Shown here one piece after another: positions 1 through 64,000 of a stretch of DNA of 64,000 nt. Under the pieces are notes generated by a model. That model did no database searches. It was not told the DNA's origin and saw nothing but the letters and a program-made list of their open reading frames with translations. The stretch lies in assembly GCA_003427395.1 (NCBI GenBank), contig BFEA01000046.1:3632933-3696932 (forward strand). Direction: 5' to 3'. Position 1 is the stretch's first letter. Every line of letters starts with the position of its first letter. A program made the translations under genes and the position numbers. This stretch comes from Chara braunii. Taxonomy: Eukaryota; Plantae; Charophyceae.

Positions 1-2346
1 CTACCCTCCTATTGGGAAACTTCTTGGTGAGTAGAAGGACCTGCAAACTGAACCTACGAGAGTAACTGAGAGAACCATAAAACACAATTGAGATTATTCC
101 GGGTAGTAAGATGCCCAAAGGACCAATCTATCGCATATCCCCGCGAGAAGAAAAAAAATTGTTTGAACTTAATGAGAAACGATGGATGAGGCTGAGTTCC
201 TTTCCTTATTGCGCACCTGTACTCTTTGTGCCCAAAAAGGAAGGTGAGCTTGTATTGTGCATGGGCTACTGAGGATTGAACTCCGTAATTGTTAAAAATG
301 CGGAACCTCTACCTCGAATCGATGACTTGCTTGACCAATTGCAGGTTGCAAGTATTTCATCAAGATCCATATGAAGTCAGACTACCATCAGATCGAGGTG
401 GTTCCTGAGGATCAACACAAGATGACGTTTTGAACGAGGTATGGTCACATGAGTTTGTGGCTATGCCCTTTGGTCTTACTAACTCCCCTACAACCTTTGA
501 ACTCTCCATGAAACTCTTTCGTGAGTGGCTCGATGAAGTTGTAGTTGTGTATCTCGATGACATCCTCGTCTACAGGAAGACGTTGGACGACCATGAGAAA
601 CATCTACGAATGGTCTTGCAGAAGTTGCATGAGGGTAACTTGAAATTGATCCCAAAGACATGAGAGTTTGCAAAATCCGAAGTTTTATTATTCGGACATG
701 TTGCAAATGAAGATGGATTAAGGCCATAAGAGAAAAAAATTGCTGCAATTAGGGATTGGCCTAAGCCAAGGAACCTAACTGAATTGCGCTCCTTCTTAGG
801 ATTGGCAAGCTACTATGGAAAGTTTGTGAGGAACTTCTCTAGTATAGCAGCCCCAATGAGGAGACTATTGAAAATGGGTACTATTTGGCTATGCGTGAGG
901 AAGTATGCTCTAACTCACTACCTTGTTCGCAAGATTGATGATCCCTCACTTCCATTCGTCGTCACCTACCGACGCCAGTGGGATCGGTGCAGTCTTGCAG
1001 CAAAATGATAGGAAGGGGTACAAACCGATTGAGTTTATGTTTTGCCGCTTACCCTTTGAGAAAGTGGCTAACTCCATCTATGAGAGAGAGTTGTTTGCTT
1101 TGTTGCAGGCGTTAACTGCGTGGAAGCACTATCTGTTGGGCAAACACTTCAAAGTCTACTCAGATCATGAGACACTGAAGTGGCTCAAACACAACCACGA
1201 CTGTCCGATGAATTAGCTCGATGGTCTGCGATCATAGATACCTTTGTCTTCGAGTTGAAGACCATCAAGGGTAAGTACAATGCGATAGCCACCGCTCTCT
1301 CCAGTAGATCTGACTTCTCTGGAACAATCATTACTTACCTCGATATTGAAAGAGAATTGAAAGATAAAATCAGGGATGGGTATGCTAAAGACAGAGTATG
1401 GCAACCTATAACAGAATCTCTGAAAACGAACCCGGAACGCTTCCCAGACTATAAGATGAGTGATGGCATACTCTTCTTGATAGATAAAAGTGAGCAACGA
1501 GTTTGCATTCCCCACGATGAAGCAGTGAAGAGGTTGATTTTTGGTAAATGTCATGACACTGAAGGCCACTTTGGTATCAAGAAGACATTTGGTCACGTTT
1601 GGGAACAGTTTGAGAGGCAAGGAATGAAGGAAGACACACTAACCTATGTGAGAACTTGTTTTGTGTGTGAGAGATGAGAATCCACTGGGACAACTGAGAC
1701 CACTTCCCATCCTCAACAGACCAGGAAAGTCTATCTCTATCGATTTCACCAGTCTCACCAAGAGTCGGAATGGGAATAGTCAAGTATGCTATGTTTATTC
1801 CCCTACCTGTTGAATCTAAAACTGAACTCGTCATCCAGAAATGTGAGATGCGATGGGTTTCCGAGTACGAGTTTCATAAGCCTATCATATATGATAGAGA
1901 TGTAAGATTCATTGGTGAATAGTGGCAGAAGTTGACGAGTGCATATGGCATTAGACTAACCATGTCATCAGGGAGGCATCCCGAAACGAATGGACAAACT
2001 GAACAAATGAATAGACTGTGCCAACAACTTCTGCGCATGTATGTGAGCGCAGACCAAGTGGATTGGGATGAGAACCTGCGTAAGATAGCGAGTGCATATA
2101 ATAACAATGTTCACACAGTAACACGACAAACACCTAATGCACTACACAAAGGCTGGCAACCTCAAAGACCTGTTGATTCTCTAACAAGGGACCAGATACA
2201 AAGGTTGCCCCCAGGAACCTGATAATTTGCAGTTTTGTATGAGCAAGATATTGCGAAAGTCAAAGAAAATGTCAAGAAAGGCCAAAAACTCAGATGATTG
2301 AGCAAGCCAACTGCCCCCAGGAACCTGAGAATTTGCAGTTTTGTAT
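1..2346 (+). mobile_element. Degenerate Ty3/gypsy pol remnant (RT, RNase H, integrase), multiply frameshifted
   Basis: Broken ORFs carry MPFGLTNSP, YLDD (RT), [18 protein letters not shown] (RNase H), CHD..GHFG..C..C (integrase zinc finger) and GRHPETNGQTEQMNR (integrase core). The RT-RH-IN order is gypsy type. Confidence 0.93.
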
Positions 2347-2667
2347 TAGCACAAGGGTACCTATTGCGGCTTCGCTCACAAGGGATTGAGGGGGAAATGG
2401 GAGAAATGAGTCGGGGTGGTGGGTTCGGTGGGTTTTGGGGTGGTGGTCGGGGGTGTTCTTAGACTCATGGTCCAGTGGGGGGTTGTACCCTAACAGCTAT
2501 GGCAATGTGTGTGCAGCACCTTCTGCTAGTTGGAGAGGTTATGCAACAGTTGGCTTTGGAAATCGGCATGTTATGTCTACCCCTACTGTCTTCCCCCGAC
2601 TCTAGACTGAAATCCAGCGGCGTACCTTGGTTGGTATGGCACGCAAGTGGCATTCACGAGGTTTTGG

Positions 2668-2669
<2 letters not shown>

Positions 2670-2758
<89 letters not shown>

Positions 2759-2916
2759 TGCCGTGCTGCGTGCGCATGCGCGCTGTTTTTCCGTGTATTT
2801 TTTTTCTTTTAGATCTCCCAATGGTTTACAGGTCAGATGTCAAACTGATCGGAACAGATACTACACTTGATCGTCATCGTCGTCGTCGTTTTGGGGGCGG
2901 GGTAGTTAGTTTGGGG

Positions 2917-2974
<58 letters not shown>

Positions 2975-3131
2975 TTGCTTTGCTGCGCGCGCACGCGCGC
3001 TGTTTTTCCGTGGTTTTTTTTTTTTTCCAGATCTCCCAGTGGTTTCCAGGTCAGATGTCAAACTGATCAGAACAGATACTACACTTGATCGTCGTCGTCG
3101 TTTTGGGGGGCGGGGTAGTTAGTTAGTTTGG

Positions 3132-3169
<38 letters not shown>

Positions 3170-3284
3170 CCTCCCTCTTGCGCGCGCCGATTTACAAACG
3201 GGTCGCAACAGATACTACACTTGATCGTCATCGTTGTCGTCGTTTTGGGGGGCAGGGCAATTAGTTTGTTTGGGGTGTCTGTCT

Positions 3285-3341
<57 letters not shown>

Positions 3342-3479
3342 CGCGCGCCGTTTTTCAAACGGATCGGAACAGATACTGCACTTCGTCATTTTTGGGGGCG
3401 GGTCAAATATCAAACTGATCGCAACAGATACTACACTTGATCGTCATCGTCGGTTTGGGGGGCGAGGTAGTTAGTTAGG

Positions 3480-3552
<73 letters not shown>

Positions 3553-3553
3553 N

Positions 3554-3646
<93 letters not shown>

Positions 3647-3830
3647 GCTCGCTGTTTTTCCGTTTTTTTTAATATAAAAATCTCCCAATGGTCCACAGGT
3701 CAGATATCGAAGTGACCGGAACAGATACTACACTTGATCGTCAGCGTCGTCGTTGTTTTCTTGGGCGGGGGGACACTTGATGGTCATCGTCGCCATCGTT
3801 TTGGGGGGCGGGGTAGTTAGTTAGTTTGGG

Positions 3831-3868
<38 letters not shown>

Positions 3869-3873
3869 GTGTG
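2670..3873. repeat. Compound tandem repeat: (CT)n/(GT)n microsatellites alternating with U2 snRNA fragments and G-rich spacers
   Basis: Recurring unit ...cagatgtcaaactgatcggaacagatactacacttgatc-(gtc)n-ttttgggggcggggtagttag-(ct)n. Confidence 0.9.
2818..3782 (-). pseudogene. U2: Array of six U2 snRNA fragments (about U2 nt 26-80) at 2818-2872, 3036-3090, 3196-3226, 3355-3383, 3402-3442 and 3685-3739, plus a stub at 3774-3782
   Basis: The reverse complement reads GATCAAGTGTAGTATCTGTTC(C/T)GATCAGTTTGACATCTGA. This matches conserved U2 GAUCAAGUGUAGUAUCUGUUCUUAUCAGUUUAAUAUCUGA, including the GUAGUA branch-point recognition sequence. Confidence 0.9.
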
Positions 3874-5156
3874 TGTTACATGCTGCGCCTGCACACGCAG
3901 GCCATTTTCCAAGCCTGCGTCCTTCGGGCCGAAAGCCTGAAATCCAGGGCTTACAGGCCCCATGTCAGTTGAGCCCGAAAGCCTGAATTCCAGGGCCTAT
4001 CCCTGTGTCGTTTCAGACTAAAAATGGCAACAGCCTTTTTAGCCTGATACGAAGGGCCATTTTCGATCGTTAATCAGAACGACCGGCCCTGAAACTCAGG
4101 CACCGAACCAGGGTTTCGGGAACAGGCTATTCTTAGCCTGTTCCCACGCCAGCCTTAGCAGGCTGTTGCACGCCAGCCCTTGGCACACTTCGGCATTGGC
4201 AAGAAATGCCTCCTCGGCCTGGCTTGCCCTTCAGGCAGTCGGGAGGCAGGCCGAGGTAGTACATAGGAACCTCCCAGGCACTTCACGGGTAGGCAGAGAG
4301 GCAGTTGTAGTCTTCAGGATTCGGGAGCAGCACTCTGGAGGAAGCGCTGCAGAGTAGTAGTAGCGTTAGCTTGTAGTCTTCAGCGCTGGGCGCATAAGGT
4401 AGCTGTAGTCTCCTGCGTTGGGCGGCATAGCTAGATAGTACTAGAGAGAGAGAGAGATTGGGCGGAGGCCAGAGGCACTTACCTGCAGCACCGTTGCTCC
4501 AGCTTCGTCTTCAAGGTACCTGCAGCACAGCGCCAATACCACAGGTCAGTATCTGGCTCGTAATAGTGAGAGAGAGTTCTTCTTCTCCTCTTCTCCGTCC
4601 ACCGTCTCCTTCTCCCCCTCTCAACATCTGACTTCGCTGCATCTGCAGACTACGAGAGAAGAGAGAAACAGCTCGTTGACATCGGATCCAGACTCGACTT
4701 TTGGGACTTCAGGCATGGCAACGAGGGATTATTTGGGATCGGTGACAAAGATTCGGTGTTGTCGACATTCCCATCTCTCTCCCTCCTTTCGTATGATTCC
4801 TTCCTCTTCGTCTGTGTATCTCTGGACCTGGCGCTTTCTTCCTGTGTACAGCGCCAGGCTCCTTCACACCTGGTGAGGAATACGATGTATGTTTGGTCTG
4901 AGTTCAAACATTGATTGGGCTAGTTATTAGCATTCTAGCATTCTGCTTCGCTACTTTGTACTACGTGAATGAGGTCAGTCCCGGTCAGGTCAGTCTTGTA
5001 TTTAAGTCTTCCCTGCGCTATTCAGCACCATTATGTATGTATGAGAACGCACGTATCTTGTCGAGATTCTATTCGCACCGCATTGTCCATTCGGTCCTTT
5101 TCGTCACATTGCAGATCCTCAGTTATTACGTACATTGCATATCTGTGCACGTAACA
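3874..5156 (+). mobile_element. 5' LTR of gypsy element A
   Basis: Ends TGTTACATGC...GCACGTAACA (TG..CA with short terminal inverted repeat), followed by a PBS. Inserted into a (GT)n tract. Confidence 0.88.
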
Positions 5157-5158
5157 AT

Positions 5159-5170
5159 TGGTATCGGAGC
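5159..5170 (+). promoter_or_regulatory. Primer-binding site (tRNA-iMet type) of element A
   Basis: TGGTATCGGAGC, 2 nt after the LTR end; resembles canonical TGGTATCAGAGC. Confidence 0.85.
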
Positions 5171-6067
5171 ATCGCACGTGAATCGGGACAACCTGATCTG
5201 ACACGTGTGCGGGGACTAAATAGCTAGTTAGTCTTTATTGATTGATTAGAGCACACTAGTTAAGCCCCCAAAATCACGATTTTGACCTTACTACCGAAAA
5301 TCGAATTTTTTTTTCTTTCCTTGGATTTTGTTTTCTCGCTATTCTGTTGTGGGAAATCGCAATATCGCAACATCTTAAATTCCCATTTTTGTTTTTCTTC
5401 TGAAAATTCAAAATTTCGTTGTTGAAAATCCGAAATATTTTTCGTTTGGAAAATTTCGATTTCCTGTTGCATTTCCCGTTGCTTAGAAATTCGGAATATC
5501 TTCTTTTCCAAAATTCATTTTTCTGAAAACGGTATGGGAAATCCCTCCTACGGAATTATTTTCCAAACTGCGAATATTCTTATCTGAATAAATCCGAATA
5601 CTTGTCATTTCTGTTCGGAATTTTTTCGCAGTTCTAGGATTCTGTCGTTTAGTTCTATTAATCATTTGCAGTCTGAAGTCGAAATTTTTTTTGTCAGTGA
5701 TCATTTCGTACTTCAAGGGAGGTTGGGAGACCTACCGAACTTGCAAAAAATCGGGATTTTTGTTTTTCTCGAAATTTTTTTGCAAAGTTCAAACTTTTCT
5801 TTTTGATTAGTGGCTCCTTATCAGAGTGATTAGTTGGGCAATTATCCCGCCCACCCCTCCCCACCTATGTTGTTTCCATCTCTCGCCTTATCTTCTTTGC
5901 TTGTCTCCGGGTACCCCCTGCGGCGGCATTGGTGAGTTGCCACGTCAGCACGCCACGTCAGCAGGCCACGTCTGCAGGACACGTCAGCAGTGCCACGTCA
6001 GCAGCAGAGGATACCACATCAGCAGGCCCCGGCCTGGTCTATGCTGTTGCGTTCACATACAACAGTC

Positions 6068-8007
6068 ATGGACCAGAGGCCCGGAGAAGCAGACGAGGCC
6101 TATCAGGCCCGCATGCTCGCCTGGAGTACCGAGACAAAGAAACGGGCAGATGACGTTGCCGCAGCAGCAAAGAAGAAGGAAGAGGATGCCGAGCAGGCAC
6201 GTCTGATGGCAATTGAACAACAACGTCAGCATGACGATGCAGCAGCAAGGGCTGTCGATGAAGAAAGACACCAACGTCGTAAGAAGATATTTACCGGAGA
6301 GCAGGCGTTACTTACAATGGCAGCAGAATGGCGGACCGAGGCCGAGAATAGCAAGCTGGAGGATAGCGCAAACAAGATAGCGCTCCTTTCGCATCTCACA
6401 GACCTCCTAGCAACCTGCATTACACAACAGGAGGAGATCCACAGTCTCGACAACTCGCTAGCTCACGTCCAAAACCGCCTTCAGCGGTTGGAGCAGCCAC
6501 CAGCCGCCGCCGCCGATGCAAGCTCTTCCAATACTTCCGACCGCCTCAATGCATTGGAGATGGACGTCGGCTCACTCAAGGATGGCGTGCAATTACAGCA
6601 GACGGCGACGCAACAGTTGCAACAGCGGATCTGCACTACCGCCAACATCTCGAGTTCGGAACCGCGCGAGACAGCTCCAAAGTTTGACGGGCAGGATATC
6701 TTCTGCGACTCAATGAAGACAAATCCGGTTCCATGGTTTCGCAAGTTCGAGCTCACGCTGCAGCTCCACGACGTCAAGGAACACAAGCACCACGCATACT
6801 TGTACTCTCGCTCAGGGGGCGCGTGCCAGGCTTGGTTGGACAGCCTGTTGTCCAAGTACGGAGTGGTAGCCAACGACTTGCACACCAAGATCAGCTGGGA
6901 TGATCTGAAGGCGGCGTGGCACAAGCGGTTCCAGGTGGAGCCGCCGGAGACCAAAGCCATGGACAAGCTCATGGTCTTCGAGCAAGGCACGCTGCCGAGT
7001 ACGGACTGGATCGCCGAGTACCAACGCTTGGCGTCAGTCCCAGACATCCAGATGGGCTTCAAAGCCATCCGCCATTACTTCATCTCAAGGTCATGTCCGC
7101 TCCACAACGTCAAGGAACACAAGCACCACGCATACTTGGTACTCTCGCTCAGGGGGCGCGTGCCAGGCTTGGTTGGACAACCTGTTGTCCAAGTACGGAG
7201 TGGTAGCCAACGACTTGCACACCAAGATCAGTTGGGATGATCTGAAGGTGGCGTGGCACAAGCGGTTCCAGGTGGAGCCGCCGGAAACCAAAGCCATGGA
7301 CAAGCTCATGGTCCTCGAGCAAGGCACGCTGCCGAGTACGGACTGGATCGCCGAGTACCAACGCTTGACATCAGTCCCAGACATCCAGATGGGCTTCAAA
7401 ACCATCCGCCATTACTTCATCTCAAGGTCATGTCCGACATTAAGCAATGCCCTGACGCATGTTGAGGACACCTTGACGACGACGGCGGAATTGTTTGACA
7501 AGGCCGCGCAGATCATCATCACGAACAAGGAGGCCAAGAACCTCCGTTCATCTACGTAAGGGCCGAGCAGGGACCAGCATCGGCCAAGAGTGGTCGTGGT
7601 CGCAGCGGCAACGCAGTTTGACCAATCCAGCGAGGCTGTGTCTGCCAGTGAAGGGGACAGACTCGCAGCCGCCCGGGAAGGTGGCCGCCCCGACAGAGGC
7701 CGAGGACGCGGCAAGACGAAGACACACACCGCATCTAGCCCCGGGCCCGGTGCAGCAGCTCAGACACGCCTTAGAGTTGGAAGTTCCAAATTCATTGGTC
7801 AATCAGCAGGCTCGCCATAGTTTGATCGAAGAGGAGCCTCAGAGACTACAAGCGAAGCAACTTTTGTTTTGCCCATGGTCCCAATATGGCATCTCCGAGC
7901 AAGCATTCAAAGCACGCGAGAGATTCCATTATTGCCTTTGGTGCAACAGCGATCTTCATCAGACGCAGGTCTGCCCATTGAAAGGCAAGGGCAAACAGGG
8001 AAACTGA
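6068..8007 (+). pseudogene. gag: gag of gypsy element A, disrupted by an internal duplication, frameshifts and a stop
   Basis: Coiled-coil N-terminus, PKFDG..WF capsid-like segment and zinc knuckle CLWCNSDLHQTQVC. Stop codon at 7557-7559. Confidence 0.8.
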
Positions 8008-10355
8008 GCACCACTGAGAGTGACTCAACGACACTCTCGACGCCTTCGGAACCGGTTTCTTCGCGAGTAATCGGCCTTCATTCCGAGGCGCACGCGGAAG
8101 TCGATAGTCCTCCTCTTCTACTTTCTTTTGAGGACTATGCTGCCCGGCTCGTTCCTACGCCGGGTACTCAAGCTCAAGGACAAGAAGTGTGTGCGGTTTC
8201 TTCTCCGTCCGGCAACGACGACATATCGTCTTCAAGTGGTTCTTCACGGGATTCGGCACGCGAGTTCAACATAGAGGCATTGGACCCGCTCACGTCCGAG
8301 GACTTTGCATGGCTTCCTCTCCCGACCACAGGCCGCATGCCGGGACCGCAATGCGCAGCACTTAGCGCTCATCTCCACACTTACTTATCCTTCTATGCAC
8401 CACCAACTTCGCCGACGGATGACAAAGTCGCGGTGGGGGACATCCTGGCGTATACTACCAAAGTGGCCCGCGAGTTTCGCACGCATCGGTACGATGACAA
8501 CAACGCACCGCTCATGTATGTCCGCATTCAAGTTGGGCAAGCGTCCTGCAGCGCTTCGCTGGATAGCGGCGCGTCTCGCAACTTCATGAGCCAATCCTTT
8601 ATGCAAAGGGCTGGCGTTGGCGCACAATTTTGGAGGAAGGCAAACCCGACGGCGATCAAGTTGGCGGATGGAAAGACGCAACAACTTCTCGACCGTTACA
8701 TCGAGGCCGTACCGGTCTACTTCGCACCTCATGCATGCGAACCGGTGACATTCGATATTCTCGACACGGACTTTGACATCATTCTAGGAATGCCTTGGCT
8801 TGCAAGTGCGGATCACGCGGTCAACTTCCATCGGCGGACTCTTAGCTTTCGCGACCCCTTCGGCGCGGAAGTGGCGTGTACTATTCCTCTACCGCACCCT
8901 TCGATCCTGTGCCAAGTGGTGACGGCCAAATCATTCCGGGCGACTTGCGCTTACCAGCAGCCCGAGGAGATTGGCCTATGTTTCCTACAGACCGTCGCGG
9001 TAGCTGACTCTTCACCCACGGACTTGTCTTCGGACCCCCGTGTGGTGCGGTTGCTGGACGAGTTCGCCGACATCTTCGAGCCACCTACCGGTGTGGTGCC
9101 TGATCGGCCAATCTCTCACGAGATGATCCTTGAGGCCGGTGTCGTGCCGCCGAAAGGTTGCATCTATCGGATGAGCGAGGAGGAACTCGAGGTCCTCCGA
9201 GCACAACTCGACGATTTGTTGGCCAAGGGCTGGATCCGCCCTAGCAGCTCCCCATATGGAGCACCAGTTCTCTTCGTCAGGAAGAGGAACAAGGATTTAC
9301 GACTGTGTATCGACTACCGCAAGCTCAATGCGCAAACCGTCAAGAATGCGGAGCCTCTTCCTCGCATCGACGATCTTCTGGAGCGATTGGGCGGCGCAAA
9401 GTACTTTTCTAAGTTGGATTTGAAATCGAGATATCATCAAATCTCGATCCGGCCGAATGATCGCTACAAGACCGCGTTCAAGACGCGGTACGGGCATTTT
9501 GAGTGGGTGGTCATGCCTTTTGGCCTCACCAACGCCCCGACGACCTTTCAAGCGGCAATGACCAATGAGTTCCGTGCAATGCTGGACCGGTTCGTGCTGG
9601 TCTACTTAGACGATATTCTCGTCTATAGCCGGACATTGGAGGATCATCTTGGACATCTTCGACGAGTGTTGGAGACGCTCCGCCGCGCCAAGTACAAGGC
9701 CAACCATGACAAGTGTGAATTTGTCTGGCAAGAGCTAGAATACTTAGGCCATTTTGTCACACCGGAGGGCATCTTTCCGCTATCGGACAAGATTCAGGCC
9801 ATCCAAGAGTGGGCGGAGCCTCGGAACGTCACTGATGTCCGCTCGTTCCTCGGTCTTGCCGACTACTATCAGCGCTTTATCAAAGGCTACTCGAAGATCG
9901 CGGCCCACTTGAACAAGCTTCAATGCGAGGATCGGTCGTTTGACTTCGGAGAGGAGGCGCGGGGATCATTCTTCGCTCTCAAAGCCGCGCTATTGTTTGT
10001 GGAGGTCTTGCGGATATACGACCCGCTCTTGCCTACGCACGTCACTACGGATGCGTCAGGCTATGGCATTGGTGCAGTCCTCGAGCAACATGATGGTGTG
10101 GACTGGCACCCGATCAAGTACTTTAGCAAGAAAGTGCCCATCGTGCATTCCATTGACGATGCACGCAAGAAGGAGCTCCTCGCCTTCGTCCACGAGCGGT
10201 GGCGGCACTTCCTCCTTGGTCAAAGCCAATTTCGCTGGGTAACGGACAACAATCCGTTGGTCTTCTACAAGACCCAAGACAACGTCAACAACACCATTGC
10301 TCGATGGATGGCTTTCATCGACCAGTTCGACTTCTTTCCCGATCACATTCCCGGG
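7869..10355 (+). CDS. pol: pol of gypsy element A (protease-RT-RNase H), truncated before integrase
   Basis: LDSGASRNF (aspartic protease), CIDYRKLN, MPFGLTNAP, YLDD, TDASGYGIGAVL. Homology stops at FFPDHIPG. Confidence 0.93.
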
Positions 10356-12227
10356 ATTCGCTATTTCCAACAATGTGTGGCACATGAGTTTGCTGACTTC
10401 GTCTGACGCGGCATAGTGCTTCCTTTGCACTTCCACCTTCGCTTCCAACGCCTCGCACTGCCGGACCTGGATAGAGCATTGCCGCTTGCTTGCACTCTCC
10501 ATCGTCGACGTCATTAGCTCCCCGTGTTTCTCCATGCATTCCGTCAGCGCCTCGAAAGTCTGCTGCCTCGTGCGCTTCCTTTTCCCAGAACCGTCGGGGG
10601 TGCCCGTCGTCTGCGAAAAGCCTCGCGTCGACCCCTCCTCATCGTGTTCTCGCGCTGCACCTCCTTCCCCGTCCGCCACCGATTCAGGATCCACGTAAGA
10701 CGTCGAAGGCGGGCGCACGCCGCCAGACGCACCGATGTCTTCCACGTTCTTCGGGTGGATGGTGTGGTTCATCCCAGTCGACCCCTCTGTCTCGTCATAA
10801 ACTGCGCGATCCATCGTGAAATTGAAGCCCTTGCTTGCCCTCTCCTTCAACGTCAACTTGAAAAAGTCGGCACCCCGTGACGGTGATTGAAAGTGATGGA
10901 CTTTCTTGAACTGCTGCATTAGATTGTCCCACTTCTTCCCGCATTTCTCCGCATTCCTGTCCACGCCGACGTTCTTCAACCTTTGGGCGACGTCTTGCCA
11001 TTTCCATTCCCGCGGTTTCATCCGTGCGTATGCGTGGCCCATCCCCTGCATATGCGCATCTTGGTCACGTTTAGCCCTTATGAGGGCTATAATGTGTTCC
11101 ACGGACCAGAAGTTGCGCTTCTCCTCCGCATCACCGTCGCCTTCGCCACCGCTCCCCTTTCCCTGCCCTTTCTTCGCCCGCAGACGAGCATTGCGGCCGG
11201 AAGGCTTGGACTTCCCACCCTTACCAGCCATGTCGCTCTGCAACGATGGCGACGCGTGACCAACCCCCCCTTCCCCACACTCTACGTCGTTGTCGTCGTC
11301 GTCGTCTGCGTCCGCCGGTGGATCGTCCGTCTCGTTCTCGTTCTCCCGGTCTCCCACGTGAAGACGCTCCACCCCCCGTGTGATGTATTCCTCTCGCCGC
11401 AGCAGGTGATCCCGCCGCAGGTCCCTGCACACCTCCCTCCCGTCGCGACCATTACCAACATCCAAAAAGTCGGTCCCGCCGTCGACTCCGACGCCACGGC
11501 CTCGTGCCACTTCCGACGCCGCGGACAGGGGAGATGGCAACTGCATCCACTCCGGCCGACCCTTGGCGCCCTTGGACAGAGAGCCCACCCGTGGTTGGGG
11601 CGTCGACGAGTTCCGGTTCGTTCCCGCCGTCTCACTCGCCAACGCCCTCGTCCTCGCTGATCGATCAACAACTGTCAATTGCCCGCCTTCGTCGCCGGGG
11701 TGGGGTCGCACGAGCACTGTGCGCGATGGAGTTGTAGACCGCCCGGTGGACAAACCAAACGACAAGTTGACGCGGCCATCTCCTTCGTCTTCGCCAAGGC
11801 CAGGCCGAAGGAGTTCAGTGAATGATTGCTCGTACACGCCGGCACCCGTCCCGCACAACTCCGTGGCTGTCCACTCCTGCGTTGATCCGCTGCCCAACGA
11901 CACGGTTTGTGGCCGTCTCTCCACCACCTCCTCCTCGTCCGATGAGCCGGGGAGTGGTTGCAAGTGCGGTGGCAATGCATCATACCCAACCCGCTGGGAG
12001 GCCCTGCCAACGGTCGACAGGCTCCCCCCACACCGCCTCCCTCCGACCTGCTCCCCACCGGACCGGGGGATCGCCTGCCGTGCCTCCATCCTGGCGTCCT
12101 TCATCGAAGACCTTTTGCGTCGACGCGGCGGCACGTTCCCAAGGATGCAAACGCGGAAGAGAACCACGAGGAGCAGCAATAGGACAACGAGGATCAGCAG
12201 CGGCAGCCTGCGGAACACGTCAGCCAT
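10056..12227 (-). CDS. Harbinger-type Myb/SANT (trihelix GT-1-like) DNA-binding protein; C-terminus reads through into antisense gypsy pol. Start codon uncertain (ATG at 12227 or 12089).
   Basis: FWSVEHIIALIRAKR...KWQDVAQRL..GVDRNAEKCGKKWDNL trihelix motif, followed by a coiled coil; lies inside a Harbinger TIR. Confidence 0.8.
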   Translation of the reverse strand: MADVFRRLPLLILVVLLLLLVVLFRVCILGNVPPRRRKRSSMKDARMEARQAIPRSGGEQVGGRRCGGSLSTVGRASQRVGYDALPPHLQPLPGSSDEEEVVERRPQTVSLGSGSTQEWTATELCGTGAGVYEQSFTELLRPGLGEDEGDGRVNLSFGLSTGRSTTPSRTVLVRPHPGDEGGQLTVVDRSARTRALASETAGTNRNSSTPQPRVGSLSKGAKGRPEWMQLPSPLSAASEVARGRGVGVDGGTDFLDVGNGRDGREVCRDLRRDHLLRREEYITRGVERLHVGDRENENETDDPPADADDDDDNDVECGEGGVGHASPSLQSDMAGKGGKSKPSGRNARLRAKKGQGKGSGGEGDGDAEEKRNFWSVEHIIALIRAKRDQDAHMQGMGHAYARMKPREWKWQDVAQRLKNVGVDRNAEKCGKKWDNLMQQFKKVHHFQSPSRGADFFKLTLKERASKGFNFTMDRAVYDETEGSTGMNHTIHPKNVEDIGASGGVRPPSTSYVDPESVADGEGGAAREHDEEGSTRGFSQTTGTPDGSGKRKRTRQQTFEALTECMEKHGELMTSTMESASKRQCSIQVRQCEALEAKVEVQRKHYAASDEVSKLMCHTLLEIANPGNVIGKEVELVDESHPSSNGVVDVVLGLVEDQRIVVRYPAKLALTKEEVPPPLVDEGEELLLACIVNGMHDGHFLAKVLDRVPVHTIMLLEDCTNAIA

Positions 12228-12799
12228 GAAACAGTCGATGACGACGGCAGCAAACGGAAGACAACGCGGGCGCCAACATAACAGCGGAGCGCAGTGCTGC
12301 AAACGGTCGTCCTGAGGACGTCTTCGGTCTCCCACGCTCAGTGCGTAATTGGGAGCTGGAGTGCGGCCTGAAATATTCGTATCTGCCGACCGTTGGGACA
12401 TTCCCGCAGATTGCCAAACGCGACGACGCAAGACGGCACCTTCTGGACGTGGGGGATGCCGGTTGCCCGCAAACGGTAACTGTTGCAGTGAAGCCAAACG
12501 TTGGCGACCCGACATGTCCGTCGAGTCGCAGGCAGGACCATCGATGGACCAGACGAAATTGAAAAATGTCGTCGAAGGAGCTGGAGTCGACGCCCCGATT
12601 CTTCCGAAAGCTCGACCTCCGAGGGACCATGGGAGGTCCCTTGGAGAAATCGCCAAAATGGCTGTGTGGCCCCGAGGAATCCCCGAGGAATCCCCGAGGA
12701 AATGTTTTCACATTTTCTTTTCCGTGTCTTCCCCGAGGATGAGTGGAACGGGCATTTCCTTGGGGAATTGCGGGCCCCGAGGAGTGTCGAACGAGGCCC
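10356..12799 (-). mobile_element. PIF/Harbinger transposon half carrying the Myb/SANT-like ORF; one TIR retained
   Basis: TIR GGGCCTCGTTCGACACTCC at 12799-12781 (minus), near-identical to the TIRs at 49674, 53045 and 54736. Confidence 0.82.
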
Positions 12800-13758
12800 A
12801 CAGCCCACGACAGGTAAGTACACGAAGTCAATCACCAACAGGTAAGTACACGAAGTCAATCACCAACAAATCCAAACAAACAAGTGTTAGCTGCTCTTCT
12901 TCGCTGCCTTCTTGCAGATAGTTGTGTGACCAGACACATGCCCTGGTGCATGGCACTACAGCTTACTCTAGTGTTGTACCGCCCGCCAAGTCACACACGT
13001 GCAAGGTTTTGTCCACACCAGTCTCTCTTTCCTCTTTGCAGTTCGCCACGTCAGTTACACCATGTACTCCATATCAGCAAGACCACCGTGACACATCAGC
13101 AAGACTTATGCTACATCAGCATCATTCAAAGGCCACATCAGTGGAGTACTACTTGGAGCACATGAGCAGTGGAATACCGCTCAGAACCATATCTGCTCAG
13201 TGGAATGCCGCTTGGAAAATGCCGCATCAACCTCGGTTAGTCGCTGCCACCTCAGGAAGGTGTCGAGCCACTGGAGGTACCTCCAAGCACTATGGAAAAT
13301 GTCACGTCATCCTATGTACCTCGCTGTATCTTCAGGAAGGTGCCACGTCAACACCTACATGCGCTGCCACCTCAGTGAGCAGCGTGCCATGTGAACAAGA
13401 AACACCTCTAGAGGAGGGAAGCCCAATAGCGCTATCAAGCCTAACACATCGGCAGGCCACTCCGAACTTCAGCACCGAAGGAATCTCCATGTCAGCAGGT
13501 AAGTTCCTTATCTCCTCCCCCTTCCACGTCAGCACTATCCTTCCAGTCCCGTTTCCAATGCCACGTCAACGCTTCTCTCGCCAACGGGCACCGACTAAAC
13601 CAGCCAACCGGTGAGTTATCGAGCAGCGATAGGATTAGACAATGCCACTCTTCTCCTCCACGGTCGACACCTCAGATCCTCGTCATCATCATCATAGTCG
13701 TGCGCAATATCTCAACCAGCAAATAGCGAGGAAGGAAGATATCGCTCCGATACCAAAT
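12800..13758 (-). mobile_element. 5' internal region and PBS of gypsy element B (opposite orientation to A)
   Basis: gctccgatacca at 13744-13755 is a minus-strand PBS (TGGTATCGGAGC) adjoining an LTR. Confidence 0.75.
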
Positions 13759-14841
13759 TGCAATGAACACAGTAAGATGAGAAACTCGTGAATGTCGAAA
13801 TGCAAGTCGGACACAGCGCAGCATCAATATCTCCAAAAATTCATTATGAAAACATGTCCATCATACATGTAGTCTCCCAATATCTCAAACTCAGAGAAGA
13901 GAACGAGGAGAGAAGGAGAAGAGACTGAGACGAGGAGGAGAGTTTCCACAAGAATCAATGAGGCAGAAATCCCTCCTCAAGCCCACTTCCTCATCGGGCG
14001 TCTCCTTCACTCACCACATCAGCAATACAGTTCTCCCCTGACGATCTCTGACATATACAACGAACAGGTCACAGCAGGGCGCCCATCCTCCGTCCATGTC
14101 GGCAGCAATCACGGAGGATGGCGCAGATCTTCCTCTTGGAGACGGGCAGCAAAGCACACGCAACGTCACAGGTAAGTCCAGGTAAGCTTCTCCTCCTCGC
14201 TCAAACCAATCTCACAGTCCAGATCCACCTCCTCACCCACACTCCTGTCAATGTCAAAATCAATGTGGCTATGGCCACGTCAGCATAATCACCCACACGG
14301 CTGGCGCCCACACCCAATATCTGGCACCAGAAAAAGCTCTGGCAGCCTTGCGTCGTGGCACCAGCATCCCGCCAGCGACAGACAGACTGCACAAGACTGA
14401 ATGATCTCCAAGCAGGGGATGGGCCAACTTATACTGTTGACTCACGTTGACCAGCCTTTGGTCTCCTGGGGTCAACAGCCCAGATCAATCGAAAGCCAAT
14501 GGCCTGGATGCTGTACAGTTGCAGATTTGCCATGTCCCACTCGGACCGGATTCTTCTGGATACCTGCAGACAACCAATAATGCGCATCTGATCTACGGTC
14601 GTGGTTGCCAGCGGGTTGACTTTGACCTCTGGGCCTGGATTCCCGTGCTGGGGTTGACCGTTGACTTCTCAAAGTCAACTGTTCCTCGTAGGGCCTCTGA
14701 ATGCTGGTTTTGGCCCTCCCCGAGGCCTTTGCCCAGGCACTTCTCAGACATAGGGCATGACTTTTGACCCCTGTCGGGCCTTCAACCAAAAGTGGCGAAC
14801 CAGGGACCACAGCTTATGCAGATTTGAGCCGAGTTATTGCA
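13759..14841 (-). mobile_element. LTR of element B
   Basis: Ends TGCAAT...ATTGCA (TG..CA, 6-bp inverted repeat), adjacent to the PBS. Confidence 0.82.
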
Positions 14842-15151
14842 AAAGATTCTGTTTTCTATAAAACAAAAAAACAGGAGCAAGGAAGACAATGTGTGTATGG
14901 TGTGTGCGCGCAGTGTGAAAGTCTATAGAATGTATGTGCGCATGCCTGCTCTCCCCCATATTGTGTGTGACCATTACTGCACCGCTTGGTGTGCAGGATT
15001 TGGGGAAGAGAGAGGGTGAGAGAGAGACAAAGACAAAAGAGAAAGATGCCCCATGTGCAGCATATCATATACACCTTGATATCACTTCCTGCCGCTTTCC
15101 GACTGCTGCAATCCAGCACCCGTGCACAGTGCTCACTTTCAGTTCAAGTCA

Positions 15152-15186
<35 letters not shown>

Positions 15187-15724
15187 GACATACTGGTATA
15201 CCAAGGTGAAGTTCGCAATGCCCCTGTGGAAGCAAAGTGCCACATCTGCGAGGAATGTTCTTTGAAGGTCACATGCAGGATTCTCAGAGACTTTAGGAGT
15301 ATCCCAGACGTTTTCGCCCATGCTCCTGTAAGAATGATTCTGTAAAATTAATACATTCTCCTGAAGGTCGGATCGACCAAAAGCAAGCTGTTTTCCTTTC
15401 CCAAAGGCAGTTCTTAACTTCTTATCAATAACCATGAGTCACACTGAACATACTACAATTTCTGCAAACTCCTTTTCGTTCTGGGCATGAAACACTTGAG
15501 GGGTAGAGGCTGGGAGGATGTCATAAGTATCAGGGTTTAATCTCTCATATGTCTGCACGTTGATTAGGTAGCAAGGCCAGAAGTCCAGCAGGCCCTGAAA
15601 TGTCTGGACGCAGATTCAGACGCCGTGCCCGGACGCAGATTCTCACCAGGTGTGCACATCATTTGAAGATGCCCCAAGAAGCGCTGGAAAAAGTCTGTTG
15701 TGTAAAGTTGGAATGAAAACAACT

Positions 15725-15787
15725 GTCCTTCAGGACATCCGTTAAAAGTGGAACGACACACAGGATTAGCATGGCCCCTGCGCAAGG
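15725..15787 (+). pseudogene. U6: U6 snRNA 3'-truncated retrocopy
   Basis: GTCCTTCAGGACATCCGTTAAAAGTGGAACGACACACAGGATTAGCATGGCCCCTGCGCAAGG matches the plant U6 5' two-thirds and is followed by an A-rich tail. Confidence 0.88.
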
Positions 15788-17788
15788 GGAAAAAAAGAAA
15801 AAAACGAATAGAAACAGCTTGTCGCTGAGGATCATTGGAAAATTTCTTCCAAAAAAAAATGAGAAATAAGGAAAACAAACATCAACTTCCCCGCAGTTCA
15901 TCGGTTTAACCCCCCCCCTCTTTCCCCTTTAACATCCCTCACAGCATCATTAGATGCCCACACAATGACACCCTTATCTGTGCTCTATTTGACATATGCA
16001 GGATAACTATTGTCAAGACTGAAAAGATGTCTCGATTCCCAGATTTGTCCAATAGCTGTCCGGCTCGTACAACCCAGGTTCCCTGGACAGCATGTGCTAC
16101 ATTGGCGGGGGAGTTATGAGGGGAGGGGGGTATCCGTAAGATTGTTGTGCCCAACATGATTTGATTTTATGACCTGATTGGCATCAGTTCTACATATAGA
16201 CAACTCAGTCACAATGTAGGTACAGTTCCCGGCTTGTCTTCAAAAATCACGAAATAGTTAAACTTTAAAATACAGAAAAGGGACCACAGTCCTGCTCAAC
16301 TACAAGAAGCCACTGCTTTTCATGTTGATAATGAGACATCAACACAAAGACAGCAGTGTAGGCAGAGCAAAGAGAGAGCACACATCATCCCCCTCCACTT
16401 CAACCCTGAATACCAGCCACAGGGCTCCAGATGTGCTCACGTAATGCCATCTTGCATTCCCAAACGGCAGTTCCTAATAAGAAAAGAGAGACCAAAGAGG
16501 ACAGTACGAAATATTGAGAGGAAAGCGAAAGCCCGGAACAGACTCCACATCCTCCTCCGCAGCCCATCGGTAAGTACTGCAGCCAGCAACAGGCTCCTGA
16601 GGAATTCATAAGGGCAAGCTGGTGTTCTGCATCACTTGTACTGCACTGCATTCCAAAATGACATGTCGTGCAGTTTCATCCAGATGGGACAGAATGCACT
16701 CCATAATCACTGGACTCGTTTCTTTTCACATTTACAGGGAGCTTTCACTTCACATTCCACCATGGGGAGAAGCAGCATGTGATATGCTTTTTCCCTACTT
16801 CCATCAAGCAGTCGACACATCTAACTGCGACGCCCCTCCACAATCAGAGGATAGACCGCTGAACCAAACTGCAGTCAACGGTTTCCCAAATGTCCCACCA
16901 CGCAGCCTGTAGACGTACTAGACGAGCCTTCTGTAAAGGGAAAACTAACACTGCACTGATTGCAGAGCATATCATAGATGGCTTGCTTCCTTCAACGCTA
17001 CAAGCTGGCATCACACGCCTCATTGCACACATCCAGCACACCAATTGATTCTGCGTGTGTGGTGTTTAGTTGCATTTCTTCCCCGTTGTGAACGCATCCC
17101 TGAGATTCGAGCAGGCAGCCAATGCACGCCTACCTGACTTGCTTGTGCAGTGCACTTTCACAGAATTCAGCTGTACTTTGTCTGTCACAGATAGGGTATA
17201 CTCGGTGTTGACTTCTGAGCGATCAAACGAGGTGTTAATGCCACCGTTCAGCATTGCTCACCTGAATAGACAAGTTTGAGTGAAATTCAGTGATTCTTAT
17301 GAACAATCTGACATTGTATACACGAGGAAAGAAACAGGCACCGACTTTTGAGAATTGCCACCACACACTCGTACACCCACCACGCATTGAGAGGGGTTTT
17401 CCTAAAATGCATACCAAACATCTCTATCACTACCAGTTTGCTGACCGCTGTACACCAAAAGCATGCTCCGGATGCCACCAGTGACAACTGGTGACACCAC
17501 CCAGCTCACTTAGCTGTAGCCAGTGAGTTGCTCTGCTTGATATGAATTACGCAACTAAAGAGGGCTACAAGCAACAGCAATCACAAAGAAATGCTCCTCC
17601 TAACTGGTTTCCAATCCAGATAAGAATATACTTGGTGCAACTGTTGTTCCTCTGTTCTCAGCTGCCAGTAAAATTGCAGACAGAGATAGATATCCCTCAA
17701 TTGAATTCACAACCGAGGGCTGCCTTCGTTTTCAGAAATTTTGGTACATTTTACCATACATACAGAATATGCCGGAAGAGGATGTGGC

Positions 17789-20700
17789 TCACGGCCCCCT
17801 TGGCCCAGAAAGCTTTGGGCCTCCCGTTCTTCCTTGCACAGTCGATCTTTCCCTTTGGACCTGAGGAGGTGTTGTCTTAAGGTTTCGTATTCTAGCTACT
17901 GGCACTGACATTCTTGTGGCAAAGGAATCATTCTTCACATCAGTGATTTGTTCACCAGTGCCAGCTGTAAGACTCTCATCAGACCCATCCACAGAGTCTA
18001 AGTCCCCGATATGGCCATCGCCTGCGTACCCTGCATCTACATCACATCCATCCCCTCCCTCTAATAAAGCCCTGGCAACCCCATGATGATCGACCTCTGC
18101 ATGGGTTCCCCCTTGAAAATCCCAGTTCACTCCTCCTATATCGCCTGCTATGTCTCCCACATTCAGCAGCCATGTGTCTGGTTGAGCCTCTCGCCTTCTG
18201 GAACTAGATTTCATTGCCATCTTCGGGACATAGCTTGGACACAAAGGATCCCTCAGCGAGTCAGAAGGAAATTCGTTTTGATGGCCGAAGTCCCTCACCC
18301 TGTGACCAACATCTTCCCTGTAACCACCATACCAGTCCCATTCATTGCTGGCCTCCAGGAATCCAGGCTCATTCATAGAAACCCGTCCACCTTGGAGTGT
18401 CGGCAGAAAATCCACACGAGGTGAGGCCCCCCCACGGGATAATGGATAGTAATGCAAAGCTTGATCATTCATACCTACCGCCGATGAGACTCGCCCCTCT
18501 CCCAGACTGCCTGGCCTCAACACTTGCCCGCCATAGTGAGTCCCCATTCTTCTATGCCCCTGCCTGTCAACAGCACCACCATAGTGATGCGGGCCCCAAT
18601 GCATGGACAGATCGATTTGCCCAGCACGTCCTTGAAGACCATGGCAGAGATAGTGTGCGTGAGGAGATGTGGGGTGGAGCTCAAGTGCTGCCCAAAGCAA
18701 TCCCTGTTCATATCTCACGGAATCTTCACTTACCCTCCCCATCCTCCCCTGGCTTCTTACGGGTAGGTTCTCAGGCTCACTGAAGTAAGCTTGGCAATCT
18801 GCCCAGGAAGGAGCTCCACTCAGGTGATCGTCATGTTCAAAGTGACTTTCCAGAACGCTGGCATCCTTAGCCAAGTGAGAGTACGCTGCTTCCTCCAACC
18901 TTGCAGATGAAAGCTGTTGCAAGCGCTTGCCCGCTCTGTCGCCTGCACTTCCCATGCTTTCACTGCCTACGGAAGGCCTGATGTCACGGCCACTCCAGTA
19001 CTGACCCTGCTTCATTGAAGATTCGGCCCTGATGGAGAACTCGTCTGCTTTGCCGAGACTACTATTAGATTTGCCAGAGGACCTCTTCTGCCTGGCATCC
19101 CCGTTGGCACCACTTGGTTCTTCCCAGCTACTTCCTCCGCTTCGAGATGATGGCTTACCACTCTTCAAAGAGTTCACAGGACCCCTGCTATCAAGATGCA
19201 GTGGCACTCCCAAAGGGCTTGAATAAGAATCTCCTCCCTTTCCAGACACACTGGCTGTGCTGGACCGATCTTTCCCGGCATGGAATTCTCTGAATGCATT
19301 CTTTCCATGCTCACTTCCACGTATGCGGCCTTCAATCAGCAGTTCCTTTGAATTGGCAACGGTAGCTGTCATGCAACTTGTATGCCCAGGCTTTGGAGGA
19401 GACGTTGGGTGTGTATTCCCAGTGCTGTACTTCGGAGAAACTTCTACACCGGCAGCAGACCGACGATCGGCATGCGATTCCATGCTCCTCCGATCCGACT
19501 TCAGCAAGCGGTCGTGCAATCTTAACCGCTCTTCCTCATGCCTCCGTTGAAGCTTGTGTAGTTCCTGCTCGTGCCTGCGTTCCAGTTTCTCCATCTCTAT
19601 CCTAAACTCGTCCATCTCATCACCCTTCTCCACACCCCATATGAATTGGTTGATGACGTGCTCCGATTTCCTGTTCCTGATGTTCTCCTCCTCCGGATAA
19701 TCATTCTCAGACAGCCCCTCGGGCATCCCTCTGATACTGCTGGGGGGAAACCTGGTCGGAATACCCAAATCCCATCCCTGACCATTCTGATCACTTTTCC
19801 ACATCTGATTTTTCCTCTTCCTACCACTGACAGAGCTCCCCTGCTTTTGACTACGTGCAGAGGCAGAGGCAGAGGCTTCATTGTTTTCGTCATCGTCATC
19901 AGGATCACTAAAGCGGGCCAAAGAGCCTTTCCCATCCGACAACATGTCAGACCTACGACTTCTATTCCAAAGCATTATTGCTTCGCGGTTTCCTTGCCCT
20001 TGCCCTGGTTCACCCGGCTGATGAACAAGGTCATCCTCACCTGAGGACTCGGACAAATATCCCGAGGATCGTTGTTCGTACCAGTAATTCATGGATTTAG
20101 GATGGGGATGTTCGTATGTGACCTCTGCAAACCGGCCATAGTGGAATTGGCATCTCGTGGGCGAGCTCATTTCATGAAGTGAAGGATGGTCATATGAGTG
20201 GTGAGGATGAGGTCCCAATTTCTGACCAGAGTCTGAATCGTGAAGAATCCCCTGAGGGGATCGACTTGGGTACATGTATGGTGAGCTGGAACCCGATCCA
20301 GTTCTCAAGGGACGTGGATCATCGTCAGCAGTGCCAGGGAAGGACGGACCCACGAAAACTTCAATTTCACTCTCTTCCCCGTTATGCTCATTCGGTGTAA
20401 CATCAGCACCGTGGTCCCACTCACTGTCAAGATTTGCAATCTCAGCATCGATCATCTGTGCTATGATTGACACATCTGAACGGTGAAGCTCCAGCTCGGC
20501 GACCATCTCTTGCGCTACATCCAATGCTGTGTCTTGGTCAGGTAAAAAGGAGAAGTGAATGTTCCGCACTTTGTTCTCCTCCAAGTCAGGAATCGTCAGC
20601 CTCATGTAAATGTCATCTGGCCGTCTCCTCCCTTTGACAATCATGCGCCTTGATGATGTTCGACTGAGCCTGCGCTGGTCACTCGTGTTTGTCTCTTCCT

Positions 20701-21796
20701 GTCTCTTCAATTCAAGACGCTGTGTATCCTCCGCTTCAGGCAGCTTTGGGTCTGTCACAGCGCGGTCTTGAACATGCTTCACTGGTTGCCGGTTGTCCGT
20801 ATCCCCTTTGCCTTGGATCCTGTTATCCAATTCCCTCCTGGGATCGGGGTATGAAATCCGAGGTGGCTTAGCAGGGATCAAGAGCGCATCCTCGGGCTCA
20901 TCTGATCTAAGAAAAGAGTCTGCTAGCAACTCGCGAGCAGGAAGGCGGCACGAGGCCCCAGCCAAGCATTTCTCCACAAAGGCACGAACCTCAGGGTCCT
21001 TCACCTTGTCCAAGGCAGCAGGCTTTTTCCCAGATATCACCTTCTTGTATATCTGAGCAGCGTTATTACATTCGCTGTACGGGTACTCAAACGTGACCAT
21101 CTCCAATAGGCACATTCCAAATGAATAGATGTCAACTAGTTCATTGTACTCTTCTTCATATAACTCGGGTGCCATGAATTCAGGTGTGCCTATAACACTG
21201 TGAGCAGCATGAGCCTGGCGGAGAATGGCTGCTAGCCCCAGATCACCAATTTTCACCTCACCTTGATTCCCATTTATAAAGATGTTATCACACTTCAAAT
21301 CTCGATGGATAATTGGGGGATCATGACTGTGCAGATACAACAACCCTCTGAGAATCTGTCGTGACCAGCTCTTCACAGCTTTCATATCCACATGTTTGTG
21401 CCTCTTTCGGTACTGCCTTAGAGTGCCAGAGGTGAAGATTTCAGTGATGAAATTGACATTCTTAGACTTCGTATCAACCCATGAATTGTAGAACTTGATG
21501 ATGTTTTTGTGTTTCAAGGTCTTCAACAAGTGCACTTCCGAGTAAAGCCGTTCGAGGTCCTCAGGCTTTTGGAGCGCATCCTGGATCTTCACCTGATTCC
21601 AGGCAACTTCTATTCCATCCACTTCATCAAACGCTCTGTACACCGTCTTGAACGCACCCTTGCCAAGAATTTCATCATACCGCCCATACCGACCCGTGGG
21701 ATCCACCTCCACAAATTCAGGCTCCCTGTCATCCGGGTCTGGAGGATTTGGATCTGTAGAAGCTGGAGTATCGTCATCCCCCTTGAGTTCAACCAT
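17789..21796 (-). CDS. WNK: WNK (With No Lysine) serine/threonine kinase, 1335 aa, single uninterrupted ORF
   Basis: [10 protein letters not shown] (catalytic Lys in subdomain I), [44 protein letters not shown]. Autoinhibitory domain RNIHFSF...[22 protein letters not shown] motif and coiled coil. ATG at 21796. Confidence 0.97.
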
Positions 21797-24647
21797 CCTC
21801 AGGCTTGAAGGGACACTCCTCCACCCCTCCCTGATATGACAAGCCAGAACTCCAAGGAAGCTGTCTTGTACTCAGCACCGTACAATATTGTTGTTCATAG
21901 TCCCACCTGCCTCTGGACCCTGCGCTCCCCTCTCCCAACCTGCCAGCTCACTCACCCCCCAGATGACTTCTGAAGCACGACACAGCTCCCAGCATTCGAC
22001 AGACCTCCACGCGCTCCCAGCATTTCGAACTAAGTCATCATCTGCATGTAACCGGATGTTTCGTCAGCTTGGCAGCAAAATAAATGTCGCTCCAGTTGTT
22101 CCCGCTGAGAGAGAAACATTATTAACATATGACGATATATAGACGAACACAAAATATAAAGGTGACGAAGCTCGAGACATGGTCCCCCTATGCGGTATAT
22201 CTCCAGAGGTCCCCACCAGAAGTTCACCAGTGCATTAGTCTATCAAACCAGAGTAGAAGCAAGGAAATAGAATCTGTTTAAAACGGGCCAGACAGAAGTT
22301 ACCACATTTCAGATGGATGCATCAGTGATCTATATGCGCATGCCCGACTGCCTCATCGCCATTAGATATAATTTTCATGATACTGAATGATGAGGATATG
22401 AACACGAGGATGAAGAAGACAAGGATGACATTACAGAGGACACATATATAGCCACAGCATGATACCTTATGGTATGCACCATGAATGATTTGATGTCCAG
22501 CAGCTGTTTCCTTGCAAGAAATGCACTGCACTCAGTGTTGCATAACTGCATACCCAGAAGCCAAACAATACCGACCCTCGGTTCTCACAATAGAATTATC
22601 ATTCTCCACTCTTGATATTGTGTTCTAGTGAAAGAGAATGAACAAGCTGTGCCCCAACCGCACCCAAATGATGATTCTTCGGAACGTACTCTAACAATGT
22701 GGCACCAGGAAGATGATGAGATCAAGAAATACTACGTAGCAGGAAGATGATGAGATCAAGAAATACTATGTAGCATACTGCATTGCATACCAAGTTCCAT
22801 ATGTAAACAGAGAACAGACTGATCAGCTTGCTATCTGAACTCTCTGAAAACTATCTACCGAGCACTAGCACCTCAGCAACCCTTGAAGCACAACAGAAAA
22901 AGCCATGGCATGCCACAACTACCCTTGTTCTCTTGTGTCAGCCACATAAATAAAACCCACTCCCCACTCGCTGTTATTCTGGAAGGTCACAACAAGCTGA
23001 TAAGAAAGTTGACCCTGAGCCTGATTCCCCAAGGCTCAAAACAACTTTTTGCTGGCTTCTCCATAACACACCTTCAGAGAAGAGCCACACTCATCATATA
23101 AAAGCAAGATGCACGCTCTTGAGAGAGACTGAGACGCTGTGTGTGTGACAACAAGAGCAACTCTGACCCCATCAGCACCCCAACTACAATGTAGGCAACC
23201 GCATCCCTGTGGTGCGCACACAGCATGGTAGGGCAGGATGGAGCTTCCATCTCTTTTGGAGAGGGGAGAGGCAGAACAACAGCTTTCCTGTGGGGTCCTG
23301 CAAAAGCATCTCCACATGGAGTCTTCAGCACTCAATATGGCCTTCAGTCTTAAATACAGCCTTAGTTAGGCACAGCCTCAACACACTGACTCATTCCAGT
23401 AGTTCCCACTTAGAGACATTGTCAGGCCTCCAGTGTGCAGGCTTATCAAATAACCCCCATCAATGTACCGCTGCCATGTCAACCCCCTCTCCTCCTCCTG
23501 CAAAACTATCCATTTCCAATTGACATCCCCTCTCCTCTAATCCAACTACACATGATAGTGTTATCTGATAATTGGCAGGAAAGCAGCCTTCTGAATCACA
23601 TGCCTCTTTCTAAAATGCAGGATTTCTTCCAACTCATCAGCTCATAGAGAAGTATAACCAGAGTGTTCTTCTTTTCTAGATACTCATATCCAGGCCTGCA
23701 TAACACCTGTATGATTATCTATTGCCGCCTCAAGTGTCATCATATTCTAATATATCGTGGTGGAACTCCACAAACAGGAGACGGAATCGCAGACAACCGG
23801 CAAACCAAACTGTTTTCCTCGTTCCAAGAAGAAAATCTTAATTTTCTACACCAAACATACCTACCAACACAACGTGTCAAACTGCTGTAAGATATATCGT
23901 TTTGCCAGAGCATGCAAAGAATCTGGGTCTTTCGGCACCGACTCTTCTCCGACAACATAAAGGAATTTAAGCGCATGCGAAGAATCTGGGTCTCTCGGCA
24001 CCACTGTTCTCCGACAGCACGAAGAAATTTTTGATGGCAAAATGACATTCGATAAAGTCAAGTGCAAGTATGAAAGCATGATCTCACCACATGGACAGTA
24101 GAAAGACAAGCACGGTTGATCCTCACACAGAAGGGCCATTGGAGAAACTTCTGCCTGTGCAGATACAAAACTATTCCAAGGGGATGGACACTCTTACTTG
24201 TCGCTCCTTCCGCAAAATGTGGTTAGTGTCCACCAACCTCCCAATCCTTCAGACCCAGAGTCACCATATCCAGTAACCTTTGCCTTCTCCACGAATAGCA
24301 GACACATCCAGTGCCCATCATGCTGAGGTAACCAGATCCTCTTTCCATTTCCACCAGCTCGAACTACTGCCTAAACTGCCTTGGCACTGCTCTCCGGCAT
24401 GCTCTAACTAATGATTACAGCTATTATCTTCAGTGGGTCCCCTCTGGACAACATAACCTCATCTGGTTATGCTGAAAAAGGTAGAACCACATGCTTCGAA
24501 CTCGTGAACGAGATAGAGCATTCTTCTCACCACAAGCAGTACAACCAATCCCCAAAACTGGCTGAACCCATCGTGCCACGACTTCGAAAACTCCACGTTC
24601 GGACAAAACTCACAACTACCCACAATCTCCCCCCCCCAAAAAAAATG

Positions 24648-24748
<101 letters not shown>

Positions 24749-26512
24749 CAGCTTTTATGATGCGAAAGAAGTTCAGAAACAGTTCTACACTATCCCAGCG
24801 AAGGAACACACTGTGGAAAAGCCCTCTAAAGGAAATAGACAGCAGGCAGAACGACACACATATGCATGTGCCTGCAGAAAGTTGACAACAGACCAACTCC
24901 CACAGAAAACAGCATGGTTTGGCAAATCAGGTGTTTTGTGATGCCTCCTTATTTCAGCCACCTGGTCCAAGCTGCAGCACAGCCAACCAGGGTTAGCAGC
25001 CCTTGGACACCAAGAGGACCGTCTGATACAGTGGTCATCTGTGGCCATCTGCAGGATGGAACAGGCAATCACCCGCAACACCAGTGGCTATGTACTCGAG
25101 CTCATCAACCTTGAAGGTGGGACCTCGGTATCATATACGTAGGTATTCAAAAACACAATTATCTCCAGCTCAGGATGGAGCATGATCAGACTCCATAGGT
25201 TCTCTATCAAAAGTCCAAGGATCTGGGGCGGCCAATCGTAATCCCAAACCGTAGAGGAGAATGGCTCCATAAGGTTATCAAATCAATGTGATGCAGCATT
25301 TCTCAGCTATTTGGTGGCAGCAGCAGCCCATCAACAGTGAAACAATACCAGTGCAAGTGATGCTATACACACTATTGGAACTGCTAAACAGTGAAACAGA
25401 TACAGACATTAGATACCGCTAAGTACTTATTTTCCGGGCCCGCTCATGCATAGACAAGTGAGTTCGACATTCTATGTGGGGGCATGGTACACAAAGAGAC
25501 ATCAGTGTTAACTCCAGAAAACAAATCCTACACAGAATACAAGTCACTAAGCTGTATAAAAAAATAAAAATAAATAAAAATCACTAAGCTGTGGAACATG
25601 ACAAAATGGCCTGTCCACTAACAGAGAGCTTAGACTTTGGGTTGATAGCAGCTGGCCAACATGAAGCCAAAAATACAGGATGTCCAGTACCCCAGATCAG
25701 GCCGTTGACAGCAGCTGGCTAGCCACCAAGCCAAAATAAAGGCTGTCCACTGGCCGAGATCAGGTTGCCCCGCCGAGATCAGGTTGCCCCGCCGAGATCT
25801 CGATGGTGGGAACTGAACTCAAGTGCAACCCCGCGCCACAAAGTTGTTATGTCATCCAGAAAGCTGTTACGGCAGCCATTGCACCTTGCTAATATTCCGT
25901 GCTCTGTGGCGTCAGCACGGCAACATCCTCCAGAAAAATTTGAGCGACCCTCTGTCCATGCTTCCTGAGGCCCTACCGGCCCTCAGTAAGTCACCAGTGC
26001 CACCACGGAGGGAGGCACAATAAAGAAAGAGAGCGAGAACAGGGGATGAAGGAGGGGGCCAGGATCGAGGAAGAGATGAACAAGAGAGGCAAAGAGAAAG
26101 GGAGCTGCACCAGCCCAGAAAACACATCTGCTCTTTCTGGACTGGAGGTATTTTTCCACCACTTATCACTGCTTCAGTAGGAAGCATAATATCTATGCTC
26201 TTTACAGCTTTCTGATCGACGCCTGTGTTTTGCTTCCTCCCTCCACAACGCTTGTGTCACGATTCCGTTCTTGTGCATGGTCGTGGCACATCTGCCCTCC
26301 CAGCGTCATCCAGAGTGCTTTTCTTCTTAGCAGCTCAAACAGGTTGGATCTTGTGAATGCAAATAACCTCGTGGGTGTGTAGAAGCGGTCCGCATAGAGA
26401 AGTCGGATGAATATAAACGTAGCATCAGTGAGCAAGTGCAGGGGTTAAATGACCACTACCCCTGGAATTTAAGCTTGTGAGCCTAACAAGGCTGAGTAAG
26501 GACCTACGCAGG

Positions 26513-27046
26513 GGCGGGGTGGATATCACGGCCAGTATGGTTCCACTTTTGAACACCGTATCATGGCTGTAGTGGTTAAAGAGTCTTGGCTCTTGTGGCC
26601 AAGGGGACACAGAGGAGGTCTGAGGCCCCCAATACTGATCAGAACACCACTGTGAGGCTCCCTGGGAACCCATGTGGAAGTGTTACTTGCTTCAGTGTGA
26701 CCAGGCTGTGTAGCAGCGGCAGAGGCTCCCTGGGATGTGGAAGTGTTGCTTCGGTGTGACCAGGCTATGTAGCAGCGGCAGGGTCATGTGCTGATGAGAG
26801 AGAAGTGTGCAACAATTGCCTGTGTATGGACGAAGCTAAGTCCTGAGTGGTGTTCTGTGTGGTGTGAGTAAGGACAGTAAAGCCATGCAGGGGTGGGGTG
26901 GACATCATGGCCGGTATGGTTCAACTTTTGAACAACGTATCATGGCTGTAGTGGTTAAGAGTCTTGGCTCTCATGGCCAAGGGTGCCGGTCCGAATCCGT
27001 GCATGCACGGAGGTGGTCTGAGGCCCCCAGTACTGATCAGAATACC
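26513..27046. repeat. Diverged direct repeats (about 140 bp at 26513-26650 and 26893-27046) with shorter internal duplications
   Basis: ggggtgga(t/c)atca.ggcc.gtatggtt...tactgatcagaa.acca occurs twice. Confidence 0.8.
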
Positions 27047-27054
27047 AATTCCAC

Positions 27055-28130
27055 CAAGGCTGGGCCGGCAACCGGCCAGTTCAGCTCGCCCAGTCCAACC
27101 AGGGCCGGACTGGTCCGGGGAGGTGAACCGGAAAATTGGTTAAAAAAAAAAAAAAACCTTAAAAAAGCCCGACTGAGCTCTTCAAGATCTGTCGAAATCT
27201 GCAATAAAACTTTGAAGGTGCAATTTTTTTCCGGGGGGTTTCGAAGTGGGAGGGGGGATATTATTGGGGTGGGTTCAGGCAGGTATGGCTTTCACGTGAA
27301 GGGGTCAAGTAAACAAGTTTACTTATCTGACCCCCCCGTGGCCCAAAAATTCCAATTCAGCACCATAGGGTATCATGGACTACGCCAAAACTTACAGTTC
27401 TTCCAGAGTATCGCGCTCGACAGCAGAGTTATGGGTTCAGGTTTCAGCTCGTGCAGGCAGAGCGTTTTCTGTTTGTCTTTTTCTATATATGGTGGGTCAT
27501 CAGTTCGAAAGGATCTTGCCTGGAAGTCTGTCCAGGTACCTGTAGTGGAGCGACGTCCATTCTTGGGCTTGCACCTCAGACAGCATTGCTCCTCTGACTT
27601 CACGAGCCGAAACCCGAACCCATAACTTCTTCCCCAGAGCGTAGGGACATCAGAGAAGCATATAATCTCAGCAAGCCACTACGTCCTGGCTCAGGGTGGA
27701 CGGGTATCAGGATCTGCCAATTAGATCTGGTCCGTGGTCCATCGGACCACAAGCTGCCAAATTGAAAAAAAGGGGCCTATTGGACCTCACATCTTGAAAA
27801 AATTGTGTGGCGGTTCTCCACCGCTGATCTGTGAAGATCCGCAGCGGAGATCCTCCGCCCGTTCTTTTCAAAAAGTGGGGCCTTCAGCGGCGGAGATCCT
27901 CCGCCTGTTCTTTTCAAGAAGTGGGGTCCAAACGGCCCCAATTTTTGTTTTTAAGGAGGCAGCGGCCTCCCGGGGGCTGGGGAATCGTGGGAATGCCTGT
28001 GACTCCCTGGTACACCCCCCGCCCCCCCCCTCGTGATGCGCTGGGTTCGACTGGGGGTCTGCCCGCCCGGTCCGACCAGCAGGCTCCCAGTCGTGGGAGG
28101 GGCCCCGGGTCCAGCTCCGGACCAGCCCTG
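27055..28130. mobile_element. hAT-like non-autonomous element
   Basis: Imperfect TIRs CAAGGCTGGGCCGG / CCGGACCAGCCCTG, with an 8-bp TSD AATTCCAC / AATACCAC (7/8 match). Confidence 0.72.
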
Positions 28131-28159
28131 AATACCACACCGTGTTTTTTGTTTTCTTG

Positions 28160-28255
28160 AATTTCAACCATTTCTCAATTTGTGTCTCATCCTCACACAG
28201 GGGCCATGCTAATCCTGTCTGTACCGTTCCAATTTTAACGGATGTCCCGAAGGGC
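28160..28255 (-). pseudogene. U6: Near full-length variant U6 snRNA copy
   Basis: Minus strand GCCCTTCGGGACATCCGTTAAAATTGGAACGGTACAGACAGGATTAGCATGGCCCCTGTGTGAGGATGAGACACAAATTGAGAAATGGTTGAAATT aligns end to end with plant U6. It has an A-rich tail instead of a U-run terminator. Confidence 0.92.
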
Positions 28256-28877
28256 TACCGTACCAGCTTCTGACAGTCAATAGGAGGAAATTCAGGCCTA
28301 CTGTACCCACTACTTCAAAAAAAAGGAAGCAGGTCCAAGGGGCGGTGGTTTAGCGAGGCACTTTCCAATAACTCCTGCCTGTACATCTTCTGCGTCTTCC
28401 TCACAGTCTTCCGGTTGTACATCTTCTGCATCTTCCTCAGCCTTCTGGTTCAACTAGCTGTCTCGAATACTGGCTGATGTTTTATCTTGAACCGCCGCCA
28501 GTACCTTTCACAGACTTTTTCTTCATCTCCGAGCATGCCGGAGGGTTCCCCTCACAGGGTCGGCACAGCCTTGGCCCAAGGTCAATTGTTTTAAACAGAT
28601 TTCGAAGAGGAAAAAAAAAACAGAAAAGATATTGCCATAGGAGAAAAGAAAAAGAAAAAAAACATCGTGAGGCATCACATGCTCTTGGAACGAGTGTTTC
28701 CCGTTTTGCAGATTAAAAACAAGAATAAAAAAAGAATAAAAAAAGAAGAAGAATGAAAAAAAAGAGAGACATGCTCCCGCTGTCACTGACAGCCTGACAG
28801 CCTGTTGCCGGACATGCAAGCGCTTTCTCCTGCAATGGGCCTCTCTGCTCCACTCACCAAATTTCCAAAACGAGAAT

Positions 28878-29010
28878 GAATCTTACATAGAACATGGAAA
28901 GATACGCCGCCATATCCCTGCCTTTTTGCATGTCCTGAGTCCCCTTCTCACGACATACACAAAAGACAAGAATATGCCATTGTATCTTTCCATGTTCTAG
29001 CGTAAGATTC
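28878..29010. repeat. Imperfect inverted repeat (about 62-bp arms, short loop); arm belongs to a dispersed family
   Basis: gaatcttacatagaacatggaaagatac... pairs with ...gtatctttccatgttctagcgtaagattc. Related single arms at about 47745, 51145, 51320 and 51780. Confidence 0.8.
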
Positions 29011-29267
29011 TCAGCAAAGATCGTTCGGTGAGTATTGGATCGAGGTGCTCCAGCGGTGATGGCCCAAAGATTTGCAAAGAAGATCCTGACAAAAACGAAA
29101 AAAAGTAGATTCTTTTTTTTTCCCTAAAACTACACTATTCTTTTCTCAAATCTGTCATTGTATTTCAAATCCTTTCAATTCACCTTCACTACCTACCTAC
29201 CTCTACTCCTAAGGCTTATCCAGGGGACCCCTGTGAACATCAAATGGGATGCATGTTGCCCCCCGCC

Positions 29268-32200
29268 CCAACCATCGCCGTCATCTTGCTGCAGCACTGC
29301 GCCGATTCCATACTGGCTCGCATCCGTAGTAACTACGAATGTCAGTTTGGGATCTGCAATGCGGAGTACTGGGTAACTTACCAAGGCTTCTTTTTTAAAG
29401 CTTGAAAGGCATTCGTGCACGCAGTGTCCCAAGAATAGGGAACATTTTTACTGGTCAACCGCGACAATGGACGAGCAACAATAGAGAAGTGGGGCACAAA
29501 CTTTCGATAGTATGACGCGAGACCAAGAAAGGACTGCAGTTCGTGAATGTTTGAGGGTTGAGGCCAATTGCGTATGACCTCAACCTTGGTTGCCTCAGGC
29601 TCCAGGCCTGCAGCAGACAACCCATGCCCAAGATAGATGACACTATCCTTCCCAAACTCAGATTTCTCTAGGTTGAGATGGAGTTGCGTCTTCTTGAGGA
29701 TGGTGAGCACTTCCTCAAGGTGCTTGAGGTGTTCCTCCATGGATTTGTTGAAGATCAGGACGTCATCGAGGTAGACCACCACGAACCGGCCAATCTGTTC
29801 GCGGAGGACCTTGTCCATGAGGCTTTGGAAGGTGGCTGGTGCGTTCGTTAGACCGCAGGGCATTACGGTAAACTCATGAAACCCATCGCGTGTTTTGAAC
29901 GCAGTCTTGTGCTGGTCCGCAGGATCGACTTCATCTGGTGGTAGCCAGACTTCAGATCGATCTTGGAAAAGACCTTGCACCCACCTGCGGCGTCAAGCAA
30001 GTCATCTATGCGGGGCAAGGGATAGGCGTTCTTTCTTGAGATGCGGTTCAGACCGCGATAGTCAATACACATGCGAAGTTTGCCTCCCTTCTTTGAAACA
30101 AACAAGACAGCAGCACCAAATTCAGACTCGCTAGGCTTGATCCACCCTTTGACAATCATTTCATCGATTTGTCGTAGGAGTTCCTTCAATTCGTCAGGTC
30201 CCATCCGGTATACGCAGCCCTTGGGAGGAACAGCACCCTCGACCAACTCGATGGTGTGTCGGACCGATCGTGTGGGGACTCCACGTGGCTCGGCCAAAAC
30301 TTCTGGAAACCGATCGAGTAGGTTTTGGATGTCTGGTGGAACGGGAGGGGGTGGAGGATCAGCAAAGGGATCACCAAGATCCGGTCGCAGGTCGCGTATA
30401 GAGACAACCGAATCTGAAGTAGGGTCATTAGGACCATTAAAGGGTAGAGAAATAAAGGTGTCGGGAATAGTAGTACTAGAAGTAGTATCACTAGCTAAAG
30501 TAGTAGCGGAATTAACAGCAAAAGTAGATGGCACATGGGCACGACAAACAAAGGCAACATACAACCGTTCGTCCTCCTTGCGCCATTTCTTGCAGAACTT
30601 CATAGCATTTAGAAAAGTCACTGGGGATTCGTGCTTCTCATCCAAAAGGACGGAAAGCTCGTTCCCTTGAGCATCTTTGACCATGAAGAGCGACTCCTTC
30701 TACTTGGTCCACTCGCATTGGGACTGCAGCCAGCCCAAGCCAAGGACGGCGTCGAAGGGGAACTTGTCAAGGACATAGAAGTTTAACGCGTGGGTGACAG
30801 TTTTGTCCTTGTCAAAGGTCATGCGCACACCTTTGACTGCATGCGTAGAAAGACAACCTCTTTGTTGCCAACTTCAGTTCGGTAAGGGTTCTGCAAGGCC
30901 ACTTGCTTCATCCCCAAGTCCACCTTGCGTATCCCGTGCGGTGACATGAAGTTAGCCGTAGCACCACAGTCAACCAAAACACGGAGATAGCGGTGGTTTA
31001 TGAGAAGTTTGAAGAAGATCAACTTCACGGTCTCTTGGGCACGCTGCTGTTTCACCTTGCCCCAATGCTCCAAGTGGTAGTGGAAGTTGATTGCCCAAGA
31101 CTCCTCCCAAGGCTCGACATACAAAACACTACTCACCTCAGCCTTGTCTTCAGCAAGTGGTTGGGCTTCAAGCGAGGACTGCTGATTTGCAACAGATTCA
31201 GTCTCCCCTGCTGTAGAGTTTGCTGAAGTTGACTTAACGCCCGATTCTGGTTTCCCTGCAGCCTATAACAATCTTGTACCTTATGGTTTGGTTTTTGGCA
31301 ATGCAAGCATACCCCCTTCTTGAGTCTACCCCGCCAGTCATTTTCAGTAATCCGGAGGTGGACCCAAGGTTTCGTAGTCGCATTATCCGGTTTAGGTGGG
31401 GTCTTGACTCCCTTGGGAAGTTGGACATAGTTTTTCCCTGCACTCTGATTCGGCCTCTTTGTATTGCCAGTCTTTTTTAAGGCAGTAATTTTTTCTTCTT
31501 CGTGGTTTGCGTCCGACTCATGGACCGAAGAACAAGTATCAGGGTCCTGTTCTTGGTCGTCACCAAGAGTGGGGTCCTCTGCATCGGCTTTTTCTTCAAC
31601 CTCCAGCAAATCATGCACAGCAAAACGGTTGCTGCCTTTGAACCGTCTGTCGCCCATGGGCTTTTTGTTGCCTGTTGTGGTGACGAGGTCTACAACCTCA
31701 AAACTGACTATGTCCTTCATTAAGGTGAACCAGTCAGTATAACCAATGAAGTCCCTGCCTAGGCGATTAGTGAAGTTGGTGGGAACCGCGCCTTTAACCA
31801 CATCCAAGCAAGATTGAGCAGTCAATTCCAATCCGGGTGTAGCGAACATCTTGCTAAGGTAGGTCTGCACGCTTTTCATGGAGCCTCTCCACTTGCTGCG
31901 CTTGGTTTTGTCAAGTTGGATTTTTGCCCTTGCTGCAGCGTGTGGATCAAGGTATTGTGAAACCAGGAGTTCCTCAAGGGAGGCAACCGGGGTGGCCTTA
32001 AGCCATCTTGTTAGTTCAATTTTAGGAATCCCAGCTTGCGTAGCTTGGACCTCTAAGAAGCCCCGCACGACCGGCTCGACATTCATTCCCATGATCACGG
32101 ACTCGGTCTCAGATTGCGTTCCTAGAAACCTCGAAATATGCCCTCATGGAGTTGATCCAGGACCTCACGTCTTCTTTGTCGTCGTACTTAGACGATACTT

Positions 32201-34337
32201 GAACCCCCTTACGATCCACATAGGCACCGGCGTAGCTGGGACCAGCTCCTGCTGGTTCCAATCTTAAGGCTGCACCAGTAGAAGAATTTCCAGCCTCGTT
32301 GCTTGTCACAGCAACATCGGAATCTGCACCTGTTGCAGGTCCCGAGAGGGTTGCCATCACATTCAAGGACGAAGATACAGTAAGAGAGGCAGAGGTAGTT
32401 TCAATTGCAGCTTCAGATCCAAGGGGTAGAGGAAGAGGGTTGGCCACTCGAGCTTGTCGCAGCTCAGCCACCTCCTTTGTCAATTCGTGGTACTTGGGTC
32501 ATATCAGTCAGATCATCTTGAAGTGTTCGTAACTTTGCGAAACTTCAACGATCTGAGTGGTATGATCTTCAAGATTTCTGACTTGAACAAGGGCGGTGAG
32601 TATAGACTGCAATTGTTCCCCACACTGCTCTTCGGTCAGTGAGGGAACAGTCTCTAGGATGGCCACCTGCCTTTTCAGCAATGACTCCTTCCTCTCCTTC
32701 TCTGCCTCCTGTTCCCTTTTGGTTGCACTATCTAGAAGTGCTTGTAGATACGGTTTTTCCGCATCACTGGCTGCATCTAACAAGGCCCACCATTCCACTA
32801 AAGTTAGCTGAGCCATTTTTGGACCGTTAGTATAAACAGGTGTGTCAGAGAGTCGCCAATCAGCAAAAGAATCAATTAGACTCTTAAGAGGTTCACTCCC
32901 CTTCTCACTTGGACGAACACTCCTTTTCTCAGTCCTTGCCCACTCCAAACGGTCACTTTCCCTCTCTTCCTTCTCTCTCTTCTTTCCGATGGCGGGTCTC
33001 CACGGGCATCGGAAATGAACTCAGAAAAACAGATTTGAAAGCTCATAGAAGAGAAGGTAGAACTCCTAGCCGGAGCGGCATTTCATTTGGACGTAGAGAG
33101 CAGCAAATCAAAGAAAAACAAACAAGTTCAAATGAGAGGCCTGATCCAGCGACCCAATCTGATCAGACTGCATACGAGGTCCTCTCAAGTCCAATCTAAC
33201 CAGCTCTGTGACCGTACAGCAAATCAAACAACGAGTGACTAAATGCAACAATGGAGAATTGAGTGGTGTACAGGGTGTGAGTCAAGCCACAAACAATGCA
33301 ATCAAAAGACATACGAAACGTCTCAGTCGAGATCCCCTCGGCAGTGGGTGTCCTAACCAAGAAGAAAGAACTTTGTAACACAGTCAGAAAACAATGGGCT
33401 GACGGCTAACCGATTTGGGCCCAAAAGGGCTCTTCTTGTTTGGGCCCAATCTCTCTGGGTTCCAGAGGTCCCACGTAGGTCGCGGCCAGGTACCAACCAA
33501 GAGAAGTCCCTCCTGGACTTGGTTCAATTTTTACTGGACTGAAAAACGAAATTTCAACTTCCGGCAGAACCTACAGACTACAACCGTTCAGAGATGAAAA
33601 GACAAAAGCACTGTAGAAAGACTCGGCATTTAGAACAAGATACTTCATTTTCCATCCATCGGGTGAGTAGGTAGATCACATGCATTCAGTCACACAATCA
33701 AGACCACAGAGGAGTAGGAAAAGAAACCCAGAGTACCACAGCAGGACAATCAATACCATGCACACATTCATGGGCATCCCGTAGGTGCACGGCAGTTACC
33801 TGAGTGGCCTTGAGCTTCGAGATGAATAGAACTCACCCCCCTCTCATGTGATCCTCCTGACCCCTTTAACGCTACCCCTACACTAGTGTCCTATCTCCTA
33901 GGAGGGTCTGACTCCAACACCAAAGTGCAACACCGGATCCCCCATCGATGTTGAAGAACAAAGTAGCAACTTGCAGTCCGTAGATGTTGAGTCGCCGCTG
34001 ACCCTCAAGCTTGCCTACTTGAGGGCAGCCCTTAAGTTGCCAAGTGTCTCCCTTGAATCAGATTCCAGGTGCGAGTGCCTCTCACTGTCACCTCTCTCAG
34101 ATTGTCGCATGAAGCCTCCTCTAAATGTCTCGCCACCCTAATCTTACTCTCAAGCAACCTGGTTAGGCTCAACGCCGACCCTCCATGACCTAACCATGGT
34201 GGGGGCAGCTTCCCTCAACCACGCTGATCCTCTTCCCTTCACAAACCAACCCTAAACCTAAGTGTTGCCCTCAACCACTTAAGTTCAGGGCAGCAAAGTC
34301 AACTCTCGCCAGCAAGTAGAGTCCGCTCCGAGACCAA
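29268..34337 (-). mobile_element. Gypsy element C internal region (gag-PR-RT-start of RNase H), frameshifted and 3'-truncated
   Basis: gag with CLHCQKPNHKVQDC knuckle, LVDCGATANF protease, CIDYRGLN/YLDD RT and TDASQYGIGAVL. PBS TGGTCTCGGAGC at about 34325-34336 (minus). Confidence 0.92.
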
Positions 34338-35520
34338 TGTTATGATCCTGGCCAATTTCGAAATACACATCCATCAGATAGTACAATGCTGCCCAATTAC
34401 AGAAAGAAATGAATGAACTTGAGAGAAGAGAGAAGATAAGAAGAAGTAAGAAAGAAGAAGAAGATGTACACCATCAAAGACAATGACAAGGCTTTTCTTC
34501 TTCGCCCAACAATCTCCTCCTCCTTATCTCCCCCTTCTCTTATTCATACAAGAAATAATAATACGACGTTGAATGGCTGATCCAGAATCAATGCCTGAGT
34601 CCCTCTTCTACTGCAAGTATCACCATAACCATGGCCGCCTCCCCACTCTTCACTCTCATAGGCCGAGGCTATGGCGGACTACTAGGCCTTGCCCAGATGC
34701 CCAAAGGACAACCCAAAGCAGTTGTGGCTGCTCTAGCTCAGGCCGCCATGCCCAACCCTGCCTTGACGCTTCTTAGTGTGGCTCTCCCCAGTTGGGGACT
34801 CCCTGCTGCAACGCCCACCAAGGTGATGAAGATGGCTGCCACCATAGCCAGGTAAGTACCCCTGGCGCTCCTCCCCCTTCCTTCCTTCTTCCTCCCTCAT
34901 GTCCTTCTCCTTCCTCCCCAGCAGCGCTGCTCCTGCCAGCTCTCCACCAGCGTGTCGCCAAACTTGCACACCGAAAAAGAGGCCGGACTCTCCGCCCCGC
35001 CGGACGATATAGCGGCCTGCTTTGCCTTTTGGGCGGTGACTTCCAAGCCGCTCGGCCTTCCAAGCAACCAGTACCTCCTCCCTTTCGGAGGGAAACATCA
35101 TTGCAGACTCTGATATTGCCCGTACAGGCCCTAGACCCAGACTGGTTGGACTGATATCCACCTAGACCTAACCTACAACTACTGGGCCTCTAAAAATGCC
35201 ACTTTTGTCTTCTTCTGCACGGCCTTCAGTACCCGCACATCTACCCCTTCAAGGTGCGGTACCGGCCTACCCGCTACTTGAGTGCTTTTCTCGCTGCAAC
35301 CCCTCAATGTCACGTCACGGCCACAGGTAAGTACCGGCCATGAGGGCCCAACGAACGAGCAAGTGCCCTGACGGGCAACACACATACTCATGCCAACCAG
35401 CACTCAGACAGGCACGGTCACACACACACCCAAGCCAACCAACACTCAGACAGACATGCAGTCCAGCAAGCATGCACACACAGACTTAGTAGCAGGCGGG
35501 AAACTTAGCAAGGCATTCAG
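34338..35520 (-). mobile_element. LTR of element C (distal end approximate)
   Basis: Begins TGTTATGATCC next to the PBS and is colinear with 60489-61880. Confidence 0.7.
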
Positions 35521-36119
35521 TCTACGAGCAAAACTCAGAAATCAGCTGTGTTTCAGTCCATGTTTGGACGGGTCATCACAATCTGCTTACCAACAGCTGC
35601 ATGTGTGTACCATTTAGCCACACGACTCAGTTGTTTAGAGTCGCATTCTGTTTGTTTTGGATGCCAGGATCCAAACTGCAATGTTCCCAGGCCTGACCAA
35701 GCAGTTAGCAAAGCCTTCTGGTTGCTTCTGCATTCCACCTGATTCTCCAGACCCATTCTCTTCTCTTGATCCTAATCGCAAAATGTCAATTAACAACATC
35801 ATGCCACCTTCTCATCGAAATTTGGGGCCCACTCTCTGCGGAGCGTGCACTCTAGCTAGCAAACTGCTTCCGACCATCTCATCATCTTCACTCCTTGTAA
35901 CACACCCAATATGTTGCTCTTTTTTACTTCCGAGAGCTACAGAATGTCTTTGATATGATGAGACAGACAGCTACACAGCAATGTGGACTATGTGGATGTG
36001 GCAATCACCAGTAGATCACTGGATTTAGTGAGTACTTGAAGGGAATGATTAATATTGGCACACGGCCCACTGTAGAGGTTGCCCACTGTAGAGGTTACCT
36101 CTAAAGACTATCCGCAAGC

Positions 36120-36591
36120 CTGGACAAAAAGAGGAAGAAACGGAGGACAGGAAGGACAAGCAGCAGCAGCAGCTATCACGACAGCAACAGAATAAGAAAA
36201 GAAAGTTGAGGGATAGCAGGGAGGAATAAGATGGGAGGTCATGGAGGACAAGGAAAACAAACAGCAGGCACAGCAAATGGGGGGGGAGAAAGCAAAGAGG
36301 CTCGAGGGAAGAGAAAGAGTAAGAGGAGAAGCAGGATAATCACACGGAAACGGCCAAGGATGGTAGATGATGACAAGGAAGATATGGAGGAAGATAAGCA
36401 ATCAGATGAGGAGGAAGACGAGGAGGAAGAATAAGGAGGAGAAGAGAATAGCAAAAGCGCGGGGATGAGAAAGGAAGAATACTAAAGAAGAAGATGACGA
36501 TGAACAAGGACTTGGACGAGGATGATGAAAGGGACGACGAAAGAAGAAGAAGAAGAGAGGGACGACGAAAGAAGAAGAAGAAGAAGAAGAA

Positions 36592-36623
<32 letters not shown>

Positions 36624-39140
36624 AGGACGAGGACTAGGAAAATGATGATAAGAAGAAGAAGAAGAAGGACGAGGAATAGCAAATGACGATAATAAAGGCA
36701 CGAGCACGAAAAGTGAGCGTACTAAAGGAGATGATAATGATGATGATGATGATGATGATGAAGGACAAGTACGAGGATGATAATAACTATTGGGACAAGG
36801 GAGGAAGAATACTAAAGAAGAAAACAACGACGATGAAGAAGAGGAAAAAGGATGAGGATGATGATAGGACAAGGACGATAACAAAAGCACGGGGACAAAG
36901 GAGGACAAACACTACAGAAGAAGAGGAAGAAGAAGAGCATCGTACAACTGAGCACGCACGACGAGTAACAGAGCCCAATGTTTAGTATGACGACGACAAG
37001 GACGAGGATGACGACAAGGACGAGGAAAGAAGAAGATGAAGAAGAAGAAGGACGAGGACTAGGAAAGTGCCGATAAGAAGAAGAAGAAGGACAAGGAATA
37101 GGAATATGACGAGTAACGGAGACCAATGTTTAGTATGACGACAACAAGGACGAGGATGACGACAGGGACGAGGAAAGAAGAAGATAAAGAAGAAGGACGA
37201 GGACTAGGAAAGTGACGATAAGAAGAAAAAGGACAAGGAATAGGAACATGACGAGTACTGAAGGAGATGATAATGATGATGATGATGATGATGCGAGCTT
37301 TTACTTTCGCAGTATACACGTCATGTCCATGGCATGCGACAACTGTCGCGATTACCCTTCTACCTCACTGCTCAGGTAATCCTTCCAGCCACCGTCCCTG
37401 AATTTATACCCTATCATCCTTATCCTTCCCACCTGCTTGTCGTCAATTCTCGCAGTGTCCTCATCATCGTTGCCTCTGATTTCTCCGTAGTCACGCTCTG
37501 TAACGCCCTTGTCATCGTTGGTTTCCCGTGATCATCGATTTGCTGCATATAACATCTTCCTCCTGTGTATGTTCCTATGGTAGTCTATTTTGTTTCTATT
37601 CCTCTTTGTGCCGAAATTCCGTACTCAATCAATTTATTTCCCTTTCAGCCGTATTTTTGTCGAAAAATAATGTTGAAAATTTTATTTATATCTGACTTGT
37701 CTTTTTGGCTTTCTTCTGGCTTTGTATGTTTCTTTGTTTTTCGCATGGTCATGGGTTTCATCATTATTTTTCAGGTGAGTACTTTCATCTTCTCGTCGCC
37801 TGTTTGTTATATGCTTACTCTGGTTCTCCGTTCGATTCATTTCACTGCGTATGTTGGGAAATCATTACGGCCATTTTTGCATCATTATATCTGCATGTCG
37901 CCGATCTTTTTTATGTGATTTCAGGTTAGCAAGTTCCCTTTTTTTTTTCGTTTTGTTTTTATCTTTTATTGCTTTTCTTCCTCTGATTTTATATCATTTT
38001 CCGATTGGTGTTTCTTCTGTTTCCAAACACTCTCGGAATTTCTTTCGGACTTCAGCGTCTTTGCAACTTTTGATGAATGCCAAAATCGTCGTGCGGGTTA
38101 TCCTCCATGGGTAGTACATCAATCGGAGTTCCCTACAAAACAGCTTCATTACCGTGGTCAGGTCTGCGACATCATAGGTGTTCGCCACCATTCTGTGAAA
38201 CGTGCCAATTATCATCAGTATCTTTGTTTTGTCGGAACCCGCACTCCTAAAGTGACGAAAGGTCCTGAGAGAGAATACTAAAGAAGAAAACAACGACGAA
38301 GAAGAAGAAGAAAAAGGACGAGGATGATGACAGGATAAGGACAAACACTACAAAAGAAGAGGAAGAAGAAGAGCATCGTTGAACTGAGCATGCATGATGA
38401 GTAACGGAGACCAATGTTTAGTATGACGACCACAAGGACGAGGAAAGAAGAAGATGAAGAAGAAGAAGGACGAGGACTAGGAAGGTGACGATGAGAAGAA
38501 GAAGGACAAGGAATAGGAACATGACGAGTACTAAAGGAGATGATAATGATGATGATGATGATGATGAAGGACAAGGACGAGGATGATAATAAACTACTGG
38601 GACAAGGGAGGAAGAATACTAAAGAAGAAAACAACAACAATGAAGAAGAAAAACGACGAGGATGATGACAGGACAAGGACAATAAGAAAAGCACGGGGAC
38701 GGAGGAGGACAAACACTACAGAAGAAGAGGAAGAAGAAGAGCATCGTTGAACTGAGCATGCATGACGAGTAACGGAGACCAATGTTTAGTATGACGACGA
38801 CAAGGACGAGGATGACGACAGGGATGAGGAAAGAAGAAGATGAAGAAGAAGAAGGACGAGGACTAGGAAAGTGACGATAAGAAGAAGAAGAAGGACAAGG
38901 GATAGGAACATGACGAGTACTAAAGGAGATGATGATAATGATGATGATGATGATGATGATAATGATGATGGTAATGATGATGATGATGAAGGACAATGAC
39001 GAGGATGATAATAAAACTACCGGGACAAGGAAGAAAGAATACTAATGAAGAAAACGACAACGATGAAGAAGAAGAAGAAGAAAAAGGACGAGGACGACAC
39101 AGGACCAGGACGATAACAAAAGCACAATGATGAAGAACAA
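36120..39140. repeat. Purine-rich (GAA/GAT/GAC) compound minisatellite with higher-order units, interrupted at 37295-38270
   Basis: Recurring gacgagtaacggagaccaatgtttagtatgacgac and gaatactaaagaagaaaa units. Confidence 0.9.
37295..38270 (-). mobile_element. Penelope-like element 3' fragment (RT thumb/C-terminus plus 3' UTR)
   Basis: RTFRHFRSAGSDKTKILMIIGTFHRMVANT...RELRLMYYP resembles the PLE RT C-terminal extension and aligns with the peptide at 42127-42486. Confidence 0.55.
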
Positions 39141-39166
39141 ACAGGTTCTAATAATTCACTTTTCAA

Positions 39167-39439
39167 CTAGGCTACCAGAGTGGCCCGGGACCACTTGCCC
39201 GCCCTGGCCAAAAAAAATAAAAAATAAAAATAAAAAACTAGTTTTTAACATGTTTTTTTTAATTTAGTAAAGATTTTCAATGTGACCCTGAGGCAAAAGT
39301 TGCTCAGTTTATTTTCTGCATAGCATTAATTTTTTCAGATTTTTTGTTTTTTTTGTTTTTTTGTTGAGACCTTTGGCCCTTGTACGGCCGGGCCACCCGA
39401 GCAAACAAGGTGACCCGGGCGGCCCAGCTGGTAGCCTAG
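39167..39439. mobile_element. MITE
   Basis: Perfect TIR CTAGGCTACCAG...CTGGTAGCCTAG; internal gaccctgaggcaaaagttg motif. Confidence 0.75.
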
Positions 39440-39823
39440 TTTTTTAACCATCAATAAATGACTAATAAAGCGTCATAAAGAACAAATAAGTCTCAGTAAA
39501 AAAGTACGTAAATCTGAAGATTAGTTGTAATACATCATTTCTTACCATGTCCATATCCTGAGAGAGGGGAAGAGAAAAGAGGGAGAGAGAGAGGGGGGAG
39601 GATGGGAACAAAGGGCTGAGCTGGATGCAGTTTTTTTTTTAATCAATGTCCTCCATTAAAAAAGAGGACGCCATTGACTTTGAAAATCCAAGTTCTCATC
39701 TCTAAACTATTTTTCCGTCTAGAACGTTGCCATTATTTTACTTTTCCACCAAAAACGTAAATTTTCACATCTAGAACGTTGATTTGCTCTGACATTTGCA
39801 TCCATTCACTTTTATTTACTTCT

Positions 39824-40400
39824 AAGCTGTGTTACCAGGGTCGCCCGCTGCCCAGCTGGGTGACACGGGCAAACCTGAAAGGGGTGGGTAGGGGGAATGG
39901 GGCAATTTTGCGCCCACTGCGATGTGCCCAAATGCGACCTTATCTTTAAATTTGGTGGTCTCTGGGTGCGCCGCCCAGCTGGGCCACCCGGGTAAACCTC
40001 CACAAGGGAAGAGAGGAGGGGGGGGGGAGAGGGAATGGGGCAATTTGCGCCCGCTGAGATGTGCCCAAATCCGGCCTTATCTTTAAATTTGGTGGCCACA
40101 CCAAAGGATGTCTACGGAGTATAAGCGGAGTGCAAACGGACTAGAAGGGGCTTAAAAGGGTACAATTATATGATATAATTTATTATTTTTCTTTTATTTT
40201 TTATTTTGTATGCCATAACGAATTTCTGGATGACCCCCAGCCAAAAGTTGTTTGATTTGTAAGTCTGCATGACATAGTTTTCTTTCAGATTTTTTTTATT
40301 TGTTTTTTGACGTTGGGACTGCCTCCCCGGGACTTTGCCAGAACCGGGCCACCCAGGCCAATCTGAGGTAACCCGGCCTCCCCGGCTGGTAATCCAGCTT
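39824..40400. mobile_element. MITE, related family
   Basis: Imperfect TIR AAGCTGTGTTACCAG...CTGGTAATCCAGCTT with an internal direct duplication. Confidence 0.65.
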
Positions 40401-40861
40401 TTACATAAATTTTATATATTTAATTTCATTCAAAATCATTTGCAATTTTTTATCTTATTTTGACGAGTACATTCCCAAGTTTATTTGCGATTTGTCCGCA
40501 TAACTAAATCTTAATACTTTTTTATTTGCGACTTTTCATCTTATTTTCAATCCATGTTTAAGATTTCCACGTTCACGTTGTTATTCGCATTTTCTCATAC
40601 GTCCGTATATCGCAGCATTTATCTCCAAAATTTAAAACTACGGCACATGCTCTGTTTCCACTAACAAACAGCCCAAGGGCTGGCTCAGGGACTCAGCTTC
40701 ACCACTTCGCCAAATGCCAACATTCTCAATGTGTACGGACCACTTTCGAGTCCCGATACATTCAAAATGTCGGCCTTTGGCAAGTGGTGCAGTCAGCCCC
40801 TCAATCACACCGTCCACTTAGGAAAAAAAGTTTTTTTTTGCGGAAAGAAAATGAACATCGA

Positions 40862-40863
<2 letters not shown>

Positions 40864-40959
<96 letters not shown>

Positions 40960-40965
40960 CTATCT
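40864..40965. repeat. (CT)n(ATCT)n microsatellite
   Basis: Directly visible. Confidence 0.95.
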
Positions 40966-41076
40966 GCAGCTGACTTGATCTGAATCTGAATCTGACTTAA
41001 ACGAAAACGGATCTAAGCCCCCGCCCCAAAAAAATACGCACTTATTTAGATTCCCAACATTTTCGAAAACACCAAC

Positions 41077-41143
41077 GAGCCTAGCTCAGTTGGTACACCC
41101 ATGAACAGTTGAAATGCAGACCTGAGTTCGCATCCCGATGAAA
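41077..41143 (+). mobile_element. tRNA-derived SINE-like head
   Basis: A box TAGCTCAGTTGG and B box-like GAGTTCGCATCC, but no cloverleaf. Relatives at 48261/49442, 52801 and 57711. Confidence 0.6.
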
Positions 41144-41292
41144 CTTGATGAACGGAATTGAATCATTCTGAATTCAAAAAATACAAAATCAAAAAGCACA
41201 ATTAGTAAAGGGGCAATCAGCAGCTACCTCACTCGCTACATGCAATTACTTGTCATCTTTCCGCTCGGAAAGGCATTGAAAAAAAAAAAAAA

Positions 41293-41377
41293 GTGCCATC
41301 CTTCCACACGGACCCTGCTAATTCGTTGATTAGTCTTCTATTTATCCTTCAGAATTTTAACGGACGTGCGGAAGGAC
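41293..41377 (-). pseudogene. U6: Degenerate U6 copy with an insertion of about 12 nt
   Basis: Minus strand GTCCTTCCGCACGTCCGTTAAAATT...TAGAAGA[ins]TTAGCAGGGTCCGTGTGGAAGGATGGCAC followed by T14. Confidence 0.7.
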
Positions 41378-41490
41378 ATCAAAGAACTTTTTTTTTTTTT
41401 TTTTTGAAATGCGATTGCGTTGACACTGGGCATTATCCAATTCGACGTAGTCAAGCTTAAAAACAATCAAAAATTCTACGTAATTAAGTT

Positions 41491-41968
41491 TAAAGCTATG
41501 TTACCAGCGCAACCCGGGACCACTTGCTCGGCAGAGCCAAAAATGGACAAATAAATAAAAAAATTAAAAATGACAATTGAAAAATCTATTTTTTCAATTT
41601 TAATTTGTCGAAGTTTTTTTTCGCTCCAATTTTAACGGATGTCCCGAAGGACATGGCAAAGAATTCCGATCCGACCCTGAGGCAAAAGTTGCTCAGTTTA
41701 TTTTTCTGAACAACTTCTTTTGTTTTTGGTTCTTACCTTTCCCTGTGTTGGGAAACACGGGAAACACACTACTCCGAAAAGTTTGGAGGCCCGGTGGAGG
41801 CTCGACAGGAAAGAAAAATAGAGAAAACATTGGGACCTTGTGGGCCTGTGGTTACACAAAAAAAAAAAAAAAACTAAGACTTCGAATCCAGCGACGTACG
41901 TCCGGGAAGGCGCTCACGGAGGTGGGAGTCACACCAGTGCAGGCGACCAGGTTGGTAACACAGGTTTA
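41491..41968. mobile_element. MITE carrying a U6 5' fragment
   Basis: Imperfect TIR TAAAGCTATGTTACCA...TGGTAACACAGGTTTA; internal similarity to the 39167 MITE. Confidence 0.65.
41621..41652 (-). pseudogene. U6: U6 5' fragment (32 nt)
   Basis: GTCCTTCGGGACATCCGTTAAAATTGGAGCGA followed by A7. Confidence 0.8.
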
Positions 41969-42059
41969 AAGTGTAAACAACACAACAATCAAAATTCTGC
42001 GTCATCAGTTTTTAAAAGCATGACAATTCTACGTAATTAAGCTTAAAAGCGATCAGCAA

Positions 42060-43620
42060 TCAATGTCGTCCGCTCGGACCTCTCGACAATAATGGGAAGG
42101 AGCGTTGTAGGAGTATAGTCTAAATTGTGCCATTTTTGACTTGCCAGTGCAAAAGGGCAAAAGGGAAAAAAGTGACGACCCAGCTAATTCAGAGAAACTC
42201 TAAGGAGATTTGGGAGGAGGGGGGTACACTCACCTTCAGAACGATTGAGGACTTCGACTCCTATTCGTCTATCCCAAAAAATAAGGCGGTTATTACTTGG
42301 AGCCTTCACCGGATTTATCAGATGTCATCTAATGCGGAGTTAGCAGTGCTGGGCATACTCACCTTACAAAGACTCCTACGATTACAAAATTACCCGAAGA
42401 AATAGTTCGAAGATTGCCTGGAAAAATTCGTCAGAAGACGGGCACCGTCATGGACAGTATGGGAAAATAAATATTGTGGATGGTAAATAATGAGATGCTA
42501 CGATATAACTGAGGGACCATTCACGATTCTCAGTAACCTACGCGAATATGAGAAAGTTTTGAAGAGTATTTTCCATTTGCCACGTTATTTCGACCACGGA
42601 CCCTGTGAAAATCCACAACGTAGAAGAGCAGGATTTCATGTATCCCCTACGGATTTCTTGCAGGAAACTTTTCAAAAAGGACAATACAAGGAAGGTTGGG
42701 CCTGGAAACTCCGCATAGCTTACTCCTTTTCGGATTTATTTTCTGTTTAAATTAAATTATTTTTTTTATTTTTCGGACCTAATTTTCGGATTTATTAATT
42801 TCCGGATTTATTTCTCGTACAATTATTCGAATATTTTTCGGAGATTTTCTCAGATTTTTTCTTTTATTTTCGAAATTTTCGGCGAATTTCTCGGATTTCA
42901 TTCTTTGTTTTTCTAGAAAAAGACGAAACCAGGTAAGATGGGCCTGGTAACTCTGCGTAGCTGTTTTCTTTTCTTTTCATTTCTTACGGATTTCAATTTA
43001 AGGTTTTCGGAAAGGACGAAACCAGGTAAGATGGGCCTGGTAACTCCGAGTAACCGACCTCTCTTCAACCCTATATTTCGGATGCAAAATTTTTTTGGAA
43101 CCCATCTTTAGGTACCAGTGGCTTTCGGTGAAGGAAAAACGTGTTACGGGGAAACTGAAACTAAGGGAATACGGACTCTACCGAGAGTACTCTGCAGTAA
43201 CTTAGGATGAAGGTAAGTATTTATCTACGGACTCTACCGAGCACTCTGCAGTAACTTAGGATGAAGGTACGTATTTATCTCCAAGTTAGAACCTCACCTT
43301 TACTTGGAATTGTGTTCTACCCTTCTGATGAGCCTGAAATCTGGCTCCGGTCGAAACCGGTAGAGCGAAGCCAGAATACCACCGTCCGTAACGGGCGGAG
43401 GTTGTAGCCATAGCTAGCAGCTCTTGGTTCCGAGCTCCTTTTTTTCTGAAGAGTTAGCATAGCTTTTCGATTCTGAGTTACACATTTTGGCATGTTGCAC
43501 TCGCCACGTGCTTGTGTTTTGCGTACTGCTCACTTCAGTATCTGCTGACGTCGGCCCTCGCTCTACAACTCCAGCAGTGCAAAAGGAACCGGACTCCCAA
43601 AAAAAAAAAAAAAAAAAAAA
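42060..43620 (+). mobile_element. Penelope-like element 3' fragment: RT C-terminus (42127-42486, internal stop) and 3' region with hammerhead
   Basis: PFLT..., FRTIEDFDSYSSIPKNKAVITWSLHRIYQMSS...LRLQNYP is a PLE thumb-like motif; downstream hammerhead motif. Confidence 0.65.
43312..43379 (+). ncRNA. Type I hammerhead ribozyme (candidate)
   Basis: Core CUGAUGA (43325-43331), GAAA (43353-43356), palindromic ACCGGU stem III, GUA cleavage triplet (43360-43362). Stem I is CUU/GAG plus GUGUUCU/AGAAUAC. Confidence 0.78.
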
Positions 43621-44063
43621 AGGGGCTTTGTTTTATTTTAAAAAATAACAAAAAAGAAAAAAAAAGAGTTAAAATCGATCACAATTGTACGTAATTAAGT
43701 TTCAAACCAATCACAATTTTTTTTCACGAACTGGAGTCTAGAAACAATCACCATTTCTAAAACAAATTCCAAACGTAAGTTCTAAAGCAAGTTCTAAATG
43801 TTAGTTCTAAAACAATTCCCAAAACAACCACACTTCACGATTACACCTTAGAATATTCCTTTTTCACGTACGAACGGTTTATCGAGCTATTCAATCCAAA
43901 TGTCCGTTGATTCGCGCACCGTTACCAAGCAACTCTTCGCTTGGGTTTCGTCATGCGCAAGCGCCGTACCGCTTTTTCACTAAAAACGCACACGAGAGGA
44001 ACCACGTGACTGGACCACGGACGAAACTTCGGCCAGATTCATTCCGGTTTGCGCGCCGGGGGG

Positions 44064-44998
44064 NNNNNNNNNNNNNNNNNNNNNNNNNNNNNNNNNNNNN
44101 NNNNNNNNNNNNNNNNNNNNNNNNNNNNNNNNNNNNNNNNNNNNNNNNNNNNNNNNNNNNNNNNNNNNNNNNNNNNNNNNNNNNNNNNNNNNNNNNNNNN
44201 NNNNNNNNNNNNNNNNNNNNNNNNNNNNNNNNNNNNNNNNNNNNNNNNNNNNNNNNNNNNNNNNNNNNNNNNNNNNNNNNNNNNNNNNNNNNNNNNNNNN
44301 NNNNNNNNNNNNNNNNNNNNNNNNNNNNNNNNNNNNNNNNNNNNNNNNNNNNNNNNNNNNNNNNNNNNNNNNNNNNNNNNNNNNNNNNNNNNNNNNNNNN
44401 NNNNNNNNNNNNNNNNNNNNNNNNNNNNNNNNNNNNNNNNNNNNNNNNNNNNNNNNNNNNNNNNNNNNNNNNNNNNNNNNNNNNNNNNNNNNNNNNNNNN
44501 NNNNNNNNNNNNNNNNNNNNNNNNNNNNNNNNNNNNNNNNNNNNNNNNNNNNNNNNNNNNNNNNNNNNNNNNNNNNNNNNNNNNNNNNNNNNNNNNNNNN
44601 NNNNNNNNNNNNNNNNNNNNNNNNNNNNNNNNNNNNNNNNNNNNNNNNNNNNNNNNNNNNNNNNNNNNNNNNNNNNNNNNNNNNNNNNNNNNNNNNNNNN
44701 NNNNNNNNNNNNNNNNNNNNNNNNNNNNNNNNNNNNNNNNNNNNNNNNNNNNNNNNNNNNNNNNNNNNNNNNNNNNNNNNNNNNNNNNNNNNNNNNNNNN
44801 NNNNNNNNNNNNNNNNNNNNNNNNNNNNNNNNNNNNNNNNNNNNNNNNNNNNNNNNNNNNNNNNNNNNNNNNNNNNNNNNNNNNNNNNNNNNNNNNNNNN
44901 NNNNNNNNNNNNNNNNNNNNNNNNNNNNNNNNNNNNNNNNNNNNNNNNNNNNNNNNNNNNNNNNNNNNNNNNNNNNNNNNNNNNNNNNNNNNNNNNNN
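44064..44998. other. Assembly gap (N run); further gaps at 46760-46845 and 59176-59325
   Basis: N characters. Confidence 1.
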
Positions 44999-45068
<70 letters not shown>

Positions 45069-48000
45069 GACACACACACACACACACACACACTGCACAT
45101 GCGCACGCAAATACACAGCAAGCAGAATCGCGCCAGAAGACCTTCGATATTGCCTGCCTCGTTCCCGCCAACCACCACCAATAAATCAAGTGAAAAAAAA
45201 AAAGCTGGGCAGGACGACGTACATAACAGTACCCACTGTCCCGACGGTTTGATCACCTTAATATCCATAACATAATTATGGTCCGTTGTTCGTTTTCCTC
45301 ACTCCCTCATTGCCGTCCTCCTGCTTCTTCTTCTTCTGCTGCTGATTATCAACTCCTTCGACCAGATCAATGCTCTCCCTGTTCTCGTCTCTCGCGCTTT
45401 GACTTCCACTTCCCTCCTTTGTTTCATCGCAAATCCACCTTCGATCATCAGAACGCGAGACCCCCTTCCCCCCCCCTCGTACTACCCAGCTGATTCATTC
45501 TGTCGAAAGCACGTGTCCGTCCGTACATCCTCTCTTTCCCTAAACCTCTCATCCTCGTGCTCTTCATTCTTCCCCCCTGGCTACATTCCCGCAACCCCCG
45601 GGATTTTTTCTAGCCTCCCTCTCTCCCCCTTCTTCTTGTCTCTCCTCCTCCGCCGCCTTTGCCCTCATGCTCCTGCTTCCGGCCCCCATCATCCTCTGCA
45701 TCAAAATCCATCAGAGTGGCCTCCCTCCGTCCTTTTGTTCTGGGTCGTGATCATCTCTGGCTCCTAATCAGCGTCACTTTCTTCAGAATTTTCTTCTGCT
45801 TGCCCTCCCTCCTCCTCCTCCTTGACACCCTTCGCCTTCCTCCTCTTTCTGCTGCTCCTCGTCCTCCTCCTCCTCTTTCATCTACCTTTTCTCGCATCAC
45901 CCTCCCTCTACACCTGACGCTTCTTCTTCTGCATTTAGAGAATCCGCAGGCAAGTATCATACACAAGACTCCTAATCGGTGAGGAAGAAGCAAAACAAAC
46001 CATTAGCACGCAAGAAAAACAGTGGAGCAGTGATTGGGCACGCATGCGTCAGCGCCGTTGCTAGATAGCTACGTGAGGGCACGAGGGATACCTACCCTAT
46101 CCTTACTTTTTTTACCTTCGCTATGCTAGCTGCACGATACGCACGTATGTATACATACATACGTATATATATTGTCACAAGAGTATCAGAGCGCACATGC
46201 GAACGAAAAGGAAAAAAGAAAGAAAAACAAGAAAAAATGAATTCAGTTTTTTATCTTCTTCCTTATAACTCCCCCTGTTCAGAACCTCTTGCGTACAAAG
46301 GCCGCCCACGTGGATGTAGGTTGAGCGGCGGCTGCCCCCAACCCCGTGTGTCATATCGACCCACTTGCACACAGCCAAAAGGCAAAGAGGCAAAGAAAAG
46401 AGGAAGGGAACAGCCAAAAAAAACAGAACAGGGGGCATATACATACATATACATACATATATATATGTACAAGTGCGCATACACCGACCTCAATTTCGTA
46501 ATTCAGGGAAAAGGAGCAGAGCCAAAAGAATGAAGAAAAGGGTAGGTGGTAGGATGGGAACAGTAACAAGAAGGTGATTGGCAGGCCTTCGAAATGAAGA
46601 AATGCACAAACATTATTTCAAATGAGGACGGGAAAAAGAGAGGGAAAAGAGACAGACCCAAAACATTAACCGACAGAGAACGGGAGAGGGGGGGGGGGGG
46701 GGGAGAAGGGGGAAAAGAGGGGGGTAAGGAGGGACGTAGAGAGGGGGGGGGGGAAGGAGNNNNNNNNNNNNNNNNNNNNNNNNNNNNNNNNNNNNNNNNN
46801 NNNNNNNNNNNNNNNNNNNNNNNNNNNNNNNNNNNNNNNNNNNNNAGACAGACCCAAAACATTAACCGACAGAGAACGGGGGGGGGGGGGGGGGGGGCGA
46901 GAAGGCGGAAAAGAGGGAGGTAAGGAGGGACGTAGAGAGGGAGGGAGGGAAGGAGTGAGGGATGAGGGAGGACGGACCGAGGGAGGGAGGGAAGGAAGGT
47001 TGATCACCATTATTCTCAACAAGAAAAACGGCATGGCAACGTTGAAGATGACCTAGAGGTCACCGGGATGCCGATATACCCTAATCAATCAAAATAATTA
47101 ATCAATCAATCAAGAATCAATCAAGAATCAATCAATCAATCAGCAAAGTGACTATGGCGTCGACTACCTGTCCTGCTCCGTTGCTCCTTCCTCCTAGCAG
47201 GCACGGCACGCTAGCTCCGTTGACATCTGGCCTGTGATGGCCCTCCTGCTGCACGCCGAGAGCACCTGATGTAGCACAACCGGCAGAGAGGGTTCCAGAA
47301 ATGGCAGTGGCAGTCTGCGCTATCATTTTCTGCCTGTTCGCAGCTTTGATGCTACAAGGATTGACACGCGCGGAGAAAGCGCCGGGTGCGACAGCGGAGA
47401 GCGCGCGAGCGCGGAAGCGGGGCAGCGGAGGAGCTCGGGGGGGGTACGGCAGGACGCGCGGTCGAAAAGGGGGGGAGAGAGAATGGGCACCTACGAGTGA
47501 AAAATCTTCGCGTTCGTTTGCCTGCCTGGCTCTCATAACACACCTATGCCTGCCTGCCCGGCTCACGCCTGCGTTTCCCAACGCGAGCTAGGCAATCGGT
47601 GGGCCTCGCCATCCCCCGCCCTCACTGAGCTGACCCTGGCACTCGGGCTTTTCTAGCCATCGTGTCGTGTACAACGTATCTTGCCGTAACTCCGACGTTA
47701 CGAGTGGAGGCCTCGCTGCACTACTCACTAAATGTGCGAAGTAAGCATGATTCTTCGGATAGAACACGGAAAGATTCACCGCCATAATTTTTTGTCTTTT
47801 GTGCATGTGGTGAGTAGTGGAGCGAGGCCCCATGTGTGTCCATGTTGGCGTTGGCGTGGTAACAAAAAGGCCTTGCTGCTGTTCATTCATTCAATCACGG
47901 CGAGCCCGAACCCAGTTATGCCAAAGATTCGACAGGTAATTGAATTGGTTGGGAAGCCAACCCAGTTTTCGCACACGCATCCGCGGCTGCTGAGCCCCAC

Positions 48001-48281
48001 CAGAGCGCCACCAGTGGGAGCTGAACTCTGAAGATGCCCTCGTTCCCCGCCAGATGCCTCGCACCGCCAGCCCGACATCCCCCAACAGGCGGGAGAACTC
48101 CCTTTCCTTCCAATAATTGCTCGACAAAGTGCGGTTCCATTGGCTTACCAAATCTACGCCGGGCTCCGCCGCTCAACACCTTCCGCCCGACGCGCGGGTC
48201 AAAAGCTCGTCCTACCACCGGAGTACAGGCGGGGTACGGAGGTACTAGTAAAAATTCGGGTCTCGCTCAGTTGGTACACCC

Positions 48282-49441
48282 AGAACGACGCTGGCCGGAG
48301 CTGGGGTGTTACCCTGTGACCTGTTGATGCAGGAGCATGAGGCCTGGTAGAGAGATCTGGAGATGCTTAGGGGTGGGCATCCTACGGAACAGCTAAGGGT
48401 TGCTGCTGGGACGACGCTGGTCGGAGCTGGGGTGAGTTGTGTCACCCTGTAACCTAGCAGGATGTGGGGTGTGAGACCTGGAAGAGCTCGGCAGGGAGTA
48501 GGACTGTTGAACGGCCTCGGAAGGGGCGTTAGGGATTCCAAGGGTTTCTGAGCATTTGTAGGACCCGCCAGGTCTTTTTCTATGTTGTCAATTACAAGTT
48601 TTTACTTAGTTAAATCCAGTTCTCAAAAAAGGGGGTAGTCTGTTCTGTCTTTAAAATGTCTTCTGGATCCTGGGGTTTCCTGGCAATCTCTTCTAGGTAG
48701 TCTCAAGGCTGTAATACTNGGTGACTTAAGGCTGTTCGACNCCAGAACGANGCTGGCCGGTGCCGGGGTGTTGCCCTGTAACCTGTTGACGCAGGGGCAT
48801 GAGGCCTGGTAGAGAGATCTGGGGGTGCTTTGGGGGGGCATCCCACGGGACAACCAAGGGTTGCTGCTGAGACGACGCTGGCCGGAGCTGGGGTGAGTTG
48901 TGTTGCCCTGTAACCCAGCAGGATGGGGGGTGTGAGGCCTGGAAGCTCGGCAGGGAATACGATAGTGTTGGAGATCCTTGGAAGGTTTTGTTAGGGATTT
49001 TGCGGGATTGGGGGCTTTTTTAGGACTTTTGCAGTCTACTCCCGTACCTTTTTCTGAGCAACGGGAAGGAAAGGGATCGAGAGAGAAAGGTATCACGCGT
49101 CCTGCTAGTGAAGGGGCTAGCTGGTAGGACAGAAATAGGGCATAGCAGCAGTAGAGATGATGGCTTTGCTGCAGTAAGTCTTGCCAGAGTGGGGTGAGGA
49201 GGACTGTTGGTGGATTCCCGAGTCTTCTTCTGGTTTTTTACTATCTCTGAAGTTCCTTACAAAAAAGCTTTGAAGTAGGTCTAAATTCCTTCAATTGGAC
49301 TTTCTCAGAACATCCTTAGTTTCACTGTTATGAAATTTTTGATGGTTTTTTTGAACGTACTCATGGTATGGTGGGCCCGGTTCCCAGCTCGTGCCAATTT
49401 GAGAGCATGTGTTTAAAATAAATATATAAAAAAAAAAAAAA
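48282..49441 (+). mobile_element. 5'-truncated polyA retroposon with internal tandem repeats
   Basis: PolyA end at 49428-49441 and 9-bp TSD GGTACACCC (48273-48281 / 49442-49450). The empty site is visible at 52801-52830. Confidence 0.78.
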
Positions 49442-49484
49442 GGTACACCCCGAAATGCAGGCTCTAGGTCAGAGTCCAGTGAAA

Positions 49485-49556
49485 GCAGATGAGCTCAGTT
49501 GGTAAGGCACGCAAGTGGCATTTAGGAGGCTTTGGGTTCAATCCCCATCCGCCTCA
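49485..49556 (+). pseudogene. tRNA-derived (Ala-like) pseudogene/SINE
   Basis: AGCTCAGTTGG A box and GGTTCAATCCC B box; degenerate acceptor and anticodon stems. Second copy at 52856-52927. Confidence 0.6.
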
Positions 49557-49673
49557 TATAGCTTCCTTCCTAGCCAAGCTTGGCGCCCGCCACGTACTGT
49601 CTTAGCCCGAATGTCCGTTGTATACCAGGAGTTTTAGGGTACAACTTTGTAGGAGTTTGTAGTACCAGACATA

Positions 49674-50971
49674 GGGCCTCGTTAGACACTCCTTGTGGAC
49701 CCGAAATCCACAAGGAAGTGCTCGTGGGACGATTCGTGAAAAAAAATGTGAAAACAGCACAAGGAAATTTCCTTGTGGCTACAGCCAATTTTTCCTAATC
49801 CCCAAGGGACCTCCCAAGGTCTCTCGGAGCACAAGGAAGCGCGAAATTCAGAGTGGCGAAGGCATGCGTCGACGCACAGTTTCAGTTTGAGGGTGGTTCA
49901 GACGTGGTCCGCCAAACTGGAGCACGAACATCCCTGCCCTCCACCGTCTGGGTGGCACCCCAACGGCTCCAAACGGGCACCGTCGGCATGAGGCCTTCGT
50001 CCGTCTAATCGGACGTCCCCGACCGGTGTCATGCGGACTGCTGCGCTGGCCGATCGTTGACAACGGTCGGAAATTTGAATGTTTGTACGCATCGGCGTTG
50101 TGTTCAGCGACGACAGTTTTATTTTGGAAAATTGTCGTTTTCGTCGGTTGTCGTCACGCCTTGCACGTCAGAGCACAGATCTTCCCTCGCTTTTTCTTCT
50201 GTCGACGGAATTCTTCGCTGGACGGTCGACCACTAACGTGGAGCTGCTGCCGTTTCCACGGCCCTTACATGGCCGACCTGCTGCACAGGCTGCCTCTGCT
50301 ACTCCTCGTCGTCGTGCTGCTTCTCATCGTTGTCTCCTTCCACGCGTGTTTGGTCGGCCTGCTCCCTGTCACGGCTCACAAAAGGAGATCTTCCAAGAAC
50401 GGCGACAGGATGGATCGACAATTGACCAACGGCAGACCGGCAGCTCCCTATCCTACTCCCTGTCCTGCGCTTCATCCACCACCTCGGCGTTGCTCGAGAA
50501 ATCGCTCCGCAACCCAACGCGTAGCACAGCTGAACAACAGTCTCCAAGGTCGCTACGTAGTCGGGGCCATCGTCTGAAGCTTGCATCAATGTCCTCCGTC
50601 TGCACACGCAGCGGCTCCTTCAGTCGTCCCAGTGCCCTCTCCTGCTGACATCGAAGAACAACGGTAGACACGGACGCCACCACGGCCTGCAGCTCAAAAG
50701 GTGTCAACACCGCACGTCCACCCTCTCCGCCGACCTCCATAGTCGCAATCTGGACACGGACCCGTTGCTCCGCTACCGTGTGTGTCGTCCTTCCACACCC
50801 AACGAAGAAGCCGAAGATGTCCGTCAAAGTTGGCCCCTTTTCTCTGGATGCAGTCCCGCAGACGAAAATGTGTTCCAAGGCGCAGTCGACGTGTGTGAAG
50901 GTCGACGACGATGGACGCACCCTACGATGCCTGCGCACTTGCAACGGCCGGGGGACGGAAGTGACGCCGCC
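49674..50971. mobile_element. Truncated duplicate of the Harbinger deletion derivative
   Basis: TIR GGGCCTCGTTAGACACTCC; colinear with 53045-54360. Confidence 0.8.
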
Positions 50972-51232
50972 ACACAGGCTTTCGAACGAAGGCATTTTTC
51001 GAAAGGTGTCAGACTTTTTTCGAAAGTCTGCTCGTCGAAAGGAACCCCCCCCCTCGCCACACAGACTTTCGAAACACCCAAGCCTTTCAATGTATGCACA
51101 TTAGGGCCTGACTCATTGCTCACTACGGGTGTAAAACAAAAGTCTGAATCTTTGCCTAGAACATGGAAAGATACTTCGCCATAATTTTTGTCCTTTGTGT
51201 ATGTCGAGAGTAGTGGAGGCAGACCCTTGGAA

Positions 51233-51270
51233 CTGTCTCTTATACACATCTAGATGTGTATAAGAGACAG
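51233..51270. other. Nextera mate-pair junction adapter (Tn5 mosaic ends), artefact
   Basis: CTGTCTCTTATACACATCT+AGATGTGTATAAGAGACAG, exact. Confidence 0.98.
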
Positions 51271-51479
51271 GTACTATACATAGGCCCTCGCTGCACTACT
51301 CTCGAAATGTGCAAAACGAGAGTGAATCTTCCCCTAGAATATGGAAAGATACACCACCATGATTTCTGTCTGTTGTCCATGTCGAGAGTAGTGCAGCGAG
51401 GCCCCATGTGTGTCCATGTTGGCGTTGACGTGGTAACAAAAAGGCCTTGCTGCTGTTCATTCATTCAATCACGGCGGCC

Positions 51480-51517
51480 CTGTCTCTTATACACATCTAG
51501 ATGTGTATAAGAGACAG
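51480..51517. other. Second Nextera junction adapter, artefact
   Basis: Same 38-bp palindrome. Confidence 0.98.
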
Positions 51518-52215
51518 GTCTGACACCTTTCGAAACTTTTTCGAAAGGGCTGGTTTCGAAAGGCTGTGTGGCGAAGACACGACCTTGATTTTGCTCTTTT
51601 CGAAAGCCTGTGTGACGAGCCCCTAAGTAATGTGATGTGAGTAGAACGCCTACACCAATCTTCACCCACTGGGTTGCATTCTTTGCGAACAGCAGACCTT
51701 GCAAGCACACGGTCCCGCCCAGTCTATCTCCGTGTTCATGGGCCTCGCTGCACCACTCTTGAAATGTGCAAAACGAGAGTGAATCTTCCCCTAGAATATG
51801 GAAAGATACACCACCATGATTTCTGTCTGTTGTCCATGTCGAGAGTAGTGCAGCGAGGCCCCATGTGTGTCCATGTTGGCGTTGACGTGGTAACAAAAAG
51901 GCCTTGCTGCTGTTCATTCATTCAATCACTGCGAGCCCGAACCCAGTTTATGCCAAAGATTCGACAGGTAATTGAATTGGTTGGGAAGCCAACCCAGTTT
52001 TCGCACACGCATCCGCCGCTGCTGAGCCCTACCAGAGCGCCACCACTGGGAGCTGAACTCTGAAGATGCCCTCATTTCCCACCAGATGCCTCGCACCGCT
52101 AGCCCGACATCCCCCAACAGGCTCCAATAATTGCTCGAGAAAGTGCAGTTTCATTGGCTTACCAAATCCACGCCGGGCGCCACCATTGGGAGCTGAACTC
52201 TGAAGACGCCCTCGG

Positions 52216-52703
52216 TTGTCAACCCCGAGAAAGGGGGTAAGGATCCCGTTTAAAAAATTCAAGAACCCCGAGGAGGGGAAGTAGGTAGTTAGCTATAAGC
52301 CGAACCATAATAGGTTTTGGGGGGTCACGTTAGACCCTAGACACTGTTTACCAGAGACTAGTTGGGGTTAAACAGCAGAGATCTGAGGGAATAGGATTAA
52401 AGTAGGTGGTAGTTTGTCTTGTAAGTCCTTGAGGCCTTTACCTGTTTTAGATCCTTTTTTCTCTTCTTTTTGTTTGTAGTGGTTCCGTTCCTTACACTAA
52501 GCAGAGGTAGAATAGAGTCACAAACAACCTTGTTGATCTTCGACTGGAAAGTGCTCCTTTTTTTAATGTGTTCTTCGGGTCCAGTTGGTCCCGTAAAAAA
52601 CGAAACCGGCTGATGCTGTCGGGATAACTTCGGGTTGAATTGTGAGGTCCCCGGCTTCTTTCTTTCAATGTGTAATATGAAAAGAATTAAAGAAAAAAAA
52701 AAA
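52216..52703 (+). mobile_element. PolyA-tailed retroposon fragment
   Basis: A-rich 3' end; flanked by duplicated aaatccacgc(c/t)gggc; absent from the paralogous site at about 48150. Confidence 0.55.
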
Positions 52704-52855
52704 ATCCACGCTGGGCTCCGCCGCTCAACACCTTCTGCCCGACGCGCGGGACCTACCACCGGGTACAGGCGGGGTACGGAGGTACTAATGAAAATTCGGG
52801 TCTCGCTCAGTTGGTACACCCCGAAATGCAGGCTCGAGTCCAGAGTCCAATGAAA

Positions 52856-52927
52856 GCAGATGAGCTCAGTTGGTAAGACACGCAAGTGGCATTTAGGAGG
52901 CTTTAGGTTCAATACCCATCCGCCTCA
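52856..52927 (+). pseudogene. tRNA-derived (Ala-like) pseudogene/SINE, copy 2
   Basis: Paralog of 49485-49556. Confidence 0.6.
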
Positions 52928-53044
52928 TATAGCTTCCTTCCTGGCCAAGCTTGGCGCCCGCCACGTATTGTCTTAGCCGGAATGTACGTTGTATACCAGG
53001 AGTTTTAGGGTACAACTTTGTAGGAGTTTGTAGTACTAGACATA

Positions 53045-54736
53045 GGACCTCGTTAGACACTCCTTGTTGACTTGAAATCCACAAGGAAGTGCTCGTTCCA
53101 CCTGTCCTTAGGGACGATTCGTGAAAAAAAATGTAAAAACTGCACAAGGAAATTTCCTTGTGGCATCTTTGTGGCTACAACCAATTTTTCCTAATCCCCA
53201 AGGGACCTCCCGAGGTCCCTCGGAGCACATGGAAGCGCGAAATTCGGAGCGGCGAAGGCATGCGTGGACGCACAGTTTTAGTTTGAGGGTGGTCCGCCGA
53301 ACGGGAGCACGGACATCCCTGCCCTCCACTATTTGGGTGGCACCCCAACGACTCCAAACGGTCACCGTCCGCGTGAGGCCTTCGTCCGTCAAATCGGGCG
53401 TCCCCACCCGGTGTCATGCGGTCTGCTACGCTGGGTGATCGTCGACAACGGTCGAAAATTTGCATGCTTGTAGGCGTCGGCGTTGTGTTCGGCGACGACA
53501 GTTTTATTTTGGAAGATCGTCGTTTTCGTCGGTTGTCGTCACGCCTTGCACGTCAGAGCACAAATCTTCCCTCGCTTTTTCTTCTATCGACGGAATTCTT
53601 CGCTGGACGGTCGACCACTAACGTGGAGCTGCTGCCCTTTCCACGACCTTTACATGGCCGACCTGCTGCACAGGCTGCCTCTGCTACTCCTCGTCGTCGT
53701 GCTGCTTCTCATCGTTGTCTTCTTCCACGTGTGTTTCGTCGTCCTGCTCCCTGTCGCGGCTCACAAATGAAGATCTTCCAAGAACGGCGACATGATGGAT
53801 CAACGATTGACGAATGGCAGACCAACAACTCCCTATCCTGCTCCCTGTCCTGCGCTTCATCCACCACCTCGGCGTTGCTCGAGGAATCACTCTGCAACCC
53901 AACGCGTAGCACAACTGAACAACAGCCTCCAAGGTCACCACGTAGTCGGGGCCATCGTCTGGAGTTTGCATCAATGTCCTCCATCTACGCGCGCGCAACG
54001 GCTCCTTCGGTCGTCCCGGCGCCCTCTCCTGCTGACAACGAAGAACAACGGTAGACACGGGCGCTGCCATGGCCTTCAACTCAAGAGGTGTCAACACCAC
54101 ACGTCCACCCTCTCCGTCGGCCTCCATAGGCGCAATCCGGATACGGACCCGTTGCTCCGCTGCCGTGTGTGTCGTCCTTCCATACCTAACGAAGAAGCCG
54201 AAGACGTCCGTCAAAAGCTGGCCCCTTTACTCTGGATGCAATCCCACAGACGGAAATATGTTTCAAGGCGCAGTCGTCGTGCGTGAAGGTCGACGAAGAT
54301 GGACGCACCCAACGATGCCTGCGCACTCGCAACGCCCGGGGGACGGAAGTGACGCCGCCGCTGAGCCCATTTCAGCACTACGTCGTCTTCACGTCGTCGA
54401 CCGCACGTCGTCGTCGTCGTCGCAGCCGTCAAATTCGAATTTCAAATGTCGACGCCCCCCGGGTTAAATTTCTTTCCCGTCGCCCGCCTCATGTTGTTTC
54501 CCGCCACACGTCGCTAGACCACACAGCCTCAACACGGACAAAAGACGGTGGACCAAGGACCACCGACCTCGCGGCCACTAATTTCCGTATGAAAACGACC
54601 GCGGGCATGCCACAAGGAAACATCCTCGAGGCAGGTCCCCAAGGATGAGTGGAACGACGCCGCAAATTTTCCTTAAGAGCCATAAGGAAATTTCCTTGTG
54701 GCTCAAGGAACTCGTAAGGAGTGTCTAACGAGGCCT
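53045..54736. mobile_element. Complete non-autonomous PIF/Harbinger element (internal deletion)
   Basis: TIRs GGACCTCGTTAGACACTCCTT / AAGGAGTGTCTAACGAGGCCT and 3-bp TSD ATA. Keeps the Myb-ORF 5' end (+, MADLLHRLPLLL...) and a probable transposase 5' end (-, ...PRWWMKRRTG). Confidence 0.85.
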
Positions 54737-55232
54737 ATAGTTTTTATTTTTTTTCTCGAATTTGGTTCTGAATCTCTCCAAGACCCTTAGGCAAAAGTTA
54801 TTTGTATTCTAATTTCGCACAACATAGTTTTTTTTCAGATTTTCTTGGATTATTTTTGAAAAGTCAAAAATCAGAAAACACTGCAAAATGTTGTCAAAAT
54901 ATATTCTTATTACTGTTTTGATTTTTTTCTCAAATTCGGTTATGAATTTCGACATGACCCTCAGGCAAACGTTGTTTGTATTGCAATTTTGTACAACTTC
55001 TGTTTTTTTTCAGAATTTTCTGATTAAAAAAAAAAAAAAAATTCGCACAAATTCGAATATGTACGTTATATTCGACGGTACGTTCTATTCGGGAAAAACT
55101 CAGCAATTTCGGAAAGCTCATTTTTTTTAGGTAAGTTGAATAAAACGTACGTACGTACGTACGTTTTTTTCGGGCCGTTGCTCCCCCCGACTGACATTGA
55201 GCAGAGAGTGTTGATGTTCATAGGGGGAGGCG

Positions 55233-55498
55233 ACTGGAGGTGAGGCACAGCGACTGACCCATCCAAGAAGCTCGGTCCTGATGCTACCAGCTGACCCTTG
55301 GCTGGTATCGCACACCTGCTGGTAAGTGCGAGCTAGTGCTGGTAAGTGCAGCTCCCGCTCCCATGACTGGAGGGGAGGCACAACAATTGGCCCATCGAAG
55401 AAGCTCGGTCCTGATGCTACCGGCTGACCCCTGGGCGGTATCGCACACCTGCTGGTAAGTGCGAGCTAGTGCTGATAAGTGCAGCTCCTGCTCCCACA
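55233..55498. repeat. Tandem duplication, two copies of about 133 bp
   Basis: aagaagctcggtcctgatgctacc...gctggtaagtgcgagctagtgctg occurs twice. Confidence 0.85.
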
Positions 55499-57710
55499 TA
55501 CTCCTTCGTTGGAGGCTTGAGCACGGATGTGGCTGCCACGGGGTTCCCCGTAATGTGATAAATGACAATAAAAAAGACCTGAAAGGCCGTCCTGTCCAGA
55601 TCGACAGGTAATTGCGAGGATCTGGGTCCTCGACAGGCCTAAGGGCCCCTGTTACAGAAGTGCCCGCCCTAAGTGAAGGCGGGCCTAACAAATCTCGCGA
55701 GGCCCGTGCTGTCAATTTTGTATTTGGGGTCCAGGCAGTTTTGACGTGCCAGTTGGTTGAGGGAAACACAGGCCGAGCAGCAAAAACATTCCACGACCTT
55801 CCAGGCCTTCATGAAATGCAGGCCCTGGGCAAGAATCGCAGCCTCATACACAGACAGTTGGGAGGCCCAATCGAACGAGGCCCAGCAGCCGTGACAGAGG
55901 CACAGCCTCGTAAGGCCTACCGGAAGCTTTTGGGCAGAGGCCCAGGCCAGCCAGGCCACCGGGGCAGGCCGTCTCTTTCAATAGAGGAAAGAGCTCGCTG
56001 CCTAGGCTCTCATTCAGGCACTTGCCATATGATGTGGCAGTGCGCGGGCTGCTGAGCGCTAAGGGCAAGGTGCTGCGCGCATGCGGTCGTGCAGGAAGCA
56101 GGGCGCTGCTGAGGGCAGCGCCATAACCCAACCTCCATAGGCTTGGACTACAGTGAGGCGCAGGGGTGGTCTTCGGGTGTACAAAAGGAAGACGTGGGTG
56201 TAAGTCGAGAGCGAGAAGGATGATGATGATGATGATGTAAGGGAACATACATGATATTGGAGATGGTCTACATTGGGCAACATCTTCAAGTACTTCGTTG
56301 GTCGCTGACGTCAACAGTTGCATTGTCAATTAATAGGCAGACATTAGCTGTGTAGGAAGTAGGATGGGCGTCGAGCGCCAAGTAGGGAGAAGGGACTGGA
56401 CTCTTATGTTAGTGGTGGCGAGAGCAAGCTCTCATTGACATTGGTTTTCAGTGTTATGAACCTTCATTGGTGTTATATTGGTGCAATACCGCTTTCTGGA
56501 CACTGAGATTCTATTTGGCTTGCAATGTGTTTGTGCATTCTCGATATTGTCATTTCGCTGTTGCTCATTTTCCTTGCAATTTGGGCAGCAAGTTGGTGGG
56601 AGAGCTCAACCTTGAGAGTCAACATTCTTCATGGGCACCAAGCTGGTGGGAGACGGACGAAGCCTCTGAAGGGCCCTAGGCGAAGCACTTAAGTCACGGT
56701 CTCGGCCCGAGGCACATTTTTGCATCTCACAGAAGGTGCGTTTTCGACGGTATTCGAGAGAGTGTCTCACTTTTGTATGACCATACCCAATTCTCAGGGG
56801 TTAGGAGTGACACATGTCTTTGATATGATTAGAGAGTATGTGGGCGTGCACTTCGAGGGCACGCATTGTTTTTTTTTGGGCGGACATCTTGTTATATTTA
56901 TGAGAGCGGCGCCCGCTCCTAGTAGCATATGCTAGAAAAGGAGTGTGAAGAAACTGCAGTAGCGCACGCGCTGCACATTCGCGTTTGAGACCGGCATTTG
57001 GTGGTCTGGGCTAAGATTTAGTCATCGGATCCGTTGACTTACATGCGACAGGATTAGGGTCAGTAAGGTGCAAACTGTCTGGCTTCCTAGGCCAACCATG
57101 ATATTCTGTCAACGGTAGAAGCCTCAAGCGGACACTATTAAAGTTGGGGTTCCCCGACATGGAAGTAGTAAAAAGTCCTTTAGGAGAATTTGCCGATCGA
57201 AAAGGTCGGAACCTTTGGCGGCTGTGCGGTTGCCGGACATACTACGGGAACGGAAAGGTTAGACCGGTCCGAGCAGTGAGTGCGGGAATGCGAAGTGCGA
57301 GGGGAGTGGCCAATAGGTCAAAACACGACCTTGTGGTGTTCGACAGGGCTTGGAGCGGTACGGATACCCTTTATAAGGAAGTCCGCGCCTGCTACACCCA
57401 AGCTTGGGCCTAGCCCTATAGGTTAGGATATTTGATTGATACTACGAAGATTTGGGGATCGAGGCCAGCAGTCGGCAATGAAGGAGCAGAGGAACATTTT
57501 GTGAAGGAAACTGAGGGGTTGAGGGTCCCGCGGGACTATCCCCCTTAGTTTTGCTGGGGAGTCCGACAGCGGGCTTGACGGGTAGGACAGAAAGGGGACC
57601 GACATACTTTCTTTTTCTCCTTGTTTGATGGTCCCTCTTTTATGTAAAATTTTATTTTTATTTATTTTGGTTTTTGTCCCGACACCGGTTCCGGTACCGA
57701 TGTGGGACCC

Positions 57711-57776
57711 AAGAGTCTACTCATTAGGTACACCCATGAACTGTTGGAATACAGATGCGGGATTCGAACCTAGATG
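57711..57776 (+). mobile_element. Diverged tRNA-derived SINE-like head
   Basis: ggtacacccatgaac.gtt.gaat.caga shared with 41077; B box-like GGATTCGAACC. Confidence 0.5.
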
Positions 57777-57868
57777 ATGTAACTTTTTGAGTAAAGTCAA
57801 ATGTTTTCAATTTTCCTGGGACTGTTTAGCTCAATAACGATGTTTTCAGGGTCGACAATTGGGATGTC

Positions 57869-57965
57869 GTCCTTCGGGACATTCATAAAAAAATTGGCGC
57901 ACGCAGAGTAGATCAGCGTGAGCTCAGAGCAACAGACTAGGTCGCCCCGCAATTGATGAATGTGG
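57869..57965 (+). pseudogene. U6: Highly diverged U6 copy
   Basis: GTCCTTCGGGACATTCATAAAAAAATTGG...GCAGAGTAGATCAGCGTG. Confidence 0.6.
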
Positions 57966-58511
57966 CATTGGTTCGGCGGAGGGGCGTTGAAGCTTAGCTG
58001 GGCGTGAAGGCATTTTTTACCAGCCAAATAATGCTATAAGGCAACGTGGCCTTCAGCGGGGGACTTTTAGTTGGGAGAATAGGATTTCGAGAAAGAAGTA
58101 TCGTTCTAGTGTGTGGGCTGATGGGGAAGGAATGAGAAGGAAATAGGGGATTGACGAAGAAAGAAGAGAGAGAAAAGGGCATTAACCACTTTCTTCAGAG
58201 GGTTACATCCTCACAGGCCATCTACGGGCGCTGCAGTTTGGCGATGAGTTGGGGCACTTGCGAAGGCTCACAGCGATACAACATAAAAAAAAGTCGGCAA
58301 GATGAACACGTTTATAATTTGGCATAATCGTTGATTTACAGGGAGCATAATTTAATCTGGTTACAAACAGATTAAATTTTGTTTAAAAACAAAAGGGTGA
58401 AATATTTAAATGTTTATCAATACGTTTCAACATGTTTCAATAGGTTTCAACATAATCAAATTTGTTTCATTTGGTTTCTAGTATGCAAGCGTTGTACAAC
58501 CACATTTCCAA

Positions 58512-58514
<3 letters not shown>

Positions 58515-58554
<40 letters not shown>

Positions 58555-58629
58555 TTATATATATATATATATATATAATATATATATATATAAATATATA
58601 TATATATAATATATATATATATAATATAG

Positions 58630-58695
<66 letters not shown>
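58515..58695. repeat. (TA)n microsatellite
   Basis: Directly visible. Confidence 0.95.
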
Positions 58696-59445
58696 CAGGG
58701 TAGCCTGACCGAACGTTCGGGCATTCGGGGTCCCGTTCGGGGGCCGAACACCTCCAGGTTTGGCCCCCGCCAAAAATTGTTTTGGGGCCTACAAATAAGT
58801 TTTTTTTTCTGATTTTTTTTTTATAGTTCTTTATGATGTGACCTACAGGCCTACAAATGTTGAAGCCATTCTGCTTATCCCAAAAAACATTAAAAATCGT
58901 CAAAGATGGGGGTGTCAAAACGTGCTCGCCCACTCACTATTTTGTTTTTTTTTTCACTTTTAACTTTTTTTTTTACTTGATTTCGGGGCCTAAAAAATTT
59001 TATTATTTTTTTAAAACAAATTAATGAGTTATTGATTATGTAAACTACATATCTGTAAATTTTCAGGGCATTTGTCAACGCCCAAAAATAATTAAAAATC
59101 GGCAAAGATGGTGGTATCGAAAAGGTGCTGGCACACTCACTTATTTTAATTCTTTTTTTTTTTTTTTTTTTTTTTNNNNNNNNNNNNNNNNNNNNNNNNN
59201 NNNNNNNNNNNNNNNNNNNNNNNNNNNNNNNNNNNNNNNNNNNNNNNNNNNNNNNNNNNNNNNNNNNNNNNNNNNNNNNNNNNNNNNNNNNNNNNNNNNN
59301 NNNNNNNNNNNNNNNNNNNNNNNNNTTTTTTTTTTTTTTTTTTTTTTTTTGGTCCGCGTTCGGTCCGAACGGTCGAACGCCTTCCGAAGGGGTCCCGTAC
59401 GTTCGGGTTCGGGCGTTCTGCCCGTCCCGAACGCCGGCAAACCTG
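58696..59445. mobile_element. MITE inserted in (TA)n
   Basis: Imperfect TIR CAGGGTAGCC...GGCAAACCTG with subterminal ccgaac/gttcgg motifs; TA repeats on both sides. Confidence 0.6.
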
Positions 59446-60488
59446 TATATATATATATGTATTCTTGATATTGTTTTCCTATTATTAAAAAAATCAATGT
59501 AACTTTTGATTTGGTGCGGGGGGGTGAGGGATCATTAAGGTGAGATACACACAAAATGTTTATTACAGTAACTTGTTCTTGGAAGTATAGCAACATAAAA
59601 ACAGGATTAGGGTAAAAGGTTTTGTGTATGTTCATTTTCTACACTCGTCGCAACCCTTGCTCTTTGTTGTCATTTGCCAACATGTCTTCACCATTGAAAT
59701 CAATATTTGCAGTAACATTATGTCAACTCTCCTCTCCTTTAGCTCATGTCCTCTCTAAGTGTATAGATATTTGCACATCCTCCCCCTCTATTTTATTTTT
59801 CAACAATCACAATGACTTCAACAATGTTATTTTGGTAAGTAGGTGCCTAACGTTTTTGACCTAACCACATTCCTTCGGCTTAAATAATAGACACCCACCG
59901 ATCTTAAGAAATTTGTTGTACATATAATTTGGTCCATCATATGTGGTTATGATTGGTGACTCTTTGTTCGTTAAGTTGAACAAAATTACATAAGTATGTT
60001 TTTTCTATGGATCACATGAATCATATGTGATGATGATTGTTGGTTTGAAAAGCTTGTCTTTGACCCTCCAACATTGCCCTGCGCACACCTCTATGTTATA
60101 CTTTTCGATCTTCATCCTCCTTACCCCCCCCCCTTTGCGTCTTTTCTCTAACAGGCTTTAGTAATATTATACTGGGCAGTACGTCCATACAGTTTGTGCC
60201 CAAACACATCGATTCCAAGAAAAAATATAGGCACCTACCGACCTCAATAATTTGATCATGTATAGGGTGTTATTCTATATATATGGTTATGGTTGCTGCC
60301 ACGTTATCTATAAACAAGGATAACATCACATACTTGACATTAGAAGGATGTTAAGTAGGATACCGCTGCTACCTCTTATCATAATTAAAGTCGTTCACAT
60401 ACGCTTGCGTAGACCCTTTCAGCTCCCCCTCACACCGAGTTAAGGCACATGAAATTATTTAATAGGCTTACAACGTTTTTTTTGTCTT

Positions 60489-60695
60489 TGTTACGATCCT
60501 GGCCAATTACAAAGTGCGGATGCACAAGGAAATGCGATGTTGTCCAGTTACAAAAAGGAATGAATAAAAGAGAGAGAGAAGTAAAAATAAATAAATAAAT
60601 AAATAAAATAAAAAGTACACAAGCAAAAGACCTATGACAGTTCCCTCTTCTCTTGATGACCAACTTCTCCTCTTTATTTTCCCCTCCCTTATTCA

Positions 60696-60757
<62 letters not shown>

Positions 60758-61880
60758 TGAACGGTTGAACTAGAATCAATATATGAATCCCTCTTCTCTG
60801 AGTGGCACAACAAAAGATCCATCATAGTTAGGACCTCCTTGTTCTTACATCTTTGATGGTCAAACGACTATGGCAAACTAGTAGGGGCCCTGCCCCAATG
60901 TTTACAAGACAACATAAAAACAACTATGTCCTCTCATTCTCAGACCGCCATGCCTGGCATTGTCTTAAAGCACCGGTACACAACCCCAACCTTGCAACAA
61001 AATTTTTTGTCGCCACAAGCTATTTTTTTGTGGTTGGGGCCTACCGGACCACAATAGTTGGCACCGCCAACAACAAAATAAAAGGATTGTCCCATTGGTA
61101 TTTTGATAAAGACACCACTGGTGGTTTGGAAAAAAAGGTCCGAGTGTACTGGTGGTTTAAAACTTTCTTGATGCAATATTACCTCAACAAGGGCCTTCTC
61201 AATATAACGCCTACCAAGGAGATGAAGATGGTGCCCACCATGGCCATATAAGTACCTCTAGTCGTTCTCCTCGCTAGTCTCCTTCTTCCTCCTCTTGCTA
61301 CCAGACGCCTTCCATCATAACCAAGGTGGAGGTCCTGACGTTGCTTTCCCCAACGCTCTCCCTTGGCATTTCAGCATCGTGACGCCCAAACTTGCACACA
61401 ACAAACAAGGCAAAGTAACTTGCTCTGCTTGGAGATATAACGAGCAACTAGCCTCACAGTCGGTTGCTGGAATGTGCCTTTCGGCTCTAAGCCTCCAGTG
61501 CCTCCTCCCTTTCAGAGGGAAACATTATTGCATACATGATATCTACTTTATAGACCCTAGGCTTACACTACCGGACTTCTACCCCTAAAGCTACTAGCTT
61601 TTGTCTTCTTTTGCTCGACCTACTACTACTCAGTGCCACCGGTATCGACAATACGCTGCTTGAGTCTTCTCTAAGCTACCCCTTCGGCCACTAGAGTGTT
61701 TTCCCCGCTGCAACCCTTAAAGTCACGACCATAGGTAAGTACCGACCATGTGAACCTCCCAAACAAACAAGTGTTCTGGCGGGCCACACATACTCTCATG
61801 CCGACAAACACTCGGAAAGACATGGAGACTATAAAACATGGACATAGGCTTAGAAAACTCAGCAAAAAACAAGAATTTCA
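60489..61880 (-). mobile_element. Solo LTR related to the element C LTR (distal end approximate); contains (AAT)n
   Basis: Starts TGTTACGATCCTGGCCAATT like 34338 and shares colinear blocks (gagggaaacat, gctgcaaccc, aggtaagtaccg); no PBS. Confidence 0.72.
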
Positions 61881-63139
61881 ACAAAGTATATTCCAGCGGT
61901 ACAACTCGCAAATTAGTTGTGTTGTCAGTCTCTGTTGTGATAGATCCTTACACCTCTACTTATTCATTCGGCATAAAGAAGTAGGCGCTTACTAGACTCA
62001 ATACGTTTAGCGTAAAATAAACACTTACAGTCAATAAACTTGAACAAATCATTGAGTACATTTATTAGTCAACAATAACTCATCACAAATGACCAACGGT
62101 CACACAAACACGATAGAAACATCAATAATTGAAATTAGTTTGTTTTGAAAAACTCATAGCATGTGTAATTAATCTAATTCCTACATTTTAGTGTGATTGT
62201 TGTATACACATGGCCTAATTGTTTACATGATTAACTCATATTTGTGAAATAACCGACAATAGTTTTGGCATACGTTACGTGCTCGTATAAAATCCTTGTT
62301 GCTGACCTTCTCCTTCTAATCTTACTCAATTCGTACACTTTTACGTATGGTGCTCTTTAAAGTCTGTACAACTTTCGACATAGTTGTTAAGGACGGTCAC
62401 TTTCATCCTTAACTACGGGATCATAATTTTCACACTCTCTTACCGACTGAGAGCTAAGAAGCAACGTTGTGTTTATGTATTCAGAGTTAGACTTTGTGTT
62501 GTTCGTCACATTTGTTGCCTCTCAAACTTGTTATAGTTCCTCACATCACCAAACGACAAGTTTTTTACTAATAGATAATGCAATAGATTCTCTTTCATGT
62601 CACTTCATTCCAAACTTGGTCATTTTGTTCGTGTTTTTTCTTCCAACTTCGTTTGTTCATTCTCTTTCTCAATGTAAACCATTGATGACAATTACCTTCG
62701 ATAAATAAAATTTTCACTCACAAAACATAAAACCATTTGGATATTATGTGACTACCTCAAAATATTTGGTCGCACCTCTATCATTTTTTGAAGACATTCG
62801 CTGTATGACCGACCTTACACCTATTGTGGGGGAGTCTATCATTACAAACCGAATAATTCAAGTTTTTTGAGCAAGTCTTTTAACCTAGGCTGCCAACTGT
62901 CCGATTGCGAGACTTCTCCCCCGGACATCTCCGGGAGACGGTCAAGGGGGAATTGTCCCAAATATCGGACAACTGTTTTTTTGCCAAAAAAAAACGAAAA
63001 AACAAAAACAAAAAAAATGGGGGGGGTCTGCGCACCACTAGCGGAACCCCCCCCAAAAAATTCCGGCTGTTCCGAGCAAAAACGAAAAAAAAATCAGATA
63101 TGGTGGGGTGTTGGGGGGGGGATTGCTTGGGGAGTTGAA

Positions 63140-63701
63140 ATGGAGGGTCTGCTACTGCAGTTAGCAGCTGCTGCATATGCAGCGACTGTAGCCGCTTCGT
63201 CTAACACAACGTGTGGATCATCCGCTCCGACAGATGCAACAACTGCAGTGACAACAGCATCCACACACACACACATACACACACACAAACACAGAGAAGG
63301 GTTTGCTGCTGCAGTCAGCAACTGCTGCACATGCAACGACTGCAACTGCTTGGTCTGATGCAGCGTGTGGACCATCCCCTCTGGCAGATGCAGCAGCTGT
63401 AGTGACAGCGACATTCACGCACGCACACACACACACACACACACATACACACACACAGAGGAGGGTCTGTTGCTGCAGTCAGCAACTGCTGCACATGCAG
63501 CGACTGCAGCTGCTTTGTCTGACGCAGCATGTGGACCATCCACTCCGGCAGATGCAGCAGCTGCAGTGAGAACGACATCCACACACACACACACACATTA
63601 TATCCACACACAAACACAACGAGTGACACACACGTGAGCACACATACAAATATTCACACACACACACTATCTACTCGCACACACACACACACACTGACAC
63701 C

Positions 63702-63740
<39 letters not shown>
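63140..63740. repeat. Three tandem units of about 165 bp ending in (CA)n
   Basis: gctgcagtcagcaactgctgcacatgca...gtggaccatcc..cagatgcagca repeated. Confidence 0.85.
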
Positions 63741-64000
63741 TCACACTGGGAAGAAAACAGTAGCAAGGCCAAGACAAAAGTTGTTCAGTTTATTAAAGTA
63801 TAATTAAATTTTATTTTTTTGCATAAGATTGTTTTATTTTTTTATTTCAAATTTGATAAAGAATTTCGATGTTTTATTTTTTATTTCAAATTTGATAAAG
63901 AATTTCGATGTAACCCCAAGGCAAAAGCTGTTCAGTTTATGTTTTTGTATAGCATATTTTGTTTTTGGAATTGTTGGAGGGTTTTTTTTTTTTTTTTTTT

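Follow-up and report, generated by a model that had tools for sequence, protein, structure and literature searches.

The question raised by this locus is whether a 68-nt segment on the forward strand of the Chara braunii genome (assembly GCA_003427395.1, contig BFEA01000046.1) is a hammerhead ribozyme and, if so, what carries it and whether it still works. The segment lies at positions 43312-43379 of the window, which is the whole 64-kb stretch of DNA that was analysed. A preliminary description had read it as a self-cleaving RNA in the 3' region of a Penelope-like retroelement, about 830 nt downstream of the C-terminus of a reverse transcriptase (RT). From the analysis reported here, the segment is probably a degraded and solitary copy of a hammerhead module of type I carried by C. 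braunii retroelements, most likely Penelope-like ones (Chlamys or PLE-X type) or their non-autonomous derivatives.

The letters quoted in that description agree exactly with the sequence over all 68 nt, and its account of the core and of the stems is borne out. All nucleotides required in the conserved hammerhead core (C3-A9, G12-A14, the A15.1-U16.1 pair and an H17 other than G) can be read from the sequence, with U16.1 at 43361 and H17 being A43362 (Table 1). Stem I is composed of two helices flanking an internal loop, as had been proposed, and both can be read from the sequence. The proximal helix contains the pairs U43324-G43363, U43323-A43364, C43322-G43365, and C43320-G43367, with a C x C mismatch at 43321/43366, while the internal loop has A43319 on one side and AAGCC (43368-43372) on the other. 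In the window copy helix I thus totals 4+7 pairs and one mismatch. Helix II has four pairs, namely G43332-C43352, which is the G10.1-C11.1 closing pair, C43334-G43350, U43335-G43349, and G43336-C43348, and one mismatch between C43333 and U43351. Given that only helix I is left open, with helices II and III each capped by a loop, the motif is of type I. The palindrome ACCGGU described for stem III is present, and the motif has the short helix III with a dimer-permitting palindromic loop that characterizes Penelope-like hammerheads. Two copies of ACCGGU could form an intermolecular helix of 6 bp, for which a duplex energy of -10.3 kcal/mol was computed. The complementarity of AGCC (43369-72) to GGCU (43343-46) also holds, and it stretches to 7 nt (43340-46 with 43369-75).

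Table 1. Features of the hammerhead motif and of the unit that carries it (positions within the window).
Feature	Position	Strand	Basis or remark
Helix I, distal 5' strand GUGUUCU	43312..43318	+	Pairs with 43373-43379, 7 pairs including one G-U
Helix I, proximal 5' strand CCCUU	43320..43324	+	Pairs with 43363-43367
Catalytic core box CUGAUGA (C3-A9)	43325..43331	+	Sequence
Helix II and 11-nt loop II	43332..43352	+	Sequence
Most conserved block, common to 28 contigs with unlike flanks	43340..43375	+	Contig depth, loose ends
Core GAAA (G12, A13, A14, A15.1)	43353..43356	+	Sequence
Helix III palindrome ACCGGU: A15.1-U16.1 pair, CCGG cap	43356..43361	+	Sequence
Predicted cleavage site, after A17 (43362)	43362..43363	+	Inferred from hammerhead numbering
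Helix I, 3' strand: GAGCG proximal, AAGCC internal loop, AGAAUAC distal	43363..43379	+	Sequence
Downstream 7-bp hairpin CCGUCCG-UAA-CGGGCGG	43382..43398	+	Sequence; recognisable in the diverged continuation of paralog contigs
Non-coding, moderately repeated unit bearing the motif	42480..43598	+	Several paralog contigs, 80-95% identity, length variants
Tandem duplication, 93 nt x2	42918-43092	+	Repeat analysis
Tandem duplication, 54 nt x2	43170-43280	+	Repeat analysis
A23 run	43599..43621	+	Closes the carrier unit

The motif is non-random. It was sought with a descriptor made of the core CUGANGA, 8-40 nt, GAAA, a loop III of 4-8 nt, U, and a nucleotide other than G, with at least three contiguous pairs in helix I, at least one pair in helix II and, optionally, a palindromic loop III. 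With the palindrome included, the sole match on both strands of the 64 kb is 43312-43379, and there are no matches across 100 dinucleotide-preserving shuffles of the window. When the palindrome condition is dropped, 0.19 matches are obtained per shuffled window. One more weak match without the palindrome occurs at 23274-23328 on the reverse strand, with a helix I of 3 bp and a helix II of 2 bp. Its 8-nt loop III is non-palindromic, and it was taken for chance, being within the shuffle expectation.

A pattern scan of metagenomes gave three matches, none of which belongs to the family of the Chara motif. Two of them are due to chance and lie inside a coding-looking stretch, a putative ATP synthase alpha gene. 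The third (L001:716-753, contig Ga0268261_10052117) is a clean type I hammerhead with a helix II of 6 bp and the helix III ACCGGU. It contains the same GAAACCGGUAGAG segment as the Chara motif and is unrelated to its family. At L001:573-753 this hammerhead and an adjoining copy in reverse complement make up a long inverted repeat, a layout similar to that of Penelope-like insertions placed head to head, and the contig has only two ORFs of at least 90 aa. No GTDB genome contains the 23-nt core string of the Chara motif, and the motif pattern has no match in IMG/VR; on these grounds a bacterial or viral origin was rejected.

The search with hammerhead models suggested in the preliminary description had a divided outcome, with our own descriptor recovering the motif and the Rfam hammerhead models returning nothing. 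No hammerhead family was detected in Rfam at the gathering thresholds, nor at E values of up to 10 when stretches of 701 nt and 101 nt were searched. The clean metagenome motif of the same subtype, used as a control, was likewise missed, and for this reason the Rfam result counts little against a hammerhead: hammerheads whose helix III consists of a single pair fall outside the Rfam models. Thermodynamic folding did not recover the hammerhead fold from the monomer or from the dimer. The fold of lowest energy is instead a long hairpin of -23.3 kcal/mol that competes with the hammerhead, while the hammerhead pairing alone gives from -1.1 kcal/mol in the window copy to -12.7 when both majority letters of the paralogs are introduced. 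Folding programs usually fail to return the hammerhead fold for such motifs, and given that the tertiary interactions of the core lie outside the energy model, the folding result is uninformative on whether the motif is a hammerhead.

The relatives of the motif in the genome were explored with Logan contigs from two C. braunii DNA runs (X1 and X2), aligned to 42480-43598 at 80% likeness. Both runs derive from a single study, probably that of the genome project, and short alignments of this kind are biased to near-identity. The summed contig depth is 20-110 across most of this region and rises to 390-450 exactly over two bins, 43316-43391. Position 43366 is covered by 28 contigs and only a few cover the flanks, and the alignments often begin at 43320, 43321, or 43340 and end at 43375. 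The jump in depth together with the shared alignment ends means that the motif is a conservation island within diverged repeat families. It is therefore multicopy and more conserved than its surroundings (28 contigs versus a few), as is characteristic of Penelope-like hammerheads, and the copy number of 43340-43375 amounts to some tens of copy-equivalents. The flanks of the paralog contigs fall below 80% identity and, by eye, are about two thirds identical to the window and still homologous. The distal helix I strand at 43312-43318 is likewise not kept above 80% identity in these contigs.

Inside the motif, well-supported variants are found at three sites only. At 43366, nearly all of the 28 contigs read G in place of C, which restores the C43321-G43366 pair of helix I. 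At 43333, 11 contigs, which make up about three quarters of the local depth, also carry G in place of C, giving a G-U pair with U43351 in helix II and breaking the rival hairpin GAGCC/GGCUC of the minimum-energy fold. At 43320, two contigs have U for C, and U43320 still pairs with G43367. All three sites are compatible with the hammerhead pairing, each change being one-sided, with no two-sided compensation among them. The CUGAUGA box and the GAAA block show no well-supported variant among the contigs that cover them. Given that the paralogs read pairing letters at 43333 and 43366, the mismatches at these positions are private defects of the window copy. The decay that had been suspected from the imperfect stem II is thus supported by the majority of the paralogs, which pair G43333, and helix I adds a second lesion at 43366. 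Judged from this comparison of sequences, 43312-43379 appears as a degraded member of a conserved module that is repeated in the genome, and it is considered likely that it derives from a retroelement module with a functional type I hammerhead.

Downstream of the motif, the inverted repeat at 43382-43398 is also seen, with low agreement, in the loose-end consensus behind 43375 of the paralog contigs. At 43419-43445, 60 nt 3' of the motif, there is a 5-bp hairpin (AGCUC/GAGCU) with an 8-nt loop, followed by two C's and a run of seven T's. This arrangement resembles a terminator and is possibly a Pol III stop signal.

The Penelope context that had been proposed for the motif finds no support within the window. 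The supposed RT C-terminus could not be confirmed, given that the frame-1 reading at 42124-42747, which contains a TAA at 42484, the point taken for that C-terminus, has no RT homologue. This reading has two stops in 208 codons; shuffled sequence would yield 0.09 such readings per 5 kb, which makes it only mildly unusual and at best a weak hint of an old coding sequence. Its pieces contain no Pfam domain, and a word search found no homologue of the 42487-42747 piece. An exhaustive HMMER search of the 42124-42402 piece against 1.84 billion representative proteins gave a single spurious match, to a CotH/SprB bacterial repeat protein of 3100 residues, which was rejected because its score is summed over repeats at 23% identity. 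With no RT returned by Pfam, word search, or HMMER, the upstream quasi-ORF was rejected as an RT. A word search with the spurious ORFs that overlie the motif gave no match, and an exact look-up of ten small ORFs gave none either. No RT, GIY-YIG, or other endonuclease domain was found in the ORFs between about 39.9 and 50.6 kb, a region in which part of the sequence is concealed by a gap of 935 N (44064-44998). The window contains RTs of the Ty3/gypsy type only, at 7.8-10.4 kb and 29.4-30.7 kb, at least 13 kb from the motif. No terminal repeat flanking a Penelope-type RT ORF is found at the locus, and the 64 kb contain no second copy of the motif, either in tandem or nearby (under 50 kb). A tRNA or SINE origin of the CCGGUCGAAACCGG segment was considered and dropped, given that ARAGORN finds nothing.

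Other features were observed in the window. Ty3/gypsy remnants with protease, RT, RNase H, and integrase zinc domains occupy 730-2219, 7821-10403 on the forward strand, and 29381-30699 on the reverse strand. On the reverse strand, at 10059-12707, an open frame of 883 aa contains a DNA-binding domain of the Myb/SANT-like kind and is antisense to the 3' portion of the gypsy pol; a protein kinase ORF of 1335 aa is found at 17792-21796 on the same strand. The Rfam scan gave two full U6 matches, at 15725-15823 and 28157-28255. The reverse strand of 41620-41652 can be read as the 5' stem-loop plus the initial ~30 nt of the U6-like snRNA of the window. This fragment is preceded by a segment of about 50-70 nt that recurs five times (repeat family D16), at 41620-41704 on the reverse strand, 39269, 40217, 54941, and 63897, and these repeats look like dispersed fragments of a U6 promoter plus 5' end. 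A further motif of about 40-50 nt with TACGTAATTAAG occurs three times at 82-84% identity, at 41457-41494, 42012-42060, and 43669-43717. Each copy lies some tens to about 140 nt past an A- or T-run, and two copies bracket the hammerhead unit. An old target-site repeat and the terminus of an element are both conceivable origins of this motif.

The block at 43340-43375 invites other explanations of what is conserved in these repeats. It is bounded by the perfect 7-nt complementarity UCUGGCU/AGCCAGA, which encloses a CCGGU-CGAA-ACCGG hairpin, and when folded alone it gives -15.5 kcal/mol versus -8.0 +/- 2.4 for shuffles, that is, about 3 sd below them. The GGCU/AGCC pairing corresponds to the inner four pairs of this complementarity, three letters of which also belong to the distal strand of helix I. 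This pairing may be the activating loop-loop contact that had been proposed, a competing inactive conformer, or a real conserved element in some families, and covariation cannot choose among these readings because both segments are invariant in the contigs. If the conserved unit were the 36-nt hairpin itself, which could be a structure of the retroelement 3' region recognized by a protein or by the RT, the locus would hold no ribozyme and the CUGAUGA upstream of the block in this subfamily would be incidental. The ends of the island coincide with those of the 7-bp stem, and Penelope-like RTs initiate reverse transcription at internal structured sites (PMC11167929). In addition, about 7 contigs in X1 and 3 in X2 diverge already at 43340, and their consensus (agreement only 0.59) has no CUGAUGA within 30 nt upstream. 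Nonetheless, this explanation is unlikely, given that GAAA, ACCGGU, and the UA cut site stand in exact hammerhead order within the block and that at least about 15 contigs keep the CUGAUGA region 43320-43339 with no variant listed. The majority letter G43333 also favors the hammerhead helix II and disrupts the local hairpin, and the lack of descriptor matches in the shuffles argues in the same direction. The near-invariance of the block across families with differing 5' halves, together with its stable folding when alone, is the reason for considering a dual-purpose module as well. The block would then be part of the hammerhead in one conformer; in the other it would form a hairpin that either inactivates the ribozyme or acts in RT recognition or initiation, and some families might keep the hairpin function only. 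This is regarded as a quite improbable reading.

With the type I hammerhead module retained as the preferred reading, the state of this particular copy and the nature of its carrier have to be considered. Processing of the locus transcript by self-cleavage, as had been claimed, is unlikely given the two stem defects and the lack of a second copy for a dimer. The private C43333 and C43366 each remove a pair and no second motif exists in the 64 kb, so the copy is probably inactive or nearly so, and that it still cleaves is very doubtful. An active copy would have to process the transcript as a monomer, through the contact of loop II with helix I, or in trans with paralog RNAs. The intact catalytic core nucleotides, the loop-loop complementarity of 4-7 nt, and the low-level transcription of paralogs in poly(A)+ RNA would be in line with this. 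On the other hand, a one-pair helix III is reported as inactive in monomers (PMC4209133), the competing fold is strong, and the RNA data speak of the paralogs. Of two oligo-dT runs, one gave no reads and the other gave 15, with seven near-identical reads on 42632-43049 and about four over the motif, all of which have the paralog letter G at 43366. There is no pile of read ends at 43362/43363 among these only ~4 covering reads, all from paralogs. Taken with the two private mismatches and the missing partner, activity of this copy is highly improbable. As for the carrier, the A23 run that closes it is likely the 3' end of a retroposed unit. The unit could therefore be seen as another poly(A)-ended retroposon that contains a hammerhead, either SINE-like and dependent on a LINE or retrozyme-like and non-autonomous, an explanation in keeping with its lack of coding capacity and with the hairpin and T-run at 43419-43445. 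It is nonetheless held to be rather unlikely, given that non-autonomous derivatives share their 3' ends with autonomous Chlamys elements (PMC8557442), that animal non-LTR retrozymes have been argued to come from Penelope pLTRs (bioRxiv 10.64898/2026.07.22.740005), and that a LINE ORF is also absent nearby. If retrozymes derive from pLTRs, the distinction between a Penelope-like and another retroposon may be a matter of degree.

A Penelope-like link remains the most likely origin of the motif, a view based on the literature (PMC8557442, PMC4209133) rather than on the locus itself. The carrier, at about 42.5-43.6 kb, would be a non-coding repeat unit, 5'-truncated or non-autonomous, with an A-run at its end. 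In intact relatives the RNA would fold as three helices around the CUGAUGA/GAAA core. Given that helix III has only one pair plus the CCGG loop, two motifs, from tandem units or from two transcripts, would need to pair through ACCGGU, and each would then cut after A17.

Canonical type I hammerheads have a helix III of 1-2 bp with a palindromic loop of 2-4 nt, are inactive alone and active as dimers, and occur in Penelope-like elements, including those of plants (Cervera and de la Pena 2014, PMC4209133); the action as a dimer is also credited there to Forster et al. 1988. The Chara motif agrees with them in its helix III, composed of one A-U pair and the 4-nt palindrome CCGG, in its G10.1-C11.1 pair, and in an internal loop of helix I that could contact loop II. 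It differs from them in the long loop II of 11 nt, in the missing tandem partner, and in a weak helix II, with two wobbles in the majority form and a mismatch in the window copy. The min-HHRs of metazoan Penelope pLTRs have no loop 3, usually an extra nucleotide between A9 and G10.1, and a helix II of 7-8 bp (PMC4209133). The Chara motif is like these in being placed in retroelement repeats and in its probable reliance on dimerization, but it shows none of their three structural features. For this reason, of the label "minimal type I" used in the preliminary description, the type I topology stands and "minimal" is imprecise.

Plant LTR retrozymes are likewise non-coding, hammerhead-bearing, non-autonomous repeats, but they carry type III hammerheads in true LTRs (PMC4918200), whereas the Chara motif is of type I and in single copy with no LTR pair, and it is therefore not a retrozyme of this kind.

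The closest comparison is found in C. braunii itself, where Chlamys-2_cBra, an element of the Chlamys type that combines a gag-like ORF with a canonical 3' hammerhead, and an endonuclease-less PLE-X type with canonical hammerheads and a genome-wide distribution have been described (Craig et al. 2021, PMC8557442). In the same work, Chlamys derivatives from Chlamydomonas are described that are non-autonomous and have their 3' ends in common with autonomous families. The Chara motif belongs to the same species and is likewise a multicopy type I module near the 3' end of a retroelement-like repeat, a likeness drawn from the published descriptions of these elements. The difference is that the window copy is accompanied by no RT, gag-like, or endonuclease ORF. 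Given that no retroelement gene stands beside the motif and that hammerheads of this kind are already published, the locus represents a commonplace relic rather than a novel system. Its significance hardly goes beyond annotation: retroelement repeats with hammerheads were already on record in C. braunii, and the locus is one more copy of these, in degraded form. The failure of Rfam with the short-helix-III subtype suggests that such motifs are under-annotated in streptophyte algae. Hammerhead cleavage is dispensable for Penelope insertion in vitro, with no read ending at the cut site (Frangieh et al., PMC11167929), and the conservation of the 3' part of the Chara motif across families with unlike 5' parts bears on what hammerheads do for Penelope-like elements.
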